Position numbers and translations under genes: made by a program | The notes under the pieces: generated by a model | Told to the model about the DNA's origin: nothing | Database searches by the model: none | What the model saw: the letters and a program-made list of their open reading frames with translations, nothing else | Shown here: in pieces, positions 1 through 64,000 of the stretch | Layout of the letters: the number at the start of each line of letters is the position of its first letter | Position numbering within the stretch: the first letter of the stretch is position 1 | Assembly: GCA_023244835.1 (NCBI GenBank) | Contig: JAHFLN010000001.1 | Span: forward strand, 4,912 to 68,911 | DNA length: 64,000 nucleotides | From: Candidatus Harrisonbacteria bacterium | GTDB taxonomy: Bacteria > Patescibacteriota > Minisyncoccia > UBA6257 > UBA11618 | Reading direction: 5' to 3'

Positions 1-336
1 CCGGCCGAGGACATCGCCCTTCGGCCGCCGTTCCTATCACCCTGCCTACGCACCCTACCGATTGGATCGAGGTAGAAGACGAGACGATCGCGAAATCCGC
101 CTGACTTTCAGGACTGAATAAGGGTTTCGGATACTCCTTTCCTTCTTCCGTTTCCGCGAATTTCCGGTAGAGTTGCCATTCGAGGCCGGTATCCGCGGCG
201 AAGAGCGCTTGGAGCGATTGGCCGAAATTCGTCGCTTGGCGAATTTGGTAGCGCATGAGGAGGCCGGCGACGGTCGTCGCGCCCAAAACGGTACCTGATA
301 CGATGAGGACGGTGAGAAGCATGACCTGGCCGCGCA
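1..336 (-). CDS. Partial ORF running off window start: hypothetical protein with N-terminal hydrophobic segment
   Basis: ATG at 336 (rc), open frame to position 1; translation MRGQVMLLTVLIVSGTVLGATTVAGLL...; TTGAAA/TATTAA promoter-like upstream; not in ORF track (edge-truncated). Confidence 0.3.
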
Positions 337-402
337 TATCCTCTTAAGAATACGGCAAGCTATTAATATTGGATACCCTCGTCATTTCAATATGACGATG
401 AA

Positions 403-440
403 TAAAAAATCCGCCAGGGAGAGATGAGTCTCCCCGGCGG
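403..440 (-). terminator. Rho-independent terminator downstream of 528..1289 gene
   Basis: Hairpin CCGCCAGGGAGA...TCTCCCCGGCGG followed by T-run on minus strand (A-run 403-409 on plus). Confidence 0.5.
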
Positions 441-527
441 TATTCGGTTTCATGGCGTAATGAGCACCATGGCTCCATAGCGCCCGCATCGGGCTTTTAC
501 GGCGGCTATGAGCGCCGTCAGGGTACG

Positions 528-1289
528 TCACGGAATCCAATCGAATCCCGTTCCGAACCGAAGGTGTCCCAATCGGACGTTTCCTCCGAGAAGCGGTTTC
601 GGCGCACACCAGTTCCGCCAGCCGTTCTGGCGATAGGTGACGCCGGCTCCGACGCCGAGTCCCAAGGCATTCACGCCTCCGCTTGCCAGCGTTTTTCCGC
701 GCGGTTGCTGGTTGTTGCAGCAGCCGGGCTGTCCGTACGGAACGCTCGTTGTCCATCCTTGTGACGGGATTGACGGGCTTTGAAAGCCCTGCGACGGCAG
801 TCCGTTGAATTGCGCGTCCGGGATCGGTTCGGGGGGCGGGTTTTGCGCCCGCACCTCGAGCTGGGTTTGCCGTACGCGCGATTCGCGCGCCCGCACTTCG
901 CGCAGGCGCTCGGCATCTCCCGAGCTGATTTGCGGCGCGCCCTCGAATGCGCATTGGCAGAAACTCCATCCGCATTTCGAGCAGAACTCAAGATTTTTGG
1001 GAATCTTCACTTTGCAGTTTCGATCCGCACAATGATGAAAGTGCCACTCATCGGGCTTCATTCGGCAGCCTTCGCATCGGTGCGAGTGCTTCACCCGTCC
1101 CGTTCCTTCATCGAAGCCGAAGTTGATCTCCGGCTTCCCCTCTTTGATCGGCCGTGCCGTTTCGGGTTGTCCGATGAGGCGCGGCTCGTCCGGAACGCTT
1201 TCCGGATCACCCAGTCGGATGAACGGTTCGTCGGCGAGCGCTGCGCCCACCATCAAAAGAAACGTAAAGGAACACACGAGATGTCGCAT
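528..1289 (-). CDS. Secreted cysteine-rich hypothetical protein (signal peptide, CxxC/CxC clusters, Gln/Pro-rich C-terminus)
   Basis: N-terminal MRHLVCSFTFLLMVGAALA signal-like; AGGAGGAG Shine-Dalgarno 6 nt upstream; terminator downstream; the other ORFs overlapping 382..1349 are judged frame artefacts. Confidence 0.55.
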   Translation of the reverse strand: MRHLVCSFTFLLMVGAALADEPFIRLGDPESVPDEPRLIGQPETARPIKEGKPEINFGFDEGTGRVKHSHRCEGCRMKPDEWHFHHCADRNCKVKIPKNLEFCSKCGWSFCQCAFEGAPQISSGDAERLREVRARESRVRQTQLEVRAQNPPPEPIPDAQFNGLPSQGFQSPSIPSQGWTTSVPYGQPGCCNNQQPRGKTLASGGVNALGLGVGAGVTYRQNGWRNWCAPKPLLGGNVRLGHLRFGTGFDWIP

Positions 1290-1411
1290 CTGGACTCCTC
1301 CTATTCGGTTGACAACGCGTTGGATACGGTCGTATTACGGCCCCTATAGCCCTTTTCCGTCAGGTCGCGTTCTGCGCATAGTATACGCTATACGCTCTAT
1401 TTTGTCAACCT

Positions 1412-1464
1412 CGTTAGAAGCCCGCTTTTTAGCGGCAGTCGCCTAAGGCGTCTTGCTTCTAACG
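1412..1464. repeat. Family-2 palindromic element, short copy: CGTTAGAAGC ... GCTTCTAACG, 33 bp spacer
   Basis: 10 bp perfect inverted repeat 13 nt downstream of map stop; same termini and internal CTAAGGCG as the copy at 24970-25086. Confidence 0.6.
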
Positions 1465-1476
1465 CGGCAAATATTC

Positions 1477-2235
1477 TTATTTCGTAAGTATTATAGGGCC
1501 GTTTTCGGTTATTGCCACCGTATGCTCAAAATGGGCCGCGAATCCCCCTTCTTTCGTCGCGAAGCTCTCGTCGGCCAGCTCTTTCACCGCACCGCTTCCC
1601 AAGGTCACCATCGGTTCTATCGCCAGTACCATGCCCGACTCGAGGCGCGCTCCCAATCCCGGCTTTCCTTCGTTGTAGACAACCGGATCCTCGTGCAGGC
1701 GCCGGCCTATGCCGTGGCCCGTGAGTCCTTTTGCCACATGCATGCCGTGCTTGCGCACGTAGGCATTCACTGCGAATCCAATATCCCCCACCGCATTGCC
1801 CGCTTGGCATTCGTCGATCGCGAGCGTGAGCGCGTCTTCCGTGACCGCCATGAGCCGTTTTGCCTCGTCCGATATTTTTCCGATGCCGACCGTTATCGCC
1901 GTATCCGTATAGAAACCACGATATTTGAGGCCAAGGTCGAGCTTCACGATATCCCCCTCTTTAAGGCGATATGCACCCGGAACGCCGTGCACCACGACGT
2001 CGTTTACCGATGCGCAGATCGATGCCGTATAGGCTTTTTTAGCCCATGCGGGCTTGTATCCTAAAAATGCCGGAACGCCACCCGCCTCTTCCATTAACTT
2101 TTTCGCGAGGAGATCGAGCTCTTTCAGGCGCGCGCCTTCCACCGCCTTTTCCGCGAGCATGTCCGTAACGCGGCGGAGGATCTTTCCGCCTTCTGCCATT
2201 ATCGCGATCTCCTCTTCCGTTTTCAGCTCGATCAT
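1477..2235 (-). CDS. map: Methionine aminopeptidase type I
   Basis: Translation matches the MAP family throughout (…HGIGRRLHEDP…, …GMVLAIEPM…); start taken at internal MIELK abutting the adk stop. Confidence 0.9.
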   Translation of the reverse strand: MIELKTEEEIAIMAEGGKILRRVTDMLAEKAVEGARLKELDLLAKKLMEEAGGVPAFLGYKPAWAKKAYTASICASVNDVVVHGVPGAYRLKEGDIVKLDLGLKYRGFYTDTAITVGIGKISDEAKRLMAVTEDALTLAIDECQAGNAVGDIGFAVNAYVRKHGMHVAKGLTGHGIGRRLHEDPVVYNEGKPGLGARLESGMVLAIEPMVTLGSGAVKELADESFATKEGGFAAHFEHTVAITENGPIILTK

Positions 2236-2810
2236 ACTGATGCCGCGAGCAATTCCTGTACCGAGGCGATTTCCCCCTCCCCTTTCACCTGGATGAGGCG
2301 ACCATCGTAATAGTCGATGACTGGCATGACTTCGGTCGTGAACCATGAGAGGCGGTTTTCGATCGCGTCCGGCGTATCATCCCCGCGCATGCGGGCCGTG
2401 AGCCTCCTGCGCGATTCGTCTTCCGAGATATCGATATGGATCGCCCGCGGAGCCGAGCGGCCGAGATTTGCCATAAGCTCGTCCAAGGATTTCGCCTCGA
2501 AAAGCCGGCGTGGCGCACCATCTAAAATAAGCACCTGCCCCGTGCTTTTCAGGCTTTCCGCGAGCTCGTCGACCAGGAGCGTGAACGCGAGCCAGCTCGG
2601 GAAAGCCGCGCCTTTCCCGAGCATATCTTTTACCCAGGCGCCGATGAGTGTTTTTCGCGCGCCGAGCGCGCGGCCCAAGTCTCCGACCGTAAGGCGTAGG
2701 ACGTCGTATCCCTCCGATTCGAGACGTTTTACGAAAAGTTCCGACTGAGTTCCCTTGCCGCTTCCGGGCCTGCCTATGAATACGAACGTTTTACCCGCGA
2801 GATCATTCAT
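2232..2810 (-). CDS. adk: Adenylate kinase (short form)
   Basis: P-loop GRPGSGKGTQ; position secY-adk-map. Confidence 0.9.
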   Translation of the reverse strand: MNDLAGKTFVFIGRPGSGKGTQSELFVKRLESEGYDVLRLTVGDLGRALGARKTLIGAWVKDMLGKGAAFPSWLAFTLLVDELAESLKSTGQVLILDGAPRRLFEAKSLDELMANLGRSAPRAIHIDISEDESRRRLTARMRGDDTPDAIENRLSWFTTEVMPVIDYYDGRLIQVKGEGEIASVQELLAASV

Positions 2811-2884
2811 GGTGTGAGGATACCATATCGAATTATGAAAAAGGAGTTTCGTACGAATACGAAACTCCTTTTTTCAAATGCGAG

Positions 2885-4159
2885 CTAGAAGCTCGCGTCG
2901 TATTCGCGCACGATGAGCTGGCTGTCGATCTGCTTCATGGTTTCCAAGGCTACGGAGACGACGATCAGGAGTCCGGTGCCGCCGATCGAGAGGCGCTGTA
3001 TGCCCGTGATCATCTGCGTGAGGTTCGGGAGCACTGCCACGAAGCCCAGGAATACCGCGCCGAAGAACGTGATGCGGTTCAGAAGTTTCGAGAGAAAGGC
3101 GGTTGTGGGCTCTCCAGGCCTGATGCCGGGGATGAAGCCGCCTGCCTGCTGGAGGTTCTTTGAGATCTCCTTTGGGTCGAAGGTGACCATGGTGTAGAAA
3201 TAGGTGAAAATAACGACAAGCACGAAGTAGAAGGCGCTGTAGATGCCTTGGTTGTTGAACACGTAGCTCACCCAGTCGTTCACTTTCGCGGACCAGTCGA
3301 GCGAGACGATCGCGATGATCTGCGCGAAGAATTGCGGGAAGAGCATCACGGAGATCGCGAAGATGATAGGCATCACGCCGGCCTGGTTCACGCGGAGCGG
3401 CAGGTAGGTGGCGACGCCGCCGTATATTTTGTTTCCGCGTACGCGCTTCGCGTAAGATACCGGCACTTTGCGCTCCCCCTCGGTAACGAATACCACGGCG
3501 CCGATGATTACGACGCTCAATACGGCGAACGCGAGATAGGTCATGAGCACGGTCGGGTCATAGGTCGCGATCGCCGTCTGCAGTTCCTGGGGTAGGCGGC
3601 TTACGATGCCGGCGAAAATGATCAGGGAGACGCCGTTGCCTATCTTTTGTTTTGTAATCAGGTTTCCGATCCACACGAGCACCATGGAGCCTGCGGTCGC
3701 GATGATTACGTTCGTGACGATCGTATATATACCGAAATCCGTGAAGATTCCCTGGCGGTTCAGGAGGTTTAAGAGGCCATAGGATTGGAGCGCCGCGAGC
3801 GGGATCGTGAGATAGAGCGAGAGGCGGTTGAATTTTGCCCGACCCATGGCGCCCTCTTCGTAATAGAGCACTTTAAGGCTCGGGAAAACCATGGTCAGGA
3901 GCTGCATCACGATCGTTGCCGTGATGTAGGGGCCGACCCCGAGCATCACTATGGAGAGGTTGTTCAACGCGCCGCCCGAGAATACGTTTAGGAAGCCAAG
4001 CAGCTGGTTCGATGAGAACAGCTCGACGAGCCGCGCATGGTCGATGCCCGGGAGCGGGATATTTGCCATCAGGCGGAATATAAGAAGGAGGCCGGCGATG
4101 ACCCCGATCTTTCTCCGGATTTCCGGGATTTTGAATGCCGAAAGGAATCGGTCGAGCAT
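2885..4159 (-). CDS. secY: Preprotein translocase subunit SecY
   Basis: 424 aa polytopic membrane protein, SecY-like sequence, position after rplO. Confidence 0.93.
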   Translation of the reverse strand: MLDRFLSAFKIPEIRRKIGVIAGLLLIFRLMANIPLPGIDHARLVELFSSNQLLGFLNVFSGGALNNLSIVMLGVGPYITATIVMQLLTMVFPSLKVLYYEEGAMGRAKFNRLSLYLTIPLAALQSYGLLNLLNRQGIFTDFGIYTIVTNVIIATAGSMVLVWIGNLITKQKIGNGVSLIIFAGIVSRLPQELQTAIATYDPTVLMTYLAFAVLSVVIIGAVVFVTEGERKVPVSYAKRVRGNKIYGGVATYLPLRVNQAGVMPIIFAISVMLFPQFFAQIIAIVSLDWSAKVNDWVSYVFNNQGIYSAFYFVLVVIFTYFYTMVTFDPKEISKNLQQAGGFIPGIRPGEPTTAFLSKLLNRITFFGAVFLGFVAVLPNLTQMITGIQRLSIGGTGLLIVVSVALETMKQIDSQLIVREYDASF

Positions 4160-4160
4160 G

Positions 4161-4532
4161 CTATTTGACGGTTCCGCCCGCCTTTTCGATCTTCTCGCGG
4201 GCAGTCTTCGAAACCGGGCCGTAGACGGTTACCGCTTTCCTCACTTTTCCCTTGCCGAGGATCTTCACGCCGCGGGGAATTTCCTTCATCGCGTCAAGGT
4301 CACCCACGTTGATGATGGGGAGCTTTTCCCAAATAGGCTTGTTCTGATGGGTGCCGCGGCCGCGCATTTTCGGAAGACGCTGGACCAAGTCGCGAACTGC
4401 GGGGTGGATACGGCGGCCGGCGTGCGCTTTCTGCCCCTTCGTGCCGCGGCCCGAGGTTGTTCCGCGCTTTCCGCCGCGACCGATTCGTGCGCGGGCATTT
4501 TTATTGGATGAGGGTATTTCGTGGAGAAGCAT
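4161..4532 (-). CDS. rplO: 50S ribosomal protein L15
   Basis: Gly/Arg-rich N-terminus GRGGKRGTTSGRGTKGQKAHAG typical of L15; synteny. Confidence 0.9.
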   Translation of the reverse strand: MLLHEIPSSNKNARARIGRGGKRGTTSGRGTKGQKAHAGRRIHPAVRDLVQRLPKMRGRGTHQNKPIWEKLPIINVGDLDAMKEIPRGVKILGKGKVRKAVTVYGPVSKTAREKIEKAGGTVK

Positions 4533-4536
4533 GGTT

Positions 4537-5040
4537 TTATTTCTTCGCTTTCTTAGGTTTCAGCTGGCTCAAGGCCTCGATCGTTGCCAAAGCGTTCGTG
4601 AGCTTGTTGGGCGTGCGGCCGAGCGTTTTTGCCGTGATGTCCTTGATGCCGCATAGCGAGAGGACGACGCGCGCCGCGCCGCCCGCGCGCATGCCGTGGC
4701 CGACCGAAGCAGGTTTCAGGCGGATATGGGCCGCGGAGAACTTCGCCTCGACTTCATGCACTATCGAGCGCTTGTCGAGTTCCACCGTGATGAGGTTCTT
4801 CTTGGCCGCCGCACGGCCCTTTGCGATCGCGGCCGGCACGTCGATGCTTTTCCCTACGCCTACGCCCACGCGGCCCAGGCTGTCGCCAATCACGACCGTC
4901 GCGCGGAAGCGGAACCGCTTGCCGCCCGCCACGACGCGGGTGACGCGGCGCAAGTCGAGGACCTTGTCCTTGAACTCGTCCTGGGGCTGTCGTGCGAAGC
5001 CGCCCTTATTCCCCCCTCCGTATGTGCGCTGTTCTGCCAT
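4537..5040 (-). CDS. rpsE: 30S ribosomal protein S5
   Basis: S5 dsRBD region RVTRVVAGGKRFRFRATVVIGD; directly adjacent to rplO with no L30 gene between. Confidence 0.9.
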   Translation of the reverse strand: MAEQRTYGGGNKGGFARQPQDEFKDKVLDLRRVTRVVAGGKRFRFRATVVIGDSLGRVGVGVGKSIDVPAAIAKGRAAAKKNLITVELDKRSIVHEVEAKFSAAHIRLKPASVGHGMRAGGAARVVLSLCGIKDITAKTLGRTPNKLTNALATIEALSQLKPKKAKK

Positions 5041-5050
5041 ATGTATAGTT

Positions 5051-5386
5051 TTAGAATTCAAGCCCGGCTGCCCGCGCGCCGTCGGCGACCGCCTTCACAT
5101 TGCCGTGGTAGCGGTACGCGCCCCGGTCGAATACGGCCTTCGTGATGCCGGCCTTCTTCGCGGATTCGCCGATTTTCTTTCCGAGTACTTCCGCGCGCGC
5201 GACGCTCTTCTTATCGTGCGCGGAAAACACCGTCTTGCCTGCCGTGTCATCGATCAGCTGAACCGATACGTGCTTGTTGCTGCGGAATACCGTGAGACGC
5301 GGCTTTTCAGCCGTTCCGGTTATGCGGCCCCGCGTGCGGTTCCTGCGCCTCATCCTCTGGTTGTTGATCGCGTTAACTCGTTTCAT
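5051..5386 (-). CDS. rplR: 50S ribosomal protein L18
   Basis: PRLTVFRSNKHVSVQLIDD motif; start chosen at MKRVN. Confidence 0.88.
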   Translation of the reverse strand: MKRVNAINNQRMRRRNRTRGRITGTAEKPRLTVFRSNKHVSVQLIDDTAGKTVFSAHDKKSVARAEVLGKKIGESAKKAGITKAVFDRGAYRYHGNVKAVADGARAAGLEF

Positions 5387-5393
5387 GGTTTCG

Positions 5394-5957
5394 TTATGCC
5401 TTGGCTCCTGCCGCCGCGGCCTTCTTGCCCGCCTTCCTGCGCACGAATTCGCCGACATAGCGGATCCCCTTGCCCTGGTAGGGCTCCGGCTTCTTCAGTT
5501 TTCTGATTTCCGCGGCGACTTTTCCGACCAGTTCCTTGTCGATGCCCGATATGCTCATGATATTTTTCGTCATGACGGCCGCGATTCCTTTCGGAACAGG
5601 AAAATTCACCGGGTGGCTGAATCCGAGCGCGAGGACGATCTTGTCTCCCTCTACCGTCGCGCGGTATCCAATTCCTTCGAATTGAAGCTTTTTCTCGAAT
5701 CCCTGCGTTACGCCCAGGAAGGCGTTTTTGAGAAGTGATGCCATGGTTCCCCAGTTCGCCTGTGCCTGGCGGCCAGGATCGCTTATCGTGACCTGCGCCT
5801 CCTTCTTTCCTTCTGCCTCCTTACTCTCAACCGAGCAATACGGAAGAATGGGGAGAGAGAGCTCTCCTTTCGTTCCCTTCACGTGGGCTATGCCGCCCTT
5901 GATCTCGAGCGTCACGCCGTCGGGTATCCTTACCGGCCGTTTTCCTATCCTGGACAT
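5394..5957 (-). CDS. rplF: 50S ribosomal protein L6
   Basis: MSRIGKRPVRIP N-terminus and two-domain L6 pattern. Confidence 0.9.
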   Translation of the reverse strand: MSRIGKRPVRIPDGVTLEIKGGIAHVKGTKGELSLPILPYCSVESKEAEGKKEAQVTISDPGRQAQANWGTMASLLKNAFLGVTQGFEKKLQFEGIGYRATVEGDKIVLALGFSHPVNFPVPKGIAAVMTKNIMSISGIDKELVGKVAAEIRKLKKPEPYQGKGIRYVGEFVRRKAGKKAAAAGAKA

Positions 5958-6059
5958 AGATATATGCGGTTTGCGAAGTTTTCTCATCATAGCACGGCTT
6001 TTTCCCGCGCGCAATGGGAAAAAAGAACCGGCTTGGCAGACCTGCCTGAGCCGGAACCG

Positions 6060-6545
6060 TTATCGTCCGAAAAATGCCGTGCGTACGAGCTCTAAAGGCT
6101 TCCAACCCGCGAATGCGGGCATCGCTTCCATGTCGGCTAGCAGCTCTTTCACCTCTTCGTCGTCGTGGATCAAGACGGCGTTTCCGAGGCGGTAGAGCGC
6201 GCGCCAATCGTCCATTTCCATGGTTTCGGGAAGCTCGTGGATGGTTCTGCACACATCGCGCCGGAGGTCGTCATACGAAGGTATTTCCACGCGCAGTCCG
6301 ACCTGGCGGCGGATTAGCCATTCGTAGGCGATCGGCAGGATGACCGATGCGTAGGCGAGCGTCCGCGCATCGCGCCTGCAGATCTCCCCCATGGCGAATC
6401 CTACCGAGGCGTATGTCAGTCCGACAAACATGGTTAGCGAGGCCATGATACCCGCCCGTTCGACGCGACACATTGCTCGCGCGCGAATCATCGCATGGCA
6501 CGTTCGGAAGACTGTCATGAAAAAGCCGTACTTTCGGTTGAACAT
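6060..6545 (-). CDS. Hypothetical small protein with one hydrophobic segment, inserted between rpsH and rplF
   Basis: 161 aa ORF; AAGGGGG Shine-Dalgarno 5 nt upstream; own terminator and promoter-like context. Confidence 0.5.
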   Translation of the reverse strand: MFNRKYGFFMTVFRTCHAMIRARAMCRVERAGIMASLTMFVGLTYASVGFAMGEICRRDARTLAYASVILPIAYEWLIRRQVGLRVEIPSYDDLRRDVCRTIHELPETMEMDDWRALYRLGNAVLIHDDEEVKELLADMEAMPAFAGWKPLELVRTAFFGR

Positions 6546-6612
6546 GGCATCCCCCTTTCTCTCTGAAAAGCTTTTTTTATGATGCCATGAAATCTACTCT
6601 ATAGCTATAATG

Positions 6613-6640
6613 AAAAATCCGGCATTGCGCCGGATTTTTC
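6613..6640 (-). terminator. Rho-independent terminator after rpsH
   Basis: AAAAATCCGGCATTGCGCCGGATTTTT hairpin flanked by A/T runs. Confidence 0.6.
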
Positions 6641-6662
6641 TCTTGCAGCGAATTAAGTTGGG

Positions 6663-7046
6663 CTACCAAATTTCGAACAGGAGTTCGCCGCCCATATTCG
6701 CTTTTTTCGCTTCGTGATACGCCATGATTCCTTTCGGGGTCGAGACGACGCCGAGGCCATAGCCTTGCTTTACCGGGCGCAGTTCCTTCGCTCCCGCGTA
6801 GATGCGGCGCGAGGGGACGCTTAAATGGCTTACGCCCTTGATGGCGCCCGATTTCTTTTCGTCGTATTTCAGAATGACCTCGATCACGCGTTTCGGCATT
6901 CTTCCTTTTTTGTTCACGCCCGCCACGTATCCATACTTTGCGAGGAGGTCGAGCACGACCAAGTCCATGTTCGAAAAAGGCACCTTGAGGCTTTCCTTCT
7001 TCGCCGCCTGCGCGTTGCGTATTCTCGTTAAGACGTCTGTGTACAT
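6663..7046 (-). CDS. rpsH: 30S ribosomal protein S8
   Basis: MYTDVLTRIRNAQAA N-terminus, GGELLFEIW C-terminus. Confidence 0.93.
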   Translation of the reverse strand: MYTDVLTRIRNAQAAKKESLKVPFSNMDLVVLDLLAKYGYVAGVNKKGRMPKRVIEVILKYDEKKSGAIKGVSHLSVPSRRIYAGAKELRPVKQGYGLGVVSTPKGIMAYHEAKKANMGGELLFEIW

Positions 7047-7056
7047 ATGATAGGTA

Positions 7057-7242
7057 TTACCACGATGATTTCGTTACGCCCGGAATCTCGCCTTTTCCGG
7101 CCATTTCTCGGAAGCAGATCCTGCACAGTCCGAACTTGCGGATATATCCGCGCTTGCGCCCGCACTTGAAACAGCGGAGCACGGCGCGCGTCGAATATTT
7201 CGGCGTCTTCTTCGATCGGGCTATGACGGATGCTTTTGCCAT
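7057..7242 (-). CDS. rpsZ: 30S ribosomal protein S14 type Z (zinc-binding)
   Basis: 61 aa, CFKCGR...CRIC zinc ribbon. Confidence 0.9.
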
Positions 7243-7245
7243 GGT

Positions 7246-7812
7246 TTATTTAGCGGTTCGTTTCGATTTCGTCCTCGTTTTGGGAGCGGCTGACCTCGCT
7301 GCTGCCATATCCTTCTCTTTCTTGAGCGGCACGCCGAGCGCTTCGTAGAGGGCGATCGAGCGCTCGCGGCCGCGGACCAAGGGCACCATCGTGACTTCGA
7401 GTCCAAAGTCGATCTTCGAGTTTTCAGGCACTATTTCCGGAAATGCGGTGTGTTCCTTGATGCCGATCGTCAAATTGCCGTTGCCGTCGATATTCTTCGG
7501 GTCTATGCCGCGAAAGTCGCGGACGCGGGGAAGGACGATCGCGTTCAGGCGTTCGAGGAAATCCCTCATGCGCTTGCCGCGGAGCGTGGCGTTCATGCCA
7601 ACGATCATTCCCTGCCTCAGTTTGAATCCTGCGATTGAGGCGCGGGCTTTTCTCAGCGCGGGCTGCTGGCCCGTGATCGCTTTGAACTCGGCGATGATTT
7701 CGGGGAGTATCTTCTCCTCGAAGTGCGCGTTCGACGTGGAGAGGCGGCCGATGCCGGTGTTCACCACGATCTTCTGCAATCCGCTTTGAGTTGTCGCTTT
7801 CGTGATCGCCAT
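7246..7812 (-). CDS. rplE: 50S ribosomal protein L5
   Basis: L5 family sequence; synteny between rplX and S14. Confidence 0.92.
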   Translation of the reverse strand: MAITKATTQSGLQKIVVNTGIGRLSTSNAHFEEKILPEIIAEFKAITGQQPALRKARASIAGFKLRQGMIVGMNATLRGKRMRDFLERLNAIVLPRVRDFRGIDPKNIDGNGNLTIGIKEHTAFPEIVPENSKIDFGLEVTMVPLVRGRERSIALYEALGVPLKKEKDMAAARSAAPKTRTKSKRTAK

Positions 7813-7813
7813 A

Positions 7814-8125
7814 TTATTTTATTTCCGCGGAGCATTTTTTGCAGACGCGCGACTTCCCGCCGTCTTTCAGTGTTTTGTAACCGATGCGCGATGTTTTGCC
7901 GCACTTCGGGCAGATGAGCATAACGTTCGCGACGGAGACGAAACGGGGCGCGGTCACGATCTCGCCCTTTTCGCCCTGCTTCCGGGGTTTGCGGTTATGC
8001 TTCAGCATATTCAGTCCTTCCACGAGAACCATGCGGACGGCTTCCTTGGCGCGCAAAACCTTGCCGCTCTTTCCGGCGTCCTTGCCGACCGTCATTTGAA
8101 CCGTATCCCCTTTCTTTATCTTCAT
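7814..8125 (-). CDS. rplX: 50S ribosomal protein L24 with C-terminal CxxC...CxxC zinc-ribbon extension
   Basis: KIKKGDTVQMTVGKDAGKSGKV KOW region; C-terminal CPKCGK...CKKC. Confidence 0.88.
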   Translation of the reverse strand: MKIKKGDTVQMTVGKDAGKSGKVLRAKEAVRMVLVEGLNMLKHNRKPRKQGEKGEIVTAPRFVSVANVMLICPKCGKTSRIGYKTLKDGGKSRVCKKCSAEIK

Positions 8126-8251
8126 GGGAACTTAATGGGAATAGTATATCAGAAGCGGATGCGATTATCAAGGATATTGTCATTTCCTTCTATAATCGGC
8201 ATACTAGCATTCGCACCTTTCCATTACTCCTAATCCAGAAAGGGTTTTGCC

Positions 8252-8596
8252 GTGCATCCGAAACGATCGGTTCCCGCGTGGTACGATATTGCGTTTCGCT
8301 GGTTTTTATCTCTCGTTCTCGTCGCTGACGCTCTCGTCGTGTGCCATGCGTTTTCTCTGGCATTCGCATGCATGGGCATGGCTCCGCACGTGCCTGTTCC
8401 GCACGAGATCCGGAACGCCTTCGATATTTCGTGCATGGGCGCTCTTGGCATACTTATCGCTATCCGGATCGATTGGGGGTCCATGCCCGGACATCCGCCG
8501 ATTTCTGAGGATGCCGATTGGGTTCTCTTAAGGATCTTCTTAATGCTCATTTTCGTCGCCTGGGTCATGATGCGGATTATGGGGCATCCGTCATGA
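8252..8596 (+). CDS. Hypothetical membrane protein (GTG start)
   Basis: AGAAAGGG Shine-Dalgarno; several hydrophobic helices; TATAAT at 8193-8198 upstream. Confidence 0.45.
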   Translation: MHPKRSVPAWYDIAFRWFLSLVLVADALVVCHAFSLAFACMGMAPHVPVPHEIRNAFDISCMGALGILIAIRIDWGSMPGHPPISEDADWVLLRIFLMLIFVAWVMMRIMGHPS

Positions 8597-8626
8597 CTCT
8601 CCGTTGCGATCGATGCTTGTGCTAAA

Positions 8627-8671
8627 TAAAAAAAAGCCTGCTCTATCGAAAGGAATGAGCAGGCTTTTTTC
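8627..8671. terminator. Bidirectional rho-independent terminator
   Basis: A9-GCCTGCTC...GAGCAGGC-T7. Confidence 0.65.
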
Positions 8672-8768
8672 TGGCATCAGACGCATTGCCAATTATTCGA
8701 TGTGACAGTATGATTCCGCGTGAGCACATTCCAATTCCCCCCACCCTCTTTTCCAGAAGGAATTTCCC

Positions 8769-9119
8769 ATGGACCAGGATCCTATGCCTCCCGTGCATAT
8801 TCGCCTCGTCGGCATCGCGGTCGTTCTTGTTTTTGTACCAAGTCTTTGTATGTGGATAACCGGTCTCATCGCCACATGCGCATCGGCCCTGCTTTCGCCG
8901 ATTACTCCGATTTCGCTTGAAGGACGGCGGATATTCGGGATTTCCTCGATCTCCCTTCTTGCGAGTCTGGCACTTCTTCGCCTTATCATCGACCGATATC
9001 CGGGACATGAGATCACGCCGGACAAAGACGCAGGATTTCGCCGTATCTTCGTCCTCGTTTCCGTCATAAGCGCCTTGGCGCTTGTCGTGATGGCCCGGTC
9101 GTGGCGGATATTCAGCTAA
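8769..9119 (+). CDS. Hypothetical membrane protein
   Basis: 116 aa, three to four hydrophobic helices; followed by terminator. Confidence 0.45.
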   Translation: MDQDPMPPVHIRLVGIAVVLVFVPSLCMWITGLIATCASALLSPITPISLEGRRIFGISSISLLASLALLRLIIDRYPGHEITPDKDAGFRRIFVLVSVISALALVVMARSWRIFS

Positions 9120-9151
9120 GTCGATCATGCGGAGAGGTCGTGCGCATCATC

Positions 9152-9183
9152 AAAAAACCCGCGCCAGATTGCGCGGGTTTTTC
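9152..9183. terminator. Rho-independent terminator (A6-CCCGCGC-loop-GCGCGGG-T5)
   Basis: Perfect 7 bp GC stem flanked by A and T runs. Confidence 0.65.
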
Positions 9184-9194
9184 TCTCCTATTTT

Positions 9195-9563
9195 TTATAC
9201 GATCTCTTCCGCGAGGGAGAAGATGCCGTCGAAGCCCATTTCCTTGATTTCGCGCGGGATTGGCCCGAAGATGCGTGTCGCGCGCGGCTGCTTCTTGTCG
9301 TCGATCAAGACGACCGCGTTCTCATCGAAGCGCAGGCGCGTGCCATCGGGGCGGTTTATCGCGTGCGCCGTGCGCACGATGATGCATTTCACGATATCCT
9401 TCTTCTTTACCGCCTTCCGAGGCTCTGCGGTCTGGACGGACGCGATGACCGTCTCTCCGAGGTGTGCGTAGCGCTTGCGGCTCCCGCCGAGCAGCCTGAA
9501 GACACGGACGAATTTCGCGCCCGAGTTATCCGCAACTTTCAGTATCGAACGTTCCTGTACCAT
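9195..9563 (-). CDS. rplN: 50S ribosomal protein L14
   Basis: MVQERSILKVADNSGAK L14 N-terminus. Confidence 0.93.
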   Translation of the reverse strand: MVQERSILKVADNSGAKFVRVFRLLGGSRKRYAHLGETVIASVQTAEPRKAVKKKDIVKCIIVRTAHAINRPDGTRLRFDENAVVLIDDKKQPRATRIFGPIPREIKEMGFDGIFSLAEEIV

Positions 9564-9706
9564 ACCCTGTGTTACAAATTAAGCTTATTACTTATAAATC
9601 TATTGAAACTTGATTATACTCCCGATTTCTTTATTTGCCTAGTGTGTTTGCGATTCTTTAATCCCGCATTTTGCGGGATGGCTGAATTTGTAACACGGGG
9701 CATATG
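9561..9706. repeat. Family-1 palindromic intergenic element (terminal inverted repeats CCCTGTGTTACAAATT / AATTTGTAACACGGGG) between rpsQ and rplN
   Basis: ~18 bp inverted arms 105 bp apart; left arm overlaps the rplN start codon; inner hairpin CCCGCATTTTGCGGG. Confidence 0.7.
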
Positions 9707-9707
9707 C

Positions 9708-9959
9708 TTATTCGGCCTTGCCGACGATTATCCAGCGCTTCTCTTTTGACATCGGGCGCGTGGCGTGGATTACGACCGCGTCTCCCGTCTTATATTCGTT
9801 CTTCTCGTCATGCGCCTTGAATCTGGAGTGGACGGTGTATTGCTTCAGATACTTGGGGTGGCGTTTCGTTTCCGAAACCTCGACGACGCGGGTCTTCATC
9901 ATCTTGTCGGAGACGACGATGCCCTGCCGCTTGCGTACGTTTATCGCTTTCTTTTCCAT
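9708..9959 (-). CDS. rpsQ: 30S ribosomal protein S17
   Basis: 83 aa, S17-like GIVVSDKMMKTRVVEV. Confidence 0.9.
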   Translation of the reverse strand: MEKKAINVRKRQGIVVSDKMMKTRVVEVSETKRHPKYLKQYTVHSRFKAHDEKNEYKTGDAVVIHATRPMSKEKRWIIVGKAE

Positions 9960-9964
9960 GATAT

Positions 9965-10171
9965 TTATTTCTTTGCCGGGGCGAGCGCTTTTCGGGCGGT
10001 GAGTATCCGGGCGATATCTTTCTTCATCGTCCGTATTCCCTTTATATTCTTGACTTTTCCCGACATCAAATCGATCTTAGATTGCCATAATTTTTCGCGA
10101 AATTCAAGGGCGAGCTTTGCGAGCTCCGCATCTGTCTTCCCTTTGAAATTTTCCTTAGCTTGCTTTGCCAT
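9965..10171 (-). CDS. rpmC: 50S ribosomal protein L29
   Basis: 68 aa helical; synteny. Confidence 0.85.
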   Translation of the reverse strand: MAKQAKENFKGKTDAELAKLALEFREKLWQSKIDLMSGKVKNIKGIRTMKKDIARILTARKALAPAKK

Positions 10172-10175
10172 ATGG

Positions 10176-10592
10176 TTATTCGAATTTGGATATCATCTTG
10201 GTCTTTACCGGCAGCTTGTGCCCAGCGAGACGCAAGGCTTCTTTCGCGACTGTGGCCGATACGCCATCCATCTCGAACAGAACTCTGCCTTTCCTGACCG
10301 GGAAGACGTAAAATTCCGGATTTCCCTTACCGCCACCCATCGTAATGTCCGTCGGGCGCGAGGTAACCGGCTTGTCGGGGAATATGCGGATCCAGATCTT
10401 TCCCTCGCGCTTCACGAAGTTCGTGAGCGCCCTCCGTGCCGCTTCGATATGGCGCGATGAAATCCACGCAACGCCTTCGGAGCGCAGTCCATATGAGCCA
10501 TAGGAAAGCGTGAGTCCGCGCGTCTCAACCGTGCGCTTCCTCGACCGTCCTTTTTGCCACTTCCTGTGTTTTACTTTCTTAGGCAGTAACAT
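10176..10592 (-). CDS. rplP: 50S ribosomal protein L16
   Basis: [17 protein letters not shown]16 N-terminus. Confidence 0.93.
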
Positions 10593-10602
10593 GTCGTTTT
10601 TT

Positions 10603-11301
10603 TTAGGCGTTTTCCTTATTAGCCGCGATATCCGTTTCGAATACGTCTCCTTTATAGATCATGACCTTGATGCCGACCGTTCCGTAGGTCGTGAAGGCGG
10701 TATTTTCGCTGTAATCGATGTTCGCCCGCAGGGTCTGGAGCGGCAAGCGTCCCTTCGCGAGCCACTGGCGGCGGGCGATTTCCGCTCCGTCGATGCGGCC
10801 CGAGAATTGGATGCGCGCGCCAAGCACCCCCTTATTCATCATGATCGCCTCCAGCTGCTTTTTCATGGTGCGGCGCGAGGGCATGCGCTTTTCGAGATCG
10901 GCCGCGATATTCTGGCCGACGATTGCCGCTGAAATGTCGAAGCGGCGGAGTTCGTCTATCGTAAGGCTGACTGAGAATGACGGCTTTACCGCTTTTCGCG
11001 CGCGGAAGAGCTTTGTGAGCGCGTCTTCGAGGGCCTTATGGAGCAATTCGATACCTTTGCCTCCCCGGCCGATGATGAAGCCCGGCCGCGCCGCCTTAAT
11101 GACGATGCGGTAGTTGTTGTTCATCGTGCGTTCGATGTCGATGCGGATGATTCCTGCCGCGGCGATTTTATCCTCGATAATCGTGCGCAATAATAAATCC
11201 TCTTCAAGCTGGTTCCTGAAGCTCTTCTTGGCGAACCATCTCGACTTCCACGTTTCGATGATTCCCAAACGCAATGAATCCGGTCTGATCTTGTGTCCCA
11301 T
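10603..11301 (-). CDS. rpsC: 30S ribosomal protein S3
   Basis: [15 protein letters not shown]-terminus with KH domain. Confidence 0.93.
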
Positions 11302-11308
11302 ATATGTA

Positions 11309-11821
11309 TTATCCTGATTTACGCCTAAAAACGCGGCGCATGAATCCGGGGTCTTCCGAGGATTTCTTATCCGGCTTTTCCGCGGGCTTCGCCTTGCCCT
11401 TCGGGGCGCCCGGAACTCTTGCTTTCTTTTCTTTCGATTCCTTTTTCTCGCGCGGGATCATTACGAAGCGAGCGGGCTTCATATCTTTTTCCGATTCCGC
11501 GAGGATGATCGAGATGTGGCTCGTCATTTTGTGGATCGGCGAGGCGCTTCCTTTCGCGCGCGGGAGCGAGCGCTTCATCGTCGGTCCCTGGTCGACGCGG
11601 ATTGCCGCAACGCGGAGCTTTCCCATAACCATCTTCAATTCATTCGCGTTTGCCATCGCTGAGCGGAGCAATTTCAAGATTGCCGGCGCGGCGCGCTTCT
11701 TCATCATCATAAGTTGGGCTTCGGCTTCGGTTGTGGCCAAGCCGCGCACGACGTCGATAACGAGGCGCACCTTACGAGGCGCCATATGGAGATGATTCAA
11801 TTGTGCCTGCGCGTTTTTCAT
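11309..11821 (-). CDS. rplV: 50S ribosomal protein L22 with Lys-rich C-terminal extension
   Basis: PRKVRLVIDVVRG motif; synteny. Confidence 0.88.
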   Translation of the reverse strand: MKNAQAQLNHLHMAPRKVRLVIDVVRGLATTEAEAQLMMMKKRAAPAILKLLRSAMANANELKMVMGKLRVAAIRVDQGPTMKRSLPRAKGSASPIHKMTSHISIILAESEKDMKPARFVMIPREKKESKEKKARVPGAPKGKAKPAEKPDKKSSEDPGFMRRVFRRKSG

Positions 11822-11823
11822 GG

Positions 11824-12138
11824 TTATTTCTTGGCTGCCGGGGCGGCTGCGGGAGCGCCTTTCTCTATATCGCGCTGCATCTTGCCGCCGTGTTTCGTGA
11901 ATTTCCGGGTCGGCGAGAATTCGCCCAGGCGATGGCCGACCATTTCCTCCTTCACGGAAACCGCGGTGAACTGCTTTCCGTTATGAACGCCTATCGTAAT
12001 GCCGACCATTTCCGGCGAGATCTCGGAATCGCGCGACCAGGTCTTAATTCCTTCGGTTGCTCCACTCGCCTTCAATGCGGCCACCTTCTTCAGGAGCTTC
12101 GGGTCGATCCACGGGCCTTTTTTAGAACTTCTGGACAT
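11824..12138 (-). CDS. rpsS: 30S ribosomal protein S19
   Basis: [19 protein letters not shown]; GHRLGEF motif. Confidence 0.93.
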
Positions 12139-12147
12139 ATATATGTA

Positions 12148-12984
12148 TTACCGGACTTTCGGACGGCGGCGGAGAATCAGCGGGTTCGACCACTTCTTCG
12201 GACTGCGTGTCTTTTTGCCGCCGGTTATGTTTCCCCACTTATCCTTCGGGCGGCGCGTGCCGCGCGGCTGGCGCCCTTCACCGCCTCCGTAGGGGTGATC
12301 GCAGGGGTTCATCGCGCTTCCGCGCACCGTGGGCCTTATACCCATCCAGCGGGACCTGCCTGCCTTCCCGAAATTCGTGAGGCTCCAGTCGGGATTCGAA
12401 ACCTGTCCTATCGTCGCGAGTGACGTCCAGAGGATGCGACGCACTTCTTTCGAGGGCATCTTAAGCGTGGTGTAACCGGCATCGTGACCTAATACTTCCG
12501 CCGCGGATCCCGCCGAGCGGATGAGCTTTCCTCCCGCACCGCGCTGCATCTCGATATTATGCACCTGCGAGCCAACCAGTATGTTCTTTAGGGGCATACG
12601 GTTGCCGGGCGCGAGCGCCACGGTTTCAGAGGTGAGTATTACGTCGCCTTTCTTCATGCCTTCCGGCGCCAAGATATAGCGGCGTTCGCCGTCTTTGTAA
12701 ACAACGAGGGCGATGAATGCGGTGCGGTAAGGGTCGTATTCGAGCGTTTCGACGCGACCGGGAATATCGAACTTGTCTTGCTTGAAATCGACCATGCGGT
12801 AGGTTTTTCTATTACCTCCTCCCTGGTGGCGCATGGTTATGATGCCGCGGTGGTTGCGCGCCGCCTTGTTCTTCAAGTGCTTCGTGAGCGGCTTATGCGG
12901 AACGTTTGTCGTGATGCACGAATAATCTATCGTCTTCATCTGACGACGGCTCGCGCTTGTGGGTTTGTAGGTCTTGATCGGCAT
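12148..12984 (-). CDS. rplB: 50S ribosomal protein L2
   Basis: 278 aa, GGGNRKTYR...DHPYGGGEG motifs. Confidence 0.95.
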   Translation of the reverse strand: MPIKTYKPTSASRRQMKTIDYSCITTNVPHKPLTKHLKNKAARNHRGIITMRHQGGGNRKTYRMVDFKQDKFDIPGRVETLEYDPYRTAFIALVVYKDGERRYILAPEGMKKGDVILTSETVALAPGNRMPLKNILVGSQVHNIEMQRGAGGKLIRSAGSAAEVLGHDAGYTTLKMPSKEVRRILWTSLATIGQVSNPDWSLTNFGKAGRSRWMGIRPTVRGSAMNPCDHPYGGGEGRQPRGTRRPKDKWGNITGGKKTRSPKKWSNPLILRRRPKVR

Positions 12985-12995
12985 GGGCGTGTCTC

Positions 12996-13277
12996 TTATT
13001 GCGGCATTATATCGAGTTTTTCGCCTTTCTTCAAGGTAACGATCGCCTTCTTGAAGCCGTGTTTTACGCCCATGATCTTGCCCCTGCGCCTTTCTTTCGG
13101 ACGCACGTTCATGACATGCACGGCGGTTACCGTGACCTTATATTCCTTTTCCACGATCTTTTTTACCTCTGACTTGTTCGCATCGCTTCCCACAAGGAAG
13201 GTGTATTTGCCGTTTGCGGTCGCCAAGCCAGCCTTTTCGGTGATATACGGGCGTTTTACGAGGAATTTATCAGTCAT
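12996..13277 (-). CDS. rplW: 50S ribosomal protein L23
   Basis: 93 aa; synteny between L4 and L2. Confidence 0.85.
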   Translation of the reverse strand: MTDKFLVKRPYITEKAGLATANGKYTFLVGSDANKSEVKKIVEKEYKVTVTAVHVMNVRPKERRRGKIMGVKHGFKKAIVTLKKGEKLDIMPQ

Positions 13278-13286
13278 GGCAGTATT

Positions 13287-13880
13287 TTATGAAATCGCCT
13301 GGACGGCTTTCTGATCGATCAGAACGCTTTTGAATTTAAGCACATCCTCGACGTTTAAGGAGCGGACGTCGAGCGCCTTTATCTTTTGCATGTTTGCCGA
13401 TGCGCGGAAGATATCCTTGTTTCCCATCGCCGGGACAAGGAGAGTGCTCTGTTTTACCCAGCGCAATTCGCGGGTCTTGGGTTCTTTAAGATCCATAGTA
13501 TCGATTACGCGGAGCTCGCCGTCCGCGAGTTTACGGGACAAGGCGACATAGAGCGCCGCTTTAACCATCTTCTTATTAACTTTCTGCGAAAAATCGCGAT
13601 CTTTGCGAGGGCCGAATGTCGCGCCGCCGCCTTTCCAGAGCGGAGAGCGAGTCGAGCCATGTCGTGCGCGGCCGGTTCCTTTTTGCCGCCATGGCTTCTT
13701 GCCGCCGCCCGATACTTCGTCGCGCTGCTTCGTGTGCGCTAGGGGCTGCCTGCGGTTCGCGGCGATTGCGACAACAACCTGGTGGATCAAGTCGGAGTTC
13801 CATGGGCGGCTGAAAATCGCGTCGGATGCCTCGACTTCGCCAACCGTCTCGTTCTTCTTGTTATATACCGCGAGTTTCAT
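13287..13880 (-). CDS. rplD: 50S ribosomal protein L4
   Basis: GGGKKPWRQKGTGRARHGS motif; start chosen at MKLAVYNK to avoid overlap with rplC. Confidence 0.9.
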   Translation of the reverse strand: MKLAVYNKKNETVGEVEASDAIFSRPWNSDLIHQVVVAIAANRRQPLAHTKQRDEVSGGGKKPWRQKGTGRARHGSTRSPLWKGGGATFGPRKDRDFSQKVNKKMVKAALYVALSRKLADGELRVIDTMDLKEPKTRELRWVKQSTLLVPAMGNKDIFRASANMQKIKALDVRSLNVEDVLKFKSVLIDQKAVQAIS

Positions 13881-13884
13881 GATG

Positions 13885-14307
13885 TTATGAGGAAATTTCG
13901 ACAGATCCTTTCCGAGGGCCGGGCACGGCGCCGCGGATGGAAACTTCGCGCGTTTCGGCATTTACCGCGACCACTTTCAAGCCTTTCACGGTTTTCCGGA
14001 TAACGCCCATGTGGCCTGCCATGCGCAAGCCGGGAATGACGCGCTGCGCGGCCGTGTTTCCGATCGAGCCCGGGGCGCGGAAACGGTTCTTTTGACCGTG
14101 GGTTTTCGGGCCGCCGCCGAAATTATGGCGCTTCACCACGCCGGCGAAACCATGGCCCTTCGTGGTGCCGGTTACGGCAACGAGCGAATCTTCGGCGATC
14201 GTTGAAATATCGCCCGCTTCGTCGAGTTTCACGAGGGTTACAGGAATGACAACGTCGCCTTTCCAGACCTGCGTCATTTTCAGTTTCTTTCCGGTTAATC
14301 TAGCCAT
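13885..14307 (-). CDS. rplC: 50S ribosomal protein L3, unusually short (140 aa)
   Basis: KMTQVW...GHGFAGVVKRHNF...GAVPG motifs; lacks ~65 aa internal region relative to E. coli L3. Confidence 0.85.
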   Translation of the reverse strand: MARLTGKKLKMTQVWKGDVVIPVTLVKLDEAGDISTIAEDSLVAVTGTTKGHGFAGVVKRHNFGGGPKTHGQKNRFRAPGSIGNTAAQRVIPGLRMAGHMGVIRKTVKGLKVVAVNAETREVSIRGAVPGPRKGSVEISS

Positions 14308-14455
14308 ATGCGACTATCGTGAAAACAGTTTTTTAATAATAGAGTATCCGACTGCTTTTTGCAAGGAGTATTGCCATATCAAGCGTCCCGTGGCATACTG
14401 GCTCCGCGTCAGGTCTTCGAAAATCTACCATCTCCTAATCAGAAAGGAGGCTCGC

Positions 14456-15157
14456 ATGCCTTCTCAATCGAATCCGTCGCAACGGATTCTCATGGTTCAT
14501 GCCTATGGATTCCGCGATGCCGCGCATCTTGGCGCGCTTACGCTCGCCGTGTGCAGGAAAGTCTTGAAGCATGCCGACGATTATGACCGGATCATCCTTT
14601 TGGGCGGCTGGGACACGAAAGGAAAGCCTGCCCGCCCGACTTCAGCCGAACTCATGGCTATATGGCTTATCGAGCATGGCGTCTCTCCGAACAAGCTCGT
14701 CGGCCAAATCACTGCGGGAGAGCGTTCCCGAAACCGACGGCCTGCGCGCGACACCATCGAAGAAGCAGATTTGGCGGGGATCATTCTCCGGGATCTCTAC
14801 CCTGGCGCGCATTTGCAGGAAATCCGCTTCGATGCCGTAGGCGCTTGGTTCCATGCGCCGCGCATCAAGATAATTTGGTGGAAACGAACCCCGCGTCTCG
14901 GGCGATTCCTGCATGCGTTCTCGTGGCGCATGCTCCTGCCCGACATGTGGTGGCGGATGTTCGAGGAGATTCCCGGCATCTGGCTTACTCGGCGCGATCC
15001 GCTCGGTACGGGAGATTTCTTCCGATGGTTGCGTCGTGGACGAACGCATGAGCATGTCATGAGTGAATATTCCGCGAATACCATCGATGCGTGGTATCCC
15101 GAACGATCCGTTTTCGATCGGCCTGCGGCATGCACGAGCCTGCCCGCATCGGAATGA
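14456..15157 (+). CDS. DUF218 (YdcF/SanA-like) domain protein
   Basis: AAAGGAGG Shine-Dalgarno at 14443-14450; RIILLGG...SAELMAIWLIEHGV...RDTIEEA pattern; the upstream part of track ORF 14162..15157 is antisense to rplC and discarded. Confidence 0.55.
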   Translation: MPSQSNPSQRILMVHAYGFRDAAHLGALTLAVCRKVLKHADDYDRIILLGGWDTKGKPARPTSAELMAIWLIEHGVSPNKLVGQITAGERSRNRRPARDTIEEADLAGIILRDLYPGAHLQEIRFDAVGAWFHAPRIKIIWWKRTPRLGRFLHAFSWRMLLPDMWWRMFEEIPGIWLTRRDPLGTGDFFRWLRRGRTHEHVMSEYSANTIDAWYPERSVFDRPAACTSLPASE

Positions 15158-15323
15158 CCGGCTCAATGCCCTCATTCCAGCTCTTTCGCGTTTTCTCCCT
15201 TTTTTGCCGTCTTGTCCTCATTAGGATCGGACGGCATTTGATTTTATATTCGATATGTGGCATACTAGGCGCAGCTCGAGTAGGCATATCGCCCGCTCAC
15301 CAACTTGAACAAGGAGACCGCCC

Positions 15324-15698
15324 GTGCTTAAGCGATTCGTGATCTTCATGCTTTTGAATGCCGAGGGACTTCCCCGCGGCGGCGGAGGCTGCAAAGACTT
15401 CATGATGACTGATGATGGCAAAAACATTGCTTCGTGGGATAGTCAGGATGAGGCCATTGAGGCCCTTCGAACGCGATTCCCTCTTCGATGCAATGTCGCG
15501 CAAGTGTGCGACACGAATGATAATTCTTTCGTTGAGCTTCTGCTGAAACGTGTTTGGGAGCTTCCCGAGACGCCGAAGTCGCAGCAGCAGCAACGAGGAG
15601 GAGGCGACCAGTCACGCAGCGATCGAGAACGGCCGCAACAGCAGCACTCTTCGAACCCTCCGCCTCCGAAAGGCGATGGCGGCGGCCCTTCGAAGTAA
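15324..15698 (+). CDS. Hypothetical secreted or membrane protein with low-complexity Gln/Gly/Pro C-terminus (GTG start)
   Basis: AAGGAG Shine-Dalgarno; TTGATT-17-CATACT promoter at ~15230-15265. Confidence 0.4.
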   Translation: MLKRFVIFMLLNAEGLPRGGGGCKDFMMTDDGKNIASWDSQDEAIEALRTRFPLRCNVAQVCDTNDNSFVELLLKRVWELPETPKSQQQQRGGGDQSRSDRERPQQQHSSNPPPPKGDGGGPSK

Positions 15699-15730
15699 TT
15701 TTCTTGCGATAGACGCATCCTTCACCCTCC

Positions 15731-15756
15731 CTCGCCCTTTCCGGGCGAGTTTTTTT
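15731..15756 (+). terminator. Rho-independent terminator (CTCGCCC-TTTCC-GGGCGAG-T7)
   Basis: Perfect 7 bp stem plus T7. Confidence 0.65.
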
Positions 15757-15761
15757 GTATG

Positions 15762-15787
15762 AAAAAACCGCCTTTCGGCGGTTCTTT
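15762..15787 (-). terminator. Rho-independent terminator after rpsJ (CCGCC-GAAA-GGCGG plus T-run on minus)
   Basis: Hairpin plus A6 on plus strand. Confidence 0.55.
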
Positions 15788-15789
15788 CA

Positions 15790-16116
15790 TTACATCATCT
15801 TTATCTCAATATCGACGCCCGCGGGCAGGTTGAGCTTGGAAAGCGCTTCAACGATGCCCGGCGTGATATTGAATATATCTATCAGCCGCTTGTGCACGCG
15901 GAGCTCGAATTGCTCGCGCGAGTTCTTATGGACGAAGGTCGAACGGTTCACCGTATACTTGTGAATCTCCGTCGGGAGCGGGATCGGCCCCATCACCTCG
16001 ACGTCATATCGTCTCGCGGTTTCAACGATCTGGCGCGCCGAGCTGTCGATCAGCTTGTGATCGTACGCCTTGATGCGGAGGCGGAGCTTCTCTACTTTCG
16101 GCTTTTCCTTGACCAT
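15790..16116 (-). CDS. rpsJ: 30S ribosomal protein S10
   Basis: [14 protein letters not shown]...GPIPLPT S10 motifs. Confidence 0.93.
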
Positions 16117-16143
16117 AATGACTGAAAGAGCTTGGTTAGCGGA

Positions 16144-17343
16144 CTATTTATTTATCTTCGTCACGACGCCCGCTCCTACGGTCTTGCCGCCTTCGCGGAT
16201 CGCGAAGCGCTGCTTTTCCTCGAGCGCGACCGCCATAATAAGCTTGACGTTGATCTTGATCGTGTCGCCCGGCATGACCATTTCTGTTCCTTCCGGCAGG
16301 ATCACCTCGCCTGTTACGTCCGTCGTTCTCATGTAGAACTGGGGTTTATATCCCTTGAAGAACGGGGTGTGACGGCCGCCTTCCTCCTTGCTCAATACGT
16401 AGACCTCGCACTCGAAGTCGGTGTGCGGCGAGACGGAGCCGGGCTTCGCGAGCACCTGGCCGCGCTCCACGTCCTCCTTCTTCAAGCCGCGGACCAAGAT
16501 GCCGACGTTGTCGCCCGCGCGACCCTCGTCCAAGAGCTTGTTGAACATTTCGATGCCGGTTACGACGGTCTTCTGGCTCGGGCGAAGACCGATGATTTCG
16601 ACTTCCTCGTTGACTTTCACGATACCGCGCTCGATACGGCCGGTTACGACCGTGCCGCGGCCTTCAATTGAGAAAATATCTTCGACGGGCATAAGGAAGG
16701 TCTTGTCGGTCTCGCGGACAGGCTCGGGGATGTACTCGTCGAGCGCTTTCACGAGATCAAGGATCGGCTGGACTGACGGGTCTTCGAGGCTCGAAGATTC
16801 AAGCGCCTTCAAGCCGGATCCGCGAATAACGGGGATCTGGTCTCCCGGGTATTCGTATTTCTTCAGCAATTCGCGGACTTCTGACTCAACGAGGTCGATG
16901 AGCTCCTTGTCGTCGACCATGTCGCACTTGTTCAAAAAGACGATGATCGAGGGAACGCCGATCTGGCGCGCAAGCAGAATGTGCTCGCGGGTCTGAGGCA
17001 TCGGGCCGTCGGTCGCTGAAACCACGAGGACCGCGCCGTCCATCTGGGCGGCTCCCGTGATCATGTTCTTGATGTAGTCTGCGTGACCCGGCGCGTCGAT
17101 GTGCGCGTAGTGCCGTTTCTCGGACTCGTATTCCGAGTGGTGGATAGAAATGGTGATTCCGCGGGCCTTTTCCTCCGGGCTCTTATCGAGCTCGTCGACG
17201 GTCAGCTCTTTGCCGGCCAAGCCCTTCATGTGGAGGACGTGGGTAATAGCGGCCGTGAGCGTGCTCTTGCCGTGGTCGACGTGACCGATCGTTCCGACGT
17301 TTACGTGCGGCTTAGACCGCTCGAATTTTGCCTTTTCTGCCAT
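16144..17343 (-). CDS. tuf: Elongation factor Tu
   Basis: [17 protein letters not shown] and NKCD GTPase motifs; 399 aa. Confidence 0.97.
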
Positions 17344-17438
17344 GTGTGCTGTTTTTTTACCTCTTATTTATATATGTTCTTTTTTCGACGAAAGTAACGA
17401 TAAGCATACCAATCGCCATGGGGACTGTCAATACGATA

Positions 17439-18443
17439 TTAGTACGCTTCCGGAACCCCGTTTTTAATGCGTTTCAGCACTAGATCTCGGACGCTCGTTC
17501 CGTTCCCGTCGAACATACCCGAGCCGTCGATTCCCTCCTTCGTGCAGGCATAGTCGCCCTTACACGCGCCTGCCTTGGCGATGAGGAGTTCCGCCGACTG
17601 TTTCGAAAGCTCGTATATCGCCCCCTTGCCGATTTTGGCCATATCTCCTGGAAATGAATACGCGACTCCTTCTACCAAAGGACGGAGCGCCGGCAATTCG
17701 ACGGCGTAGGAAGAGAATACGGGCTGCGTTATGCCTAAATCCTTCAGTTTTTTCAATCCTTGCGCGAAGAAGAAGGAAATATCGGTCGAGAAAATCGCAT
17801 CGTATTCCGCTCCTTTGAGCTTTAGGAGGCCCGAGGAAATATCTTTTTCCGTGCCCGTGAATATGACTTCTTTCGCGATATGGTCCTCTCCGTACGCTTC
17901 TTTAAAACTATCCGCGAGGGTCTTTGAGAATGCGTTTTGGTAGGAAATAACGGCAACTTTCTCATATTTCAAAGTATCGTGCATCTGTCTCGCTAAGAAC
18001 GCCGCTTCGCTTTCCAGGGCATATTGCATGTCATACATATTCTCCCCGCTTTCCGCATAGAGCTTTTGCGAAGCGGCCGAAGGGACGACGGCGAGGATTT
18101 CAGCTCCCTTCATGAGTGGCGCGACTGCTTCCTGCGGCGAACCGCATGCGGGACCTATAATAAGGTTCACTTTGTCGAAATCGACTAGCTTCTTATACAC
18201 CGTTACGGCTTCTTTCGGATCGCATTTGTCATCTTCGTATATGAATTCGGCATCAGTGCCGCCGAATGACGCTTCTACCCCCTCTTTCATTTCCGCGCCG
18301 TAATCGGCGGCGATGCCCGAGAGCGGCGCGATCACGCCGATTCTGACTTTAATCCCATCCGCTTTTTTCGATGTGCGAAGTAACGCCATGTAACCGCCTA
18401 TCGCAACGACGATGATCGCGAGCCATAACCAGATGCTTTTCAT
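17439..18443 (-). CDS. ABC transporter substrate-binding protein, LivJ/Peripla_BP_6-like, N-terminal TM anchor
   Basis: MKSIWLWLAIIVVAIGGYMAL anchor; paralogous to 18448, 20031, 21170, 30416 and 34224. Confidence 0.8.
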   Translation of the reverse strand: MKSIWLWLAIIVVAIGGYMALLRTSKKADGIKVRIGVIAPLSGIAADYGAEMKEGVEASFGGTDAEFIYEDDKCDPKEAVTVYKKLVDFDKVNLIIGPACGSPQEAVAPLMKGAEILAVVPSAASQKLYAESGENMYDMQYALESEAAFLARQMHDTLKYEKVAVISYQNAFSKTLADSFKEAYGEDHIAKEVIFTGTEKDISSGLLKLKGAEYDAIFSTDISFFFAQGLKKLKDLGITQPVFSSYAVELPALRPLVEGVAYSFPGDMAKIGKGAIYELSKQSAELLIAKAGACKGDYACTKEGIDGSGMFDGNGTSVRDLVLKRIKNGVPEAY

Positions 18444-18447
18444 GGCC

Positions 18448-19521
18448 TTATTTGATTTCTTTTACGACGAACACGCCGTCCCCCCAGGCGGCATAGCCGC
18501 TTCCGTCGAAATTAATCGTGCCCGTCAGCCCTGCATAGTCCTTGACGGCGCGGATGCTGTTCGCGATTTCGTCAGATGTCTTCGCGCCTGCTTTGATCGC
18601 CGCGCCTACTAAAGACATCGCGTCATATGCCGTCTGCGTGCTTGGCGCGACCTCATCAGTCGAGCCGTACGCCTCTTTGAATTTTGCGCTCATCGCATCC
18701 GACATTGTGAAATCAACCATATAGGTTCCTGTGAGGATCGGAATGGTCGTTTCGTTGATCGTTTGTCCGCCCGGGTAGACTATGAGTGCCTTAATGCCTT
18801 GTTCCTTGGCTTTTTTTATGAATGGGATCGCCTGCGGCTGGACGAGATTTACTACGATGCTATCTGGCTTTTGCGCTTTGATTTTTGCGATCACCGTCCT
18901 AAAATCCTTCTCGTCCGGATTCGCTATATGCACGTCGTCCACGATTACTACGCCGTAGCCGGATGCAAGCTTTTTGACGTTTTCCGTAACCTTGTCCATG
19001 AAGGCGTTTGCCGTGGTTATGACAATCGCCTTCTTCATATTCCGATCTTTCGCGAATTTCAATTCCTGCTTCGCCCATCCTTCGTATGAGACGCCGAGCG
19101 AGAATACGTAGGGCTGATAGGACATATCGCTCAGGCCCGAGGGCGAGATCATCGCCACTTTCGCCTCTTTAGCTATCGGCGCGACTGCCTCGAACCATTC
19201 TGTCCATTGCGGTCCTATGATCGCAACTACCTTATCTATGCTTATGAGCTTTTGCGCGGCTGACACGCATTTCGGGATGTCCGACGCGCAGTCTTCCGAG
19301 ATAAGCCTGATATTCAGTCCGTCCGCCCGTAGTTCCTTCACGCGCAATGCGACGGCTTTCTCTTCCCCTACGCCCCACGAGCTTCCGAAGCCCGTCACGT
19401 TTGTTAACTGACCGATAACGATTTCCCTTTCTTCGGATGGGGTAATTTTTTTATCCGATAACGTAAGCCATCCACCCACTATCACCACCAGGACCGCGAG
19501 CCACAGCAAGGGATTTTTCAT
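18448..19521 (-). CDS. ABC transporter substrate-binding protein, LivJ-like paralog
   Basis: MKNPLLWLAVLVVIVGGWLTL anchor; Peripla_BP_6 pattern. Confidence 0.8.
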   Translation of the reverse strand: MKNPLLWLAVLVVIVGGWLTLSDKKITPSEEREIVIGQLTNVTGFGSSWGVGEEKAVALRVKELRADGLNIRLISEDCASDIPKCVSAAQKLISIDKVVAIIGPQWTEWFEAVAPIAKEAKVAMISPSGLSDMSYQPYVFSLGVSYEGWAKQELKFAKDRNMKKAIVITTANAFMDKVTENVKKLASGYGVVIVDDVHIANPDEKDFRTVIAKIKAQKPDSIVVNLVQPQAIPFIKKAKEQGIKALIVYPGGQTINETTIPILTGTYMVDFTMSDAMSAKFKEAYGSTDEVAPSTQTAYDAMSLVGAAIKAGAKTSDEIANSIRAVKDYAGLTGTINFDGSGYAAWGDGVFVVKEIK

Positions 19522-19546
19522 ATCCCCATGCTAGCTTCGGCATGCA

Positions 19547-19578
19547 TAAAAAACAAGCGGGGCGAAGGGCCCCGCTTG
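19547..19578 (-). terminator. Rho-independent terminator after ORF 19613..19948
   Basis: CAAGCGGGGC-GAAG-GGCCCCGCTTG plus T-run on minus. Confidence 0.6.
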
Positions 19579-19612
19579 GTACGGAAATCCATGATTACCG
19601 ATCCTTGCATGG

Positions 19613-19948
19613 TCAGAGATGCAGGGCGAGCGCGACCAGATTATGCTCGCGGCACAGATGCGTATCGCCAATCGCCGGAGCGTTCTTGCATGTCCAGCAC
19701 ATCTCATCATCGGGGGCATCGGGAGCTGATGCGATCAGGCTTTCCGCCTCTCTCACGTCATCAGGGCTAAGGAAGGGAATCGAATAGGTATTCAAGAGCA
19801 TCAACTGCAGGAGCCGCGAAGCCGCCGCATATTGCGCCTCGAGCTGGTCCGCCCGATTGTCATCCCCGAGCCAGAACACTTCTCGATCGCCCGCTCTCCC
19901 GACAACCGTAGGAAAGCCGCTTGCGTTAGGACCTCGTTCACGACTCAT
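19613..19948 (-). CDS. Hypothetical 111 aa protein
   Basis: ORF followed by its own terminator; GC-consistent codon usage. Confidence 0.4.
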   Translation of the reverse strand: MSRERGPNASGFPTVVGRAGDREVFWLGDDNRADQLEAQYAAASRLLQLMLLNTYSIPFLSPDDVREAESLIASAPDAPDDEMCWTCKNAPAIGDTHLCREHNLVALALHL

Positions 19949-20030
19949 ATGTCACCTCGTTTCGGTTTCGATTGGAATACAAGGGATTTCTCCCACTGCC
20001 GGACACGATACCACGAAACCAATGCGTCGC

Positions 20031-21152
20031 CTAGATATCCGTGAGCGCTCCCGCCTTGATGCGACGGACCGAGAATTCCCTCGCCGTATCGCCGTTCACA
20101 TCGATCGTAATCATGCCCGTGATGCCTTGGTATCCTTTCGTCGCATACAATGCATCGCGTACGCACGCCGATTCCGTGCCGCCGCATTTTCCGATCGCGT
20201 CGGCTAATACGTTATAGCCGTCAAACGGCAGGGCCGCATAGATTTCCTGGCTTGGCTTCTTTCCGTATGCCTTCTCGTATGCCGCCATATATTCCACGAA
20301 TGCCGGGGCTGAGGCATCGTACGCGTATTGCGTGATGTAGAACCCCTCCGCATCCGGGTTTACTACAACCTCCTTGAAGCCGAAGTATTCGTTGCCGAGC
20401 ACGGGGATCTTCAAGCCGAAGTCCTTGCCCTGCTTGATGAACGCATTCGCCGTCACGGTTGAATTCATCACTGCGACTATGATTTGCGGCTTCAAGGCCG
20501 CGAGTTTCGCGAGCTCTGTCCGCACGTCGTACTCCTTCGAATTCACGCCTTCCGCGCCCAGGATGGCATTCCCCGCTCTCGCTCCGAAGTCCGCGACGAA
20601 CGCGTCTTTCATGCCCACGGTATAGTCCGCATTCTCGAAAAGGATAGCGACGCTCTTATAACCTGCCTTCGCGAGGAATGCCGACATCGCTTTCGCGGTC
20701 GCGACGGACGATGCGGACGTGCGGAACACGTAGTCGCCCGCATCGGTAATCTTCGGCGAGGTAGAAACCGGCGTGAAGAGAACGGCCTTCGCGGTTTCGG
20801 TGATCGGCGCCATGGAAAGCATCGAACCGCTGCAGACGCCGTTCACCACTATCGAAACCTTATCGACGGCGAGGAGCTTCTGCGCCGCAGAGGCCGCCTG
20901 CTTGGGATCGCATGCGTCGTCTTCATATACCATTTCTACCTTCTTGCCGGCGATTTCCGGCCGCTCTAAGGCGGCGAGCTTCCAGCCGCTCGCAACATCC
21001 TCGCCGGACGATCCCGCAACCGGGCCGGTGAAGGGGCCGACATAGCCGATCTTAATCGTATCTGCTCCTGCGCCGTCCTTATTTCTTTTAAACGCCATAT
21101 AACCCCCGACTGCGACGATGATTATTACGACTATTATCCAGATTTGTTTCAT
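20031..21152 (-). CDS. ABC transporter substrate-binding protein, LivJ-like paralog
   Basis: MKQIWIIVVIIIVAVGGYMAF anchor. Confidence 0.8.
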   Translation of the reverse strand: MKQIWIIVVIIIVAVGGYMAFKRNKDGAGADTIKIGYVGPFTGPVAGSSGEDVASGWKLAALERPEIAGKKVEMVYEDDACDPKQAASAAQKLLAVDKVSIVVNGVCSGSMLSMAPITETAKAVLFTPVSTSPKITDAGDYVFRTSASSVATAKAMSAFLAKAGYKSVAILFENADYTVGMKDAFVADFGARAGNAILGAEGVNSKEYDVRTELAKLAALKPQIIVAVMNSTVTANAFIKQGKDFGLKIPVLGNEYFGFKEVVVNPDAEGFYITQYAYDASAPAFVEYMAAYEKAYGKKPSQEIYAALPFDGYNVLADAIGKCGGTESACVRDALYATKGYQGITGMITIDVNGDTAREFSVRRIKAGALTDI

Positions 21153-21169
21153 ATGATTCTTTCTTCGGC

Positions 21170-22309
21170 TTAATCAACCGGCACCGGCGCGTCGTTCCTG
21201 ATTTGCTTCATCACGAAGCCTAAGTCCGAGTTCCCATTCGCGTCGAGGGAGAACGTGCCCATCAAGCCCGTCCACTTCTTTATGTTTTCGAGGAGCCAAT
21301 CCTTCACTTTCGCGCTGTCGTCACCCTCCGCTCGCAAACCCACGACCATCATCATGATCGCGTCATGCGTTGCCGCGGCATGGAAGGCGATGAGCGGATC
21401 CCTCTCGTATTTCGCCTTATATGCCGCGAGAAAATCCTTCCACGCGGCGCTTTCGCCGTCATATGCGGGATCGGCGAAGTATAAGCCCTCGAACGAGCCG
21501 ACGATTTTCTTCGCGTCGCCGTTCAAGGCAAGCGTGAAGTCTGAAAAAAGCGGCGCATCCAGCTTTTGTTCCTTGACTTGCTTCATGAAATTGCCCGCGG
21601 AGAGCCCCGTCTGCGAGGCGATCAATATCGCATCGGCACCCCGCGCTTTCAGTTTCGCTATGATAGTGCGGAAATCGTTCGTCCCGGGCTGGAACTGCTC
21701 GTCTATCGCTATTGCGCCGCCGCCCGCCATGATCGTTTCCTTGAAGCTCTTCGCAATATCTAACGTATATTCAGTCACTTCGGAAACCGAGGCTACTTTC
21801 TTATAGCCCATCTTTAGCATCGCATTCGCGATGTCCCGGCCCGCCAGTATGTCAGAATTCGCTGTGCGGAAAATGTATTCGCCTGCGGCATCCACATTGC
21901 TTCCACCTGTTACCGGCGTCATCACGATCGCCTTGTTCTCGTTCGCGACAGGAGCCGCGGCGATCGTGCCGTTGCTACACATACCACCCACGATGTAGCG
22001 GATGCCGTCTACCGAGACGAGCTTCGTTATGGCCGCAAGACCGGTCTTACTGTCGCATTTCGAGTCTTCGACCGTGAGCTCGAGCGGGTGGCCGTTCACG
22101 CCTCCTTTGGTATTTATCTCGTCGATCGTGAGGCGGGCCGCATTCACCATATTCTCGCCCGCGACGGCCAGGTCTCCGCTCAATATCGTCGCGATGCCGA
22201 TTTTTATCGGCGCCGCATTCGCATCGAGAGGCGTCGCCTTGTCTTTATTAACTATCAGATATCCTCCCGCCACTATAACGACCGCGGCCCATATCCAGAG
22301 ATTTTTCAT
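21170..22309 (-). CDS. ABC transporter substrate-binding protein, LivJ-like paralog
   Basis: MKNLWIWAAVVIVAGGYLIV anchor. Confidence 0.8.
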   Translation of the reverse strand: MKNLWIWAAVVIVAGGYLIVNKDKATPLDANAAPIKIGIATILSGDLAVAGENMVNAARLTIDEINTKGGVNGHPLELTVEDSKCDSKTGLAAITKLVSVDGIRYIVGGMCSNGTIAAAPVANENKAIVMTPVTGGSNVDAAGEYIFRTANSDILAGRDIANAMLKMGYKKVASVSEVTEYTLDIAKSFKETIMAGGGAIAIDEQFQPGTNDFRTIIAKLKARGADAILIASQTGLSAGNFMKQVKEQKLDAPLFSDFTLALNGDAKKIVGSFEGLYFADPAYDGESAAWKDFLAAYKAKYERDPLIAFHAAATHDAIMMMVVGLRAEGDDSAKVKDWLLENIKKWTGLMGTFSLDANGNSDLGFVMKQIRNDAPVPVD

Positions 22310-22384
22310 ATCGAAATACTACCTGTTAGAGCCTCATAAAATCAATCGATAAAAAATACTCCGTCATTCGACGAGGTATCTTCC

Positions 22385-24490
<2,106 letters not shown>

Positions 24491-24501
24491 TGCGTCGTAT
24501 A

Positions 24502-24969
24502 TTACCAGCCGAAATGAGCGAACGCGCGGTTCGCTTCGGCCATGCGGTGCATGTCGAGCTTCTTCTTAACCGCCGTACCCTCGTTTTTCGACGCCGCGAT
24601 GAATTCCTCGGCCAGCTTTTCAGCCATTGACTTTCCCTTCTTCGCTCCCGCGGTCGCGATCAGCCAGCGGACGGCAAGCATGTACTGGCGTTCGGGGCGC
24701 ACCGGGCGCGGCACCTGGTAGTTCGCGCCTCCCACGCGACGGCTCGACACCTCGACTGCTGGGGAGATGTTCTCCAGCGCCTTCTCGAATACCTCGATCG
24801 GAGCCTGCTTGTGCTTCTTCTCGATCAGGTCAAACGCATCGTAGACGATCTTCTCGGCCACGGCCTTCTTGCCATCCTCCATTATATAGTTGATAAAGCG
24901 ACCGACGGCGATATTACCGTGCTTCAGGTCTCCTGCGTGATCGCGCTTATAATTACGTTTCTTTCTCAT
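24502..24969 (-). CDS. rpsG: 30S ribosomal protein S7
   Basis: 155 aa S7-like sequence; synteny rpsL-rpsG-fusA. Confidence 0.92.
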
Positions 24970-25086
24970 CCCGTTAGAAGCAGGTTATCGCAGATAACCG
25001 CATAGTAGCATTAGATATAGTATTGATTGACTCGATGATGATACTCATTTTTTTCTAATAAGGCAACTTAAGGCGCTTCTAACGGG
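24970..25086. repeat. Family-2 palindromic element, long copy: CCCGTTAGAAGC ... GCTTCTAACGGG, fills rpsL-rpsG spacer
   Basis: 12 bp perfect inverted arms 94 bp apart; inner hairpin GGTTATC-GCAG-GATAACC; embedded TTGCCT-17-TATCAT promoter-like for rpsG. Confidence 0.65.
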
Positions 25087-25087
25087 A

Positions 25088-25513
25088 TTATGCGGCCTCG
25101 GCCTTCTTAGGGGTTTTCGCGCCATATTTAGAGCGCTGCTGCTTCCTATCTTTCACGCCGCTCGTGTCGAGGACTCCGCGGAGGATATGGTAGCGCACGC
25201 CCGGAAGATCCTTAACCTTGCCGCCGCGGATTACGACTACCGAGTGCTCTTGGAGGTTGTGGCCTTCGCCCGGGATGTATGCCGTGACTTCGCTGCCGTT
25301 CGTAAGCCGTATACGGGCAACTTTCCGAAGCGCCGAGTTCGGCTTCTTGGGGGTCGTCGTGAAGACCTTCACGCATACGCCGCGCTTGAAGGGTGACGCC
25401 GAGTTCACCGGCTTGTTCAGGATATTATTGAAATACTTCAAAAGGGCCGGAGACTTTGATTTCGTCTTGAGCGGCTTCCTTCCTTTACGCACCAATTGTC
25501 GCATTGTCGGCAT
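25088..25513 (-). CDS. rpsL: 30S ribosomal protein S12 (with C-terminal Lys-rich extension)
   Basis: [13 protein letters not shown]...[11 protein letters not shown] motifs. Confidence 0.93.
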
Positions 25514-25693
25514 GTGTCGGTCTTATAATCGAATTATCATGATATCAGATGCGCTGGGACATTGTAAAGATGACGGGCCTGATCCTTTCACGGACCCTGC
25601 GATCCATTGACATATTCCAATAAATAATGCATATTAGTGACAGATGGGGCATAGCAATCCCCTCTTTCCTATCTCTTATCAGGAGCTGAAATC

Positions 25694-26305
25694 ATGGCGA
25701 CATTCGCCGAACAGCGAGAAGCGGAGCATCAAAAATTCCTCGAGACATTGCTCCAGGCAGCCCGGACGTATGCCGAAACGGCAGCGCCCGACGAGTATTT
25801 CGATTGGCAGAAGCTCGTAGCCTCTACGATGATTCTCACACCAGAAGTACTTCGCGAGATGATCGGCGAACGCACGATGATCCTGCGAAGCCAGGCCCTT
25901 TCGAAGGCCCTCCAGAACCATTCCGTCGCGGTCATGTGCGTGAAGACGCTCCTCGACTGGCATACTCTCGATCCCGACTGGAGTCCCGAGCGCATGGACA
26001 TGGGTATCGCCCAGGAATTCCTTGCCCGTGTCATCGTCAGCGTCCATCTCTTCAGCAATACGCCGCAAGAGGCGGCGTATCTCGTATGGCGGCTCATTGC
26101 CGCCATGATCATGTCCTATGGCGCGGAAATGACGAATGGCTATCTCGAGCAGATGGTCAGCGGTCAGACGCTCCTCTACGGAAGCTCTGCGATGGATGAC
26201 GTTCCCAGATCGGAATGCCTCCGTCGTGACGAGATGATCGCTACCATGCCCGAGCGCTATGCGATTCCCAAAATCAACGCGCCGCTCACGTGGGCCGCGC
26301 CGTGA
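25694..26305 (+). CDS. Hypothetical protein
   Basis: AGGAG Shine-Dalgarno; TTGACA-17-CATATT promoter at ~25600-25632; terminator after. Confidence 0.5.
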   Translation: MATFAEQREAEHQKFLETLLQAARTYAETAAPDEYFDWQKLVASTMILTPEVLREMIGERTMILRSQALSKALQNHSVAVMCVKTLLDWHTLDPDWSPERMDMGIAQEFLARVIVSVHLFSNTPQEAAYLVWRLIAAMIMSYGAEMTNGYLEQMVSGQTLLYGSSAMDDVPRSECLRRDEMIATMPERYAIPKINAPLTWAAP

Positions 26306-26340
26306 CGGGAGATCGGACGAAGAGAATGTTTGCGATAGTG

Positions 26341-26376
26341 CGCCGCCCCAGGCACCTGCCTAGGGCGGCGTTTTTT
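26341..26376 (+). terminator. Rho-independent terminator
   Basis: CGCCGCCCCAGG...CTAGGGCGGCG plus T6. Confidence 0.6.
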
Positions 26377-27003
26377 ATGCGACGCCCGTAAACGCCATAA
26401 GCGCGCCGTACAGCGCCTCTACAACTTCCCCCACTAATGAGAATCCGAGAAATATGAACGCGAGGATCAGGACCATGCTATTTCGTTCGAGAAAGTCGAT
26501 TATGGGCGAACGATCGGGTAGGAGCGCCGTAAGAATCTTCGAGCCGTCCAAAGGCGGGATCGGAACCATATTAAATACAGCAAGCATAAGATTAATGAGA
26601 ATAACGTAGGTAAACGCTACGCTTATCGCCAACCCTTGTCCCGTAAACGATACGAGGAGAGCGAATACGAACGCGATTATGATATTGCTTACGGGCCCCG
26701 CGAGCGCGATAATGCCCGCGCCCGTTTTCGGATTCTTTAGATTGTACGGATTATACGGCACGGGTTTTGCCCAACCTATGATTATGGGCTGGGCACCGAA
26801 CAGGACCGGGATTGAGAGGAGTAGCGGCAGAATCACCGATCCGAAGGGGTCGATATGCCGCACGGGGTTCAGCGTCAAGCGGCCCATGCGATATGCCGTC
26901 TCGTCGCCCAGCCAATACGCAACCGCGCCGTGCGATATTTCATGCACGATGACCGAGAAGATGAGCACGGCGAGCTCGAAGAGGATGATGATCGGTTCCA
27001 TCC
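26375..27003 (-). CDS. Peptidase M50 / site-2 protease family membrane metalloprotease
   Basis: HEISHG (HExxH) and NMVPIPPLDG motifs; start at internal MEPIIILF. Confidence 0.7.
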
Positions 27004-27134
27004 ATGCACTATATCGACTCCTTGGACACGAGGCAAACCCCTTGCCAGGGCCCACAGCCTCCCGTATCATTATATTTTAGTACGTCTCTGTACGTAATAC
27101 TGTCCGCTTCACCCCTTCAGAAGGAGGCACGACG

Positions 27135-27623
27135 ATGCCCGTATTACACTGGCATACCGCCGCGTGGGATCTGCAAGCTGGCTGGAAGAGTCTCGCGAGA
27201 ACCCTTTCATCCCAGTACCTCGGAATCGAAGTCCGCGGTCAGGAGATGTTCGAGAGCCATGTCAGGTGGGCCGCATCGTTCGCCCCCCACATCCTCTCGG
27301 ATTTCGAATGGCCTGAAGTCGAAGATTCGCACGTCCTCATGCTCGTCAGCATGACGAATGTCGATTCTTTGGAACCCGCCGAGTCCGTCCTCGTGATCGA
27401 GCAGGCCCATTTCATACGGCAGGTGCGATGGGAGCGGGTTCCCGGAACCGCGCTCATCATCCCCAATCGCCCGCTCGAGGACATGAAGGCAATCATTGCG
27501 GGGCAGTCGTTCGGCCGCGTTCAAAAACTGGGAACGCCCGGAACGATGTTCATGGTTTCCGATGATACGGCCGATGCCATGATTAGCGCGGCGCTCGGAC
27601 GCCGAGCTCTCATGCCTGCCTGA
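27135..27623 (+). CDS. Hypothetical protein
   Basis: GAAGGAGG Shine-Dalgarno; terminator downstream. Confidence 0.5.
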   Translation: MPVLHWHTAAWDLQAGWKSLARTLSSQYLGIEVRGQEMFESHVRWAASFAPHILSDFEWPEVEDSHVLMLVSMTNVDSLEPAESVLVIEQAHFIRQVRWERVPGTALIIPNRPLEDMKAIIAGQSFGRVQKLGTPGTMFMVSDDTADAMISAALGRRALMPA

Positions 27624-27662
27624 ACGCGAAAAATCATGCGCGACTATGCGGAACGTCGCATG

Positions 27663-27691
27663 CGCCGGGCTCTCACAGCCCGGCGTTTTTC
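27663..27691 (+). terminator. Rho-independent terminator
   Basis: CGCCGGGCT-CTCAC-AGCCCGGCG plus T5. Confidence 0.65.
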
Positions 27692-27783
27692 ATCCTTGTA
27701 TAATTGACATTTATCAGAAAATAAAGTTTGATAATCGTGTTGTTACCCACCCCCGCATCTTTCACAACTCAAGGAGTCCCGTT

Positions 27784-28869
27784 ATGGGAAGGCTCGAAGT
27801 AATCAAGACCATTCCTGCACAGAAAGCCGTGCGCGCCCCGCGCATCGTGGAGCCTGCTCCGACCGCAGGCTTCGCGAAATTCACTGAATTTCAAGATGCT
27901 ACGGGAGCCGATCTCTCCCTCGACGATGCCCTTGTTCGCGCGGGCTATCTCGAGCATGCCGATGAAACGGCGTTCTTTACCCGCTATCGCGGCACCGTCG
28001 CCAGCCGTTTCTCGAAAATCGGGCTTGGAAAAGCGTTTCCGCCTTCCATCCGGCATCGGCTTAATGCGGCAACTCATCTCCAAGCGATCTTTGTCGATCA
28101 GCCTGAATTCCACGAAGCGCTCATTCTCGCGTGGGGATCCTATGCCGACGCCACTCTCAAGGCGGCCCGGAAAAGCCAGAGAGCGGACATTCTCGAGTCA
28201 TTCGGTTTTCCTTCCGGCTTTTTCGAGATCCATGAGCCGTCGGGCATGCCTATGACCACGATCGCCGTCTGGGGTATGGTGCCGGATAACAAAGGTCTCG
28301 CCTATGCGAAGGCGATGGACTGGCTTGCCGCCTTGGGGACTTTGAATCCTTATAAACGGAGGGATGCCCGCTCATTCGAGATCCGGCCGGGAATCAACAC
28401 CGTGTCGCTTTTTCAGCGGTCGCCGACCATTGCGCATACGGGACGCTGTCTCGCATCGTTCGGCATTCCACTTACGCATAATGAGGCTGACCGCCTCATC
28501 CGGAAAGCAGGATACGTTCCCGGAGGGTTCAAGGATCTCATCCAACATCTCACGCCGGAGATCATTCTCGGAATTCCAAACCCGAACTATCCCGACCTTA
28601 CGGGAAGGAACCAAACACCGGAACGGATCAATGGCATCGTTTCGGGCGCGCCGATCGTCGCGCTCGCATCTGCCGACGAGCACCATGTCCCCTGTTTCTC
28701 GCTTACTTCGACATACGGAGTTACGCTCGATGCGGCTTCCCTGGGAGGAGGCGGATTCCCGCCACACACCCGGTTCATAGCGCTTTCGGGTGCCCGTGAA
28801 ATAAAGACGCGATCTCCGTATGAGACACGAGACGTTCCCGGAACGACTCGCGAAGGCGTCCTGCTCTGA
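27784..28869 (+). CDS. Hypothetical protein (361 aa)
   Basis: TTGACA-17-GATAAT promoter at ~27707-27740; AAGGAG Shine-Dalgarno; track ORF 27646 start rejected because it begins inside the upstream terminator. Confidence 0.5.
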   Translation: MGRLEVIKTIPAQKAVRAPRIVEPAPTAGFAKFTEFQDATGADLSLDDALVRAGYLEHADETAFFTRYRGTVASRFSKIGLGKAFPPSIRHRLNAATHLQAIFVDQPEFHEALILAWGSYADATLKAARKSQRADILESFGFPSGFFEIHEPSGMPMTTIAVWGMVPDNKGLAYAKAMDWLAALGTLNPYKRRDARSFEIRPGINTVSLFQRSPTIAHTGRCLASFGIPLTHNEADRLIRKAGYVPGGFKDLIQHLTPEIILGIPNPNYPDLTGRNQTPERINGIVSGAPIVALASADEHHVPCFSLTSTYGVTLDAASLGGGGFPPHTRFIALSGAREIKTRSPYETRDVPGTTREGVLL

Positions 28870-28896
28870 AACGGACCCGCTGTTTCGAATTCCATG

Positions 28897-28932
28897 CCAC
28901 TGCCAGGCCATCAAGCCAGGCAGTGGTTTTTT
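28897..28932 (+). terminator. Rho-independent terminator
   Basis: CCACTGCC...GGCAGTGG plus T6. Confidence 0.55.
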
Positions 28933-29671
28933 ATTTCTCCCCCAGGAAGATTTTCTCGAGCACGCCGGACGACAGAAGCTCCTCCGGCTTCCCTTGTGCC
29001 GCCACTTTTCCCTTCGCAAGCACATATGCCCGATCGACGATACCTAAGATTGATTTGATATTATGCTCAACAACCACGATTGCCGTCCCGTGACGCTCGT
29101 TGATCTCTTTAATATTTTCGAATACCTCCTTCACAATCTTAGGCGCTAAGCCAAGCGACGGCTCGTCGAGCAAAAGCACTTTGGGGTCAACCATCAACCC
29201 GCGGGCGATCGCGAGCATCTGCTGCTGGCCGCCCGACAGAGTTCCCGATTTCGTTCTCCGTTTTGCCTTCAGCGCCGGAAACGTTTCCATGACTTCGGCC
29301 ATGCGCCGCGCGAGCTCTTTTTTGTCGCCGACTATGAAGCCGCCGATCTCCAAGTTCTCCTCGACAGTCAGATATTTGAACACGCGACGCCCCTGCGGAA
29401 CGAAGGCGATCCCCCGCGCAACAACCTCGTGCGGCACCGGCTTAAACCGCTTCTCGTGCCATAAGACCTCGCCCGAATGGACGGGCGCGATGCCGAAAAT
29501 CGCCTTCAACACCGTAGATTTTCCCGCGCCATTCGGACCCATAAGAGCCACGATCTCGCCTTCATCAATCGCGACCGAGGCGCCGTCCAAGGCATGCACG
29601 CCCCCGTAGTGGACATGCACATCGTCGAGTTTCAGGAGAATTTCCTTTTCATTTCTGATTTCGGATTTCAT
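28931..29671 (-). CDS. livF: Branched-chain amino acid ABC transporter ATP-binding protein
   Basis: Walker A GPNGAGKST; LSGGQQQ signature. Confidence 0.88.
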   Translation of the reverse strand: MKSEIRNEKEILLKLDDVHVHYGGVHALDGASVAIDEGEIVALMGPNGAGKSTVLKAIFGIAPVHSGEVLWHEKRFKPVPHEVVARGIAFVPQGRRVFKYLTVEENLEIGGFIVGDKKELARRMAEVMETFPALKAKRRTKSGTLSGGQQQMLAIARGLMVDPKVLLLDEPSLGLAPKIVKEVFENIKEINERHGTAIVVVEHNIKSILGIVDRAYVLAKGKVAAQGKPEELLSSGVLEKIFLGEK

Positions 29672-29680
29672 AGTTCGAAT

Positions 29681-30412
29681 TTATTCCCCGAGGTACGCCT
29701 CGATTACGTCCCGGCGGGCAAGCACTTCGTCGGGCTTTCCCTTGGCTAAAAGACCGCCCGCATCCATCACGATTACGTGGTCGGAGAGCTCCCTGATCAA
29801 CTCCATATTATGCTCAATTAAAAGCACGGTCTTCCCCGCGGCCTTCAGCTCGCCGATAATCCCGACGATCACCCGCACCATCTCCTTGAAAAGCCCCGCG
29901 AACGGCTCGTCTAAAAGCACGATGTCCACATCCATAGCGAGCACGCGGCCGATCTCCACAAGCTTCCGCTGGCCGTATGACAGATTGTACGCGAGCTCGC
30001 GCCGCTTCTCCCACAGGCCGATCTTCTCGAGAACGGCCTTGACTCTTTCCTCGCGGTCCGCGCTTCCACGCTCGAGGAGCGCGGCAAGGGGGCCGCGCGC
30101 GGTCAATGCGACCATTATATTATCAGCAACCGTCATCTGCTCGAACAGGCGCACGTCCTGGAAGGTGCGCGTGATGCCGAGCCGCGGCAGGCTCTCGGGC
30201 CGTATCGCATGAAACGATTTTCCACCGACAACGACCGCGCCTCCCGTAATCGCGTGCATACCCGTCAAGACATTCACGAGCGTCGTCTTGCCCGAGCCAT
30301 TCGGACCAATGACGCTCGTGAGCTTCCCCTTCGCGAATGATATCGAGAGATCGCTTATGGCGTGGACTCCGCCAAAGCTTTTTTTAAGATTCTTTGTCTC
30401 CAGTATATTCAT
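29681..30412 (-). CDS. livG: Branched-chain amino acid ABC transporter ATP-binding protein
   Basis: Walker A GPNGSGKTT; LSYGQRK signature. Confidence 0.88.
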   Translation of the reverse strand: MNILETKNLKKSFGGVHAISDLSISFAKGKLTSVIGPNGSGKTTLVNVLTGMHAITGGAVVVGGKSFHAIRPESLPRLGITRTFQDVRLFEQMTVADNIMVALTARGPLAALLERGSADREERVKAVLEKIGLWEKRRELAYNLSYGQRKLVEIGRVLAMDVDIVLLDEPFAGLFKEMVRVIVGIIGELKAAGKTVLLIEHNMELIRELSDHVIVMDAGGLLAKGKPDEVLARRDVIEAYLGE

Positions 30413-30415
30413 ATG

Positions 30416-31564
30416 CTATTTAAACGGAATAAATGCGCCATTTCTGACCGTTTTCAATTCGAACTCCCCACCCAAGACCTGATGCTTTTCGTCGAACCCC
30501 AAGTCGCCTATAAACGCTCCTTTAATGCGGACTTTCTCAAGCGCGTTCCGAATCTCCTGCCCGTTCTTCGCTCCTGATCCGATCGCGGCGACAATAATAC
30601 GAACCGCATCATACGCATTCACGGCCGCAGGCCCTTGCGGATCTTCATTGTATTTCGCCCGATACGTTTCCTTGAATGCTTTCTGCTCCTCGTTTGCCAC
30701 CGGGTAGGTATAAATCACACCGTCCATCGCCGACCCGAAACTCTCAAGCACACTTTCGTCCTGGATGTCCGCGGCAGAGAGTATTATCGCCCTGAATCCC
30801 AGCTCCTTCGCCTGTTTCAGGAAACTTGCCTTTGTGTGCGGAGCGAGAAAGGAAATGAATACAGCCTCGATATTCGCCGTCTTCATCTTCGCAATGACAG
30901 TTCTAAAGTCCTGGATACCCGTCGGCATTTCATGTTTCTCCCCTATCTGAATGCCGTGGAAAGGAGAGGCTTCCTCGAAAAGCCGCGTCATCATCGTGCT
31001 GTACGAGTCCTGATCCCACACCATCGCGACCTTCTTCAACTCCACTCGCTCGGCATAGGCCTCGAGCGCCGCTATTTCCTTCCGTTGGGGCGCGTACGTC
31101 GAGAAAATATAGTCGATTGACTGCTTCTGGAACTCTAGCGCTTCCATAGCAGTATCAGGCGACACAGCCGGGGTCATAGAGCCGTTTATGACCGGGCTCG
31201 CTCCCTGGTAGGCATCGCCCCATGTGGGACCGACGATCGCTATGACATGGTCGGCGTTCACAAGCTTCTGCACGGCATTCACCGTCGTCTTATTCTCGCA
31301 CTGCGTGTCCTCGATCATGAAATCGATCTTCTTGCCATTCACGCCGCCCGCAGCATTCGCCTCGTCGACCGCCATCTGCGCCGCCTTCTTCTCGCCCTCG
31401 CCCCACTCGGCGCATACGCCTGATAGGCCGAATGCCCCGCCGAGTCGTACCGTCGACAGGTCGTCCAACTCCGCGACTTTCGCTTCGCGGCGAGACATTA
31501 CTAAGCCAATTCCCACGACAAGCAGCATAACAATGAGCGCGATATAGAGAGAATTCCTTTTCAT
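30416..31564 (-). CDS. ABC transporter substrate-binding protein, LivJ-like, TM-anchored
   Basis: Peripla_BP_6 pattern; inside livFG-SBP-livMH operon. Confidence 0.82.
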   Translation of the reverse strand: MKRNSLYIALIVMLLVVGIGLVMSRREAKVAELDDLSTVRLGGAFGLSGVCAEWGEGEKKAAQMAVDEANAAGGVNGKKIDFMIEDTQCENKTTVNAVQKLVNADHVIAIVGPTWGDAYQGASPVINGSMTPAVSPDTAMEALEFQKQSIDYIFSTYAPQRKEIAALEAYAERVELKKVAMVWDQDSYSTMMTRLFEEASPFHGIQIGEKHEMPTGIQDFRTVIAKMKTANIEAVFISFLAPHTKASFLKQAKELGFRAIILSAADIQDESVLESFGSAMDGVIYTYPVANEEQKAFKETYRAKYNEDPQGPAAVNAYDAVRIIVAAIGSGAKNGQEIRNALEKVRIKGAFIGDLGFDEKHQVLGGEFELKTVRNGAFIPFK

Positions 31565-32427
31565 AGTTTATATTCTCCGAACATGCCCTGCGGCCGATAC
31601 AGCATGAGGAGGACGAGAATCGCCCCGTACGCGACCTGGCGCATCTGCGCGGCGATGTCGGGCGGGAAACCTACGAACCGCAGGATCTCGGGCAAGAGGA
31701 TGAATACGATCGCCCCGAATACCGACCCGTTCACGTTCGCGAGCCCGCCCAAGATCACGAGCGACAATATGAAGATTGACTCATTAAGCGAGAAGGTTGA
31801 GGGATCGATATAGGAGATATATGAGGCGAAAAGCGACCCTGCGACCGCCGCGAGCATCGCGGCGATCATAAAAATAATGCGCTTGTACCGCGCCGTGTCA
31901 TAACCGAAGACCCGCAAGGCATCTTCATCTTCCCGAATTCCTTTAAGCGCCCTGCCAAACGAAGATTTCACGATCCATTGCGAAATAGCGTAGGTCAAAA
32001 GCGCGAAGACTATGGAAAGGATGAGGAATTGCGCGTTCGTGCGTATCGCCGTTCCAAACAACTCCGGCTTCGGAATACCCGGAATCCCCAAAGGGCCGCG
32101 CGTGACGCTCTGAACGTTCAGGAATATGCTGAACACGATTATATTGAAACCGAAAGAGACCAAAGCGTAATAGTCTCCCTTAAACTTCCCTGACACGATG
32201 CCGATGAACCATGCGGCTGCGGCCGCGCATACCATGCCGATCGCGGTTGCTTCGAAAAAGCCGTATCCACGAGACACCGTGAGGATGCCCACCGCATATG
32301 CTCCCACGCCATAGAACGCCGCGTGCGTCACCGATAGGAGCCCTGCGTAACCCACGACCAAATTCAAGCTCATGCCTAATATGGCATAGATCGAAGACAT
32401 GACGGCTAAATGGATAAGGTATTCCAT
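31561..32427 (-). CDS. livM: Branched-chain amino acid ABC transporter permease
   Basis: 288 aa polytopic permease. Confidence 0.85.
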   Translation of the reverse strand: MEYLIHLAVMSSIYAILGMSLNLVVGYAGLLSVTHAAFYGVGAYAVGILTVSRGYGFFEATAIGMVCAAAAAWFIGIVSGKFKGDYYALVSFGFNIIVFSIFLNVQSVTRGPLGIPGIPKPELFGTAIRTNAQFLILSIVFALLTYAISQWIVKSSFGRALKGIREDEDALRVFGYDTARYKRIIFMIAAMLAAVAGSLFASYISYIDPSTFSLNESIFILSLVILGGLANVNGSVFGAIVFILLPEILRFVGFPPDIAAQMRQVAYGAILVLLMLYRPQGMFGEYKL

Positions 32428-32428
32428 A

Positions 32429-33343
32429 TTATTTCTTCACGATCCCTTCCGGCCTTATGAGCAGGAATATGATCAATACGACGAACGCGATCGCGTCTTT
32501 CCATTCGCCGCTTATCTTCCAGATGCCGAAGTTCTCCGCGAACCCGAGCACGAACGCGCCTAAGAAGCCGCCGTAGAGACTCCCCACGCCGCCGATAATC
32601 GAAGCGATAGTTCCTTTTAAGAGCAGGTTCATGCCCATGGTCGGTTCGATGCCCGTATCGAAGCCGATCAGGATTCCCGCGACGCCCGCGATCGCCGAGC
32701 CGATGAAGAACACGCGGCCGATGATCTTGTTCGTGTCGATACCCACCATACGCGCGACTTCCTCATCGTCCTTTATCGCCGATACGGCCTTGCCGAAGAG
32801 GGTATATTTCGCGACGAGTCCCAAGACCGCCATGATCGCGAGGCCGCAAGCGATGATCACGACCTGCGTGTGCGTGATTATCGCGCCATAGACTTCGACT
32901 GAGCCCGACACGCCGCCGGACGATTCAAGCGCTTGGAATTGACTCGTGAAAAGAATCGCGATAACCGCCTGAATCGCCGTGAAAGCGCCGAGCGACGCGA
33001 CCATGAGCACCATATTCGACGCCTTACGCTTGCGAAGCGGCAGATAAACGAACTTGTCCAGCCCATAGCCGATGGAGCCCGCGACCACAGCGCCTATCAC
33101 GCACGTGACGACGACATTTACTGGCAAGGCGAATATCTTAAGGATGGCGAATACCGTATAGGCGCCGCATGCCGCAACCGCCCCGTGAGCGAGGTTAAAA
33201 AACTTGGTCGTGCCGTAAATGAGGTTGAATCCGAGCGCGATCAGGGCGTATATAGCGCCGGCGATCACGCTGTTCGCGATAAGTTGAGGCACGATGTCCA
33301 CATAAGGAAATATATAGGACTCACTCGTTTTCATCAATCGCAT
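32429..33343 (-). CDS. livH: Branched-chain amino acid ABC transporter permease
   Basis: Polytopic permease; start uncertain (MRLMKT at 33343 or MKT at 33334). Confidence 0.8.
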   Translation of the reverse strand: MRLMKTSESYIFPYVDIVPQLIANSVIAGAIYALIALGFNLIYGTTKFFNLAHGAVAACGAYTVFAILKIFALPVNVVVTCVIGAVVAGSIGYGLDKFVYLPLRKRKASNMVLMVASLGAFTAIQAVIAILFTSQFQALESSGGVSGSVEVYGAIITHTQVVIIACGLAIMAVLGLVAKYTLFGKAVSAIKDDEEVARMVGIDTNKIIGRVFFIGSAIAGVAGILIGFDTGIEPTMGMNLLLKGTIASIIGGVGSLYGGFLGAFVLGFAENFGIWKISGEWKDAIAFVVLIIFLLIRPEGIVKK

Positions 33344-33446
33344 AATCTTGACTTTAATCAATATTTTATGCACTATATATTCGGCTATCCGACAACCGAA
33401 TACTGCTTGTAAGTCCCTATTTTTTCGAACGAAAGGAACGGTTCCG

Positions 33447-34136
33447 ATGTCTATCTTACACTCAAATCCCACGAAAAAGAGAGGCAGACGAAAGAAAAAG
33501 GCCCTTGCCCTGAAGGATACGGCGCGACGGAAAAGCGACCTGCCCGCGCGTCGCTATATGGGAGCGTATGTCTCTCGCGCGAAACGCGCAGGGCTTTCCC
33601 ATTCACAAGGGAAACCCCCCAAGATCATCCAGCTAAAACCCTCTGTCGCGAAACGGACGGAAATGACGCCGAGTGTCGCTCCCCCGTTCATTCTCTTCCT
33701 CGCAACGGCGGAGGCTCTGCAGCGATCCGGCATCACCATGACGGGAAAAACATCGAAGCAAAAAAGGAGACTTCTTCTTTTGGCTGAATCCGTTTCTGAT
33801 GGCCGGCACCATGCGAAGATCCTTATGCGCGCCGAGCTTGACGAGTTTCTCTGCGTCATCGCCTTCGACGAGGAAAGCTGGACTCCCGAAAAAGACGACG
33901 TTCTGTTCGACTTCGAACTCAAACTCCGCAGATCGTGTGGCCACTGTGTTCATTTCTACGCCAAAGAGGCTGCTATGAATACCGGCGAGGTCATCGCCCG
34001 GATTATTGCCGAACGCTTCAAGAAATACGTTCTCGGCCGTGCCCGGCTTGCGCTCCGTACCGCGGAAATCAGGAATGAGATCAATAGCCTCGTGGCCGAA
34101 GCTATGCAGTTCACTCTTCCGCTCAGCGATAGCTGA
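33447..34136 (+). CDS. Hypothetical basic protein
   Basis: AAAGGAACGG Shine-Dalgarno; TTGACT promoter-like upstream; terminator downstream. Confidence 0.45.
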   Translation: MSILHSNPTKKRGRRKKKALALKDTARRKSDLPARRYMGAYVSRAKRAGLSHSQGKPPKIIQLKPSVAKRTEMTPSVAPPFILFLATAEALQRSGITMTGKTSKQKRRLLLLAESVSDGRHHAKILMRAELDEFLCVIAFDEESWTPEKDDVLFDFELKLRRSCGHCVHFYAKEAAMNTGEVIARIIAERFKKYVLGRARLALRTAEIRNEINSLVAEAMQFTLPLSDS

Positions 34137-34170
34137 TACGATCGGCATTTCAAAACGCGGGAAAACACAA

Positions 34171-34203
34171 ACGCCCCCGGCAGCTTGCCGGAGGCGTTTT
34201 TTC
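34171..34203. terminator. Rho-independent terminator
   Basis: ACGCCCCCGGCAGCTTGCCGGAGGCGT plus T7. Confidence 0.6.
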
Positions 34204-34223
34204 TTTACCTTTTTATATCCTCC

Positions 34224-35429
34224 TTATTGCGGGGTGCTTGTCGCGGTAGTCGCGGCCATCATTTCCACCTTACCGCCCTTCACCACCTCGCCGCTGTAGC
34301 CGCTCTCGCGGTCGCCGTCCGGCTTGATCGTGATCGAGCCCGATGCGCCCTGCCAATCCTTCACGGTGCGGAACCAGTCCGCGAGCTTCGCGCCGTCGTC
34401 TCCCACGGCCATCAGGCCCTCTTTCGCCATATAAACGCCGTCGTACACGGTCTGGCCGTAGGACTTGAACGGCATATCAACACCGAACTTTGCTTTGTAG
34501 GCCTGATCCAATGCCGCGAACTTCGTATTCGCCGGGTCAACCGCGAATTCGGCCGCGAGCGCACCTTCCAAAATATCCTTGTATTTCTCGACCGTCGCGC
34601 GGTCGCCTACGAACGCCTCGTTCACGAGCATCTTCGGCTTCCACTTCAAGTCGACTAATTGCTTAATGACCCGCTCGCCGGATGCCGGCGTCTGCGCGTT
34701 CAGGAAGAGCGCGTCGGGCTTCGCCGCCTTTAACTTTGTAAGCATCGAGCGGAAATCGGTCGCGCTCGTCGGGAACTCCTCCTTCACCACCGTACCGCCT
34801 AATGCTTCGAACGAAGCGCTGAATGCCTTGAAGATGCCCAAGGGGTAGTCAAGCTGCTCCTGAATCATCGCGACCTTCTTCCAGCCTTTCGCGGCCGCGG
34901 CCTTCGCCAACACCTCGCCCTGCGTCGCGTCACTCGGATAGTCACGCACGAAGAAACGGCTCTTGCCCGTCAAGTCGGGACTGCTCGAGCCGGTCGAGAG
35001 CATGAGTACCTGGCCCGCCTCCGCGACCGGGATCGCCGCGAGCGATTCGCCACTGCAGAACCCGCCGAGAATGAAATGAACCTTGTCGACGTTTACCAGC
35101 TTCTGCGCCGCGCTCGTCGCGTCCTTACCGCTGCACTTACCATCTTCATAAATAACTTCGAGCGGCCGGCCATTTACGCCACCCGCGGCGTTGATTTCTT
35201 CAACCGCGAGCATGACGACGTTCCGCTTCATTTCCCCATATGACGCGCCATCGCCCGACAAGGGAGCGATGAAACCGATCTTAAGCGGCTCGACAGCCAC
35301 CGGAACCGTGCTCGTCGCGACGGTCTCCTCAACCGGCGCTTCAGCAGGCGCGCCGAGCATGGCGTACCCCGCCCATGCGACCACGCCCAACACGACGACC
35401 CATATAATAGCTTTCGCTGTAGTGTTCAT
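34224..35429 (-). CDS. ABC transporter substrate-binding protein, LivJ-like, TM-anchored
   Basis: Peripla_BP_6 pattern. Confidence 0.82.
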   Translation of the reverse strand: MNTTAKAIIWVVVLGVVAWAGYAMLGAPAEAPVEETVATSTVPVAVEPLKIGFIAPLSGDGASYGEMKRNVVMLAVEEINAAGGVNGRPLEVIYEDGKCSGKDATSAAQKLVNVDKVHFILGGFCSGESLAAIPVAEAGQVLMLSTGSSSPDLTGKSRFFVRDYPSDATQGEVLAKAAAAKGWKKVAMIQEQLDYPLGIFKAFSASFEALGGTVVKEEFPTSATDFRSMLTKLKAAKPDALFLNAQTPASGERVIKQLVDLKWKPKMLVNEAFVGDRATVEKYKDILEGALAAEFAVDPANTKFAALDQAYKAKFGVDMPFKSYGQTVYDGVYMAKEGLMAVGDDGAKLADWFRTVKDWQGASGSITIKPDGDRESGYSGEVVKGGKVEMMAATTATSTPQ

Positions 35430-35547
35430 AGTGCCTTCATACTACCCAAGCCATGATGTCCGTCAATATGGACAAAACGCACTATAATCATCGTAATTAC
35501 GCCTGATTGAACGAATCGGCAGGGCACGATATACTGAACCCGCCGAA

Positions 35548-35635
35548 GGAGGGGTCGCATAGCGGCCTAGTGCACCATCTTGGAAAGGTGGCATACCGAA
35601 AGGTATCGAGGGTTCGAATCCCTCCCCCTCCGCCA
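35548..35635 (+). tRNA. tRNA-Ser (anticodon GGA), class II with long variable arm, CCA encoded
   Basis: Acceptor GGAGGGG/CCCCTCC; anticodon stem CCATC/GGTGG; loop TTGGAAA; T-loop GGTTCGAATCC; TTGAAC-17-TATACT promoter upstream. Confidence 0.85.
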
Positions 35636-35656
35636 GATTGGCAACTTTGAACCAAT

Positions 35657-36430
35657 ATGAATACATGGACTAAAAAGAGTATAGAACTGGCGCGTAAACC
35701 GGGATATTTAGATGCCTTGGGCGCTATTTATGTTATGAATATAAATCCTAGTAGACCACTAACGGAAGAAGTTGAGAAAAAAATACGAGAGGCTTTCCAT
35801 AATAGAAAAAATAAAGAGTTAGTTCATCTGTTAATTCAAAACGAAGTCTTTCCGGTCAAGGATTCTTATGTCGGATTTTTAAGACTTAACCCTGCGGCTA
35901 TTGATCAAAATCCGATAACTATCAATAGAATATCAGAAAGGCTTTACTCATTGGGGATTGAAGCACTTCTTAAGGAGGCAACTCGTCCTAAAGAGACAAA
36001 TCGTCAACTCGGACACTCATTCAAAAAATGGTTGCCTCAATTAGGTTATCCCGTACTTAATGTAGAAGAGTTTGCCAATACTCGAGGTGTGGCCATCCTT
36101 GCCGGTGGGGACGCACAACTTGCAAAATACGCTAGAGAGAAGTTGGGCTGTGAATTATCCAAAGGTATTGATTTTGTTTTAAAGAAAGGAAAGAATCATA
36201 TTATTGGTGAAGCTAAATTTCTTACAACTCCTGGAGGAGAGCAAGATCGAGGTTTTGATGACGCATCAAATTTTATTAAAGGAAAATTGCGCCCAAATGT
36301 GAAAAGAATAGCTGTTTTGGATGGCTATATCTGGGTAGAACGAACTGGTGGGCTCCACAATAAGATCGTGATGAACAACCTTGATATTTTTAGTGCTCTA
36401 CTCCTTCCCGAATATATTAAAAAGTTTTAG
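35657..36430 (+). CDS. Putative type II restriction endonuclease, PD-(D/E)xK-like
   Basis: AT-rich gene beginning 22 bp after the tRNA; candidate GIDFV...IIGEAKF catalytic motif; convergent with and overlapping the methyltransferase stop. Confidence 0.5.
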   Translation: MNTWTKKSIELARKPGYLDALGAIYVMNINPSRPLTEEVEKKIREAFHNRKNKELVHLLIQNEVFPVKDSYVGFLRLNPAAIDQNPITINRISERLYSLGIEALLKEATRPKETNRQLGHSFKKWLPQLGYPVLNVEEFANTRGVAILAGGDAQLAKYAREKLGCELSKGIDFVLKKGKNHIIGEAKFLTTPGGEQDRGFDDASNFIKGKLRPNVKRIAVLDGYIWVERTGGLHNKIVMNNLDIFSALLLPEYIKKF

Positions 36431-38187
36431 GTTGCAGAATAAACCTCAAAAGAAGCTTTTAATTTAGCTCCTTCTTTTTCTATAAGACTAATAGCATTTT
36501 TATTGAGGTCTATTCCTATCCAATTTCTTTTTAGTTCTTCAGCGGCTAGTAGAGTAGTACCCGACCCCGCAAAACAATCCAAAACCAAGTCGTCTTGCGT
36601 TGTAGAGCTCTGAATAATTTGTTTCAATAAGTCTCGATTTTTCTGTGTTGGGTAAAGAGAGCTCTCGAAACCAGGATCTTTAAAGTCCCACACGTCCTGA
36701 AGTTTCTTGCCTCGGTTTTCGTCTGCGTAGATTTTTTTTCGAGGATTCCCTGAACTAGACCACTCAATCAATCCTTCTTTATCTAGGCGTGTTAATTCTT
36801 CAGGGTTATATCTCCAATGCCTTCCTTTCGGTGGGAGCATGCCTTTCCATTCTCTGCCCGTAGGACCATTTCGTGTCTCTCCTTTAGCGTGAAGAGGTGT
36901 GGTGGCATACCTACGCCCTTTTTTGTCAATCTTGGGAAATTGTTTTATGATCTCCTCCTCAGTTAAGGCTATACGATGGTCCGTCCAAGACATTGGGTCA
37001 TGTCCATTTGGTTTTGATTTGGAATAAAAATATATTACATCTTTTATGTTCCCGAAAGCTTTCCTATCGAAATTTTTTGGATTACATTTTATTCTGGTAA
37101 TGTCATTTCTAAAATTTTCCTCTCCGAATACTTCGTCCATTAATACTTTTACATAATGTCCTATTTTCTGATCAATATGGAGGTATATGCTACCTGTTTC
37201 GGAAAGTAATTCTCTAAGAAGGATCAGTCTTTTTCTTAAAAACTCAAGGAAATCTGTGTTTGTAAGTTTGTCGCTATAAAAGTTTTCTTCGTTATAACCA
37301 ACAAAATCTTGCCCTGTACCAAAAGGTGGATCGATATAAATTAATTCGATATTGCCCTTTATATTTTTATTTTCATACAAATTCTTAAGAACACTGAGAT
37401 TGTCGCCTGCAATTAATTTATTTACAGACTTTGATCCATATTTCTTAGTAAGTTTAAGTTGAGCCGCTTTGATTTCAAGAACTTCTTCTTCCTTTATTTT
37501 TCCTCGATAAATCAACTCAGCTCCTCCTTTAGGACGACGTGCATGAGGAATCGTATGAAGAATATTTTCTGCTCTCTCCCTCTCGGAATATCTTTCGTTG
37601 GATTTAATAATATCTATAACTACACCTTGGATAGTTAACCGTTCAGGTTCAATAAAAAGAGGTAGCATTGTTTGGTTCGCAGGCTGTAGCCGTATCCTAT
37701 TTTTCTCCCTAAAAAACTTTTTAAGTGTGGCGGACTCCTGATCAATCAAAGCAACAACTTTTTGACCATTGTGTGCTACCGATTGACTCTGAATCAACAC
37801 AATGTCTCCATCGTTGATATTCTCATCAATCATACTATCGCCATACACACGTAGAGCGTAAACATCACTACTTTTAGGCATTTTCGATTTCGGGATAGCG
37901 ATTGTCTCCTTTTCTTGAATTGCTTCAATTGGCTCGCCTGCAGCAATAGTACCCAGGAGAGGAATGCTTACCAGGGGTTCGCCAGAGGAAATACTTATAG
38001 AACGTGCTTTATTTTCAGATTTATCCAAATATCCACTATCTCGTAGTTTGTTTATATGAAAATGTGCAGTAGAAACAGAGGCAAGTTTAAAATGCCTCTG
38101 TATTTCCTCTAAGGAGGGGGCATACCCTTTCTTTTTGGAAGACTCTTTTACGAAATCGAAGACCTCTTTTTGCTTTTTGGTGAGCAT
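36427..38187 (-). CDS. LexA-like repressor (HTH plus S24 peptidase) fused to beta-class amino-DNA methyltransferase (DPPF ... FAGSGTT)
   Basis: N-terminal ~205 aa align to LexA (IAAGEPI cleavage site, LRVYGDSM Ser, DGDIVLI, NGQKVVALID, TLKKF Lys); C-terminal motif IV IDPPF then motif I DCFAGSGTT. Confidence 0.8.
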   Translation of the reverse strand: MLTKKQKEVFDFVKESSKKKGYAPSLEEIQRHFKLASVSTAHFHINKLRDSGYLDKSENKARSISISSGEPLVSIPLLGTIAAGEPIEAIQEKETIAIPKSKMPKSSDVYALRVYGDSMIDENINDGDIVLIQSQSVAHNGQKVVALIDQESATLKKFFREKNRIRLQPANQTMLPLFIEPERLTIQGVVIDIIKSNERYSERERAENILHTIPHARRPKGGAELIYRGKIKEEEVLEIKAAQLKLTKKYGSKSVNKLIAGDNLSVLKNLYENKNIKGNIELIYIDPPFGTGQDFVGYNEENFYSDKLTNTDFLEFLRKRLILLRELLSETGSIYLHIDQKIGHYVKVLMDEVFGEENFRNDITRIKCNPKNFDRKAFGNIKDVIYFYSKSKPNGHDPMSWTDHRIALTEEEIIKQFPKIDKKGRRYATTPLHAKGETRNGPTGREWKGMLPPKGRHWRYNPEELTRLDKEGLIEWSSSGNPRKKIYADENRGKKLQDVWDFKDPGFESSLYPTQKNRDLLKQIIQSSTTQDDLVLDCFAGSGTTLLAAEELKRNWIGIDLNKNAISLIEKEGAKLKASFEVYSAT

Positions 38188-38242
38188 ATTGATATTATAG
38201 AAAATAAATAGAAAGTATACAAATCAAGTTATCCACAAGGTC

Positions 38243-39238
38243 ATGGCAAAGCATCACATCGTTCAAGACAAATATCTCACTCAATGGAGAAAAAGCGGAA
38301 CAGAAAATCAGCTCAATATTTATGTTATTCATGAAAATCAAATTATAGAAAGAGGACCGGGATGGAAGGGTTTTTGGAGAGATGATTTTAATGTGCTTGA
38401 AGATGACGGTGAAAAGTCCTACCTCCCAGAGGAAGTTACGGTAATTATTGATACAAAGGGTATTGAAGCTGTCAGGAAAATAAATACTACAAGCGAAGAA
38501 TTATTATCAGGTATGGATAGGAGTTGCGTAGCTTTTTATACGGCATTGCAGTACACAAGAACTCCGCGACACAGAGAGGAAACAAACAAATTGATCGAAG
38601 CTACTACCCGACATTTTATGAGAAAAGACCTTCCATCACCAGATAAGGTGCATATGTCCAAAGATAAGATACTCGAGTATAACCCACAGAATAAAATGGA
38701 GGAGGATGCTCTGGATGTGATAAGTAAGATGACGCAAGAGGAAATCAACTCACAGATTTTTAAGGCAATACACGATGATACAGTCAGGATCGGCCTTACA
38801 AAGACAGGCCACTCAAAAGGCATTCTGAAAGTAGATCGTCATGCCGAGAAGATATTTGAAATGCAGTGGCTATTCCTAGTAACTCCTGAGGGTACGTCCT
38901 TCATTACCTCGGATAGCCCTTGTTTTACAATATCCACATCGAAACTGAATGGGCTAATATCGCCTCACTCAACGGTATATTTCCCATTAAGACCAGATAT
39001 ATGTCTTTACATAAAACCGAGCATGAAATCAAAAGCAGAATACTATATGAAGTTAGATAAGGGACAGGTTAGGGATATAAATTCACTGATACTCTCAAAC
39101 AGTACCCAATGTGCAGTTGCCAAGGACAAAATACATTTAGAGAAACTGACCAAGAACTTCGATTACAAAAACCACAGAAAGTCACGCGTTATATCTATTA
39201 GCGAATCGGGGCCATACACAATGTTTACCGCAGAATAG
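38243..39238 (+). CDS. DUF4238-like protein
   Basis: N-terminal KHHIVQDKYLTQW matching the DUF4238 HhxPQxYL motif; AT-rich; adjacent to R-M pair. Confidence 0.5.
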   Translation: MAKHHIVQDKYLTQWRKSGTENQLNIYVIHENQIIERGPGWKGFWRDDFNVLEDDGEKSYLPEEVTVIIDTKGIEAVRKINTTSEELLSGMDRSCVAFYTALQYTRTPRHREETNKLIEATTRHFMRKDLPSPDKVHMSKDKILEYNPQNKMEEDALDVISKMTQEEINSQIFKAIHDDTVRIGLTKTGHSKGILKVDRHAEKIFEMQWLFLVTPEGTSFITSDSPCFTISTSKLNGLISPHSTVYFPLRPDICLYIKPSMKSKAEYYMKLDKGQVRDINSLILSNSTQCAVAKDKIHLEKLTKNFDYKNHRKSRVISISESGPYTMFTAE

Positions 39239-39479
39239 TAAATTAACCTGAGTAGCCTGTATATTTTAGGCTAGACAGAATAATCAACTGCATTTTGCCC
39301 TATATCTGACTTTGGCTTCGGTACTTCAAACCATTCAGGGTGGACTTTGTAGATAACCCTTAGTTTCTGTATACTTTTATCAAGATCCTCGAATTTGAGC
39401 CGTACTTTTGGTTCAAAGTTACGGGCATCGTCCCCGCCTAATGCAAAAGAGATGGCCTTGCGCCATCCCCTTTTGCATT

Positions 39480-39600
39480 AGATGTGATGGCTTGGAGAGG
39501 ATTCGAACCGAAGGTCCCCTATTTTCAAGGAGGCTTACAGCCGACTATGAAAATAGCGGCCTCGACCGAAGGAAGAGGCGAATCCCCCCCGCCCTTGCAT
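39480..39600. other. Degenerate tRNA-like remnant(s) at far edge of island
   Basis: Plus strand ATAGCGGCCT..ACCGAAGGAAGAGGCGAATCCCCCCCGCCC resembles tRNA-Ser D-loop, variable arm and 3' end; minus strand carries a GGTTCGAATCC T-loop-like motif. Confidence 0.4.
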
Positions 39601-39614
39601 TACTCCTCTTTAAC

Positions 39615-40079
39615 TTAATCCTTCCCAGACTTCGCGCTTATTCCATCGCGTACGATACCCTCAAGCACTGCCGCCGTACTGGCAGCAATGATAGAGCCGA
39701 AGGCAACGAGAAGTCCTATAGCAACCCCGCCTGCCCGGTCATCGCTCGTGTTCAGCATAATGAATACTTCCCCTACCGCGACGAAGCCAATGATAACAAA
39801 GGCGCACCGCCTAATAGTCCGCATGGCATTTACGACTTGTTGCGAAAACGCCTTACCCTCTCGGATATATCGGAGCGCCGTGAATGCCTGATAGAGCGCC
39901 GTGAAAAACGCGATTGATCCTATATAAGCGAATAGTATGAAAGGATCGGAATACATTTCGAAATTCGTGGCGTTCGCGTTCACGCCCTCGACGCGAGGTT
40001 CCCATACGAGAAACGCAAGCGCGCCAATGCCGATAAGCATGATGACTGCTTGAAGAAATATCGTCGGGCCTTTTTTCAT
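39615..40079 (-). CDS. Hypothetical polytopic membrane protein
   Basis: Four predicted TM helices; start chosen at MKKGPTIF. Confidence 0.5.
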   Translation of the reverse strand: MKKGPTIFLQAVIMLIGIGALAFLVWEPRVEGVNANATNFEMYSDPFILFAYIGSIAFFTALYQAFTALRYIREGKAFSQQVVNAMRTIRRCAFVIIGFVAVGEVFIMLNTSDDRAGGVAIGLLVAFGSIIAASTAAVLEGIVRDGISAKSGKD

Positions 40080-40116
40080 ATATAGTTCTTTATGCATACT
40101 ACATTCATCGTAAGAC

Positions 40117-40563
40117 ATGAAGACTACTTTCACCATCGGGGCGTTCGGGATGATATTCGATGCCGAATGGCGCGTGCTTCTCTGCCATAGGACGGACTAC
40201 GACCTATGGAACCTGCCCGGCGGCACTGTCGAGCACGGCGAATCTCCCTGGGATGCCGTGGTGCGCGAAATCAAAGAAGAAACGGGACTGGATGCCATCG
40301 TCTCGCGACTCGCGGGTATCTACAGTAAACCCGACCAGAATGACGTCGTTTTTTCTTTCGTCTGTACGATAACGGGCGGCGTGATAACGCCGAATAACGA
40401 AGCTGATCGTATAGAATGGTTCGCGCCTGCTTCCTTGCCTCCGAATACCTCACCGAAACAAGTCGAGCGTATTATGGATGCCGTTCGGGATCCGAATGCC
40501 ATGCATATGAAAATCCAAACCGGGAAATCCTCGATCGAACTCATCAGGGACGGCCGGCTTTAG
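40117..40563 (+). CDS. NUDIX hydrolase
   Basis: Nudix box GGTVEHGESPWDAVVREIKEETG. Confidence 0.85.
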   Translation: MKTTFTIGAFGMIFDAEWRVLLCHRTDYDLWNLPGGTVEHGESPWDAVVREIKEETGLDAIVSRLAGIYSKPDQNDVVFSFVCTITGGVITPNNEADRIEWFAPASLPPNTSPKQVERIMDAVRDPNAMHMKIQTGKSSIELIRDGRL

Positions 40564-40642
40564 GACGAACTTGAGCGACAGTCCCCGATTACGCTAGACT
40601 GATACTCGTTTTCCGCATTTCACCATTTCAAAGGAGGCATCC

Positions 40643-40729
40643 GTGAGACGCAGCAGACTTCCCGATCCCACCACTATCTTCGCGATCATCATCGGCATAA
40701 TCCTCGTGATTTTCGCCTGGAACCGGTAA
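40643..40729 (+). CDS. Putative 28 aa single-TM micro-protein (GTG start)
   Basis: AAAGGAGG Shine-Dalgarno 5 nt upstream; translation MRRSRLPDPTTIFAIIIGIILVIFAWNR. Confidence 0.35.
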   Translation: MRRSRLPDPTTIFAIIIGIILVIFAWNR

Positions 40730-40784
40730 TGATCGGGAGCAAGCACGCACCCTGATAACCCAAACCACAGAAAGGACAGATGTA

Positions 40785-41402
40785 ATGCCCAACGCATCAG
40801 GCAACCTCTCCGTCCGCGAAGTTCTCGAACAGGCGTTCGCCTTGCTTCTTGAACATTTCAGCGTAACGGCCGTCGACCTGCCTTGCCGCGCGCAGGCGGA
40901 AATAGCCGACGACTCCTTCGTTCCCCATGAGCCCGCATTCGGCTTTATCGGTTACGATCGCGCGGCGCTCGTATGTCTTGTAGACGGCACCCGATGGGCG
41001 CTTAGCAATGGCCGTAAGTGCGGCCAGTATCCGGGCGATGAATACGATTCGGATATTGCCGCGGTCATCCTTACCGGATTTTCCGAAGATGACACGATAG
41101 AGCCCGCGCACCTCGGCTACGCGCTCGCTTCAAACGATCACTTCTTCCACTCCGCGATCGTCGCGTGTCGCGACGGGGGGTTCGGCGTCGCGAACGATTC
41201 GGTATTCCACCAAGCGACGAGCGCGCTCGTCCTGCCCCGCACTCCCGGCTTCGTCGCGACGCCTGCCATTACCGATACGCGGCGAGTCATTGACCCGGGC
41301 ACGATGCGCGTGCGCGTCGCACAGCCGGCGACCTATCGGCCGGACATCGTCCCATTTCTCGCGGATATGATCACCTTGATTATCAAAGGAGAAATCTCCT
41401 GA
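40785..41402 (+). CDS. Hypothetical protein
   Basis: AAAGGACAG Shine-Dalgarno; hairpin plus T-run downstream. Confidence 0.5.
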   Translation: MPNASGNLSVREVLEQAFALLLEHFSVTAVDLPCRAQAEIADDSFVPHEPAFGFIGYDRAALVCLVDGTRWALSNGRKCGQYPGDEYDSDIAAVILTGFSEDDTIEPAHLGYALASNDHFFHSAIVACRDGGFGVANDSVFHQATSALVLPRTPGFVATPAITDTRRVIDPGTMRVRVAQPATYRPDIVPFLADMITLIIKGEIS

Positions 41403-41453
41403 TATCGCGCGAATCAACACCCCCGCTCCGGCCGACCTTCGGCTGGGGCTTTT

Positions 41454-42677
41454 TTACGCTTTTCCCGCAGGCACGCGGCGCAGGAGCGCCGCTCCGAATA
41501 TGATAAACGCGCTGATCGCGACGATCGCCACGCGATACCGGTCGCTGCCGAGTCCCGAAAGCCCAGACACCATAAGCCCCCACACGACCGGCCCCACGAA
41601 TGACGACGCGCGCTCGGCAAGGCCGAAGTACGCGAACGCGAGGTTGTGCTTATCTTTCGGCGCTATATCTCCCATGGCCGAACGCGATACCGTCCATGTC
41701 GCGCCGAACCAGAATCCCATCATCACCGTCGCGAATACGAACCAGGGAAACGACACGAGAAGTCCCACGAGAGGCAAGAGGAAAACCCATCCGCATAAGA
41801 CGACGAAAAGCGTGCGCCTATGCCCGTACCGGTCGGCGATCATACCTGATACCATGCCGCCTATGCCGCACGTCACGAGAATCGCCAAAAGGAGAACGGT
41901 CTTCACCGTATCCGACACGTGCCATACCTGCTCCAGGAATATAGGGAAGTTGTTGGAAACCGTGAGCACCGCATCATTGAAGAGGAAGTACGCTCCCAGA
42001 AATGCCGCGATTCCCGGGCGGAGGAATATATTCTTAGTTTCCGCGACCACTGTCCGTATTGCCTTGCCGAACGGGACCCGCTCCGTTCCCCGCCCAGGCT
42101 CTTCAAACCATATGAGCGTCGGAAGCGACAGGAGAAAGAAAACGACAGTCGCCGGCAGAAGCGTTTCCGCGCGCGGCGACGCATGGAAGACCGTCCACAC
42201 GCCCTTTGAGAACGGGAGCGCGAGGAGGAGCCCGGCGAACTGGCCCGCATAATTCGCCGCGATCCCGAAACCCGATATGCGGCCGCGCCGCTCGGGCGAG
42301 GCGATGTCATTCATAAGCGGCGTATAGAACGTGAACGAGAGGAGATATATATAGAGCGCGAACGCGAAGCATATGAGCGCTCCCCACGCATTTCCCGCGA
42401 CGGCGAAGAGAGCGCACGCGCCATAGAGCGCTGCCGCTGTAGCCGTCGACCAGCGCAATCCCGTAATGCGCCTGAGCGAGCTGTCGAGGAATACGCCGGT
42501 TATAGGCGCCGTGAGAAGCAGAAGAAACGCGGAAAGCGTGAAGGCGAGATTGAAATGAAAATCGGCGATTCCCTTGTCCACGACCGCCCACTGCGCGAAA
42601 TACAGAAAGAACGTTATCGAAACGATCGAATTAGCGAAGTCGTACGCGACCCATAGCGCGACGTTCCTCCGCGTATG
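41454..42677 (-). CDS. MFS-type transporter
   Basis: ~12 TM polytopic; start at MHTRRN chosen to avoid overlap with htpX. Confidence 0.7.
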   Translation of the reverse strand, partial: HTRRNVALWVAYDFANSIVSITFFLYFAQWAVVDKGIADFHFNLAFTLSAFLLLLTAPITGVFLDSSLRRITGLRWSTATAAALYGACALFAVAGNAWGALICFAFALYIYLLSFTFYTPLMNDIASPERRGRISGFGIAANYAGQFAGLLLALPFSKGVWTVFHASPRAETLLPATVVFFLLSLPTLIWFEEPGRGTERVPFGKAIRTVVAETKNIFLRPGIAAFLGAYFLFNDAVLTVSNNFPIFLEQVWHVSDTVKTVLLLAILVTCGIGGMVSGMIADRYGHRRTLFVVLCGWVFLLPLVGLLVSFPWFVFATVMMGFWFGATWTVSRSAMGDIAPKDKHNLAFAYFGLAERASSFVGPVVWGLMVSGLSGLGSDRYRVAIVAISAFIIFGAALLRRVPAGKA

Positions 42678-42694
42678 CATCGGGAGCGCGGCCA

Positions 42695-43615
42695 TCATCG
42701 CGTGCCGCGCAACGCGGCGATACGTTCCGCGACCGGCGGATGCGTGAGGAAGAGCTTCGCGAACCACGGAATCCCCTTCGCCGACCCATGGCGCGCATCC
42801 GCCTTGAACGGGCTCTCGAACCACAGGTGCGCCGTGCTCGCGCTCGCGGACTGTACCGCATGCGGGTCCGCCGAGATTTTCTCGAGCGCGCTCGCAAGAC
42901 CTTCCGGATAACGCGTAAGGAGCGCCCCCGAAGCATCAGCCAAGAACTCGCGCTTGCGCGAGATGGCGAGCTGGATCAGGGTCGCCGCAAGGGGCAGGAG
43001 AATCACGCCCGCGATCGCGAATATACCCGCTAAGGCATTGCGCTCGCCGCCGCGATCGTCCCGGCTCCTCATACCACCCCATATGAACGAGCGCGTCATC
43101 ATATCCGCGGCGATCGATATACAACCCACAAGTACCACAACAACGGTCGACACAAGCATGTCCCAATTCCCGATATGCGACAGCTCATGCGCGATCACGC
43201 CTTCGAGCTCGGGCTTGCCGAGCCGCGCAAGCAAGCCCGTGGTCACCGCGACCACCGCATGCTCGGGATTCCTACCCGTCGCGAACGCGTTCGGGGCCGG
43301 ATCATCAACGACATATATCTTCGGCACGGGCAATCCGGCCGCGATCGAAAGATTTTCGACGATGGCGTAGAGGCCCGGCGCATCACGACGCCCGATAGGC
43401 CTCGCATTCGCCATCCTCAAAACCAGCTTGTCCGAATACCAATAGCTCCCGACACTCATCAGAACGCTTAGTATGACCGCGATAACGAGGATCGCGGGAT
43501 TTTCAAAGTAGACTCCTAATGCATAGCCGAATCCGATAATGACGGCGAAAAAGACCGTGAGCAGAAACCATGTCTTGCGGATATTCGCATCCCTATGCCG
43601 ATATATGTCCATCAA
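42695..43615 (-). CDS. htpX: Zinc metalloprotease HtpX (M48)
   Basis: HELSHIGNWD HExxH motif; TM N-terminus; lemA partner upstream. Confidence 0.88.
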   Translation of the reverse strand: MMDIYRHRDANIRKTWFLLTVFFAVIIGFGYALGVYFENPAILVIAVILSVLMSVGSYWYSDKLVLRMANARPIGRRDAPGLYAIVENLSIAAGLPVPKIYVVDDPAPNAFATGRNPEHAVVAVTTGLLARLGKPELEGVIAHELSHIGNWDMLVSTVVVVLVGCISIAADMMTRSFIWGGMRSRDDRGGERNALAGIFAIAGVILLPLAATLIQLAISRKREFLADASGALLTRYPEGLASALEKISADPHAVQSASASTAHLWFESPFKADARHGSAKGIPWFAKLFLTHPPVAERIAALRGTR

Positions 43616-43618
43616 AAG

Positions 43619-44239
43619 CTAGAACTTCACCGAAACCGGCGCGCGTTCCGCATCAGAAAGCCCTTCGAAGAATTTCTCCGCACCGAAGCCGAACATTCCC
43701 GCAATGATATTCGTGGGGAAGGAATGCACCGCCGCGTTCAACTCCATCACCATCGCGTTGTAGAAGCGGCGCGCGGCCTGGATCTTGTTCTCGGTATCCG
43801 ACAGCTCGCCCTGGAGGCCCATGAACGTCGTATTCGCCTTCAGGTCAGGATAATTTTCCGCGACCGCGAAAAGCGACTTAAGCGTTCCCGAGAGAGCGTT
43901 CTCGGCGGATGCCCGGTCGATAGGGCTCCCGCCTCCCGCGACGCGCGAGCGCGCCTCGGTTATCTTTTCGAACACGCCGCTCTCGTGCGAGGCATATCCT
44001 TTCACCGTCTCCACGATATTCGGAATCAGGTCAAACCGGCGCTTCAGCTGGACATCGATGTCCGAGAGCGCTTCGTGCACGCGGTTACGCACCCGAACGA
44101 GCCCGTTATACGCGGCGACCACCCATAAGACAGCGACGAGCGCGATAAGCGGGATATTGAGAGACCAGCTGATCGCATCGAATAATCCGCTTATAACGAG
44201 CAGGATTATGACTACCCCTCCTATGAAGTTCCAGATCAT
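43619..44239 (-). CDS. lemA: LemA family protein
   Basis: N-terminal TM plus LemA-like sequence; classic lemA-htpX pair. Confidence 0.8.
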   Translation of the reverse strand: MIWNFIGGVVIILLVISGLFDAISWSLNIPLIALVAVLWVVAAYNGLVRVRNRVHEALSDIDVQLKRRFDLIPNIVETVKGYASHESGVFEKITEARSRVAGGGSPIDRASAENALSGTLKSLFAVAENYPDLKANTTFMGLQGELSDTENKIQAARRFYNAMVMELNAAVHSFPTNIIAGMFGFGAEKFFEGLSDAERAPVSVKF

Positions 44240-44271
44240 ATGATTTCAGTGTAGCACTTCCCCCTTCCGCG

Positions 44272-45954
<1,683 letters not shown>

Positions 45955-45966
45955 TCAGGGCGGATA

Positions 45967-46263
45967 TTACGACTCAAGGATCGCGAGGATATCCGCCTCG
46001 TCGGCAACCAAATACTTCTTGCCGTCAAGCTCGACCTCGTCCGGCCCGTATTTCTTGAAAAGCACGAGGTCTCCCACCTTCACGGACATCGGATTCAGCT
46101 CCCCTCGGTCATTCCGCTTGCCCGCGCCGACCGCGAGCACGCGCCCCTTTACCGGCCGTTCTTTTTCCGCTGTATCCGGCAGGACGATGCCTGATTTCGT
46201 CATGCGGTCTTCTTCCATGGCATCGAGAAACACGCGATCAGCAATGGGTTTTATGGTCATCAT
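45967..46263 (-). CDS. groS: Co-chaperonin GroES (as the C-terminal 98 aa of a 328 aa ORF)
   Basis: MMTIKPIADRVFLD...GKRNDRGELNPMSVKVGDLVLF typical GroES; no stop separates it from the upstream nucleotidyltransferase-fold region. Confidence 0.85.
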   Translation of the reverse strand: MMTIKPIADRVFLDAMEEDRMTKSGIVLPDTAEKERPVKGRVLAVGAGKRNDRGELNPMSVKVGDLVLFKKYGPDEVELDGKKYLVADEADILAILES

Positions 46264-46953
46264 AGTACCTAGGAGTATATCCTGTTTTTTCCCATGGTCA
46301 AGAGCGCGAACGCTTTCTCCCGGCGCTTTTTTCGGACGGAAGCACAGCTCGACGCGGCTTTCCGAAACGCTGATGCGCGATTCGCTTGACGCGCCGAATC
46401 GAATGCTCTGCGCCGCGATCCGGCGCTCCTGAATACGCCTCATGAGCGCTTCGCCCCAGGCGCCGAATGCGAAATCGAAGAGCGTCTCCGCGCACGCGAC
46501 AAGCGGGATCTTCTCCTTCCTATAGCGATATCTCACATTCGCGAATATCCCCTCGCGCATCGCCCCTGATGCCGTAAGGAATTCCCCAATCGCCTCCCGC
46601 GTTCCCACGACGGGCACGAGCGACGCGGCGAGGGCCCGTGCATACGCGTCCTCCGGCGCGTCGAGGCGGGCATCCGTCGCTATAAAATGATTCAGGCAAA
46701 AGCCTCTGCCGCGCGCGGCGATATGCGTACGGAGTCCGAGCAAACGGAAAATCCCCAAACAGAAAAAACGCGCCGTATACATACGGCCCGGCCGCGTTCC
46801 GACGATCACATCCCAGTCGGAATTCCTATGGGCATCGCCTGTCGCGAGCGATCCCGACACGAGCACTAAGTCGACGAAGGGGATCCACTCGAAGATCCAG
46901 ACCTTCCCGAGCAGGCCGTGCCATGCGTGGTCGAAAATTCCTTTTTGGTCCAT
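46264..46953 (-). CDS. Nucleotidyltransferase-fold domain ORF continuous in-frame with groES
   Basis: Pol-beta-type motif LVSGSLATGDAHRNSDWDVIV (G[GS]-x9-13-DxD); ATG at 46953 three nt after the rmuC stop. Confidence 0.5.
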
Positions 46954-46959
46954 CAGGGG

Positions 46960-48036
46960 TTATGACTCCCCATCCTGCTCCTCCGCTCGCGGCTTTTCAA
47001 GCAGCGTTGCCTTTATTCCGCTCGATTCCCCCGTCACCTTCAACACATCCTTATCGATCTTTCCGAGCTCTTTGTATGCGGTATTGTACGCGTTCACCGC
47101 AGTGCCAAGATGCGTTCCGATTTTTTCAAAGTAACCCTGATATGCCCCCAGATGCCTGTCGAGATCCTGCACGCGCCGAATGATTATCTCGATCTCCTTG
47201 TGAAGATGCTCGCGGCGTATACCCTGGATAACCGTCTGCAAGTATGCGAGAAACGAGGTTGGTGAGACGATCACCACCTTCTTGTCCTTCATCGCGTACT
47301 CTATGAGATCCTGAGCGCTCGCCGTACCCACGCGGTTTACCAAGAGGTCATAATAGATCGCCTCGGCCGGAATAAACATGAACGCGAAATCCATCGTATC
47401 CTCCTCCGGCCGGACATATTTCGCCGTCTCGTCGATGCGATTCTTCAGGTCGGTCCTGAACGCTTTCTCGAGCCGCGCGCGTTCCTCGCCGTCCTTTGCC
47501 TCGACCAGGCGGTTGTAATTCTCCAAGCTGAATTTCGAGTCGATAGGGATCACCTTCTCCTGATAGAAGACTGCCGCATCAACGATATCCCCGTTCTTGA
47601 ACGCGTATTGCATCTGATATTGGCCGGGCGGAAAGACATTTTTTAGGAGGGTTTCCAAGAGGTATTCGCCGAGTATCCCCCGCTGCTTCGGATTTTTTAA
47701 AATATCCTCGAGTCCCCTGATCTGCTCCATACCGAGCGCGACCTGCTTGTTCGTCGCATCGAGCTTCACGAGCTTTTCGGCAACTTCCTTCATCATGTTC
47801 GCGCTCGAAGCAAACTGGCCGTGCGAAAGGCGATTCGATTCCATAAGCTTTTCGTCGAGCGACTTCCGCAAGCTTTCATTCGCCCGCGCCAATTCGGCCA
47901 TCTGGGCCTGAAGCATCAAGAAGCCCTGCTCGGATGCCCGATCTTCCGGAACATCGAGCTTCTTCCTTATGAGTATGAATAACCCCGTGAAGCCTACAAT
48001 GACAATGACGGCGAGGACCCATGTGCCGGATATCAT
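46960..48036 (-). CDS. rmuC: DNA recombination protein RmuC
   Basis: N-terminal TM, coiled-coil, RmuC-like C-terminal domain. Confidence 0.8.
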   Translation of the reverse strand: MISGTWVLAVIVIVGFTGLFILIRKKLDVPEDRASEQGFLMLQAQMAELARANESLRKSLDEKLMESNRLSHGQFASSANMMKEVAEKLVKLDATNKQVALGMEQIRGLEDILKNPKQRGILGEYLLETLLKNVFPPGQYQMQYAFKNGDIVDAAVFYQEKVIPIDSKFSLENYNRLVEAKDGEERARLEKAFRTDLKNRIDETAKYVRPEEDTMDFAFMFIPAEAIYYDLLVNRVGTASAQDLIEYAMKDKKVVIVSPTSFLAYLQTVIQGIRREHLHKEIEIIIRRVQDLDRHLGAYQGYFEKIGTHLGTAVNAYNTAYKELGKIDKDVLKVTGESSGIKATLLEKPRAEEQDGES

Positions 48037-48107
48037 CCGTTCAGGATATGCCAGCCGGGCAAAAAAAAATAGACGGAGCCGTTCCGTCAGTAACCTATAA
48101 AAAAATA

Positions 48108-48282
48108 AACGGTTGTCGACCCATCATACCCCTCCCATGCGCTCGTGATCTTGGGCGGGCTCACGAAGGAAATAGCCGTAGCCTGCAAACAGATCGCATG
48201 TCCAGGACTTCAACGCATCGCCAAGACGATACTCTTTCATGGACGACGTGTGACCGTGCAGTGATGGGCCGACAAACCGTTT
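48108..48282 (-). ncRNA. Candidate structured RNA 1: 20 bp terminal helix enclosing ~130 nt, intrinsic terminator at 48061-48088
   Basis: AAACGGTTGTCGACCCATCA (48108-48127) pairs with TGATGGGCCGACAAACCGTTT (48262-48282); TTGACG-17-TAAATT promoter-like at ~48285-48315 on minus. Confidence 0.35.
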
Positions 48283-48345
48283 AACCTTATTAATTTACAT
48301 TAATGACTCCATCGCGTCAATATCCGTCCGCACTGGGCAAAAAAA

Positions 48346-48511
48346 ATAGATAGCCGGTTCCTCGTATTTCCATCATGCGGCCTTTCGGAACATCGCTCCT
48401 GGAAATAGCCGAGAGGGCCTATGATCCGTATCCATGGCGTCTATGCCTCGCTGGCAACGTTAGCGAGACTCTTCCACGAGGGATCATAGCGAGGAACCGG
48501 TCGCTATCTAG
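48346..48511 (-). ncRNA. Candidate structured RNA 2 or complex terminator: 19 bp terminal helix plus T8
   Basis: ATAGATAGCCGGTTCCTCG pairs with CGAGGAACCGGTCGCTATCTAG; internal nested helices; A8 on plus strand = T8 on minus. Confidence 0.35.
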
Positions 48512-48543
48512 TACTTACACGGTAGTCTGAAAACTGCTTTGTG

Positions 48544-49272
48544 TCAATGACAGCTCGGATCGGCGGGGTTGATTTCGCAGAGTTGTGACTTCACGACCGT
48601 GACGGTCTTCGGAATCTCCACTGACTGGCCCCCCGCATTACCGCACTTCAGAGTATAGGTCGTCGTGCGCGGCGGCGTTACCGTTACTCCGCCGGAAGAA
48701 GGATCGGCGAGCTTGCCGACCGTCGGCAGTATGCGACACTCGTCGGCATCCTCGCATTGCCAGGTGAGGCGCGATGTCTTCTGAGGCGATATGAGAACTT
48801 TCGGCCCCGCATTAAAGGAACAAGCGATGTCGAAAAGATGCGGCGGTTCGACAGGCACGATGCACTTCGCGAGAGAAACCTTATATGTCGGCCCGTTGAA
48901 ATGAAGCCACCCTACCACGTCAGATCCCCATGCATATCCCGAAAGACTGCATCCCAAAGCTTCCGTTCCCACGACTTTAGGTCCGTATGTCGCCCCCTTC
49001 AGCTTCACGATTCCGTCCCAGTCCCCGGAATTCGCGGAAATGACATTCGAGCAATCACCGCCCTCGGTTGCCGAGCAGACCCGGGCAGTATCCCCCGCAA
49101 GCTTGATCCACCCCACATTCTCCGACCATGCATATCCTCCGAACGCTCCCGTTTCCTCGTCTATCGTTGCCTGGTACCCGGGACCCGCAAAGCCGACCCA
49201 GCCGATATTTTCCGACCACGCATGGCCGGAGAGCGAGACGAGCGCGAAGAGCGGAACGAACAGAAATCCCAT
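48544..49272 (-). CDS. Secreted protein with three internal YAWSENIGW-type repeats and Cys-rich C-terminal region
   Basis: Signal peptide MGFLFVPLFALVSLSGHA; repeats GHAWSENIGWVGFAGP, GGYAWSENVGWIKLAG, SGYAWGSDVVGWLHFNG. Confidence 0.6.
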   Translation of the reverse strand: MGFLFVPLFALVSLSGHAWSENIGWVGFAGPGYQATIDEETGAFGGYAWSENVGWIKLAGDTARVCSATEGGDCSNVISANSGDWDGIVKLKGATYGPKVVGTEALGCSLSGYAWGSDVVGWLHFNGPTYKVSLAKCIVPVEPPHLFDIACSFNAGPKVLISPQKTSRLTWQCEDADECRILPTVGKLADPSSGGVTVTPPRTTTYTLKCGNAGGQSVEIPKTVTVVKSQLCEINPADPSCH

Positions 49273-49278
49273 AGGGAA

Positions 49279-49800
49279 TTAGCAGAATAATCCTCCAAAG
49301 CAGACTATGGTTTTCAACACATTTCCGGCAGTTCCCAAAAAGGTATCGCCCCCATCTCCTGCCGCATTCTGCTTGGTATAGAGCGCCTGCGAACACGGGG
49401 CGGGCGCAGTCGCGCCGCATGATTTCGGCTTCGAACTGATTTGGAGCGAGACAACTTTTATGCCTGTAAGTTGGCCGCCTGAACATTGAAGACCCACGGT
49501 CATCGCGAGGCCGGCCGCGCTCGAGCCGTCGCTCTTACAATCGCACTTCCAGCCAGTCCATGTGCATGACGATCCGGCTTCGAGCCATGACGCGCGCGTT
49601 TCCCCGCCAAGGGTTATGCTCGTAGCCTTCAGGTTATTTACCGTCAAATCGCCCGCCTTCACCTGCCTTCCCGATCCTACCGTGATCGGTGAGGGCGCAT
49701 TGTTCAAGGGCGGAAGCGCCGTCGGTTCGGTGAATGCTAACGCAACGGATGCGATGGCTGACATAGCTGCGATCCCCCCGATAAACAAAGATTTCTTCAT
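49279..49800 (-). CDS. Secreted Cys-rich hypothetical protein, paralog A
   Basis: Signal peptide ...ALA|FTEP; shared block with the next gene (SCxWxGWKCDCKSD, KSCGAxAPAPC, C-terminal CFGGLFC). Confidence 0.6.
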   Translation of the reverse strand: MKKSLFIGGIAAMSAIASVALAFTEPTALPPLNNAPSPITVGSGRQVKAGDLTVNNLKATSITLGGETRASWLEAGSSCTWTGWKCDCKSDGSSAAGLAMTVGLQCSGGQLTGIKVVSLQISSKPKSCGATAPAPCSQALYTKQNAAGDGGDTFLGTAGNVLKTIVCFGGLFC

Positions 49801-49849
49801 AGTAGTATCATACCCCGGAACCGAACCTCCGCTCTTGTGGATAAGTCCC

Positions 49850-50740
49850 TCAGCACCAGAAGCAGAGCGCCTTTACCACTTTCGTGGCCGCTTTTACCAC
49901 GGTCGTCGCAGCCGATGTCACGGCAGTCACCGCCGCTTTTACTACCGTCGTACCGACCGCAACCGCGGCCTTAACCGCCGCAACGCCCGTTCCTACCACA
50001 AGCTCGATCGGATTAGTCTTCGGATCAAGGGCGAGTTTCGACACGTCCGAGGCAAGTCCCTTTACGGCATCCACTACCCCGCCCCCGATCGATTTCACCG
50101 TCTCGAATGTCGTTTTCACGCCTTGAACGACGATATCCGTCGCAGCGCTTACTACCGCAACCGTCGTCTTCACCGCAAACGCGCCAACGGCAACCGCGGC
50201 TTTAACAGGAGCGAGTGCTATATCCGCCGCAACCTTTGCCCCACCCGAAAGCCCGGCTGTCGCAGACTCGAGGAATGTCCCGCTATCCTGATTGTTCCGC
50301 GTGTATATCCCTTGCGTGCACGGAGCGGGAGCTTTCGCGCCGCACGATTTCGTCTTTGAGCTCACAGCCAGTCCGAACAGGCCCGCATCCTCCACGCGGC
50401 CGCCCGCGCATTTCACGCCGAAGGTGATCGCAAGGCTCACAAAACTCGAGCTGTCGCTCTTGCAGTCGCATCTCCACCCCTCCCATGAGCACGACTGGCC
50501 CGCGGGAAGCCATGAGGCGCGCGTTTCTCCTCCTAAACCGATGCCGTTTAACGCTTTTATATTTTCTAATGTGAGGTCGCCCGCTTTCGTTTGCGGAACA
50601 GAACTCACATTCAGAAGCTTAGGCGAAGAAAAGCCAGCAGGAGAAGCGATGGGTTCCGTGAATGCGAGCGCCGTTCCGGCCGACGCGCATAGGGCGAGAA
50701 CCGCGCCGCATACGATATGCGCCCGATTGATACTTTTCAT
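49850..50740 (-). CDS. Secreted Cys-rich hypothetical protein, paralog B, with C-terminal Ala/Val/Lys/Thr-rich 11-mer repeat region
   Basis: Same N-terminal block as paralog A, then ~120 aa of VKAAVAVGTTV-like repeats, ends CFWC; DNA-level repeats 49860-50240. Confidence 0.6.
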   Translation of the reverse strand: MKSINRAHIVCGAVLALCASAGTALAFTEPIASPAGFSSPKLLNVSSVPQTKAGDLTLENIKALNGIGLGGETRASWLPAGQSCSWEGWRCDCKSDSSSFVSLAITFGVKCAGGRVEDAGLFGLAVSSKTKSCGAKAPAPCTQGIYTRNNQDSGTFLESATAGLSGGAKVAADIALAPVKAAVAVGAFAVKTTVAVVSAATDIVVQGVKTTFETVKSIGGGVVDAVKGLASDVSKLALDPKTNPIELVVGTGVAAVKAAVAVGTTVVKAAVTAVTSAATTVVKAATKVVKALCFWC

Positions 50741-50741
50741 C

Positions 50742-51689
50742 TCAACGAGGAGGCGGCTGGCCGCCCTGCGGAGGAGGCATTGATGGCGGCGTACATCCTC
50801 CTGGAGGCATCGTGGGCATCGGGCCGCCTGGCTGCATTATAGGACATGGAGGTAACGAAGGGGCCGATGCTTGCACGGTAACCGATGTGGCGCCCAGTGC
50901 CTGACCCTTCGTCCGCAAGGCGGGCACCCTGAGCATTTCCGACCATGAAATGACATCCAGGATATCCCCATCCCTCGTCGTATAACCGTATTTCCCGTTA
51001 ATCCCGATACATACCTCGACTTCGCGACCGGTTGTGTCGGTGCCGACATAGCGATATGCCGCAGTCAGGCGATCCTTAATGGACTGTTTCGAACAGATTC
51101 CGTCGGTATCGCCTCCGAGTGATATCTTATATCTCGTCTCATTGCACTGCGCGGCCGTAAGCGCTGTCCCGTATGCGTCATATGCCCCCCACTTACAAAA
51201 CGGCTCAAGCGGCCCCTTGCCGCACTCTTCCTGGGTTTTTATGCCCGCGCAATTAACGCTTTGCGCTATCTGCGCGAGACTTGGAGGCCTCGGCGCCTCG
51301 ACGACCGGCTGAGGAGTCGGTTCCGGAACAGGCTCAGGAACTATGACGGCGGCCTGAGCCGATGATCTTCTACTCCTCCATCGCGATGTTCTCACTGCTG
51401 GAGTTCCTAATATGGCATCGACAGCTTGGGCGGCATATATTCCGTCCCCATTACCCTCGTCACCATAGAGCGCAAGCTCGACCTCCGTGCATAATTCGGC
51501 ATCCAAGACCTCGCCCTTCGCGCACGCGACATCGAGCACCCTCGTCATCATGCTATATCCCGAAACATATCCCGCCCGATAGCTTTGGGCGTCAATGAAT
51601 CCATATATCAGTATCGCCGCGGCGATCACGATCACCGCGATACTTGCTATCCGCACATTCTTTCCCATATTTTTCATCATACCCCACAA
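50742..51689 (-). CDS. Membrane-anchored hypothetical protein with Pro-rich linker and Pro/Gly-rich C-terminus
   Basis: N-terminal TM; PEPVPEPTPQPVVEAPRPP linker; Cys-containing extracellular domain. Confidence 0.5.
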   Translation of the reverse strand: MWGMMKNMGKNVRIASIAVIVIAAAILIYGFIDAQSYRAGYVSGYSMMTRVLDVACAKGEVLDAELCTEVELALYGDEGNGDGIYAAQAVDAILGTPAVRTSRWRSRRSSAQAAVIVPEPVPEPTPQPVVEAPRPPSLAQIAQSVNCAGIKTQEECGKGPLEPFCKWGAYDAYGTALTAAQCNETRYKISLGGDTDGICSKQSIKDRLTAAYRYVGTDTTGREVEVCIGINGKYGYTTRDGDILDVISWSEMLRVPALRTKGQALGATSVTVQASAPSLPPCPIMQPGGPMPTMPPGGCTPPSMPPPQGGQPPPR

Positions 51690-51714
51690 CAGGACTTCGT
51701 CCCTTGTGGAAAAC

Positions 51715-52347
51715 TTATTTCTGGATCGTCACCGGGAACGTATATGATTTCTTCCCCGTCGCCGTTCCCGTTATCTCCACCAATATTGAATAATCGCCGA
51801 GCTCTTTCCAGAAATGCTCGATTGACTTGCTCTCCCCCTTCTTCACCGAACCAGAAATCGCTTGCTTGTCCCCCCAATTCACCGAATATAAGAGATCCTC
51901 GACGTCCGCTCCTATAAGAAGCGAGAGATTTTGCTGGACGGGACGGACGATAGATACGCTCGATTGCTCGCCTAGAGTCCCAATCGGCACCCCTAAAACC
52001 TGTCCAAGCTCCTTCCTCGCGACCTCGATGCCCGCTTTCGTCATCTCGTTAGCGAAACCCGTTACGGCCTCCTTCGGCTTCTCAATAAGGAGTTCCATAC
52101 CTGATTTCACGAGCGATGCGCCCGCATCTTTCGCCGTCTGCGCATGACCCGGCGTCTGATCGAATAACTTCCCGATGCCTATGGAAAGCGATTCGCCGCT
52201 TATCGCGCGCGTCGCCTTCCCGATATCGAAGCCGGAATTCCAGAAATACCATATGCCGCCCGCGACGGCGACAAGAAGCACGAGATAGAGAATTCCGCCT
52301 CCTCCTTTCTTACCTCTCGACCGGCGCGGATATTCGTCGTCGTTCAT
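51715..52347 (-). CDS. Membrane-anchored hypothetical protein
   Basis: N-terminal basic region plus TM helix; first gene of the cluster. Confidence 0.5.
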   Translation of the reverse strand: MNDDEYPRRSRGKKGGGGILYLVLLVAVAGGIWYFWNSGFDIGKATRAISGESLSIGIGKLFDQTPGHAQTAKDAGASLVKSGMELLIEKPKEAVTGFANEMTKAGIEVARKELGQVLGVPIGTLGEQSSVSIVRPVQQNLSLLIGADVEDLLYSVNWGDKQAISGSVKKGESKSIEHFWKELGDYSILVEITGTATGKKSYTFPVTIQK

Positions 52348-52367
52348 GTCTAGAGTATACTACCTTC

Positions 52368-53480
52368 TTATTTGAAAATCTCCGGCCGATACCTATTGCT
52401 CGGGTTCCAATTGAGCCACCCCGCGGATAGGCCCGCGTCATGGATTGCCCGTATCTGCGCGCGTACCATCTCAGGCGTATAGTCCGCGCCCATATTGAAA
52501 TCCTGAATCCACGGCCTAATATTCGTGAATGGCTGATTTGCGGCCATAAATATCTCCTTCCCCTTCGCGAGCGTACCCGCCATCACCTCATAAGGATGCG
52601 CCGCCGGATTATCGAAGCCGAAATTGCCCGCGTCGAAATGCGACGGGTAAATCATCGGACAAATCGCATCAAATACTGCCGCGAGAGCCGGCGCCGACTG
52701 ACCGATACCGAGATCCGCCTTTCGCATAAAGGTGTAGCCGAAAATATCGGCGGTTAAGCGGATATCCGGATAGTCCCTCTTGATCTCATTTTTCAGATAA
52801 TTCGCGGCCTCTACGATAACATCGCTTTTTTCCCTACCAGCCCCTTCCCGCCAGAATGGATAAACCGCGGTCGTCACTCCTTCGGAGGGAAACCTAAAAT
52901 AATCGAAATTAATTTCACCGAAACCCGCGTCAACCGCTTCCTTCGCGATGCCCGCAACATGCGCCCACGCCTCCTTATTACTCGGATCGAGCCAATGCCG
53001 CCCTCCATTATCGCGCCATAAGCCGCCGCCAGCGCCGTGTACGGCCCAACTCGGCTTCTCTGCCGCTATATTATTATTCTGAAACACCACAAGCCGCGCG
53101 ATGGGGAAGATGCGCAGGAACCGCAAGCGGCGGATCGCCGCACGCAGACGATCATCGATTAAAACGCGCCCGGAATCGTCTTGGATATCCACAACGACCG
53201 CATTCGGCGCCATGTCACCCGAAGCGTCTTTTATAAGACTCACGATGCCGTCCATCTTTCCGCTCCGCAGGATCGAGGCGGTAATATACAGCGCTCGAAC
53301 TTCTGCCGGATATTCGAGAGGAGTAAGCGGCGGGAGAACGATCTGATCCGGAGCTACTACCGCTACCGCTTGAGCCTCCTGCCCCATAGACGCCGGAACG
53401 GGACGGGTGGTTATGAACGCCGCGCCCGATGCTGAAACAATCATAAGCGCCGATGCGAGCACTTTCGCCTTACCGGGCAT
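52368..53480 (-). CDS. Putative glycoside-hydrolase-like TIM-barrel protein (DUF4015-like), signal-anchored
   Basis: ...INFDYFRFPSEG... pattern; start chosen at MPGKAKVLASALMIV. Confidence 0.45.
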   Translation of the reverse strand: MPGKAKVLASALMIVSASGAAFITTRPVPASMGQEAQAVAVVAPDQIVLPPLTPLEYPAEVRALYITASILRSGKMDGIVSLIKDASGDMAPNAVVVDIQDDSGRVLIDDRLRAAIRRLRFLRIFPIARLVVFQNNNIAAEKPSWAVHGAGGGLWRDNGGRHWLDPSNKEAWAHVAGIAKEAVDAGFGEINFDYFRFPSEGVTTAVYPFWREGAGREKSDVIVEAANYLKNEIKRDYPDIRLTADIFGYTFMRKADLGIGQSAPALAAVFDAICPMIYPSHFDAGNFGFDNPAAHPYEVMAGTLAKGKEIFMAANQPFTNIRPWIQDFNMGADYTPEMVRAQIRAIHDAGLSAGWLNWNPSNRYRPEIFK

Positions 53481-54327
53481 ACGGGAAAATAACGATGAAC
53501 CACGCGGCGGCCGACAGGAGCACCGCGAGGACCTTCTCGGGAAGATTCGCAACGAGGCTTTTCCGAAGCTCTATCTTCTTCGGATCGTATTTATCCCGCA
53601 TGAATTCTCCGATCGCCTGCTTAAGCTCCTCAGCCGATGCCATAACCGCAAGACGCCCGTCACGGGCGACCGAAATCGTTCCCTTTTCCTCCGATACGAT
53701 GACGGCGAGCACGTCGGACACTTCGGCGATACCCAAGCCCGCGCTATGGCGCGTGCCGTACGATTCGATCTGCCCGAAATCCTGCGACAACGGAAGGTGC
53801 ACGCCGAATTTAGCAATAAGCCCGCCCGCGATTACAAGAGCTCCATCATGCCCCGGCGAGCTCGCGTCGAATATACTTTCAAGGAGAGGCTCTGAGATCT
53901 TCCCCTCGAGTGAAAATCCGCCGCTTAAGTGGCGGCCGATCGCTTCACGGCCCGTGAATACCACGATCATGCCGATTTTCTCCTTACTGAAACGCTCCGC
54001 AACCCGCACTACGCACTCAACAATACCCGTTCCCGGCCGTTTCTTCATCGAGGCTCCTCCCGCGCCTATCCATATGGCGATCATCTCGAAATATCTCCGC
54101 AGTTCCGCCTGGAATATAATCACAAGGCCGAGCAGAAATACGCTGAAAAAAAGATTCAACGCCGCGGCGGACAGACGTAAGCCAAATGTGTTTGCGGCGG
54201 CATAGACTACGGATACGACGATAATCCCGTACACGACGAAGAGCGACCGCGTCTGCTTCAGGAGCATGATAAGCCCGTACGTGAGGAACGAAGAAAGCCC
54301 GATATCGAGAATATCTATCAATCTCAT
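53470..54327 (-). CDS. cdaA: Diadenylate cyclase CdaA (c-di-AMP synthase)
   Basis: N-terminal TM helices; DAC domain motifs DGALVI, GTRHSAGLGIAE, AVIVSEE. Confidence 0.85.
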   Translation of the reverse strand: MRLIDILDIGLSSFLTYGLIMLLKQTRSLFVVYGIIVVSVVYAAANTFGLRLSAAALNLFFSVFLLGLVIIFQAELRRYFEMIAIWIGAGGASMKKRPGTGIVECVVRVAERFSKEKIGMIVVFTGREAIGRHLSGGFSLEGKISEPLLESIFDASSPGHDGALVIAGGLIAKFGVHLPLSQDFGQIESYGTRHSAGLGIAEVSDVLAVIVSEEKGTISVARDGRLAVMASAEELKQAIGEFMRDKYDPKKIELRKSLVANLPEKVLAVLLSAAAWFIVIFPYAR

Positions 54328-54335
54328 ATGAGCAG

Positions 54336-54430
54336 TATACCCCGTGTTACAAATCCGACCATATATGACCCGTCATATTAGCTCGTCCATAGCGTTTCTA
54401 CACCACGTCGGATTTGTAACACGGGGTATA
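54336..54430. repeat. Family-1 palindromic element: perfect 24 bp inverted repeat TATACCCCGTGTTACAAATCCGAC / GTCGGATTTGTAACACGGGGTATA
   Basis: Arms 54336-54359 and 54407-54430; 47 bp spacer; begins 9 nt from cdaA start codon. Confidence 0.8.
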
Positions 54431-54440
54431 CCTCGTCGTG

Positions 54441-54489
54441 AAAAAAATACAGCCGCTCTACCCGATACCGGGAGCGGCTGTATTTTTTA
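54441..54489. terminator. Bidirectional rho-independent terminator
   Basis: A7-ATACAGCCGCTC...GAGCGGCTGTAT-T6. Confidence 0.7.
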
Positions 54490-54505
54490 AAACCGACAGT
54501 TCGCG

Positions 54506-55168
54506 CTACAGCGCGATCAGAATATCCTTCTTTCCTCCCGCAACCACATCGATCGGCATCATTTTTATAGATTCATTCGGAATGCCGGTGTCGTTCGAAA
54601 GCGTACGCACCTTTACCTCGTCGTACGCGATAGCCGCGAGCGATACGGTGAAGATATTCGTCACGGAACCTGCCTGAACGGGCTTATAACCGTCATAGAC
54701 CTGTATCCATCCGCCGTTCGCGTCGGCTACGCGATACGGATTATGCACGAAGATTTCGCGCACCGTTACCGCCGTAGGCGACGATACCGAGAACGACACC
54801 TCGCCCTTCCCTACCGCGGCCGGAACGGCTGTTCCCTGCGCAGGAGCTTCGGGCATCGAAGGAGAGACCGCTTCTTCCGCCGGACCCGCGCCCGCAGGCG
54901 GCATGGTGTCTAGAACATCGGCCCCGGTCGATGTCGCTTCCTCCGCCGCCTCGGTCGATGTCGAGACTGCTTCTTCCGCCGCCGGCATGCCAGCAGTCGA
55001 TGACGACATGAGAAGCTTAACCCCTACGACTACGATTACGAGCACCAGTATGACTATGGCGAGATTAGTGCCTGCCTGACCCTTATCCTCTTCAGGAGCC
55101 TTATGCTCCCCATAGTATGACGCGCCATTACCCACCCGATTTCCCTGCTCCGATCCTATTGGTTCCAT
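54506..55168 (-). CDS. Membrane-anchored hypothetical protein with Ala/Glu/Pro-rich linker
   Basis: TM helix then low-complexity linker and C-terminal beta-rich domain. Confidence 0.5.
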   Translation of the reverse strand: MEPIGSEQGNRVGNGASYYGEHKAPEEDKGQAGTNLAIVILVLVIVVVGVKLLMSSSTAGMPAAEEAVSTSTEAAEEATSTGADVLDTMPPAGAGPAEEAVSPSMPEAPAQGTAVPAAVGKGEVSFSVSSPTAVTVREIFVHNPYRVADANGGWIQVYDGYKPVQAGSVTNIFTVSLAAIAYDEVKVRTLSNDTGIPNESIKMMPIDVVAGGKKDILIAL

Positions 55169-55209
55169 ATGCGCCTCATGGTAGGGCGAAGCATACCGAA
55201 CGTCAACAC

Positions 55210-56325
55210 CTATAATCCGGAAAGCGTGATGCCTGATCCCTCCAGCATCTTTTTCAGCGGATAGGTGGAAATTATCGTCGCGCGAACCGACCCGTCTTCC
55301 TTCGCGCTCACGACGCCGATCACCCTACCCTTCCAGAATATGGGCGATCCCGACCTTCCGCCGATCGTTTCCATATCCGCCAAAATACCGATGGGCTCAT
55401 CCTTGAAAAGCGCGTCACCCCCGACATACTTCCGCACCGCGCCGACACTTCCTTGCAAATAAAACGAATTTCCATATGCCGGTGTTCCGCTCGGGAAGCC
55501 GAACGTGAGCAGTTCCCCGCCCGGCGCGGGAAAGGCTACCTCCTCGATCCTGCTCGCCGGAAACGAGCTAGGCATCGAGCGGCCGAAGAACTCCCTCGCA
55601 TCGTCCGTTACATCGATGATCTTCAATATCGCCATATCGAGAAAGTCTCCTTCGCCCGCGCTCATACCCGGCTTTCCGGCCGAATTCGGCACGAACGCTA
55701 CCGTCGCGCGGTACGGCAAGGCGTTTACGAGCGTGAATGGATTCAAGGCCCTGATTTCCTGCGGCGTCGGCGCATGCGCATCCAGATCGGGCCCGCCCAC
55801 GATACATGACTTAAGCGAATAACCCGAAGCCCCCTGCCTGCCCCCGGTACGTCGATACGCGTACTCCATATCGACCACGTGCCGCGCGGTCAGCACGTAT
55901 CCGCGCGAGTCCACGATCGCGCCGGAACCGAATGCCGTGATCGTCCCGCCTGTCGCCGCATTCTCGAACGAACACTTCACGACGACGATAGACGACATCA
56001 CGATCGGCGTTTCGGGAAGTGTCTTCTCCGATGACTCCTTCGGCAGGGAAACGGGGGGTTGCTTCGGCGCGGGGAGAGGGAGCACGGGCATAGGAGCAAC
56101 GGACTTCGAAGGCTCGCGCGCCGCCTTCTTCGCCGACTCCGACTGCGTAGCCGGCGCAGGAAGCGCGGCGGGTTCCATCCTATCGGACGCGAGCGGCTTC
56201 GTAGGCGCTTCTGCTTTTCCATTATCCCCATCGGGAAGCATGACGACCGTTTTCGCCCTCATACCATACGTGCCGAAACCAATGACTACCGCGACGATCA
56301 GCGCGAATATGATACGGAACGTCAT
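55210..56325 (-). CDS. Membrane-anchored trypsin-like (S1) serine protease
   Basis: TARHVV (His) and GRSGSPIF (Ser) motifs; N-terminal TM. Confidence 0.7.
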   Translation of the reverse strand: MTFRIIFALIVAVVIGFGTYGMRAKTVVMLPDGDNGKAEAPTKPLASDRMEPAALPAPATQSESAKKAAREPSKSVAPMPVLPLPAPKQPPVSLPKESSEKTLPETPIVMSSIVVVKCSFENAATGGTITAFGSGAIVDSRGYVLTARHVVDMEYAYRRTGGRQGASGYSLKSCIVGGPDLDAHAPTPQEIRALNPFTLVNALPYRATVAFVPNSAGKPGMSAGEGDFLDMAILKIIDVTDDAREFFGRSMPSSFPASRIEEVAFPAPGGELLTFGFPSGTPAYGNSFYLQGSVGAVRKYVGGDALFKDEPIGILADMETIGGRSGSPIFWKGRVIGVVSAKEDGSVRATIISTYPLKKMLEGSGITLSGL

Positions 56326-57914
56326 TTCCTCCTGATATGCGCCTCCGCGTATGCGGCGCTGCCGCCGACCTTCTTTCCCGGATTAAATATGCCGTGCGGA
56401 TCGAAGATGCGCTTCACTTCTCCGAAAAGCGCGCACACTTTTTCTCCGTACATCCGCTCCAAATACGGCGTTCGCATGAGCCCGTCATTATGCTCGGCCG
56501 TAATCGATCCCCCGTATTTCACGACCAAGGCGTACACCTTTTCCCCCAGCTCCTTGATAACCTCCCGCGATCGGGCACTTCCGAGATCCATGAGCGGAAT
56601 GATATGAAAATTGCCGTTGCCCATATGCCCTGCGACGGTATAGGTCATATCGGCCTCGTACGGCTTCATAAGCGCCTCGAGTTCGGGCAGGAATTGCGGA
56701 AGCTTCTTAGGCGATACAATCACGTCGTCTATGAAGGGCGCCGTCTGTCTGCCGTGAATCTTCGTGCGGAGCAAGCTAAAACTTTCACGACGCACCGCCC
56801 AATACTTCTCCGCATCGCGGGCCGTCCTCGTGACCCGCATCGCGCCCACGAGCCCCGCAAGCGACTTCCGTGCCGCCTCGGCCTTCGTGAGCGTCTCACG
56901 CTCCGAATCTCCCGTGAACTCCGCGAGGAGCACGAGCTTCGGCAGGCCGCCGTTCCGAACGATCATCATGACCTCCGGGATGAATTGCCAGGCGAAGCGG
57001 AAGAACATATAGCGCATGCCGAGCATGAGCGTATGGTCGTCATATGACTCGAAGCTTTCAGGCCGATGCTCAAGCACCTTGGGAATAAGCGTGGCAAGCG
57101 TCGAGGCGTCATTCAAAAATATCACGAGCAGGCGCGAATGCTTTTTAGGACGAATAGTTCGAAACCGTATCTCTGTCACCAACCCGAGCGTCCCCTGCGA
57201 ACCCGTTATGAGCCGCGTCATGTCGAATGTCGTGCCGTCATACACGTCCCAGAGCGCGTATCCCGCCGAATTCTTGCTGACCGCGGGCTTCGCCGCGCGC
57301 AGGACATCGGCATTCTTCGTGACAAGATCGTAGACGGAACGATAGAGGTCGCCCTCGAACGTCCCAAGACGCATCTTTTCCCGCAGGCCGCGTTGATCGA
57401 GCTTGCCGAACGAGTACTGATTGCCGTCTGCGCATACAACGTCGAGCTTCGACACGTAATCCGCCGTTTTCCCGTATGATAAGGTCTTTTCCCCGCCAGA
57501 ATTGTTCGCGACCATGCCGCCGATTGCGCACAACCCCTTCGACGCCGGATAGCTCGGCATGAGAAAGTCTTTCGCCGCAAGCTCCCGCTCGAGATCGCGG
57601 TAATACGTTCCCGGTTCCGCGACTGCAAACCCGTATCCGACCTCGCGGATATGGTTCATATAGCGCGTGAAATCAACCACGACCGATTCGGACAATGGGC
57701 CACCCGTCATGTCCGTGCCCGCCGCACGGGCTGTTAAGGACACGCCGAGGCTCCGATTCTCAGAAACGAACGCGACGAGCGCCTTCACATCATCCTCATC
57801 GCGCGGAAAGACGACGGCCTGCGGCACCACCTTAAAGAGGCTCGCGTCGCGACTCGCCGTCTCCCGCGAGGCATGATCTTCCGCGATATCTCCCTTGAAT
57901 CCCGGGATCACCAT
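56322..57914 (-). CDS. FAD-linked oxidase (GlcD / D-lactate dehydrogenase family)
   Basis: FAD_binding_4-like N-terminus; 530 aa. Confidence 0.75.
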   Translation of the reverse strand: MVIPGFKGDIAEDHASRETASRDASLFKVVPQAVVFPRDEDDVKALVAFVSENRSLGVSLTARAAGTDMTGGPLSESVVVDFTRYMNHIREVGYGFAVAEPGTYYRDLERELAAKDFLMPSYPASKGLCAIGGMVANNSGGEKTLSYGKTADYVSKLDVVCADGNQYSFGKLDQRGLREKMRLGTFEGDLYRSVYDLVTKNADVLRAAKPAVSKNSAGYALWDVYDGTTFDMTRLITGSQGTLGLVTEIRFRTIRPKKHSRLLVIFLNDASTLATLIPKVLEHRPESFESYDDHTLMLGMRYMFFRFAWQFIPEVMMIVRNGGLPKLVLLAEFTGDSERETLTKAEAARKSLAGLVGAMRVTRTARDAEKYWAVRRESFSLLRTKIHGRQTAPFIDDVIVSPKKLPQFLPELEALMKPYEADMTYTVAGHMGNGNFHIIPLMDLGSARSREVIKELGEKVYALVVKYGGSITAEHNDGLMRTPYLERMYGEKVCALFGEVKRIFDPHGIFNPGKKVGGSAAYAEAHIRRK

Positions 57915-57918
57915 GCCT

Positions 57919-58725
57919 CTATGGTATCACGAATTTCCCCCGCCTTTCCCGTACCAGTCCCTCCTTCAGAAGATTCGCCATAGTGCGCCGTATCCGCCCT
58001 TCGGCCATGCCCGTTTCCCCCATAACTTCCGCGATCGCGCGCGGCCCGGAAGCAACAAGCAGTTTCACGATCGCGCCGCGGGCCTGCCTATCCGACCCCT
58101 CGAATTTCGCCTGCGTGACGTGGTGGGCGCTCCTGCGAGAAGGATTCGCCTCTGCCCCCTTCAAATACGCGCCGTAATCCATGAGCGCCCAGTACCACTC
58201 GCGCGGACGAACGCGGTCAAGCGCGCGCTCCACAAACGGCATAATCTGCCCGTCCCTCACCCCGCTCCGACCCGGAAAAAAATGATGCAGGAATACGCTC
58301 CGCACGTTCGTCTCGATGAATGCGACCGGCGCATTGAATGCGAACGCGGCGATCGAGCGCGCGGTCGCCTGGCCTATACCCGGCAACCGTTCGAGAAATT
58401 CCGGATCCTCCGGAAGCTTCCCGCGATGCTTCCGCGCAACCTCCTCCGCGATCCGCTTCAGATACAACGCACGCCGGTTATATCCCATACCCTGCCAAGC
58501 GGCGAGCACGTCCTTCAAGGAAGCGGACGCGAGCGAGGCGAAGTCCGGAAATGCCGCGATGAATTCGGGATATTTCTTCTCCACGCGGCTAACCTGCGTC
58601 TGTTGAAGCATGATCTCCGAAACGACGATACGATACGGATCGTGCATGACGCGCCACGCCATTCCGTGCCGTCCGCGTTTCCGATAATGGTCCCATATTT
58701 TTTTCCTGAATTGCCCGATGGTCAC
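57919..58725 (-). CDS. mutY: HhH-GPD DNA glycosylase, MutY-like (truncated form with C-terminal winged-helix-like tail)
   Basis: WRVMHDPYRIVVSEIMLQQTQVSRV and LPGIGQATARSI HhH-GPD motifs. Confidence 0.65.
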   Translation of the reverse strand: MTIGQFRKKIWDHYRKRGRHGMAWRVMHDPYRIVVSEIMLQQTQVSRVEKKYPEFIAAFPDFASLASASLKDVLAAWQGMGYNRRALYLKRIAEEVARKHRGKLPEDPEFLERLPGIGQATARSIAAFAFNAPVAFIETNVRSVFLHHFFPGRSGVRDGQIMPFVERALDRVRPREWYWALMDYGAYLKGAEANPSRRSAHHVTQAKFEGSDRQARGAIVKLLVASGPRAIAEVMGETGMAEGRIRRTMANLLKEGLVRERRGKFVIP

Positions 58726-58793
58726 TCTTCAGGCATATCAGGTAAATCCCCCGGCGTGAAGGCTTCCGCGCGCCATTTCGACCGACATAGAAA

Positions 58794-58836
58794 CAAAAAA
58801 AACGGCTCCGTCCAGCATCCTGCCGAACGAAGCCGT
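58794..58836 (-). terminator. Rho-independent terminator after 58853..59398
   Basis: ACGGCTCCG...CGAAGCCGT hairpin plus T8 on minus. Confidence 0.6.
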
Positions 58837-58852
58837 ATCGTGCCGCCCTCCC

Positions 58853-59398
58853 TCACGCAGCATCGTATATTTTCAAACGATGATACGTATGCTTCTTGCC
58901 CGGAACCCCCTTCTTCAAGGCGATCCGGGATTCCCCATTAAACCCCGCATTCATCCGATACAGCTCGACAACAAGCGCTGCATCGATTTTTTTCAGGCAT
59001 GGCACGAACCATTCGCTACCGCCATCCGCCATAAGCGGGATCGCCGGAAAATCGATACGCATCCACTCGGGAATGCGCCCGACATCCACTTTGCCCGGAT
59101 TGTCTGCCATCCATAGCGCATGTTTCAGGCTCAAGTAGCCTCCCGCTATCGGCGCAAGGCGATACCGGTACGCCCGTCCGCCGATAGAGCTTTCTTCGGG
59201 ATACAGCATACTTCCCCAGATAGCATCCACCTCGCACAGAAGCGCGTCCCTGAATGCGCCGACCGACCGCATGCCAGGAAACCTCTCTTTAATCTCAGCT
59301 TCGGACATCTCGCGGAGCGCGGGAATATGCGCGCTGAAATAGTCTCCGCTCGCCCTCGCCTCCAAACGCGATCTTCGTATAGGCTCATGAACCATCAT
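58853..59398 (-). CDS. Hypothetical protein
   Basis: 181 aa ORF with terminator downstream. Confidence 0.45.
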   Translation of the reverse strand: MMVHEPIRRSRLEARASGDYFSAHIPALREMSEAEIKERFPGMRSVGAFRDALLCEVDAIWGSMLYPEESSIGGRAYRYRLAPIAGGYLSLKHALWMADNPGKVDVGRIPEWMRIDFPAIPLMADGGSEWFVPCLKKIDAALVVELYRMNAGFNGESRIALKKGVPGKKHTYHRLKIYDAA

Positions 59399-59682
59399 GG
59401 CCTTTTCTCCTTATGCAAGCCGATCGCTTCTCTACACATAACGAAATGCGCAGAGACGCGATAAAAATCAAGACACTGGAATTATAATGGATTTATTTGA
59501 CAAAAAAGTCAAATTCCATTCCAATCATCCAAGAACCACGCCACGATATCGTTTAATATCCCGAAATGCGAATCATCTTTTTTTCGAAGATATATCGCGA
59601 TGCCATAGAAAAGATACCCCAGCCAGATCGGCAGAGTCGCCCAAAAAAAGATTGCCCGGGGCGAAATCAGCTTTCCCATTCC

Positions 59683-59901
59683 TTACGACGTGGCGCAGGA
59701 GCACTTGCTCTTCGCCTCGCTACATCCGCAGCAGCGTTCCTCGCGCGGCATACCGCAGCATTCTTCCGCCGAAGCCTCTGCCTCGCTTCCACAGCCCGCG
59801 CATTTATATCCGTGCGCCTCGCCGCATTTCTCGCACATTTTCATGTCTTCTTGTTCCATATATCCAGTATCGCAACCAAGCCCCCCGCTGTCAATTATCA
59901 A
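59683..59901 (-). CDS. Small cysteine-rich protein (metallothionein-like; ~16 Cys in <60 aa)
   Basis: MKMCEKCGEAHGYKCAGCGSEAEASAEECCGMPREERCCGCSEAKSKCSCATS; start among MII/MEQ/MKM uncertain; overlaps truB stop. Confidence 0.4.
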   Translation of the reverse strand: MIIDSGGLGCDTGYMEQEDMKMCEKCGEAHGYKCAGCGSEAEASAEECCGMPREERCCGCSEAKSKCSCATS

Positions 59902-60548
59902 CCGATGCGAATCGCGTCCTCCGCCCGGTACTGTCCGACGCGCGTGCGTTCAAGACCGGCGAGATAGCCTCCCACGCCCAAAACGACACCTATATCCCGC
60001 GCGAGCGCACGAATATAGGCCCCCGGGCCGGTCACGACCCGCACACAGACCTCAGGCCATGCATATGAAACGACTTCGATTTCCTTTATGAGAATCGGAC
60101 GCGCCTTCATTTTAAGCTCCTCTCCCGCGCGCGCTCGCGTATATGCCGCCTTTCCGCCAATTTTCAAAGCGCTGTATATCGGCGGTACCTGCATAATCTC
60201 GCCCACGAACTCCTTGCATGCGCGCTCGACATCCTCTCGCGTCGGAACCCTTGGAACCTCGCGCGTCGACTTTTCCCCCTCTTCATCATCCGTCGCGCTT
60301 GTCATACCGAGCCGCACCACGGCGACATACTCCTTCTCATGCGCTACGACCTCGGCCAATGTACGCGTCGCCGCTCGGCCGATGCCCACGACGAGCACGC
60401 CTCTCGCGAGCGGGTCGAGCGTGCCCGCATGACCCACCCTGCGCTCGCCCGTCGCACGACGAATCAGGCCCACGACATCGTGCGATGTCATGCCGATGGG
60501 CTTGTATACAGCGACTATTCCCTCTTTAGGATAGGTTCTACTATTCAC
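59898..60548 (-). CDS. truB: tRNA pseudouridine(55) synthase
   Basis: GIVAVYKPIGMTSHDVV...GHAGTLDPLARGVLVV motifs. Confidence 0.9.
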   Translation of the reverse strand: MNSRTYPKEGIVAVYKPIGMTSHDVVGLIRRATGERRVGHAGTLDPLARGVLVVGIGRAATRTLAEVVAHEKEYVAVVRLGMTSATDDEEGEKSTREVPRVPTREDVERACKEFVGEIMQVPPIYSALKIGGKAAYTRARAGEELKMKARPILIKEIEVVSYAWPEVCVRVVTGPGAYIRALARDIGVVLGVGGYLAGLERTRVGQYRAEDAIRIG

Positions 60549-60897
60549 GGAGCATTTTCTTCAGCTCCGCGCCACCGCGCTTCTTCGCATCCACGCTTTT
60601 TTCCTTATGCCGTTCAAGCTCGGTGCGCATATCCTCCTGCGCCTTATCCATCGCCTCAAGCAGGGTTTTTCCTACGGCTTCAGCCCGCAACTCCTTTCCC
60701 GGAACATGAATCATGATCTCCACGCGGAATACGTCGCCTGTGCGGTGGTGGCGCGTGGTGCGCGCGGCCTCTACATGCGCCGAGAGCGCCTCGCCGAAAT
60801 GGCCGGCAACCTTGTCGAGCGCTGCCATCTTCTTCCCGACATACTCTTCGACGGATGCCGTTAACTCGACGTCCGTAGCCTTCATAACGTATTTCAT
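60541..60897 (-). CDS. hpf: Ribosome hibernation promoting factor (HPF/RaiA)
   Basis: 118 aa; YfiA fold sequence. Confidence 0.8.
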   Translation of the reverse strand: MKYVMKATDVELTASVEEYVGKKMAALDKVAGHFGEALSAHVEAARTTRHHRTGDVFRVEIMIHVPGKELRAEAVGKTLLEAMDKAQEDMRTELERHKEKSVDAKKRGGAELKKMLRE

Positions 60898-60901
60898 ACC
60901 T

Positions 60902-61537
60902 TCATGATATGCCTGCGAGGATGGGAGTCAAAGGACACTTCCCGTGGGCGTGCGGCCGGGCCACGCACCACCTCCTCCCATACTCTATCAACCGATACGT
61001 AAACGAGAACCACTCCCCCTTCGGAATGAGACGCATAAGATCGCGCTCGATACGTACGGGATCAGAATGCTCCGTAAGGCCGAGCACCTTCGCGAGCCGC
61101 TTCACGTGCGTATCGACCGCGATGCCTTCCACTACGCCGTATGCGTTCCCGAGCACGACGTTCGCGGTCTTTCTCGCCACGCCGGGAATCGAAAGCATCT
61201 CCTCCATCGTTTTCGGCAACTCGCCGTGGAACCTGTCCTTCACCATCTTCGCCGCCGCGAGAATGTTCTTCGTCTTATTCCTAAAAAATCCCGTTGAATG
61301 AATATCCCGCTCGAACTCCGCGGGATCGGCCGCGCAATAGTCCTCGAGCCGCGGGTATTTCCGGAAGAGCGCGGGCGTGACCTCGTTGACCTTCTTATCG
61401 GTGCATTGGGCGGATAACTGGACGGCGACCATGAGCTCCCAGTTATCGGAATACGAAAGCGCGATATGCGCATTAGGAAAAAGATTTTTCAGAGTACCGA
61501 GTATCGCCTTCACGCGCACGTCCATGTCCGTATCCAT
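60902..61537 (-). CDS. nth: Endonuclease III family HhH-GPD glycosylase
   Basis: LSAQCTDKKVN...IPGVARKTANVVLGNAYG motifs. Confidence 0.8.
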   Translation of the reverse strand: MDTDMDVRVKAILGTLKNLFPNAHIALSYSDNWELMVAVQLSAQCTDKKVNEVTPALFRKYPRLEDYCAADPAEFERDIHSTGFFRNKTKNILAAAKMVKDRFHGELPKTMEEMLSIPGVARKTANVVLGNAYGVVEGIAVDTHVKRLAKVLGLTEHSDPVRIERDLMRLIPKGEWFSFTYRLIEYGRRWCVARPHAHGKCPLTPILAGIS

Positions 61538-61560
61538 ACGCTGAGCGTATCATACTGCGA

Positions 61561-61594
61561 CAAAACCCCCGCGCCTCGCATGAGGCGCGGGGGC
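61561..61594 (-). terminator. Strong GC hairpin after doxX (12 bp stem), weak T-run
   Basis: CCCCCGCGCCTC-GCATG-GAGGCGCGGGGG. Confidence 0.45.
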
Positions 61595-61620
61595 ATGTCC
61601 CGCATCAGCGCGCGAATCTC

Positions 61621-62022
61621 TTACTTATTCCCCGCAAGCTTATGAACCGTGAATCCTCCCGGACCCGCGAACGCCACGCCGAGCGACACAAGAAGCAGGG
61701 TTAGGGTGTACTCATAACCCCCACCCCCCATGAACCCCTTCGCTCCCGTCACGTACCAGATCGCTCCGGCCATAACGATCGCGAGCAGGATGCCTGCCCA
61801 TTTCGTCCATACCCCAAGAATCATAGCGATGCCTCCGAGGAGCTCGACCCATGACACGAGATACGCGACGAACGTCGCGAGGCCGAGTGACGCGAAAAAG
61901 CTCACCGTGCCGTCCATCATTTGGATCTTGCTCCAGCCATGGGAAACGAACACGAGTCCCAATGCCACGCGGATTAGGAACATGCCCGTGTCCGCGCACA
62001 TCACCTTGTCTTTTGACATCAT
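61621..62022 (-). CDS. DoxX family membrane protein
   Basis: DoxX-like four-helix hydrophobic pattern. Confidence 0.75.
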   Translation of the reverse strand: MMSKDKVMCADTGMFLIRVALGLVFVSHGWSKIQMMDGTVSFFASLGLATFVAYLVSWVELLGGIAMILGVWTKWAGILLAIVMAGAIWYVTGAKGFMGGGGYEYTLTLLLVSLGVAFAGPGGFTVHKLAGNK

Positions 62023-62141
62023 TGTTTTCCGTACGCCTTATCCGACGACCTTTATATATATCCATAGTATCACGACGATATCTCCTTTTCGCAACGCCCC
62101 CGATGCTTGACGCGCGACCGATAATCTCCGTATGCTCCGAT

Positions 62142-62278
62142 CATGCCCCGTGTTATAAATCCGATCTTTCCCGCGGGGAAAATAAAAAACCACGAAATCC
62201 ATATATGATAATCAGAACGATGCATATCAATGACCCCTATCAACCCGATAATCAATCGGATTTGTAACACGGGGCATG
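62142..62278. repeat. Family-1 palindromic element: CATGCCCCGTGTTATAAATCCGAT / ATCGGATTTGTAACACGGGGCATG (23/24 match)
   Basis: Arms 62142-62165 and 62255-62278, 89 bp spacer; right-arm terminal ATG is the dcd start codon. Confidence 0.8.
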
Positions 62279-62944
62279 TTACTCTCAGCACCCGCGATAC
62301 TGCGCCATATAAAGAAAGGAACGATCACGGTCGACCCGTACGACGCGAAGAATCTCGGCAACGCGAGCTTCGACGTGACACTCGGCGAACATTACTACCG
62401 CGAACATGCTCCGCAGAACGGAAACGCCGTCTTCAACCTCTATAATGAGGCGGATACCTACCGCGTATGGGGAAAGAAGCATGAGACCGCCCAGCCGTTC
62501 GGTAGAAATGACACGCCCGGCATCGGAGCGAAAGACCTGGTAATTTGGCTCGCTCCCGGCGAAACGATCCTCGCCCACACTCGGGAATTCATCGGCGGCA
62601 CGGAAACGGTGGACGCGATGCTTAAAGCGCGCTCCTCGACTGCGCGTAATTTTATAAGCGTATGCAAGTGCGCCGGCTGGGGCGACGTCGGCTATGTGAA
62701 CCGCTGGACGATGCAGATAACGAACCACAGCAGGCACTATCATATCCCGCTCGTCGTGGGCCGTCGCATCGCCCAGATCGTCTTCTTTGAAGTCGAACCG
62801 CTCGTTGAGAAGGATAACGCGGGCGCCTACGGCAAGAAGAAAGACGGTAAATATCAAGCTTCTGCCAACCTGAAGACCATTAAAAAGAACTGGAAACCGG
62901 CAGACATGCTGCCGAAGATGTGGAAGGATCGGGACGTGAAGTAA
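62276..62944 (+). CDS. dcd: dCTP deaminase family protein
   Basis: N-terminus ILSAPAILRHIKKGTITVDPYD...SFDVTLG and GRRIAQIVF dUTPase-fold motifs. Confidence 0.8.
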   Translation: MLLSAPAILRHIKKGTITVDPYDAKNLGNASFDVTLGEHYYREHAPQNGNAVFNLYNEADTYRVWGKKHETAQPFGRNDTPGIGAKDLVIWLAPGETILAHTREFIGGTETVDAMLKARSSTARNFISVCKCAGWGDVGYVNRWTMQITNHSRHYHIPLVVGRRIAQIVFFEVEPLVEKDNAGAYGKKKDGKYQASANLKTIKKNWKPADMLPKMWKDRDVK

Positions 62945-63303
62945 ATCCGAAATTCGAATATCGAAATTCGAAAACGGATCACTTCTCCGCCTTACGAACT
63001 ATCGAGCCAAAAATCATCATAAGCTCGGCGCATTCCCCAATCAGCTCGGCGCAGCGTCCCTCATCCCCTTCTAATAATCGCAACCAATATATGCTCTCTT
63101 TCGCCTCTTTGCGGCAAATCCTTATCCGCATCAAAAAATCTTTTTCGCCCAAGGCCTCGTTCGCCTCGATATAATTCGCGCCGACCGAAGCCGACGATCG
63201 TATAAGCTGTTTCGAATATTCCTTACAGCGAATGCCAATGTCCTGTCCTCTAAATCGTATACGGCCATCCGTCTATCTTTTTTTTCGGATTTCGGATTTC
63301 GAG
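62943..63303. repeat. Non-coding segment bounded by inverted terminal repeats built from tandem CGAAATYCGAA units
   Basis: Left AAATCCGAAATTCGAATATCGAAATTCGAAAACGG; right (rc) CTCGAAATCCGAAATCCGAAAAAAAA; lies between convergent genes. Confidence 0.5.
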
Positions 63304-63749
63304 CTTCTCGCTAAGGGGAGCGGGTGCAAGTGCGCGGCGAGCGATAAGGCGAGCGCGATGATAACAAGGTTTTTGATTATATACTGCCCCTCAAACGTTG
63401 GTACGAGTACGCTCTGCCACGTAAGCTCGGGCAGGACGACAAGCGGCAGAAACGCCGCGACCATGTGCAGCGCGAGCAGTGCCACCGCAAGCCTCTCCAT
63501 GCCCGATACGAGGAATGCCGCCCCGATCACCATCTCGTAGATGCCGAAAAATATCCGGAACGGGGCAAATGGGACGAACGGCAGCGCCTTCGCGAGGAGC
63601 GCCGCGACGAGCGGATCGGCAGGGCTCAGATCCATCACCTTCAAGAGGCCAAACCAGAAAAAAACTATGAATAACGCCACGCGCGCAACGGGAACGGCGA
63701 TCTCGCGCACTCCGTGAATCATCACACGGTCGAATCGGGGGAAGTCCAT
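63273..63749 (-). CDS. Hypothetical polytopic membrane protein
   Basis: 158 aa, four hydrophobic helices. Confidence 0.5.
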   Translation of the reverse strand: MDFPRFDRVMIHGVREIAVPVARVALFIVFFWFGLLKVMDLSPADPLVAALLAKALPFVPFAPFRIFFGIYEMVIGAAFLVSGMERLAVALLALHMVAAFLPLVVLPELTWQSVLVPTFEGQYIIKNLVIIALALSLAAHLHPLPLARSSKSEIRKKR

Positions 63750-63874
63750 ATATCAATACTATCATATTGACAAAACCACTTCGATGCCCCATGCTGTAGT
63801 CACGTAGATACCACCGTTGCAATGCAAATTGCCCTGGGTCTCGGAACGTCGTTTACAAATCAAACAAGACCACA

Positions 63875-64000
63875 TGGCATTTGAACGCAGCAATGGCGGC
63901 ATGGGAGGCGGAAGCTTCCAGCGCCAGATGTTCAACGGAGACTGGAAGTGCTCGAAGTGCAACGGTCCGATCACGGAACTCCCGTTCCAGCCGGATCCTG
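63875..64000 (+). CDS. Partial ORF at window end (MAFERSNGGMGGGSFQRQMFNGDWKCSKCNGP...)
   Basis: ATG at 63875 continuing past window end; CxxC motif; no clear Shine-Dalgarno. Confidence 0.25.

What the first reader, a model, noticed from the sequence alone, without database searches (positions are those of the whole stretch)
36427..38187. Complete LexA-type repressor fused in-frame to a DNA methyltransferase
The first ~205 residues contain every LexA hallmark: a winged-HTH, an Ala-Gly cleavage site in IAAGEPI, Ser-nucleophile context LRVYGDSM, DGDIVLI, NGQKVVALID and Lys in TLKKF. The rest is a beta-class amino-methyltransferase with motif IV IDPPF before motif I DCFAGSGTT. Known R-M controllers are small C-proteins or short N-terminal HTH domains. 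A full autoproteolytic LexA fused to the methyltransferase would (inference) couple operator binding or autoregulation of the R-M promoter region at 38188-38242 to RecA-stimulated self-cleavage, linking restriction-modification to the SOS response. I do not recognise this architecture as a described one.
Basis: partly seen in the sequence, partly recalled or inferred. Interest (0 to 1): 0.85.

Follow-up and report, generated by a model that had tools for sequence, protein, structure and literature searches.

The report
Self-cleaving LexA repressor fused to restriction-modification methylase
A bacterial DNA-protecting methylase carries a complete DNA-damage-sensing LexA repressor at its front end, and this design recurs across many unrelated restriction-modification systems of uncultured bacteria, which suggests that these systems tune self-protection to DNA damage.

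Summary
ORF 36427-38187 (-) encodes 586 aa: a full LexA (wHTH plus S24 peptidase; NCBIfam lexA equivalog 184 bits against a cutoff of 111), a ~25-aa linker, and a complete beta-class N6_N4 DNA methyltransferase. A Tsp45I-family restriction enzyme gene is convergent and overlaps it by 4 bp. The identical protein is encoded on six independently assembled contigs, so it is not a frameshift artefact.

It is also not a one-off. More than 55 clusters share the exact architecture. A LexA-based metagenome scan found about 50 further loci where the same LexA head is fused to other DNA methyltransferases (beta, alpha/D12, gamma/Eco57I-TaqI, C5), paired with at least 10 Type II REase families. The Ala-Gly cleavage site, Ser118 and Lys156 are invariant in all 82 aligned fusions.

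The promoter carries a conserved direct-repeat operator (TTTCTAT-N4-TTTCTAT, 38197-38214) whose half-site co-varies with the recognition helix. A perfect DnaA box (38229-38237) lies next to it. Both motifs are absent from MTase-only relatives.

The best reading is an autorepressed methylase gene that is derepressed by self-cleavage on DNA damage or ssDNA, a Type II counterpart of restriction alleviation. Cleavage, RecA dependence and the fate of the methylase fragment are untested. I found no description in the searchable literature.

The parts
35548..35635 (+). tRNA-Ser(GGA). The R-M cassette abuts its 3' end. A sigma70-like promoter (TTGAAC-17-TATACT, 35507-35535) precedes it.
   Evidence: ARAGORN; promoter scan. 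Homology with the sister cassette L004 starts at 35615, inside the tRNA 3' end.
35643..35655 (.). Left arm of a perfect 13-bp terminal inverted repeat (AACTTTGAACCAA) that brackets the low-GC cassette.
   Evidence: the repeat finder I6, 100% complementary with 39408-39420. The same 13-mer sits at the equivalent border of L139 and, with one mismatch, in L004. GC drops from ~0.58 to ~0.38 here.
35657..36430 (+). Type II restriction endonuclease, Tsp45I family, 257 aa. It is convergent with the methylase gene and overlaps its 3' end by 4 bp. There is no C-protein gene and no obvious promoter of its own; only 21 bp separate it from the tRNA.
   Evidence: Pfam PF06300 Tsp45I 232 bits; PADLOC REase_II PDLC03495 170.6 bits; sequence 35480-35720.
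36427..38187 (-). LexA-methyltransferase fusion gene, 586 aa.
38002..38187 (-). LexA winged-HTH DNA-binding domain (residues 1-62). Recognition helix S-V-S-T-A-H-F-H.
   Evidence: PF01726 62.2 bits; co-variation of the H-x-H residue with the operator half-site.
37936..37941 (-). Ala83-Gly84 self-cleavage site (GTIAA^GEP). The new C-terminus would be ...IAA.
   Evidence: Aligned to E. coli LexA VAA^GEP; invariant in A1 and A3.
37615..37962 (-). Peptidase S24 catalytic and dimerisation domain (residues 76-191), with Ser118 (37834-37836) and Lys156 (37720-37722).
   Evidence: PF00717 98.2 bits; Ser and Lys invariant in 82 fusions.
37525..37599 (-). Variable ~25-residue linker (residues 197-221) between the LexA head and the start of the methyltransferase homology.
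   Evidence: MTase-only relatives align from residue ~222 onwards. Low conservation in A1 and low pLDDT.
36430..37524 (-). Complete beta-class N6_N4 DNA methyltransferase (residues 222-586). Motif IV DPPF is at 286-289 and motif I FAGSGTT at 539-545.
   Evidence: PF01555 174.6 bits, profile positions 1-221 of 221; PADLOC MTase_II PDLC03354 491.6 bits over residues 222-575.
38197..38214 (-). Putative LexA operator: direct repeat TTTCTAT-ttat-TTTCTAT with an 11-bp period. It overlaps the -10 element.
   Evidence: A strict version of the motif is present upstream of 41/53 fusion genes, against 10 hits elsewhere in 335 kb and 0/74 MTase-only loci. Half-site co-varies with the recognition helix. 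Direct-repeat LexA boxes are known (PMC8565304).
38194..38222 (-). Methylase promoter as read from the sequence: -35 TTGTAT (38217-38222), 17-nt spacer, -10 TATAAT (38194-38199). The -10 ends 6 nt before the ATG, so the mRNA is probably leaderless.
   Evidence: Direct reading of the sequence. The same layout (-10 at 6-8 nt from the ATG) is seen in 7 loci. It was not picked up by the consensus scan because the -35 matches only 3 of 6 positions.
38229..38237 (-). Perfect DnaA-box 9-mer (TGTGGATAA = TTATCCACA), just upstream of the -35.
   Evidence: 31 of 39 perfect boxes in 335 kb of fusion loci lie within 150 bp upstream of the fusion start: 30/53 loci, or 40/53 allowing one mismatch. Only 1/74 MTase-only loci has one.
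38243..39238 (+). Divergent DUF4238 gene (331 aa), 55 bp from the methylase start. Its promoter must overlap the operator region. Candidate: -35 TTGCTT 38170-38175, -10 TATTAT 38193-38198. This is inference.
   Evidence: PF14022 95.4 bits; no PADLOC hit. Conserved next to the fusion only in L004.
39408..39420 (.). Right arm of the 13-bp terminal inverted repeat (TTGGTTCAAAGTT), at the end of the low-GC cassette.

Best explanation
The gene encodes the modification enzyme of a mobile Type II restriction-modification cassette (Tsp45I-family REase plus beta-class, probably N6-adenine, MTase) carried by a Patescibacteria (CPR) host. Its N-terminus is a complete, catalytically intact LexA.

Proposed mechanism:
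1. The protein dimerises through the S24 domain. Its winged HTH binds the direct-repeat operator TTTCTAT-N4-TTTCTAT, which overlaps the -10 of its own, probably leaderless, promoter. The methylase therefore represses its own synthesis, as SsoII-type HTH-methylases do. On entry into a naive cell the promoter is free, so methylase is made first.
2. When RecA-ssDNA filaments form (DNA damage, stalled forks, double-strand breaks made by self-restriction, or imported ssDNA), the LexA head cleaves itself at Ala83-Gly84. The DNA-binding domain, whose new C-terminus ...IAA resembles a ClpX degron, separates from the dimerisation domain. Operator occupancy falls and transcription of the methylase gene rises, probably together with the divergent DUF4238 gene.
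3. The net effect is more methylase relative to restriction enzyme while unmodified sites are being created by repair or recombination. This would be a Type II analogue of damage-induced restriction alleviation, and a negative feedback loop on self-restriction. Read-through of the derepressed M transcript into the convergent, overlapping R gene may also lower R expression.

What is shown and what is inferred:
- Shown here: the architecture, its recurrence, the conservation of the catalytic and cleavage residues, the operator and its co-variation with the recognition helix, and the R-M context.
- Inferred: DNA binding, self-cleavage, RecA dependence, the direction of the effect on methylation, and any role of DnaA at the adjacent DnaA box.
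For: - The architecture is real and is reproduced in independent assemblies.
- The same fusion occurs in 55 or more clusters at 54-95% identity.
- A83, G84, S118 and K156 are invariant in 35 same-family fusions and in 47 fusions to other MTases.
- The LexA head is found on beta, D12, C5 and gamma (Eco57I/TaqI) DNA MTases, and on nothing else sampled.
- About 42 of the top ~85 50%-identity representatives are long fusions, whereas hits below ~47% identity are ordinary ~200-aa LexA.
- The downstream gene is a convergent Type II REase in ~40/48 loci, drawn from at least 10 REase families.
- A direct-repeat operator lies in the promoter spacer or -10 in 41/53 loci, against 10 hits elsewhere in 335 kb and 0/74 MTase-only sister loci.
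- Half-site and recognition helix co-vary: Phe goes with TA 47:0 and Gln/Glu with GG 27:0. Stand-alone LexAs of the lineage follow the same pattern.
- Direct-repeat LexA boxes with the same 11-bp period are established (GTTC-N7-GTTC; PMC8565304).
- Autorepression by HTH domains fused N-terminally to MTases is established (PMC3874152).
- An engineered C-terminal fusion to E. coli LexA (LexA-Halo) is still cleaved after UV (bioRxiv 10.1101/2020.07.07.191791).
- The rationale for protecting unmodified sites made during repair or recombination is the one accepted for Type I restriction alleviation (PMC3874165).
Against: - There is no experimental evidence for binding, cleavage or RecA dependence.
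- After cleavage the methylase stays attached to the S24 domain. In E. coli ClpXP and Lon degrade the LexA 85-202 fragment, so the methylase could be destroyed rather than boosted. The sign of the effect on methylation is unknown.
- The -35 of the window's promoter is weak (3 of 6), and the consensus scan did not call the promoter.
- Terminator-like hairpins in the R/M overlap are no more frequent than in shuffled sequence, so transcriptional interference with R is speculative.
- The co-variation statistic is not corrected for phylogeny.
- No recA or host lexA lies in the 64-kb window, so the presence of RecA in this genome is assumed from general knowledge of Patescibacteria.
- GTSAC is not depleted in the host DNA (69 observed, 73 expected), so neither the specificity nor the activity of the system is verified.
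- The AlphaFold model was too poor (pLDDT 64.9) to say anything about domain arrangement.
Confidence: 0.5

Rival explanations
1. Damage-triggered loss of protection (suicide or abortive-infection switch). Self-cleavage exposes degrons, ClpXP/Lon degrade the S24-methylase fragment, methylation lapses, and the stable REase cuts the chromosome. Damaged or phage-infected cells are killed.
For: In E. coli, cleavage exposes signals that lead Lon and ClpXP to degrade both LexA fragments, including residues 85-202 to which the methylase would be attached. R-M systems behave as toxin-antitoxin-like addiction modules in which the methylase is the antitoxin (PMC3874152). The upstream neighbours of related cassettes are often abortive-infection or defence genes: ThsB-TIR, SAVED, AbiJ.
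Against: Cleavage at the same time derepresses the methylase gene, so synthesis rises. In the LexA-Halo experiment the folded C-terminal passenger survived degradation of the LexA part. A design that kills the host after any DNA damage would be costly for a chromosomal cassette, yet the fusion is retained across very many lineages. No evidence here addresses the stability of the fragment.
Confidence: 0.15
2. A RecA-independent module for autorepression and lability. The LexA head serves as a dimeric operator-binding domain, and its slow constitutive self-cleavage simply makes the methylase short-lived (antitoxin-like). This would sharpen homeostasis or post-segregational killing without any link to SOS.
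For: The LexA-like protein IrvR autocleaves constitutively and independently of RecA (PMC7101444). HTH-methylase autorepression works without any protease in SsoII-type systems. Sister methylases of the same family use a plain HTH_17 head instead (P0058-P0077), so the essential function of the head may be only operator binding.
Against: The head scores as a bona fide LexA equivalog, not merely as an S24 repressor. It is 43-49% identical to stand-alone LexAs recovered in the same scan, and these carry the same operator architecture. IrvR is described as the only known RecA-independent exception. Strict invariance of the whole cleavage-site loop, G-x-I-A-A-G-x-P, is what is expected for a RecA*-responsive LexA.
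Confidence: 0.15
3. The fusion is the cell's actual SOS master regulator: the only LexA of a reduced CPR genome, which happens to carry a methylase. It would control recA, uvr and other SOS genes genome-wide.
For: It passes the curated lexA equivalog threshold, and NCBI names such proteins 'transcriptional repressor LexA'. Patescibacteria have small genomes, and no other lexA lies in the window.
Against: The gene lies in a 3.8-kb low-GC cassette (0.30-0.44 against ~0.52-0.62 in the flanks) bounded by inverted repeats at a tRNA, and it is shared at 76% DNA identity with a different genome. That makes it accessory and mobile. The strict operator pattern matches at only two places in the 64-kb window: here and at 33900, inside an unrelated ORF. 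Fused heads form a clade distinct from the ~200-aa LexAs, and their half-sites differ between cassettes, which fits private operators.
Confidence: 0.07
4. Assembly or annotation artefact: two adjacent genes (lexA and an MTase) joined by a sequencing error.
For: Two related loci (L095, L136) show the LexA part and the MTase part in different frames.
Against: The identical ORF is present in 6 independent assemblies. There are 55 or more full-length homologues plus ~50 fusions to other MTases, all in frame. There is no stop codon, and the coding sequence runs continuously through the linker.
Confidence: 0.01

Closest known systems
SsoII/Ecl18kI/EcoRII/MspI-type methyltransferases with an N-terminal HTH that autorepress their own gene
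   Same: A DNA-binding domain is fused N-terminally to the Type II methyltransferase, and its operator overlaps the methylase promoter. The methylase (the antitoxin) therefore limits its own synthesis (PMC3874152). Sister enzymes of this very MTase family carry such a short HTH_17 head. Overlapping divergent promoters, as in Ecl18kI, also appear to be present here (reading).
   Different: Here the head is a ~196-residue full LexA with an intact S24 autoprotease and cleavage site, so repression should be reversible by a signal. R is convergent rather than divergent, so the operator cannot directly activate R. The operator is a direct repeat, and a DnaA box accompanies it.
Canonical LexA / SOS repressor (TIGR00498; E. 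coli LexA, T. maritima LexA 3K2Z)
   Same: Same domain order, cleavage site, Ser/Lys dyad and autoregulatory operator in its own promoter. It scores above the equivalog cutoff. The direct-repeat operator has the same 11-bp period as the alphaproteobacterial GTTC-N7-GTTC box, and one related locus (L129) has exactly GTTC-N7-GTTC.
   Different: It is not a ~200-aa stand-alone protein but carries a 365-residue enzyme at its C-terminus. It is encoded on a mobile R-M cassette. There is no evidence that it controls an SOS regulon. The fused heads form their own clade.
Damage-induced restriction alleviation of Type I R-M systems (ClpXP degradation of HsdR)
   Same: The proposed purpose is the same: lower the restriction-to-modification ratio while repair or recombination creates unmodified chromosomal sites (PMC3874165).
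   Different: [quoted passage not shown] 111). Here the sensor would be built into the M protein of Type II systems and would act on M transcription.
DpnA of the pneumococcal DpnII system (competence-induced ssDNA methylase)
   Same: It is a precedent for a Type II system that raises a methylase specifically when ssDNA enters the cell, so that incoming DNA is protected (PMC3573125). RecA-ssDNA would provide the equivalent signal here.
   Different: DpnA is a separate second methylase under a competence promoter. There is no fused repressor and no proteolysis.
C-protein (controller) regulated R-M systems
   Same: Both are dedicated transcription factors that time R against M. In 17 of 36 related LexA-M loci a 68-89-aa HTH_3 gene sits immediately upstream of R, so both layers can coexist.
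   Different: C proteins are small, separate, non-cleavable XRE-type proteins that mainly control R. The window's cassette has none.

Membership tests
LexA repressor (TIGR00498 / Pfam LexA_DNA_bind + Peptidase_S24) | N-terminal LexA-type winged-HTH DNA-binding domain | tested here: met
   PF01726 residues 2-62, 62.2 bits against a cutoff of 23.7.
LexA repressor (TIGR00498 / Pfam LexA_DNA_bind + Peptidase_S24) | C-terminal S24 peptidase domain with Ser nucleophile and Lys general base | tested here: met
   PF00717 residues 76-191, 98.2 bits. S118 and K156 align to E. coli S119 and K156 and are invariant in 82 fusions.
LexA repressor (TIGR00498 / Pfam LexA_DNA_bind + Peptidase_S24) | Ala-Gly self-cleavage site in the inter-domain loop | tested here: met
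   IAA^GEP aligns to E. coli VAA^GEP. A83 and G84 are invariant.
LexA repressor (TIGR00498 / Pfam LexA_DNA_bind + Peptidase_S24) | Whole-protein score above the curated equivalog threshold | tested here: met
   184.1 bits against 110.95, residues 2-196 covering profile positions 4-201 of 203.
LexA repressor (TIGR00498 / Pfam LexA_DNA_bind + Peptidase_S24) | Binds an operator in its own promoter (autoregulation) | tested here: inconclusive
   There is a conserved direct repeat over the -10 in 41/53 loci, and it co-varies with the recognition helix.
LexA repressor (TIGR00498 / Pfam LexA_DNA_bind + Peptidase_S24) | RecA*-stimulated self-cleavage | not testable with these tools
   Needs biochemistry. 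A RecA-independent exception exists (IrvR).
LexA repressor (TIGR00498 / Pfam LexA_DNA_bind + Peptidase_S24) | Controls a multi-gene SOS regulon (recA, uvr, etc.) | tested here: inconclusive
   The strict operator pattern matches at two places in 64 kb: the M promoter (38197/38198) and 33900, inside an unrelated ORF. No recA lies in the window. The whole genome is not available.
LexA repressor (TIGR00498 / Pfam LexA_DNA_bind + Peptidase_S24) | Stand-alone protein of about 200 residues | tested here: not met
   586 aa, with 365 residues of methyltransferase after the S24 domain.
Beta-class N6/N4 DNA methyltransferase of a Type II R-M system | Full-length match to PF01555, with motif IV (D/S-P-P-Y/F) N-terminal to motif I (FxGxG) | tested here: met
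   PF01555 profile positions 1-221 of 221, 174.6 bits. DPPF at residues 286-289 and FAGSGTT at 539-545. PADLOC MTase_II 491.6 bits.
Beta-class N6/N4 DNA methyltransferase of a Type II R-M system | Adjacent cognate restriction endonuclease | tested here: met
   Tsp45I-family REase at 35657-36430, 232 bits. The same pairing is seen in L004, L005, L006, L084 and L086.
Beta-class N6/N4 DNA methyltransferase of a Type II R-M system | Methylates a defined site (expected GTSAC if the specificity is that of Tsp45I) | not testable with these tools
   GTSAC is not depleted in the host DNA (69 against 73 expected), which is uninformative. A methylome or enzyme assay is needed.
SsoII-type autoregulatory HTH-methyltransferases | DNA-binding domain fused N-terminally to the MTase, with an operator at the M promoter | tested here: met
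   (the operator is inferred from conservation).
SsoII-type autoregulatory HTH-methyltransferases | The head is a short simple HTH (about 70 aa) without a signal-responsive domain | tested here: not met
   The head is a 196-aa LexA with an S24 protease. Sister MTases P0058-P0077 do have a plain HTH_17 head.
SsoII-type autoregulatory HTH-methyltransferases | Divergent R and M genes that share the regulated intergenic region | tested here: not met
   R is convergent with M and overlaps its 3' end by 4 bp. The convergent layout is seen in ~40/48 related loci.
C-protein controlled R-M system | Small HTH controller gene upstream of, and co-oriented with, R | tested here: not met
   None in the window: R starts 21 bp after the tRNA. 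One is present in 17/36 related loci.

The most novel reading that the evidence does not exclude
The LexA head, together with its promoter, direct-repeat operator and DnaA box, is a portable sensor-regulator cassette. Patescibacteria, Omnitrophota and neighbouring uncultured lineages attach it to the methyltransferase of Type II R-M systems of every MTase class and of at least ten REase families.

It would give Type II systems a built-in RecA*/ssDNA input, and possibly a DnaA/replication input, that raises the M:R ratio during damage, recombination, DNA uptake or self-restriction. That is a hitherto unknown Type II equivalent of restriction alleviation. Each cassette would have its own private operator, encoded by one or two recognition-helix residues.
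Probability: 0.4. Interest if true: 0.85.

Novelty: new variant of a known kind. Interest (0 to 1): 0.78.

Why it matters
**The open question it addresses.** How Type II restriction-modification systems avoid killing their own host is a long-standing question. Repair, recombination or DNA uptake all create unmodified sites. Type I systems have ClpXP-mediated restriction alleviation, but no general equivalent is known for Type II.

**What it would add.** A methylase with a built-in, self-cleaving DNA-damage sensor would be such a mechanism. It would link the SOS signal (RecA*) directly to epigenetic self-protection.

**How common it is.** The design recurs in hundreds of metagenomic loci, across all DNA-MTase classes and many REase families. 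That implies strong, repeated selection and a modular 'plug-in' regulator, in lineages (CPR) where R-M systems are thought to be a main defence. That last point is from my own knowledge, not a source checked here.

**Practical uses.**
- The helix-to-half-site correspondence (Phe with TA, Gln/Glu with GG, Lys with GC) offers a ready-made set of orthogonal LexA-operator pairs for synthetic biology.
- Genome annotation currently labels these proteins as the cell's LexA, which will mislead reconstructions of the SOS regulon in CPR genomes.

Tried and rejected
None is present in 38188-38242 apart from a trivial GTATAC. The conserved element is a direct repeat.
- **Structure prediction of the whole fusion from the 35-sequence alignment.** Mean pLDDT was 64.9 and pTM 0.50, and the S24 region scored below 50. 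This is too poor for fold searches or domain-packing conclusions, so I did not pursue it. Loci-derived sequences cannot be submitted to deepen the alignment.
- **Phage and plasmid reference collections.** No fusion was found. There were only MTase-only hits, plus one phage (Marinitoga MPV1) with adjacent but separate MTase and CI-like repressor genes. IMG/VR gave 5 LexA-related loci, only 2 of them fusions. I therefore dropped the idea that the head is a prophage CI repressor.
- **GTSAC avoidance as a proxy for REase activity or specificity.** There is no depletion, so the test is uninformative.
- **Terminator and promoter consensus scans.** Counts were not above those in shuffled sequence, and neither divergent promoter was called because of weak -35 elements. 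The promoter assignments rest on my reading of the sequence and on cross-locus conservation.
- **recA or a second lexA in the window.** None found.
- **Literature.** Seven full-text searches, four of them aimed at the fusion itself, found no description of a natural LexA-MTase fusion. The Patescibacteria SOS paper (PMID 28618189) is not held, so I could not check whether it mentions these fusions or the direct-repeat box.
- **DUF4238 as a known defence protein.** No PADLOC hit.
- **Direct repeat of the tRNA 3' end at the far border of the island (a classical att duplication).** I did not see one. A 13-bp inverted repeat is there instead.

Full report
**1. The observation**

The domain evidence is as follows.

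- Pfam places LexA_DNA_bind at residues 2-62 (62 bits) and Peptidase_S24 at 76-191 (98 bits). N6_N4_Mtase matches end to end at 280-571 (175 bits).
- The curated NCBIfam lexA equivalog model scores 184.1 bits over residues 2-196, against a trusted cutoff of 110.95.
- Against solved structures, the head matches T. maritima LexA (3K2Z, E=4.6e-35) and E. coli LexA.
- In that alignment IAAGEP lies on VAAGEP (the Ala84-Gly85 scissile bond), GDSM on GMSM (Ser119) and TLKKF on TVKRL (Lys156).
- Motif IV (DPPF, 286-289) precedes motif I (FAGSGTT, 539-545), which is the beta-class order.
- MTase-only relatives and the PADLOC Type II MTase model align from residue ~222.

The protein is therefore LexA (1-196), a ~25-residue variable linker, and a complete methyltransferase (222-586).

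**2. Not an artefact, and not unique**

The identical protein is called on six contigs from independent ENA and Logan assemblies, including a 289-kb contig. A search of 5.8 billion proteins returned 55 or more clusters of 578-612 aa at 54-95% identity with the same three Pfam domains. Their sources name them 'transcriptional repressor LexA' (Paceibacterota, Parcubacteria and Omnitrophota MAGs) or 'adenine-specific DNA-methyltransferase'. In an alignment of 35 of them, Ala83, Gly84, Ser118 and Lys156 are invariant. The next-closest methylases (63-70% identical in the MTase part) carry a short HTH_17 domain instead of LexA. That is the classical arrangement for autoregulatory methylases.

**3. 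The architecture is modular**

I scanned metagenome contigs with an alignment of only the S24 C-terminal part and the linker. This returned 80 loci.

- In most of them the LexA head (53-69% identical to ours) continues in frame into a 440-624-aa protein. The ~200-aa stand-alone LexAs were the more distant hits, at 43-49% identity.
- All 47 complete long proteins have LexA_DNA_bind and Peptidase_S24. Forty-four have N6_N4_Mtase, some hit the D12 (Dam-like) family at 2e-32, and one is a C5-cytosine methylase at 1e-93. The cleavage site and the Ser/Lys dyad are again invariant.
- In the 50%-identity representative library, about 42 of the top ~85 hits to the head alone are 390-890 aa long with LexA at residues 1-198.
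- Ten of the longest are all LexA plus a DNA methyltransferase, including gamma-class N6_Mtase/Eco57I/TaqI_C enzymes and C5 enzymes. I saw no fusion to anything other than a DNA methyltransferase.
- The gene downstream of the fusion is convergent and abuts or overlaps its 3' end in about 40 of 48 loci.
- These downstream genes are Type II restriction enzymes from at least ten families: TaqI 12, EndoVII/His-Me 6, Tsp45I 4, BglII 4, MvaI/BcnI 3, and MutH-like, BsaWI, HNH, DpnII and BanI.
- In 17 of 36 loci a 68-89-aa HTH_3 protein is encoded immediately upstream of R on the same strand. This is a C-R operon. The window's cassette has none.

**4. The regulatory region**

I aligned the 100 bp upstream of 54 fusion genes by eye and then counted motifs.

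(i) A direct repeat with an 11-bp period.
- Its form is [T/G/C]TTC[T/G][A/G]T-N4-[T/G]TTC[T/G][A/G]T. It usually lies between a TTGAC-like -35 and a TATAAT -10.
- A strict pattern is present within 120 bp of the start in 41/53 loci. It gives 10 hits elsewhere in 335 kb and occurs in 0/74 MTase-only sister loci.
- In the window it is TTTCTAT-ttat-TTTCTAT at 38197-38214, and the second half-site overlaps the -10 TATAAT (38194-38199).
- The -10 ends 6 nt before the ATG, so the transcript is probably leaderless. Seven loci share this layout.
- Some loci have TTTC-N7-GTTC, and L129 has GTTC-N7-GTTC. The latter is the alphaproteobacterial LexA box, the textbook example of a direct-repeat LexA motif (PMC8565304).
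- The half-site co-varies with the residue between the two histidines of the recognition helix (S-V-S-T-A-H-x-H): Phe with TA (47:0), Gln/Glu with GG (27:0), Tyr mostly with GA, and Lys with GC. Fisher's test for the first two classes gives 8.5e-21, not corrected for phylogeny.
- Stand-alone lexA genes from the same scan have analogous direct repeats in their promoter spacers and fit the same pattern.

I therefore take the repeat to be the operator of the fused LexA.

(ii) A perfect DnaA-box 9-mer (TGTGGATAA = TTATCCACA).
- It lies 5-20 bp upstream of the repeat, in either orientation.
- Thirty-one of the 39 perfect boxes in these loci fall within 150 bp upstream of the fusion start: 30/53 loci, or 40/53 allowing one mismatch. 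About 0.004 per locus would be expected. Only 1/74 MTase-only loci has one.
- In the window it is at 38229-38237.

(iii) GTCAA 8-19 nt upstream of the ATG in 31/54 loci, against a background of 0.05. This is the reverse complement of a TTGAC -35. Together with the palindromic ATTATAAT -10 seen in several loci, it suggests overlapping divergent promoters. The window lacks this element, but a candidate + strand promoter for DUF4238 (TTGCTT 38170-38175, TATTAT 38193-38198) would start transcription inside the operator. This is my reading of the sequence, not a tool result.

**5. Context**

- The cassette is a low-GC island: 0.30-0.44, against about 0.52-0.62 in the flanks.
- It begins 8 bp after tRNA-Ser(GGA) (35548-35635) and is bracketed by a perfect 13-bp inverted repeat, 35643-35655 and 39408-39420.
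- Homology to the sister cassette in a Paceibacterota MAG (L004, whose fusion protein is 87% identical) runs from 35615 to 39465 at 76% DNA identity. It includes only the last ~20 nt of the tRNA, and L004 has that fragment but no intact tRNA.
- In L120 and L156 the R gene also lies directly downstream of, and co-oriented with, a tRNA gene.
- The host is a Patescibacteria bacterium. Its GroEL is 85% identical to a 'Candidatus Pacebacteria' GroEL and 70-73% identical to those of Wolfebacteria and Harrisonbacteria.
- The divergent upstream neighbours of related cassettes are heterogeneous but often defence-like: ThsB-TIR x2, SAVED, AbiJ, GmrSD_N, Schlafen/AlbA_2. DUF4238 occurs only in the window and L004.
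- The cassettes are rare in viral contigs (2 fusions among 5 hits) and absent from the phage and plasmid reference sets.

**6. How it most likely works**

Shown:
- The architecture, its recurrence and its modularity.
- Purifying selection on the cleavage machinery.
- A conserved operator over the -10 that co-varies with the recognition helix.
- A Type II R-M context with a convergent R gene.

Established elsewhere:
- N-terminal HTH domains on methylases repress the methylase promoter (PMC3874152).
- LexA dimers can bind direct repeats.
- An engineered C-terminal fusion to E. coli LexA is still cleaved after UV. ClpXP and Lon then degrade LexA 85-202 while the folded passenger survives (bioRxiv 10.1101/2020.07.07.191791).
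- DNA damage alleviates Type I restriction, presumably to protect unmodified sites created during repair or recombination (PMC3874165).
- The DpnII system raises a methylase (DpnA) when ssDNA is imported (PMC3573125).

Inferred:
- The fusion autorepresses its gene.
- RecA-ssDNA triggers cleavage at Ala83-Gly84.
- The wHTH fragment (new C-terminus ...IAA) is lost, and M transcription rises. The same probably holds for the divergent gene.
- The M:R ratio rises while the chromosome is vulnerable. This also gives negative feedback on self-restriction, because REase-made breaks generate RecA*.
- DnaA may add a replication-coupled input.

The main uncertainty is the fate of the S24-methylase fragment. 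If it is degraded as a unit, the outcome is the opposite (loss of protection). That is the chief rival, along with a RecA-independent 'labile autorepressor' reading modelled on IrvR (PMC7101444).

**7. Comparison with what is known, and novelty**

It works like an SsoII-type autoregulatory methylase, but the simple HTH is replaced by a signal-cleavable LexA. It passes every sequence-level test for LexA membership except being a stand-alone protein. Its regulon and its RecA dependence could not be tested. It is not a C-protein system, although C proteins coexist with it in about half of the related loci.

Seven full-text searches, four of them aimed at the fusion itself, found no description of natural LexA-methyltransferase fusions. 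The one paper most likely to mention them, on the SOS network of Patescibacteria (PMID 28618189), is not held.

I rate it a new variant of a known kind: fused-repressor control of methylase genes, here with a damage-responsive, self-cleaving repressor. It is widespread and apparently overlooked.

**8. Verdict**

- The mechanism is plausible but not tested experimentally.
- Interest is 0.78.

Noticed in passing
window 38229-38237; also upstream of the fusion gene in L004, L084, L088, L089, L093, L102, L106-L109, L112 and others: A perfect DnaA-box consensus (TTATCCACA / TGTGGATAA, usually extended to TGTGGATAAC) accompanies the LexA operator in 30/53 fusion loci, or 40/53 allowing one mismatch. 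Only 1/74 MTase-only loci has one. It suggests DnaA input into methylase expression, or another factor with the same site. I know of no report of a DnaA box at R-M promoters.
   Followed up: partly
window 35643-35655 and 39408-39420; L139:147; L004:7534: A perfect 13-bp terminal inverted repeat (AACTTTGAACCAA) brackets the 3.8-kb low-GC R-M cassette, which contains no integrase or transposase. The same 13-mer marks cassette borders in other loci, and the cassette carries a ~20-nt tRNA-Ser 3' fragment. The mobility mechanism is unknown.
   Followed up: partly
window 35548-35657; L120 5821-5979; L156 5513-5613: The R gene starts 21 bp after a co-oriented tRNA gene, with no promoter or Shine-Dalgarno sequence visible. 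The same tRNA-then-R layout is seen in L120 (tRNA-Ser GGA) and L156 (tRNA-Asn). R may be transcribed by read-through from the tRNA promoter.
   Followed up: no
L089:5826-6041, L144:5874-6077, L005:7595-7861, L006:5196-5417 and 13 other loci: In 17 of 36 related cassettes, a 68-89-aa HTH_3 (XRE) protein is encoded immediately upstream of R. This is a C-R operon convergent with the LexA-M gene, so two regulators coexist. Two sequence classes occur (…ERGERRIDVAELKELAKIYKK…YF and …IERAEKNxTLExIEKIAKALKISIAEFF).
   Followed up: partly
8-19 nt upstream of the fusion ATG in 31/54 loci (for example L090, L093, L098, L102, L108); absent in the window: A conserved (A)AGTCAA(G) lies just upstream of the start codon, against a background of 0.05 per 45 nt. 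It is the reverse complement of a TTGACT -35. It suggests a divergent promoter that overlaps the methylase promoter face to face, as in Ecl18kI-type promoter competition.
   Followed up: partly
window 38243-39238 (+); upstream neighbours in L004-L163: The gene divergent from the fusion is DUF4238 here and in L004. Elsewhere it is ThsB-TIR, SAVED, AbiJ_NTD4, GmrSD_N, Schlafen/AlbA_2, trypsin-like, DUF4209 or helicases. These neighbours may be passenger defence genes sharing the LexA-controlled bidirectional region.
   Followed up: partly
whole window outside 35641-39421: GGTCC is the most under-represented 5-mer in the host DNA (O/E 0.36; GGACC 0.60). This hints at long-term exposure to a GGWCC-specific (AvaII-like) restriction system. 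GTSAC, the Tsp45I site, is not depleted.
   Followed up: no
L095 2153-3688; L136 3668-5132: Two related loci have the LexA part and the MTase part in different reading frames. They are either decaying fusions or sequencing errors.
   Followed up: no
window 45967-46953 (-): The ORF immediately upstream of groEL is 328 aa and carries a Cpn10 (GroES) domain according to the precomputed Pfam hits. That is about three times the normal GroES length.
   Followed up: no
OZ018341.1 (Marinitoga phage MPV1) 39924-41465: A phage has a DNA methyltransferase gene directly adjacent to a CI-like (S24) repressor gene. It is a possible unfused analogue of the arrangement.
   Followed up: no

What the first reader, a model, noticed from the sequence alone, without database searches (positions are those of the whole stretch)
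38243..39238. DUF4238-like gene adjacent to the R-M pair
The N-terminal KHHIVQDKYLTQW fits the DUF4238 signature (HhxPQxYL). DUF4238 proteins recur in defence islands and are of unknown mechanism. It is transcribed divergently from the LexA-MTase gene and shares the 55 bp intergenic region, so the two could be co-regulated by the LexA module.
Basis: inference. Interest (0 to 1): 0.5.

Follow-up and report, generated by a model that had tools for sequence, protein, structure and literature searches.

The report
DUF4238 defence gene under LexA control
This is a genuine, well-conserved DUF4238 gene, a family whose one tested member protects E. coli from phage T7 by an unknown mechanism. Here it shares a 55-base control region with a restriction-system methylase fused to a LexA-type DNA-damage repressor, so the two are probably switched together.

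Summary
Window 38243-39238 (+) is an intact 331-aa ORF. It matches Pfam PF14022/DUF4238 end to end (E 5e-27). It also aligns over 270 columns with the E. coli DUF4238 protein that was shown to block T7 (hhalign 98.3%). It is under strong purifying selection (dN/dS about 0.07). The AlphaFold model is confident (pLDDT 90) but resembles no solved structure, so the biochemistry remains unknown.

The gene lies in a 3.8-kb low-GC island beside tRNA-Ser, together with a Tsp45I-family restriction enzyme and a LexA(wHTH+S24)-methyltransferase fusion.

The co-regulation idea gains real comparative support. In 16 of 51 dereplicated homologous loci, DUF4238 sits divergently next to (15 loci), or one gene away from (1), such a LexA fusion or its promoter cassette. 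The methylase part belongs to at least seven types. The shared spacer carries a direct repeat, TTTCTAT-N4-TTTCTAT (38197-38214), overlapping the lexA -10. This repeat follows the lexA gene, not DUF4238: 14/15 versus 0/36 loci. It also co-varies with the LexA recognition helix. The same R-M pair occurs elsewhere with other genes in the DUF4238 position, so this is a swappable cargo slot.

Not tested: binding, damage induction and anti-phage activity.

The parts
38243..39238 (+). DUF4238-family gene (331 aa): the finding itself and a putative single-protein anti-phage effector
   Evidence: ORF. PF14022 E 5.3e-27, full length. hhalign to the validated E. coli TA007 protein gives 98.3%, E 1.5e-14. 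dN/dS about 0.07. AF2 pLDDT 89.6 with no solved-structure relative.
38188..38242 (.). 55-bp shared control region between the divergent lexA-MTase and DUF4238 genes
   Evidence: The core (46 nt) differs by one base from L010/L026 although synonymous sites have dS about 0.5. It is 53/55 identical to L034, where DUF4238 is 72% and LexA 64% identical.
38197..38214 (-). Candidate LexA operator: direct repeat TTTCTAT-TTAT-TTTCTAT (TTTC-N7-TTTC, 11-bp period) on the minus strand
   Evidence: It is the only such site in the 64-kb window. It is present upstream of 20/21 lexA-like genes of this clade. It occurs in 14/15 LexA-linked versus 0/36 LexA-less DUF4238 upstream regions. It co-varies with the recognition helix. 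It has the same geometry as the published GTTC-N7-GTTC LexA boxes.
38194..38199 (-). TATAAT -10 hexamer of the lexA-MTase promoter, overlapping the operator, 6 nt before the ATG (near-leaderless)
   Evidence: Read from the sequence. The same TATAAT/TATACT follows the repeat in all related loci. The strict sigma-70 scan did not call it because no good -35 is present.
38229..38237 (+). TTATCCACA, identical to the DnaA-box consensus; conserved element of the cassette, role unknown
   Evidence: An exact 9-mer is found in 16 of 21 cassettes, with one-mismatch variants in the others. Distance is variable and both orientations occur.
36427..38187 (-). LexA-MTase fusion (586 aa): wHTH (nt 38002-38184), S24 autoprotease (37615-37962), N6/N4 DNA methyltransferase (36475-37350)
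   Evidence: Pfam, NCBIfam and PADLOC. The Ala-Gly cleavage site, Ser (GDSM) and Lys (TLKK) align with E. coli and T. maritima LexA structures.
35657..36430 (+). Tsp45I-family type II restriction endonuclease, convergent with the MTase and overlapping it by 4 nt
   Evidence: PF06300 E 1e-68; PADLOC REase_II.
35548..35635 (+). tRNA-Ser(GGA); left border of the low-GC island (homology to other islands starts inside its 3' end at 35606-35621)
   Evidence: ARAGORN and Rfam; GC profile; blastn.
39271..39441 (-). Conserved right flank of the cargo slot: start-less remnant of a small ORF (...GGDDARNFEPKVRLKFEDLDKSIQKLRVIYKVHPEWFEVPKPKSDIGQNAVDYSV*)
   Evidence: It is conserved after DUF4238 in L010, L026, L027, L033, L034 and L012. 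It is also conserved after the unrelated 426-aa cargo gene in L091/92. It has no Pfam hit.

Best explanation
The gene encodes a functional member of the DUF4238 family, a single-protein anti-phage defence family (DefenseFinder's Rst_DUF4238). It belongs to a small clade found so far almost only in Patescibacteria (CPR) genomes and metagenomes. It arrived in a 3.8-kb low-GC island inserted next to tRNA-Ser, together with a Tsp45I-type R-M system whose methyltransferase is fused to a complete LexA repressor (winged HTH plus S24 autoprotease).

The proposed regulation is as follows. The LexA-MTase dimer binds the direct repeat TTTCTAT-N4-TTTCTAT in the 55-bp spacer. That site overlaps the -10 of its own promoter, and it lies where any DUF4238-directed transcript must start or pass. 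One repressor therefore holds both genes down. When RecA-ssDNA filaments form, for example through phage replication or restriction-made breaks, the LexA part would cut itself at Ala-Gly. This would release the DNA-binding domain and raise methylase and DUF4238 expression together. DUF4238 would then act as a second defence layer.

DUF4238 itself looks like an enzyme. It has invariant His-His, Gln, Tyr, Glu, Asp, Arg, Cys and Asn positions, plus a near-invariant His-Ser-Lys (GHSK) motif, on a fold not seen in any solved structure. Its substrate and trigger are unknown.

Shown here: family membership, selection, recurrent linkage, the conserved operator-like repeat and its covariation, and intact LexA catalytic residues. 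Inferred: LexA binding, co-repression, damage induction and anti-phage activity.
For: Membership:
- PF14022 E 5e-27, full length.
- Profile alignment to the T7-protective E. coli protein: 98.3% probability, with the motifs HH..Q.YL, RTP..RE, FITSDNP and FP in register.
- The only BFVD fold match is a protein of the P2-like phage Smp131, E 1.7e-9.
- Functional constraint: dN/dS 0.06-0.08.

Context:
- The island is at 38% GC against 58% flanks, next to a tRNA.
- In 34 dereplicated loci the commonest neighbour families are S24/LexA, DNA methylases and serine recombinases. ResIII, DpnI and Mrr also occur.

Linkage:
- 16 of 51 dereplicated loci, about half of those at least 55% identical, have a LexA-fusion or its promoter cassette upstream of DUF4238 (15 directly divergent; in L038 a vsr gene intervenes), with at least seven different MTase types and different REases.

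Operator:
- The repeat is present in 20 of 21 lexA-like promoters.
- It is absent from 36 of 36 LexA-less DUF4238 upstream regions.
- It is unique in the window.
- The spacer is far more conserved than synonymous sites.
- The half-site switches from CTA to CGG exactly where the recognition helix switches from H-F/Y-H/Y to H-Q/E-H. This happened in at least two separate lineages.
- Direct repeats with N7 spacing are an established LexA-box type.

LexA integrity:
- The cleavage site and the Ser/Lys dyad are conserved.
Against: - There is no experimental evidence for binding, cleavage, induction or phage resistance.
- The window protein is only about 21% identical to the validated E. coli protein. 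It has no PADLOC, NCBIfam or phage tblastn hit.
- No consensus sigma-70 promoter reading towards DUF4238 is detectable in the window's 55-bp spacer. The best candidate is the weak TTGCTT-N17-TATTAT. A clear TTGACT-N18-TATAAT exists only in the longer-spacer loci.
- The linkage is facultative. Most DUF4238 homologues lack LexA. The same R-M pair occurs with a 78-aa or a 426-aa gene in the DUF4238 position.
- The covariation rests on few independent events.
- Whether CPR RecA would activate this fusion is unknown.
Confidence: 0.55

Rival explanations
1. The adjacency has no regulatory meaning. The repeat only autoregulates lexA-MTase. DUF4238 is an independent cassette that landed in a recombination-prone slot and is expressed from its own, unrepressed promoter.
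For: The slot holds unrelated genes in otherwise 84-94% identical R-M islands. Homology breakpoints fall exactly at the lexA start codon. 35 of 51 DUF4238 loci have no LexA. The operator tracks lexA, not DUF4238.
Against: Only 55 bp separate the genes, and the operator plus the -10 occupy the part next to lexA. In the longer-spacer loci the DUF4238-directed TTGACT-N18-TATAAT places the operator at about +1 to +20. In L038 the DUF4238 gene kept an operator-like copy even though a vsr gene separates it from lexA. The whole spacer, including the DUF4238-proximal half, is nearly invariant.
Confidence: 0.25
2. The two genes are co-repressed but do not respond to damage. The LexA module serves only as a dimeric autorepressor, like the N-terminal HTH of SsoII/Ecl18kI-type methylases. 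It sets the expression timing after the island enters a new cell, and self-cleavage is not used.
For: MTase N-terminal HTH autorepression with divergent promoters is an established R-M control mode. Five of five stand-alone LexA genes of this clade that were looked up sit in front of REase genes, where C-proteins normally sit.
Against: The Ala-Gly site, the catalytic Ser and the catalytic Lys are strictly kept in every fusion and every stand-alone copy examined. This would not be expected if only dimerisation mattered.
Confidence: 0.25
3. DUF4238 in this clade is not an autonomous defence protein. It is an accessory of restriction systems, for example a helper, alleviation or addiction factor.
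For: Close homologues sit directly after a type III mod-res pair (28-bp gap, same strand), after an Mrr-type enzyme, or next to solitary methylases.
Against: The partners span type II (at least five REase families), type III and type IV systems, so there is no common chemistry to assist. Several loci show no R-M gene within 2.6 kb. The validated E. coli member works alone.
Confidence: 0.1

Closest known systems
Rst_DUF4238 single-gene anti-phage system (E. coli P2-prophage hotspot; Rousset et al. 2022, PMC9122126)
   Same: Same Pfam family. The two proteins are co-linear over 270 columns with the conserved motifs aligned. Both are single-domain proteins of about 300-330 aa and both lie in a mobile hotspot. 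The mechanism is unknown in both.
   Different: Identity is only about 21%. The window protein belongs to a small clade: 28 of 4758 family representatives reach E<=1e-30, and the named homologues and MAG loci are almost all Patescibacteria. The context is chromosomal, tRNA-linked and next to an R-M system under a LexA-type operator, not a P2 cos-proximal hotspot. There is no phenotype for this clade.
Type II methyltransferases with an N-terminal HTH that autorepress and control a divergent gene (SsoII/Ecl18kI type; review PMC3874152)
   Same: A DNA-binding domain is fused to the N-terminus of the MTase, the operator overlaps its own promoter, and there is a divergent gene pair with a short spacer.
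   Different: Here the N-terminal module is a complete LexA with an S24 self-cleaving protease. The divergent partner is a second defence gene, not the REase, which is convergent downstream. The operator is a direct repeat.
LexA/SOS repressors with direct-repeat boxes (GTTC-N7-GTTC, Alphaproteobacteria; PMC8565304 introduction)
   Same: The protein matches the LexA equivalog model above its cut-off and has the cleavage site and Ser/Lys dyad. The box is xTTC-N7-xTTC, and one relative (L097) carries exactly GTTC-N7-GTTC.
   Different: The protein is fused to, or encoded in an operon with, restriction-modification genes and sits on mobile islands. No classical SOS genes are seen under the box in this window. 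It is not established whether it is the cell's SOS regulator or a dedicated paralogue.
Damage-responsive repressors of defence operons (CapH/CapP of CBASS; BrxR/CapW): from my own knowledge, not checked here
   Same: A repressor next to a defence gene is inactivated on a DNA-damage or phage cue, so that immunity genes are induced.
   Different: The protein families differ (XRE-HTH plus metalloprotease, or WYL). Here repressor, protease and methylase are a single polypeptide.

Membership tests
Pfam PF14022 / DUF4238 | Whole-protein HMM score above the curated gathering threshold, with full-length coverage | tested here: met
   95.4 bits against a cut-off of 27; residues 3-296 against profile positions 1-280/281.
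Pfam PF14022 / DUF4238 | N-terminal HH..Q.YL..(F/W) motif and the other conserved blocks (RTP..RE, (T/S)SD.P, FP) | tested here: met
   H4, H5, Q8, Y11, L12 and W15, together with Q103/R106/R111, D224/P226 and F247/P248, are invariant or near-invariant in 49 homologues. They align with the E. coli protein.
Rst_DUF4238 anti-phage system | Homology to the experimentally validated protein (pFR101, E. coli TA007) | tested here: met
   hhalign probability 98.3%, E 1.5e-14, 270 columns, 21% identity. The DefenseFinder model itself is not available. PADLOC v2 gave no hit.
Rst_DUF4238 anti-phage system | Confers phage resistance as a single gene | not testable with these tools
   Only context evidence is available: mobile island and R-M/recombinase neighbours.
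LexA repressor (TIGR00498) - N-terminal part of the neighbouring fusion | wHTH plus S24 domains with the Ala-Gly cleavage site and the Ser/Lys catalytic dyad | tested here: met
   184 bits against a cut-off of 111. AAG, GDSM and TLKK align with E. coli LexA A84-G85, S119 and K156.
LexA repressor (TIGR00498) - N-terminal part of the neighbouring fusion | Binds a specific operator overlapping its own promoter | tested here: inconclusive
   A conserved TTTC-N7-TTTC repeat overlaps the -10, tracks lexA and co-varies with the recognition helix. Physical binding was not tested.
LexA repressor (TIGR00498) - N-terminal part of the neighbouring fusion | RecA*-stimulated self-cleavage and control of an SOS regulon | not testable with these tools
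   No other box-bearing promoter is present in the 64-kb window. The regulon and cleavage are unknown.
C-protein-controlled type II R-M | A separate small HTH controller gene upstream of the REase gene | tested here: not met
   There is no separate C gene. The regulator is fused to the MTase and the REase is convergent.
HTH-MTase autoregulated R-M (SsoII/Ecl18kI type) | MTase N-terminal DNA-binding domain, with the divergent gene being the cognate REase | tested here: not met
   The N-terminal DNA-binding domain is present, but the divergent gene is DUF4238 and the REase lies downstream, convergent. The arrangement therefore works like this type without being a member.

The most novel reading that the evidence does not exclude
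Patescibacteria may carry a modular, mobile 'LexA cassette' system. A self-cleaving LexA repressor is either fused to an R-M methylase or encoded just ahead of a restriction enzyme. It drives a compact bidirectional promoter consisting of a direct-repeat operator plus a DnaA-box-like element. On the far side of that promoter is a swap-in slot bounded by conserved flanks. The slot receives second-line defence genes: DUF4238, an OLD/AriA-like ATPase, and unknown 426-aa and 78-aa proteins. DNA damage or RecA* produced during phage attack or self-restriction would then raise the methylase (self-protection) and a backup effector at the same time. I found no description of such an architecture for R-M or for DUF4238.
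Probability: 0.3. Interest if true: 0.7.

Novelty: new variant of a known kind. Interest (0 to 1): 0.55.

Why it matters
DUF4238 is a validated defence family with no known fold relative and no known mechanism. A clade placed under a LexA-type switch suggests when the protein is needed: after DNA damage or a RecA signal. It also offers a natural on/off handle for studying its activity and toxicity.

The LexA-methylase fusions bear on an old question in R-M biology, namely how methylase and restriction levels are balanced and how self-restriction is survived. Here the methylase would be induced by the very signal that DNA breaks create.

The conserved flanks and swappable cargo give a practical guilt-by-association route to new defence genes in CPR bacteria. 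These organisms are uncultured, and current defence catalogues give no hit for this protein (PADLOC).

Tried and rejected
Searches that found nothing:
- PADLOC v2 and NCBIfam give no hit for the DUF4238 protein.
- tblastn against 50,697 phage records found nothing. Against plasmids there were only two weak hits at 20-24% identity.
- Rfam found only the tRNA in 35300-39900.
- The strict sigma-70 scan found no promoter in the spacer.
- Literature searches for LexA-methyltransferase fusions or LexA-controlled restriction systems returned nothing relevant. This is a limited library, so it does not prove novelty.

Resources that were unavailable:
- The afdb50 fold library.
- The paper on the Patescibacteria LexA regulon (Sanchez-Osuna 2017) is not held. 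I could not check whether the repeat equals the published CPR SOS box.

Ideas considered and dropped:
- The repeat is a DUF4238 promoter element. It is absent from all 36 LexA-less loci.
- TTATCCACA is a ribosome-binding feature of the divergent gene. It occurs in both orientations and at variable distance.
- The closest stand-alone LexA proteins (60-70% identical) are ordinary housekeeping copies. This is doubtful but not excluded, because all five that were looked up sit directly upstream of DpnI- or NmeDI-type genes.
- An integrase-borne island. There is no recombinase in the window island, although serine recombinases flank homologues elsewhere.

Full report
**1. The observation**

Window 38243-39238 (+) is an uninterrupted 331-codon ORF that starts MAKHHIVQDKYLTQW and ends in TAG. 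Against Pfam it hits a single family, PF14022/DUF4238. The score is 95.4 bits (E 5.3e-27; gathering threshold 27) and the match runs from profile position 1 to 280 of 281.

The gene on the other strand (36427-38187) is a 586-aa fusion of LexA_DNA_bind, Peptidase_S24 and N6_N4_Mtase. It also passes NCBI's LexA equivalog model (184 bits against 111). The next gene (35657-36430) is a Tsp45I-family restriction endonuclease. The spacer 38188-38242 is 55 nt. The description is therefore correct in every detail.

**2. Is it a real, working gene?**

- A protein search returned 109 homologues. Most are about 331-332 aa and precomputed as PF14022. The few that carry names come from Patescibacteria MAGs: Azambacteria, Paceibacterota and Kaiserbacteria.
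- 22 positions are invariant in 49 aligned full-length sequences. They include H5, Q8, Y11, Q14, W15, N50, P62, E63, D70, Q103, R106, R111, D224, P226, F247-L249, C254 and N280.
- Against the four closest nucleotide relatives, dN/dS is 0.06-0.08 at dS 0.46-0.78.
- An exhaustive profile search found 4758 family representatives (50% clusters) at E<=1e-3, but only 28 at E<=1e-30. The window protein therefore belongs to a small, tight clade inside a large and very diverse family of mostly single-domain proteins of about 300-330 aa.

**3. What is known about the family?**

Rousset et al. 2022 cloned a single DUF4238 protein from the P2-prophage hotspot of E. coli TA007. They found strong resistance to T7 and stated that the molecular function is unknown. 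A 2024 survey still could not assign Rst_DUF4238 to any known domain family. DUF4238 domains also occur in a TIR-containing E. coli defence system and in Pseudomonas island hotspots.

I recovered the validated protein sequence from the paper's supplement. A profile-sequence comparison with the window clade gives 98.3% probability, E 1.5e-14, over 270 columns at 21% identity. The blocks HH..Q.YL, DFN.L, RTP..RE, FITSDNP and FP are in register.

PADLOC v2, NCBIfam and tblastn against phage genomes give nothing. This reflects how far the clade lies from the enterobacterial members.

**4. Structure**

AlphaFold2 with the 49-sequence alignment gives a confident model (pLDDT 89.6, pTM 0.85). It has N- and C-terminal beta elements around a long helical insert. 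No solved structure resembles it:
- Foldseek against PDB, best E 0.17.
- PDB sequence profile search empty.

The only meaningful match in BFVD is an uncharacterised protein of the P2-like Stenotrophomonas phage Smp131 (E 1.7e-9, TM 0.5). This echoes the P2-hotspot origin of the validated member.

The pattern of invariant His, Asp, Glu, Arg, Cys and Asn residues suggests an enzyme. I could not derive the chemistry, and any specific activity would be a guess.

**5. Genomic setting in the window**

The three genes form a 3.8-kb island at about 38% GC inside sequence of about 58% GC. The island lies immediately 3' of tRNA-Ser(GGA) at 35548-35635. Homology to related islands begins inside the 3' end of the tRNA (35606-35621) and ends at 39441-39465.

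The island is a mosaic of two parts.
- 35621-38188 (Tsp45I plus LexA-MTase) is 94% identical to L088-90. The match stops exactly at the lexA start codon.
- 38020-39441 is 86-87% identical to L010/L026. This stretch covers the first ~170 nt of lexA, the spacer, DUF4238 and a 200-nt right flank. In L010/L026 the LexA is fused to a different, 621-aa methylase paired with an MvaI/BcnI-type enzyme.

The same right flank follows an unrelated 426-aa gene in L091/92. It is a start-less remnant of a small ORF.

In L088-93 the position occupied here by DUF4238 holds a 78-aa or a 426-aa gene with no Pfam or PADLOC hit. DUF4238 therefore sits in a cargo slot bounded by conserved sequence on both sides.

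**6. Recurrence of the LexA link**

I collected 81 DUF4238 loci from genomes and metagenomes. After dereplication at 95% identity, 51 distinct contexts remained.

- In 16 of the 51, a LexA-fusion gene or its promoter cassette lies upstream of DUF4238. That is about half of those at least 55% identical to the window protein. In 15 it is directly divergent. In the sixteenth, L038, a vsr gene lies between.
- The LexA parts are 52-87% identical to the window's.
- The methylase parts belong to at least seven different types: N6/N4 enzymes of 586, 621, 477, 486, 483 and 507 aa, and a 522-aa C5 enzyme.
- The cognate nucleases include Tsp45I, MvaI/BcnI, TaqI and a His-Me enzyme.
- Other homologues follow a type III mod-res pair by 28 bp or an Mrr enzyme. 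Others lie next to serine recombinases or solitary methylases.
- In a census of 149 neighbours, the top families are S24 (8), N6_N4_Mtase (7), LexA_DNA_bind (7) and Resolvase (5).

This is the neighbourhood of a mobile defence gene.

**7. The control region**

Read in the lexA direction, the window spacer is:

CTTGTGGATAAC-TTGATTTGTATAC-TTTCTAT-TTAT-TTTCTAT-AAT-ATCAAT-ATG

It contains a direct repeat with 11-bp period (38197-38214). The second unit of the repeat overlaps a perfect TATAAT, which lies 6 nt before the start codon.

Evidence that this repeat is the LexA operator:
- The same arrangement stands in front of 20 of 21 lexA-like genes examined. These include stand-alone lexA genes with no DUF4238 nearby.
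- Among DUF4238 upstream regions, the repeat (at most 2 mismatches) is present in 14 of 15 with a LexA neighbour and in 0 of 36 without. It therefore belongs to lexA.
- It is the only such site in the 64-kb window.
- Its 46-nt core differs at one base from L010/L026, whereas synonymous sites have dS of about 0.5. It is 53/55 identical in L034, where the two flanking proteins are 72% and 64% identical.
- Seventeen loci with recognition helix S-V-S-T-x-H-(F/Y)-(H/Y) carry TTCTA-type half-sites.
- The four loci with H-Q-H or H-E-H carry TTCGG-type half-sites in both units: TTTCGGT, CTTCGG(C/T), GTTCGGT and TTTCGGT/ATTCGGG.
- These four fall in at least two separate branches of the LexA-domain clustering.
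- One of them reads GTTC-N7-GTTC, the published direct-repeat LexA box of Alphaproteobacteria.

This is good indirect evidence that the LexA module binds the repeat. It is not proof.

**8. Does the operator also govern DUF4238?**

In the loci with longer spacers, a consensus TTGACT-N18-TATAAT reads towards DUF4238. Its -10 overlaps that of the lexA promoter, because ATTATAAT is palindromic. This puts the operator at about +1 to +20.

In the window's short form, the best candidate is the weak TTGCTT-N17-TATTAT, which starts inside the lexA coding region. The strict promoter scan does not call it.

With only 55 bp available, any start site lies within or next to the operator. Co-repression is therefore the most economical reading, but it remains an inference.

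The LexA part keeps the Ala-Gly cleavage site and the Ser/Lys dyad in every copy. For that reason I favour a damage- or RecA*-responsive switch over a purely structural use of the domain.

**9. Comparison with known systems**

The gene itself is a new, divergent member of a known defence family. The regulatory arrangement works like the HTH-methylase autoregulation of SsoII/Ecl18kI-type R-M systems. It also resembles LexA boxes of the direct-repeat class. It differs in three ways:
- The regulator is a full self-cleaving LexA fused to the methylase.
- The divergent partner is a second defence gene rather than the nuclease.
- That partner is exchangeable.

I found no description of this in the papers I could search. 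The one paper most likely to bear on it could not be read.

**10. Verdict**

- The gene is a bona fide DUF4238 family member (near certain).
- It is a plausible anti-phage effector (about 0.65).
- It probably shares a LexA-type operator with the methylase (about 0.6).
- It is possibly damage-inducible (about 0.35).

Interest is moderate. The gene alone is ordinary for a defence island. The LexA-gated, cargo-swapping cassette around it is an unusual and testable variant.

Noticed in passing
window 38229-38237; also L082, L084, L086, L088, L091, L094, L097 upstream of lexA: The exact DnaA-box consensus TTATCCACA is conserved in 16 of 21 LexA cassettes, with one-mismatch variants in the rest. Its distance from the operator varies from 0 to 14 nt, and in L097 it appears in the opposite orientation and twice. 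This suggests a second DNA-binding protein, possibly DnaA, acts on these promoters.
   Followed up: partly
L082-L087, L094-L098 (stand-alone lexA loci): All five stand-alone LexA genes of this clade that I looked up are followed within 0-14 bp by a restriction enzyme gene: DpnI family in four, NmeDI_C in one. LexA appears to take the place of a C-protein for methyl-directed and other REases in Patescibacteria.
   Followed up: partly
L091 4644-5924 (-), L088 3754-3990 (-), L084 1016-2842 (-): The slot divergent from lexA holds other cargo elsewhere. These are a 426-aa protein and a 78-aa protein with no Pfam or PADLOC hit, and an OLD/AriA/GajA-like ATPase. The two unknowns are candidate new defence genes by position.
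   Followed up: partly
window 35621-38188 versus 38020-39441: The island is a recombinant. The R-M half is 94% identical to L088-90, with the match ending exactly at the lexA ATG. The DUF4238 half, including the first ~170 nt of lexA, is 86-87% identical to loci with a different methylase. The conserved lexA 5' end and promoter seem to serve as the crossover region.
   Followed up: yes
window 39271-39441 (-): A conserved 170-nt right flank encodes the C-terminal ~55 residues of a small protein, with no start codon in the window (69 aa with a start in L092). It follows both DUF4238 and the unrelated 426-aa cargo. It has no Pfam match.
   Followed up: partly
window 35643-35655 and 39408-39420: A perfect 13-nt inverted repeat, AACTTTGAACCAA / TTGGTTCAAAGTT, brackets the island. 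About 0.1 such pairs are expected by chance in this 4.4-kb region (my rough estimate). Each arm lies in sequence conserved with other islands.
   Followed up: partly
window ~39488-39575 (-): The sequence GGTTCGAATCCTCTCCA and its surroundings look like the 3' half of a tRNA on the minus strand, just outside the island. Neither ARAGORN nor Rfam calls it. L088 shows three tandem partial tRNA copies beside its island, as expected from repeated integrations at a tRNA.
   Followed up: no
L038 2900-3470: In this locus a LexA-C5-methylase fusion with a CGG-type operator is divergent from a vsr gene. DUF4238 follows vsr and carries its own degenerate copy of the CTA-type operator and a TTTTCCACA box. 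It looks as if the gene moved together with its upstream region.
   Followed up: partly
L031-L033 5400-8000; L013 4500-11000: An 83%-identical DUF4238 lies between a tRNA fragment and a DUF2975 homologue, as in the window. It is preceded by a 168-aa ORF instead of the R-M pair. A Saccharibacteria chromosome has its DUF4238 a few kb from the same GroEL-LemA-HtpX cluster that flanks the window island (54-60% aa identity). This hints at a conserved insertion neighbourhood.
   Followed up: partly
window ~45970-46950 (-), from the gene calls of the source contig: The gene next to groEL is called as a 328-aa product with a Cpn10 domain. This is about three times the usual GroES length.
   Followed up: no

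Follow-up and report, generated by a model that had tools for sequence, protein, structure and literature searches.

Genes that yield nested products in one reading frame are known from Escherichia coli ClpB (93 and 79 kDa), IF2 (alpha and beta) and CheA (CheA-L and CheA-S) and from gene 4 of phage T7 (4A and 4B), and in this type the internal start is served by a ribosome-binding site on the same mRNA. In Cpn20, an additional folded domain lies N-terminal to a Cpn10 domain, and the protein remains functional with Cpn60/GroEL (PMC5904260). Leaderless genes carry a published signature of TA-like boxes about 10-12 bp before their start codons (PMC3160421). Literature searches returned nothing specific on fusions of a nucleotidyltransferase (NTase) with GroES, on rmuC-NTase pairs, or on leaderless genes in Patescibacteria. 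The locus described here lies in a 64,000-nt stretch of DNA from Candidatus Harrisonbacteria bacterium (GCA_023244835.1 JAHFLN010000001.1:4912-68911), the whole of which is referred to as the window, and its features are listed in Table 1.

Table 1. Positions of the features of the NTase-groES locus in the window.
Feature	Coordinates	Strand	Remarks
rmuC, 358 aa	46960..48036	-	Pfam RmuC assigned; immediately 5' of the NTase ORF
Whole fused ORF	45967..46953	-	identical gene in L001 and L002; six fused homologues (P0002-P0006, P0009)
Pol-beta-superfamily NTase-like domain	46327..46953	-	aa 1 to about 209
NTase signature G34-S35 ... S45-D46-W-D48	46810..46854	-	matched by MNT and minimal-NTase profiles
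Linker codons, aa 210-230 (21 codons)	46264..46326	-	former intergenic DNA, in frame
-35 hexamer TTGACC (predicted)	46296..46301	-	read as xTT GAC Cxx; same in 7/7 fused loci
A6 run at the junction	46285..46290	-	inside the promoter spacer; not conserved
-10 hexamer TATACT (predicted)	46274..46279	-	16-nt spacer; 10 nt to the groES ATG
groES proper, 98 aa	45967..46263	-	ATG 46263-46261; further ATG 46260-46258
groEL, 549 aa	44272..45921	-	45 nt 3' of groES; no Shine-Dalgarno

One continuous reading frame through an NTase-like domain, a linker and GroES

A single continuous ORF of 328 aa encodes an NTase-like domain, a linker and GroES. The preliminary description of this DNA had reported a 328-aa ORF with a 98-aa GroES at its C-terminus and no stop codon between the two parts, and both statements are borne out, the first by the ORF list, Pfam and NCBIfam and the second by the minus-strand sequence. 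The Pfam Cpn10 profile (PF00166) matches aa 234-325 at an E-value of 2e-28 over profile positions 2-92 of 93, a full-length match that scores 98.7 bits against a curated cut-off of 21.1 and is the single Cpn10 match in the ORF in the Pfam search. NCBIfam GroES models cover aa 230-328, with the subfamily model scoring 104.1 against a cut-off of 96. The GroES start position is constant in all loci compared, and groEL follows immediately 3' after a 45-nt gap, as expected of a Cpn10 gene.

The linker is predicted to be disordered, with pLDDT below 50 for aa 208-237 in a full-length AlphaFold model that was built from 8 sequences, is of moderate quality (pLDDT 65) and was used for linker disorder only. 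The peptide that spans the junction of the fused ORF is QDILLGTMMTIKPIADR, and the N-terminal peptide of free GroES is (M)MTIKPIADR. Two details of the preliminary description require correction. The whole feature is encoded by the minus strand, where the junction string, given as 46258-46296, occupies 46293..46258; and the NTase start, placed 3 nt past the rmuC stop, is separated from it by a gap of 6 nt (CCCCTG) between the TAA (ORF end 46960) and the ATG at 46953.

An NTase-like domain of an uncharacterised family

The minimal-NTase signature that had been called in the N-terminal part is present (LVSGSLATGDAHRNSDWDVIV, aa 31-51) and takes the form hG[GS]-x(9-13)-Dx[DE], with G34-S35 followed by D46-W-D48, but the domain extends over about 209 aa and its Pfam scores are sub-threshold, at 19.1 against 21 bits for NTP_transf_2 and 17.0 against 26.9 bits for Polbeta. 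Most relatives tested likewise fall below the thresholds of these two profiles. In a 64-sequence alignment of the family, S35, S45, D46 and D48 show no variation and G34 almost none. An AlphaFold model of the domain generated from this alignment has a pLDDT of 93.2, and the predicted structure has the NTase core fold, with Foldseek matches to MntA, AadA and HalB; the family profile matches MNT antitoxin sequences at an E-value of 2.7e-5. The strand at aa 85-92 (GFCLNHFI) carries no conserved D or E and a third catalytic carboxylate is not evident, E156 and E168 being nearly invariant but situated in the helical part. On the basis of the model, the domain is a Pol-beta-fold NTase-like protein; its family is uncharacterised, and no closely related structure has been solved.

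An identity as MntA, the antitoxin of the type VII (MNT-HEPN) system, was considered and rejected. The neighbours are rmuC and groES, with no HEPN toxin gene; the domain has about 209 aa against the 100-140 aa or so expected; and it scores 18.4 on the NCBIfam equivalog model, whose cut-off is 60. PADLOC gave no meaningful match for the NTase domain. In the same resource, rmuC matches the RmuC part of a DRT model.

Linkage to rmuC and neighbouring genes

The NTase-like gene is directly preceded by rmuC in 7/7 fused loci, in the partial locus L012 and in three of the unfused loci that extend far enough upstream, L010, L016 and L021. The gaps between the two genes range from -8 to +41 nt, and the exceptions to the linkage are L015 and L019. 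This distribution suggests that rmuC and the NTase-like gene constitute an uncharacterised functional module across Parcubacteria.

Several observations concern the surroundings of this pair. The pair occupies 1179-2980 in L010, 1135-2920 in L016 and 1956-3648 in L021; in L010 it has no adjacent groES and is followed by an integrase. Just 5' of rmuC in the window, a terminator-like hairpin with a T9 run lies at 48072-48088 (-), and downstream of the hairpin a TATCCT box lies 6 nt before the rmuC ATG, so that rmuC-NTase may itself begin a leaderless operon. Upstream of rmuC are two ORFs of 242 and 173 aa (48544-49272 and 49279-49800, both -) that have N-terminal hydrophobic segments and no Pfam match on record. 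The two ORFs are syntenic in L003 and L005 (242 aa with 173-181 aa), and L018 has two ORFs of comparable length (240 and 195 aa) at the same place upstream of rmuC. On the other side of the locus, lemA and a gene for an M48 (HtpX-like) peptidase come after groEL (43619-44239 and 42695-43615, both -), an order also seen in L005, and L015 carries an M48-like peptidase upstream on the opposite strand. From its gene order, the groEL-lemA-M48 neighbourhood may be a conserved proteostasis cluster.

The fused clade and the origin of the fusion

Homology searches recovered six further fused proteins of 321-328 aa, all with Cpn10, whose N-terminal parts are 78, 75, 59, 54, 52 and 52% identical to that of the window, which gives seven distinct fused proteins in total (52-100% identity in the NTase part). 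Homologues separate cleanly by identity: those of 42% or less are all unfused and 172-248 aa long, and those of at least 52% are all fused in frame, so that the comparison with the groES loci of close relatives, proposed in the preliminary description, upholds the fusion. A 21-nt linker indel among the relatives leaves the reading frame intact in codon alignments. A profile of the N-terminal domain matched 4344 proteins, 1895 of them at an E-value of 1e-10 or below, and among the best 150 of the 4344 only the representative of the fused clade runs beyond the C-terminus of the domain, the other members ending at about profile position 206-214.

A search with a 6-sequence alignment yielded one partial locus in genome contigs (L012, at a contig end) and five loci in metagenome contigs. 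The one named genome match is a 'Parcubacteria group bacterium' MAG, and several of the related contigs originate from Hainich groundwater. Among the sequences recovered, the fusion is confined to a small group of groundwater Parcubacteria.

In more distant relatives, the order (rmuC)-NTase-groES-groEL is found with separate genes in L015, L016, L017 and L021, the short contig of L017 ending before groEL. The NTase of L015 ends in ...LCFKLKTINL-stop and is followed by a 90-nt spacer and groES; that of L017 ends in ...LCFRLRKLKD-stop and is followed by a 260-nt spacer and groES. In L016, rmuC and an NTase ending in ...LWFRPRA-stop are followed by an additional 161-aa ORF and then groES, and in L021 (Ca. 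Paceibacterota) rmuC and the NTase are followed by a 33-nt gap, groES and groEL. The ORF that lies between NTase and groES in the outgroup L016 (3018-3503) is highly basic. Unfused homologues end shortly past an ...ELCFRPK-like motif: the NTases of these loci stop 3-7 residues past LCF or LWF and, in L021, 14 residues past the equivalent EFH.

Given that these distant Parcubacteria show the same gene order with separate genes, the ancestral state, as judged by this comparison, is one of separate genes, and the fusion is derived, both the stop codon and the spacer having been lost. Orthologues encoded separately from groES had been named beforehand as evidence against a fusion. Such loci do exist (L015, L016, L017 and L021), but at distances of 34-41% identity only; they show how the genes were arranged before the fusion, which in this clade still stands.

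A predicted groES promoter inside the linker

A consensus scan of 45800-48300 returned one sigma-70-like site only, TTGACC-16-TATACT at 46301..46274 (-), which agrees with the consensus at 10/12 positions. The -35 hexamer TTGACC is the sole invariant run of at least 6 nt in a six-gene codon alignment of about 990 columns. The -10 hexamer reads TATACT, TATGCT or TATAAT in the seven fused loci, and both the 16-nt spacer and the 10 nt from the -10 hexamer to the ATG are identical in all seven. The codon whose first base is the final C of the -35 hexamer specifies H, P, R or Q across the relatives, and the codons of the -10 hexamer specify D/N/A, I/M and L/I/M, with the hexamer positions T, A and T..T fixed. 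As the encoded residues vary and these hexamer positions do not, it is the DNA that is under constraint, not the peptide. Third codon positions are conserved at 0.84 in the linker, compared with 0.63 for the NTase domain and 0.67 for GroES.

Unfused relatives possess a corresponding site, which reads TTGACA-18-TATAAT-10 nt-ATG in L015 (12/12 consensus) and TTGACA-17-TAGAAT-10 nt-ATG in L017 (11/12); the distance from the -10 hexamer to the ATG is 7-8 nt in L021 and L016. The junction is predicted to be the conserved sigma-70-type promoter of groES itself, a feature that had been missed in the preliminary description.

In L021, the TGA that ends the NTase gene forms part of the -35 hexamer (TTGACA) of its groES promoter (3640-3684), and a CIRCE element with one mismatch (TTAGCACTC-N9-GACTGCTAA) overlaps the promoter spacer and the -10 box. 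No CIRCE was found in the window (up to 3 and up to 4 mismatches) or in any fused locus (up to 4), nor did the CIRCE search find one in L015-L017. A terminator-like hairpin inside the NTase ORF (46787..46772) was attributed to chance, five such sites being present in the scanned region versus 2.4 +/- 1.8 expected.

A proposed near-leaderless start of groES

Within the window, -10-like boxes lie 5-11 nt before the ATG of 25 of the 72 long ORFs, versus 6.7 +/- 2.4 at random positions, and Shine-Dalgarno-like 4-mers are modestly enriched (13 versus 6.3 +/- 2.3). Leaderless transcripts therefore seem, by these counts, to be common in this Parcubacteria genome. Examples of TANNNT boxes are those of the ORFs at 36427-38187, 49279-49800, 51715-52347, 34224-35429 and 54506-55168, all on the minus strand.

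The modal distance from box to ATG in the window is 6 nt and that of groES is 10 nt, and so a leader of 3-4 nt is assumed and the gene is not regarded as strictly leaderless. A -10 box that ends 10 nt short of the ATG would place the transcription start 3-4 nt before that codon, too close for a Shine-Dalgarno sequence to fit. A weak Shine-Dalgarno is to be expected in such a near-leaderless context, and the weak AGGAT stretch to which attention had been drawn at the junction is uninformative; groEL and most genes in the window are likewise without one.

Selection on the domains and on the open frame

The dN/dS ratio is 0.10-0.43 for the NTase part, 0.03-0.14 for GroES and 0.44-1.25 for the linker, with synonymous divergence lowered in the linker and saturated in the NTase part. 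As estimated from these substitution ratios, both domains show purifying selection and the linker peptide does not. All of the known clade members (7/7) are open and in frame across the linker. The sole informative indel is a multiple of three, an outcome with a chance probability of 1/3.

The open frame was compared with a neutral simulation (Jukes-Cantor, neighbour-joining tree, both promoter hexamers frozen), in which the probability that all 7 tips are stop-free is 0.01-0.09 at the 4-fold-site rate and 0.05-0.21 at the slower rate of the linker itself. The result is free of ascertainment bias, because the same searches would find unfused close relatives and none were found. Selection to keep the frame open, with P of about 0.01-0.2 among seven sequences that share ancestry, is suggested but not decisively so.

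Two probable nested products from one frame

The locus is likely to consist of nested in-frame units, an autonomous promoter for groES-groEL and read-through of the NTase gene into groES. The presence of a conserved promoter in the junction implies that groES is probably still made as a separate protein, and that this ordinary GroES is probably produced alongside some NTase-GroES fusion. The 'fusion' is more aptly viewed as an otherwise autonomous groES into which an upstream gene reads across a promoter.

Such an arrangement would have arisen when the NTase gene of the clade ancestor lost its stop codon and a spacer that is present in 3/4 unfused relatives. Transcription of groES-groEL would proceed from the TTGACC and TATACT hexamers (46301-46296 and 46279-46274), starting about 7 nt past the -10 box and 3-4 nt before the ATG at 46263, and the 98-aa GroES, together with GroEL, would be translated from a leaderless or near-leaderless mRNA with a leader of at most 4 nt. 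Ribosomes on the rmuC-NTase transcript would translate the promoter region into a linker of 21 residues, predicted to be disordered, continue into groES and release a second, longer product, the 328-aa NTase-linker-GroES protein. We infer the use of the promoter, the transcription start and the accumulation of the long protein from the sequence.

The tolerance of Cpn20 for an N-terminal domain makes co-assembly of the long form into GroES rings plausible, and the long form would join GroES heptamers through its GroES domain, with its NTase domain outside the lid. Carrying so bulky a domain at its N-terminus could be detrimental to an essential co-chaperonin, and the long form would then be expected at low levels. 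It is about equally likely that the long form does or does not have its own function. A more specific proposal, which is unlikely, is that a selected long isoform in mixed heptamers with free GroES tethers an AMPylase-like NTase outside the lid. GroEL or its clients would then be modified, or the rmuC-linked enzyme would be brought to the folding machine, and the strength of the promoter would govern the proportion of lids that bear the enzyme.

An obligate fusion, in which the promoter-like site is unused and GroES is made only as the C-terminus of the 328-aa protein or by internal initiation, is improbable. The lack of both a stop codon and a Shine-Dalgarno before groES agrees with an obligate fusion, as does the frame kept in 7/7 fused loci, but the -35 and -10 hexamers are conserved as nucleotides despite varying amino acids and the unfused outgroups have the same promoter at the same distance. 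An obligate fusion would also leave groEL reliant on the promoter of the rmuC operon, and seven 230-aa appendages per lid seem sterically costly.

Slightly less probable again is the proposition that the NTase part is no more than a remnant, decaying or unexpressed, that GroES alone is of consequence, and that the long ORF is an artefact of gene calling by longest ORF. Gene callers always take the longest ORF, the Pfam matches of the NTase part are sub-threshold and the linker is without amino-acid constraint, all of which a remnant would explain. It would not explain why the dN/dS of the NTase part remains at 0.10-0.43 over saturated synonymous divergence, why S35, S45, D46 and D48 are invariant and G34 nearly so, why the domain yields a confident model (pLDDT 93), or why its tight linkage to rmuC is maintained.

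The A6 run at the junction

Nested units with an autonomous groES promoter also account for the region of the A6 run, on which two of the three readings in the preliminary description depended. None of the six fused relatives has the full A6 run at 46290-46285, which is missing or shortened in each of them and specific to the lineage of the window; in codon alignments, the position reads GGGGAAAAAG, GAGGCGAAAC, GAAGGGGAAG, TCAGGCAAAG and ACGGAAAAAC in relatives. A further A6 run (46332-46327, -) forms codons K208 and K209 at the end of the NTase domain and is common to L003, L005 and L018 but not to L006, L008 and L009.

Programmed frameshifting on the A6 run, by which the ratio of short NTase to long fusion would be set, is very improbable. 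The run is potentially slippery and the -1 frame meets a TAG 14 nt downstream, which would yield a peptide ending in ...HGKNRIYS. However, a run that is missing or shorter in all six relatives is not conserved as a programmed slippery site, the zero frame is the open and conserved one, and the region is already explained as promoter spacer.

The 987-nt gene is identical in L001 (ENA, megahit) and L002 (Logan), gene calls on four contigs give exactly this 328-aa protein, and L001 differs from the window at 3 positions elsewhere and at none within the gene. In short-read assemblies, a homopolymer of 6 nt is an untypical failure point. A check of the frames around the run confirmed that loss of one A brings a TAG at 46271-46269 into frame, 5 nt before the groES ATG, so that the suspicion of an indel was a fair one. 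The least probable explanation of all, an assembly or sequencing indel in which a true A5 at 46290-46285 ends the NTase at this TAG and leaves a separate groES, would provide a tidy stop right before groES and would resemble the separate genes of distant orthologues, but it is opposed by the same gene from other assemblers (megahit, Logan), by the exact protein on four contigs, and by six diverged relatives that lack the A6 and remain in frame, one group of them across the 21-nt indel. Of the three readings originally offered, the continuous fused ORF is the only one that survives.

Implications

The locus provides a clean gene fusion, phylogenetically dated, that proceeded through loss of a stop codon and a spacer. 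Its linker peptide would be encoded by a promoter that is still conserved, making this a dual-use DNA constrained as promoter and not as protein. Two warnings for annotation follow: GroES is called as a 328-aa protein in these genomes and the upstream enzyme goes unnamed, and promoters that abut start codons appear to be common in this Parcubacteria genome. The locus also points to a conserved, uncharacterised rmuC-NTase pair beside groESL in Parcubacteria. If the long form enters GroES rings, it would be a natural display of an enzyme on the chaperonin lid, and if the unlikely case of a selected, tethered NTase were true, it would be the first natural co-chaperonin to carry an enzyme.

Comparison with known systems

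The nearest known NTases are the minimal nucleotidyltransferases (MntA antitoxins) and the adenylyltransferases of the ANT(4')/KNTase type. As in groESL operons under HrcA/CIRCE control, groES and groEL here have a promoter of their own, as predicted; unlike those operons, the window and the fused loci have no CIRCE, whereas the unfused L021 has one. In common with TA-led leaderless genes (PMC3160421), groES has a TANNNT box about 10 bp before its start and no Shine-Dalgarno. It differs from those genes in that its putative promoter lies inside a translated upstream ORF and that a leader of 3-4 nt, not none, is predicted.

The Cpn20 of chloroplasts and apicoplasts resembles the fusion as a co-chaperonin with a folded domain N-terminal to Cpn10. 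The extra domain of Cpn20 is a second Cpn10, whereas that of the 328-aa ORF is an unrelated enzyme-like domain beside one Cpn10, and a tandem co-chaperonin of the Cpn20 type, which needs two Cpn10 domains, was rejected on the single match. Cpn20 has neither an internal promoter nor a separate short product, both of which are proposed for the fused groES.

Nested isoform genes are like NTase-groES in having one frame, one C-terminus and a shorter product from an internal ATG. The short product of NTase-groES, in contrast, would be that of an ancestral, autonomous gene with its own predicted promoter, the DNA of which doubles as linker codons. The locus is thus a combination of known kinds: a stop-loss gene fusion, in-frame nested genes and leaderless promoters.

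Follow-up and report, generated by a model that had tools for sequence, protein, structure and literature searches.

Bacterial Y RNAs are non-essential, patchily distributed RNAs of about 100-200 nt in which a long stem that closes the two ends lies under a multi-branched domain, and they can occur as tandem paralogs. We describe here a family of structured RNA elements, named after its member E1, that shares with the bacterial Y RNAs YrlA and YrlB (encoded next to rsr/Ro60) its size, a 5′-3′ closing stem (P1), tandem paralogs and patchiness. E1 was found in the window, a 64,000-nucleotide stretch of DNA from Candidatus Harrisonbacteria bacterium. In contrast to the Y RNAs, the E1 family has no match in Rfam, and neither the tRNA-like T-arm motif nor the Ro-binding bulged-helix sequence is seen in its members. 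Among 27 ORFs scanned against Pfam over 30 kb (33.6-63.7 kb of the window), there is likewise no gene for TROVE/Ro or RtcB, nor for Hfq or a reverse transcriptase.

Several other systems resemble E1 in part. The 6S RNAs (RF00013 and relatives) are alike in length, in their paired termini, in their dedicated promoter and, presumably, in high stability; however, members of the E1 family form a three-way junction rather than a rod with a central bubble, occur in tandem, are dispensable and match no 6S model. Retron msr-msd loci also have a closing helix of terminal inverted repeats (a1/a2-like) around stem-loops and a promoter directly upstream, whereas E1 has no reverse transcriptase nearby, carries a putative U-run terminator right after the helix, and is followed by rmuC. 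Attenuators and leader-derived small RNAs share with E1 a same-strand site before an operon and predicted termination just before the first gene. Unlike in these leaders, it is the 20-bp helix closing the entire fold that would serve E1 as terminator stem; no competing structure is evident, and promoter-like sites lie inside the array. No known riboswitch aptamer class was matched in the Rfam search. A further parallel is with Weinberg/Breaker-type orphan ncRNA motifs, which are likewise narrowly distributed, intergenic, supported by covariation and equipped with promoter and terminator; the E1 family differs in being absent from the 4227 families of Rfam 15 and, so far, in being confined to one locus in one sub-clade of Patescibacteria.

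We consider it probable that E1 is a stand-alone gene for a structured small RNA of about 185 nt. The regulatory RNAs of Patescibacteria (CPR) are essentially uncharted, and the tiny genomes of these organisms leave little room for non-essential sequence. The family is a candidate for RNA databases and an entry point for metatranscriptomics or co-culture systems.

The E1 element and its tandem paralog

The genes around E1 all lie on the minus strand. They comprise groEL (44272-45921), situated downstream of groES (45967-46953); rmuC (46960-48036; Pfam RmuC, 5.8e-55), the first gene of a conserved rmuC-groES-groEL cluster and the gene immediately downstream of E1; and a 242-aa ORF (48544-49272) without a Pfam match. 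Between rmuC and this ORF is a gap of ∼0.5 kb (48037-48543), the sole long non-coding stretch in the gene row. The ORFs upstream of the gap resemble secreted proteins and have the look of repeat proteins, again without Pfam matches. An earlier note, made from the letters of the window, held that the gap contains no credible ORF. Mechanical ORFs of 87 aa (plus strand) and 38 aa (minus strand), which that note missed, do exist there, but no ORF is conserved across the six family members described below, whose longest ORFs (12-41 aa) are mutually unrelated. We have therefore rejected small-protein coding as an explanation of the element.

Two features of the surrounding genes deserve mention in their own right. 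The groES ORF encodes 328 aa with a Cpn10 domain only at residues 234-325, and the called products in relatives span 170-328 aa and abut or overlap rmuC, which suggests either that GroES carries a long N-terminal extension in this clade or that the starts were mis-called. Farther along the window, an ORF for a Tsp45I-type restriction enzyme (35657-36430, plus strand) adjoins a 586-aa ORF (36427-38187, minus strand) in which a LexA DNA-binding domain occurs together with an S24 peptidase and an N6/N4 DNA methylase. Together with DUF4238, DUF2975 and MFS genes, these two ORFs form a block (35657-38187 region) that is missing from the syntenic region of one relative, L174.

The body of E1 occupies positions 48107-48282 of the minus strand, as supported by covariance-model matches (48097-48281) and by covariation, and is a three-way junction closed by P1. 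The 5′ strand of this helix, AAACGGUUUGUCGGCCCAUCA (48262-48282; genomic arm TGATGGGCCGACAAACCGTTT), pairs on the minus strand with the 3′ strand, UGAUGGGUCGACAACCGUUU (48107-48126; genomic arm AAACGGTTGTCGACCCATCA), to give 20 pairs, among them one G.U, and a single bulged U. These are the complementary 20-bp ends that had been pointed out earlier, displaced by a single base to the left of the 48108 given then. Directly after P1 comes the 5′ strand of P2, CUGCA (48257-48261), which pairs with UGCAG (48183-48187) and thereby encloses a variable domain of 69 nt with inner hairpins. The joining strand J2/5, GCUACGGC (48175-48182), is the most sequence-conserved single-stranded segment of the family in the six-member alignment (A9). 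It leads into P5, defined by covariation in the same six members, in which UAUUUC (48169-48174) faces GGGGUA (48127-48132), the latter abutting the 3′ strand of P1. Folding z-scores for the segment are −3.1 on the minus strand and −4.9 on the plus strand, and none of 200 shuffled sequences folds as well on either strand.

A second element, E2 (48347-48510, minus strand), lies just upstream of E1. This diverged paralog, likewise overlooked in the earlier note, adopts the same three-way junction with a folding z-score of −3.9. Its closing helix has 19 bp and a sequence unlike that of E1 (UAGAUAGCGACCGGUUCCUCG / CGAGGAACCGGCUAUCUA), and is followed by a run of eight U residues at 48339-48346 of the minus strand.

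The signals that would define the transcripts are described here as candidates. Upstream of E1 is a sigma-70-like promoter sequence, TTGACG-17-TAAATT (48320-48292, minus strand), which the note had also recognized; the closing helix begins about 10 nt past the end of its −10 box. A predicted transcript of about 185 nt would run from ∼48285 to ∼48100. For E2, the candidate promoter is TTGACA-17-TACCGT (48519-48547, minus strand), with a weak −10 box; it falls below the threshold of our promoter scan, was read directly from the sequence, and has a −35 box that overlaps the stop codon of the 242-aa ORF.

A stable, GC-containing stem followed directly by a U-run, the hallmark of intrinsic terminators, is found at two places at and beyond the 3′ end of the E1 body. 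The first is P1 itself, which together with a run of seven U residues (48099-48105, minus strand; not remarked on before) would constitute the terminator and set the 3′ end of the RNA. P1 is an atypical terminator stem in that its loop is the entire RNA. The second is a small 6-bp GC hairpin (48072-48088) with a U9 run (48061-48069), which together span 48061-48088 of the minus strand about 25 nt before the rmuC ATG. This hairpin, present just as the earlier reading of the gap had it, is the sole terminator-like site returned by a scan of 47800-48800. It may serve as a back-up terminator and/or belong to the promoter or leader of rmuC. The related locus L084 keeps the U9-GCC tract and not the small hairpin, and the segment from U9 to the rmuC ATG is conserved between the window and L084. 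The second terminator may thus be, in part, a promoter or leader element of rmuC. The layout in the window, read with these signals, is promoter-E2-terminator, promoter-E1-terminator(s), rmuC.

Homologs and covariation support for the fold

The best relatives of RmuC among species-representative genomes, all from Patescibacteria/Paceibacteria MAGs, reach at most 58% identity. Closer RmuC proteins, with 62-81% identity, come from metagenome assemblies, and it was their contigs that we compared. Six members of the E1 family are known from three lineages and a single genomic site: E1 and E2 in the window, A, B and C in L084, and F in L090. They range in size from 133 to ∼190 nt.

The homology models were built in three rounds. 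A model (R1) derived from a trimmed core alignment (A3) found only E1 (55 bits), F (58 bits) and A (42 bits) with default filters, and was unusable with filters off because the long loop insertions exceed the model window. A second model (R2) was rebuilt from full-length E1, F and A only; it scores E1 at 162 bits and then detects E2, which was not in the training set, with 49 bits (E = 8e-12), B with 29 bits (6e-6) and C with 22.5 bits (4e-4), although its structure annotation was inherited from R1, which had been seeded with all six members in trimmed form. The third model (R3) gives 136 bits for E1 and 130 bits for E2, and finds no further copy elsewhere in the 64-kb window, nor in 173 other rmuC loci from Patescibacteria (∼1.15 Mb in total).

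Other searches returned no additional members. With nhmmer, E1 and E2 yielded no matches among 80 GTDB rmuC loci plus the window, and did not link to each other. A metagenome scan with the RmuC alignment found only two close relatives, L093 and L094, both of which lack a family member. There were no matches to viral contigs in a scan for the conserved motif (0) or to phage genomes by blastn; a crude scan for a helix plus T-run was too noisy for use. Rfam gave nothing for the gap of the window at the gathering score or at E≤10, and nothing for the elements in relatives at E≤5. The absence of an Rfam hit had been put forward as an argument against a structured RNA, but this does not hold because the family is simply not in Rfam.

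All six members share the same three-way junction, composed of P1, P2, the conserved joining strand GGCUACGGCUAUUUCC and P5. P1 comprises 19-21 bp in all six, P2 begins without an intervening base after P1, and P5 (UAUUYC/GRAAUA) abuts the 3′ strand of P1, such that the three junction strands measure 0, 8-11 and 0 nt. The strand of 8-11 nt has the sequence GGCUACGG, with a by-eye consensus close to GGCUACGGC.

Covariation argues strongly for this fold. In alignment A9, standard pairs occupy 93.9% of the cells, compared with 36-39% when the partners are slid by 1-3 columns. Compensatory changes, with both sides changed, occur at 25 of 31 pairs (17/19 in P1, 4/5 in P2 and 4/7 in P5), and the observed covariation score is reached by none of 500 shuffles; A9 was, however, fitted to the structure model, and the sequence relatedness of the members inflates the shuffle statistics. 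Nonetheless, RNAalifold applied to a sequence-only MAFFT alignment also recovers P1, with compensatory changes at 15 of 17 pairs. In five of the six members, only 0-2 kcal/mol separate the consensus junction from the minimum free energy, and in F the junction is itself the optimum. The strand is indicated by 12 G.U versus 4 A.C cells when the pairs are read in the sense of rmuC. For so small a number of sequences, the evidence for the fold is unusually clean. The proposal of a minus-strand structured ncRNA of ∼180-200 nt, made from the window alone, is supported by four further members at the same site in L084 and L090, by their covariation and by the consistent placement of promoter-like and terminator-like sequences around them.

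We also considered a kissing interaction between the P4 and P5 loops (UCUUGG/CCAAGA in E1; AACGUUGC/GCGAUGUU in E2). Shuffled sequences equal it in 133 of 300 and 46 of 300 cases, respectively, and it is missing in the other members; it was rejected.

The placement of putative transcription signals follows the helices closely. A U-run follows P1 in five of the six members (E1, E2, B, C and F). In front of P1 of E1, A, C and F lies a promoter-like site that agrees with the consensus at 9-11 of 12 positions and ends 9-12 nt short of the helix. This spacing from −10 box to P1 holds for four of the four units that are preceded by a terminator or an ORF. Member A has no U-run, and B, which is positioned after A, has no promoter, as would fit a co-transcribed A-B pair. 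The layout in L084 then reads promoter-A-B-terminator, promoter-C-terminator, rmuC.

Turnover at the rmuC leader

The order of the 242-aa ORF, rmuC, groES and groEL is conserved in the relatives, with tight linkage of the last three in all of them, but the content of the spacer before rmuC is not, and the number of elements varies from 0 to 3. L084/L085 (RmuC 74% identical to that of the window) has a 675-bp spacer with the three elements A, B and C, and L089/L090 (78%) has a 198-bp spacer with the single element F. A relative with 79% identity (L081) has a spacer of ∼70 bp and no element. Other spacers hold something different: a ∼70-nt hairpin in short spacers where gene calls overlap it (L083, L086 and L093; 75-81%), a perfect palindrome in spacers of 140-170 bp (L092 and L173; 68-77%), or different structured RNAs in longer spacers (L091 and L094; 67-74%). 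Four further loci (L174-L177), whose RmuC falls in the 90%-identity cluster of L090, have a 28-bp spacer and no element.

Sequence details at the ends of P1 and P2 divide the members into two types. E2 resembles A, with P1 ending in CCUCG and P2 beginning with CYAU in both, whereas E1 resembles B and C, in which P1 ends in CAUCA and P2 begins with CUGYA. As judged by these sequences, A of L084 is the ortholog of E2, and B and C are orthologs of E1. The window and L084 have the same array order, type II and then type I, and the array is therefore older than the split of these lineages. It has been lost, or was never gained, in most close relatives. In a neighbor-joining tree of RmuC, L084 and the window form successive early branches and L090 is nested among element-free relatives, a placement that implies repeated loss or transfer of the element. 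The leader of rmuC-groESL is a site of rapid RNA-element turnover.

The other occupants of this leader are of interest in themselves. Perfect palindromes of ∼32-38 bp occur in relatives free of the small RNA (L173, 975-1012; L092, 2909-2946; L091, 2916-2947), for example TTTACTATACACTTCGCG/GTCGCGAAGTGTATAGTAAA, and could represent operators, hairpins in the RNA or what remains of closing helices. The conserved ∼70-nt hairpin (L093, ∼131-210; L083, ∼2945-3010; L086, ∼2960-3035) represents another kind of leader element at this site, with a stem of 11-12 bp (GGGGCUUGUCGG/CCGACAAGCCC) and a conserved loop (GGCGUAGGGA), and is overlapped by the called rmuC starts. In these three loci it is preceded by a promoter-like TTGCGA-16/17-TATAGT or TATTAT, and in L093 and L086 it is followed by a U-run immediately before the likely rmuC ATG. 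Two larger RNAs lie at the site in other relatives. That of L094 (1073-1246) is ∼175 nt long with a closing helix of ∼24 bp and a z-score of −5.9; that of L091 (∼2668-2856) consists of a promoter-like sequence and then a two-domain RNA that ends in a 14-bp stem plus U7, with a z-score of −4.6. Neither scores with R2 or R3, and both were therefore left out of the family. The related contigs come from groundwater and freshwater metagenomes, for example ERZ27280317 and ERZ1292627.

Possible functions and competing explanations

In our best reading, E1 and its relatives would form a new family of small RNAs, narrow in distribution and transcribed independently, in which the closing helix is also the terminator. 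In the scheme suggested by the sequence, a sigma-70-type promoter would start transcription 1-4 nt before the 5′ end of the folded RNA, which would form the three-way junction with the 20-bp P1 joining its 5′ and 3′ ends. P2 would open the variable domain directly after P1, the joining strand would come next, and P5 (UAUUUC/GRAAUA) would stack against the 3′ strand of P1. P1 plus the U-run would act as the intrinsic terminator, so that the closing helix doubles as a clamp on both ends. If P1 and the U-run do terminate transcription, the released RNA would have both ends in a helix, as expected of a stable, abundant RNA. E1 and E2 would make up a two-gene array.

As to what such an RNA does, we tentatively propose that it acts in trans, binding or sequestering a protein through the conserved joining strand and GAG-rich loops, although we would put this at somewhat less than an even chance. 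The conserved single-stranded segment of the junction would be the obvious recognition surface, and it is this segment together with the anatomy of a stand-alone gene that makes a trans-acting, probably protein-binding role the favored one. Some findings speak against it. All known members are found immediately before rmuC and on its strand, a site that a purely trans-acting RNA does not need, and no partner protein was found in the 33.6-63.7 kb part of the window. The element is also dispensable, given that a relative with an RmuC at least 90% identical (L174 compared with L090) lacks it.

The most serious rival, which we regard as unlikely but worth keeping in view, is that the elements form a cis-acting leader or attenuator array of rmuC-groES-groEL, an alternative that the earlier note had raised. 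Transcription from one or more upstream promoters would be terminated in part at each P1 plus U-run, the short RNAs would be by-products or leader-derived small RNAs, and read-through would set the output of the operon, perhaps depending on temperature or a bound factor. If the RNAs do control the chaperonin operon, these organisms would have a new way of regulating heat-shock genes. The location before rmuC in six of six members favors this idea, as does the tight linkage of the three genes in all relatives. Further support comes from L090, in which a TTGACG-17-TACTAT promoter is separated from the rmuC ATG by the element, whereas the element-free L174 has the same TACTAT −10 box 11 nt before the ATG. 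In the window, L084 and L090, no promoter that passes our scan lies between the last terminator and rmuC, and the leader of other relatives is occupied by hairpins or structured RNAs of a different kind. However, rmuC could have a promoter of its own in TATTTT, which resembles a weak −10 box and has TTACTG 16 nt upstream (48089-48062).

Other observations are more difficult to reconcile with attenuation. Near-perfect helices of 19-21 bp would be far too stable for a switchable terminator, and an alternative antiterminator pairing is not evident in the folds computed for the six members. The internal units have strong promoter-like sequences of their own (10-11 of 12 consensus matches), which a single leader does not need. 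The conserved three-way junction and junction sequence exceed the needs of a terminator, and the same operon lacks the element in most close relatives. The trans and cis roles are nevertheless compatible, and the array may yield stable RNAs and at the same time restrict transcription into the operon. The putative terminators of E1 and E2 would probably lower read-through into rmuC-groES-groEL.

A bolder idea, to which we give little weight, is that E1 and E2 belong to a fast-turnover, lineage-specific array of structured RNAs of ultra-small CPR bacteria, with a new regulatory or conflict-related job. The RNAs might serve to decoy or soak up a host, phage or RNA-processing protein, or be a governor that couples rmuC-groESL to a signal, with the site serving as a swap hot spot for structured RNAs such as those of L091 and L094 and the 70-nt hairpin.

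It is quite improbable that the elements are MITE-like or palindromic mobile DNA, in which terminal inverted repeats are recognized as DNA and the RNA structure is incidental. The architecture does look like terminal inverted repeats around ∼135 bp, and 0-3 copies occur at one site, present or absent among relatives with RmuC proteins at least 90% identical. However, the P1 sequences of E1, E2, A and F differ from one another by compensatory substitution, P2 and P5 covary too, and the excess of G.U over A.C cells (12 versus 4) points to pairing in RNA. Promoter-like sequences and U-runs lie precisely at the helix ends, and the array order of type II and then type I is kept in the window and L084. 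A comparison of L090 with L174 reveals neither a target-site duplication nor a clean insertion boundary, the whole intergenic region being different, and no other copy exists in the 64-kb window or the ∼1.15 Mb of related loci (173 loci). A genuine inverted-repeat family elsewhere in the window, described below, looks quite different.

The least credible of these alternatives is a divergent 6S RNA, which would mimic an open promoter and sequester RNA polymerase; the earlier note had speculated on a 6S-type architecture. The ∼185-nt length, paired 5′ and 3′ ends and own promoter-like sequence agree with it, and the poor sequence conservation of 6S RNAs means that a failed model match is not decisive, but no Rfam model, 6S or other, matches even at E≤10, and the three-way junction has no bases on two of its three sides and no central bubble between closing and terminal stems. 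Nor would one expect a housekeeping 6S gene to vary in size from 133 to ∼190 nt, to have tandem paralogs or to be missing from close relatives. Self-cleaving ribozymes (hammerhead, twister and others) were rejected for want of an Rfam match, with junction strands of 0, 8-11 and 0 nt unlike the hammerhead core; hammerhead, RNase P, SRP and 5S RNAs, compared by eye, similarly gave no model match and have the wrong junction layout.

The window also holds repeats that are separate from E1 and E2. Three segments (9562-9703, 54335-54431 and 62142-62278) share conserved inverted repeats of 23-25 nt, approximately ATGCCCCGTGTTACAAATCCGA, enclosing 47-96 nt; they have the look of MITE-like or palindromic intergenic repeats and are unrelated to the E1 family. 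Two inverted-repeat pairs (1409-1467 and 24968-25088) have the core CGTTAGAAGC/GCTTCTAACG in common and may represent a small family of repeats or protein-binding sites. Finally, a hairpin at 2828-2883, with 26-nt arms (85% complementary), a 4-nt loop and U-rich flanks, gives a spurious 22-bit match with the trimmed core model; it probably acts as a bidirectional terminator.
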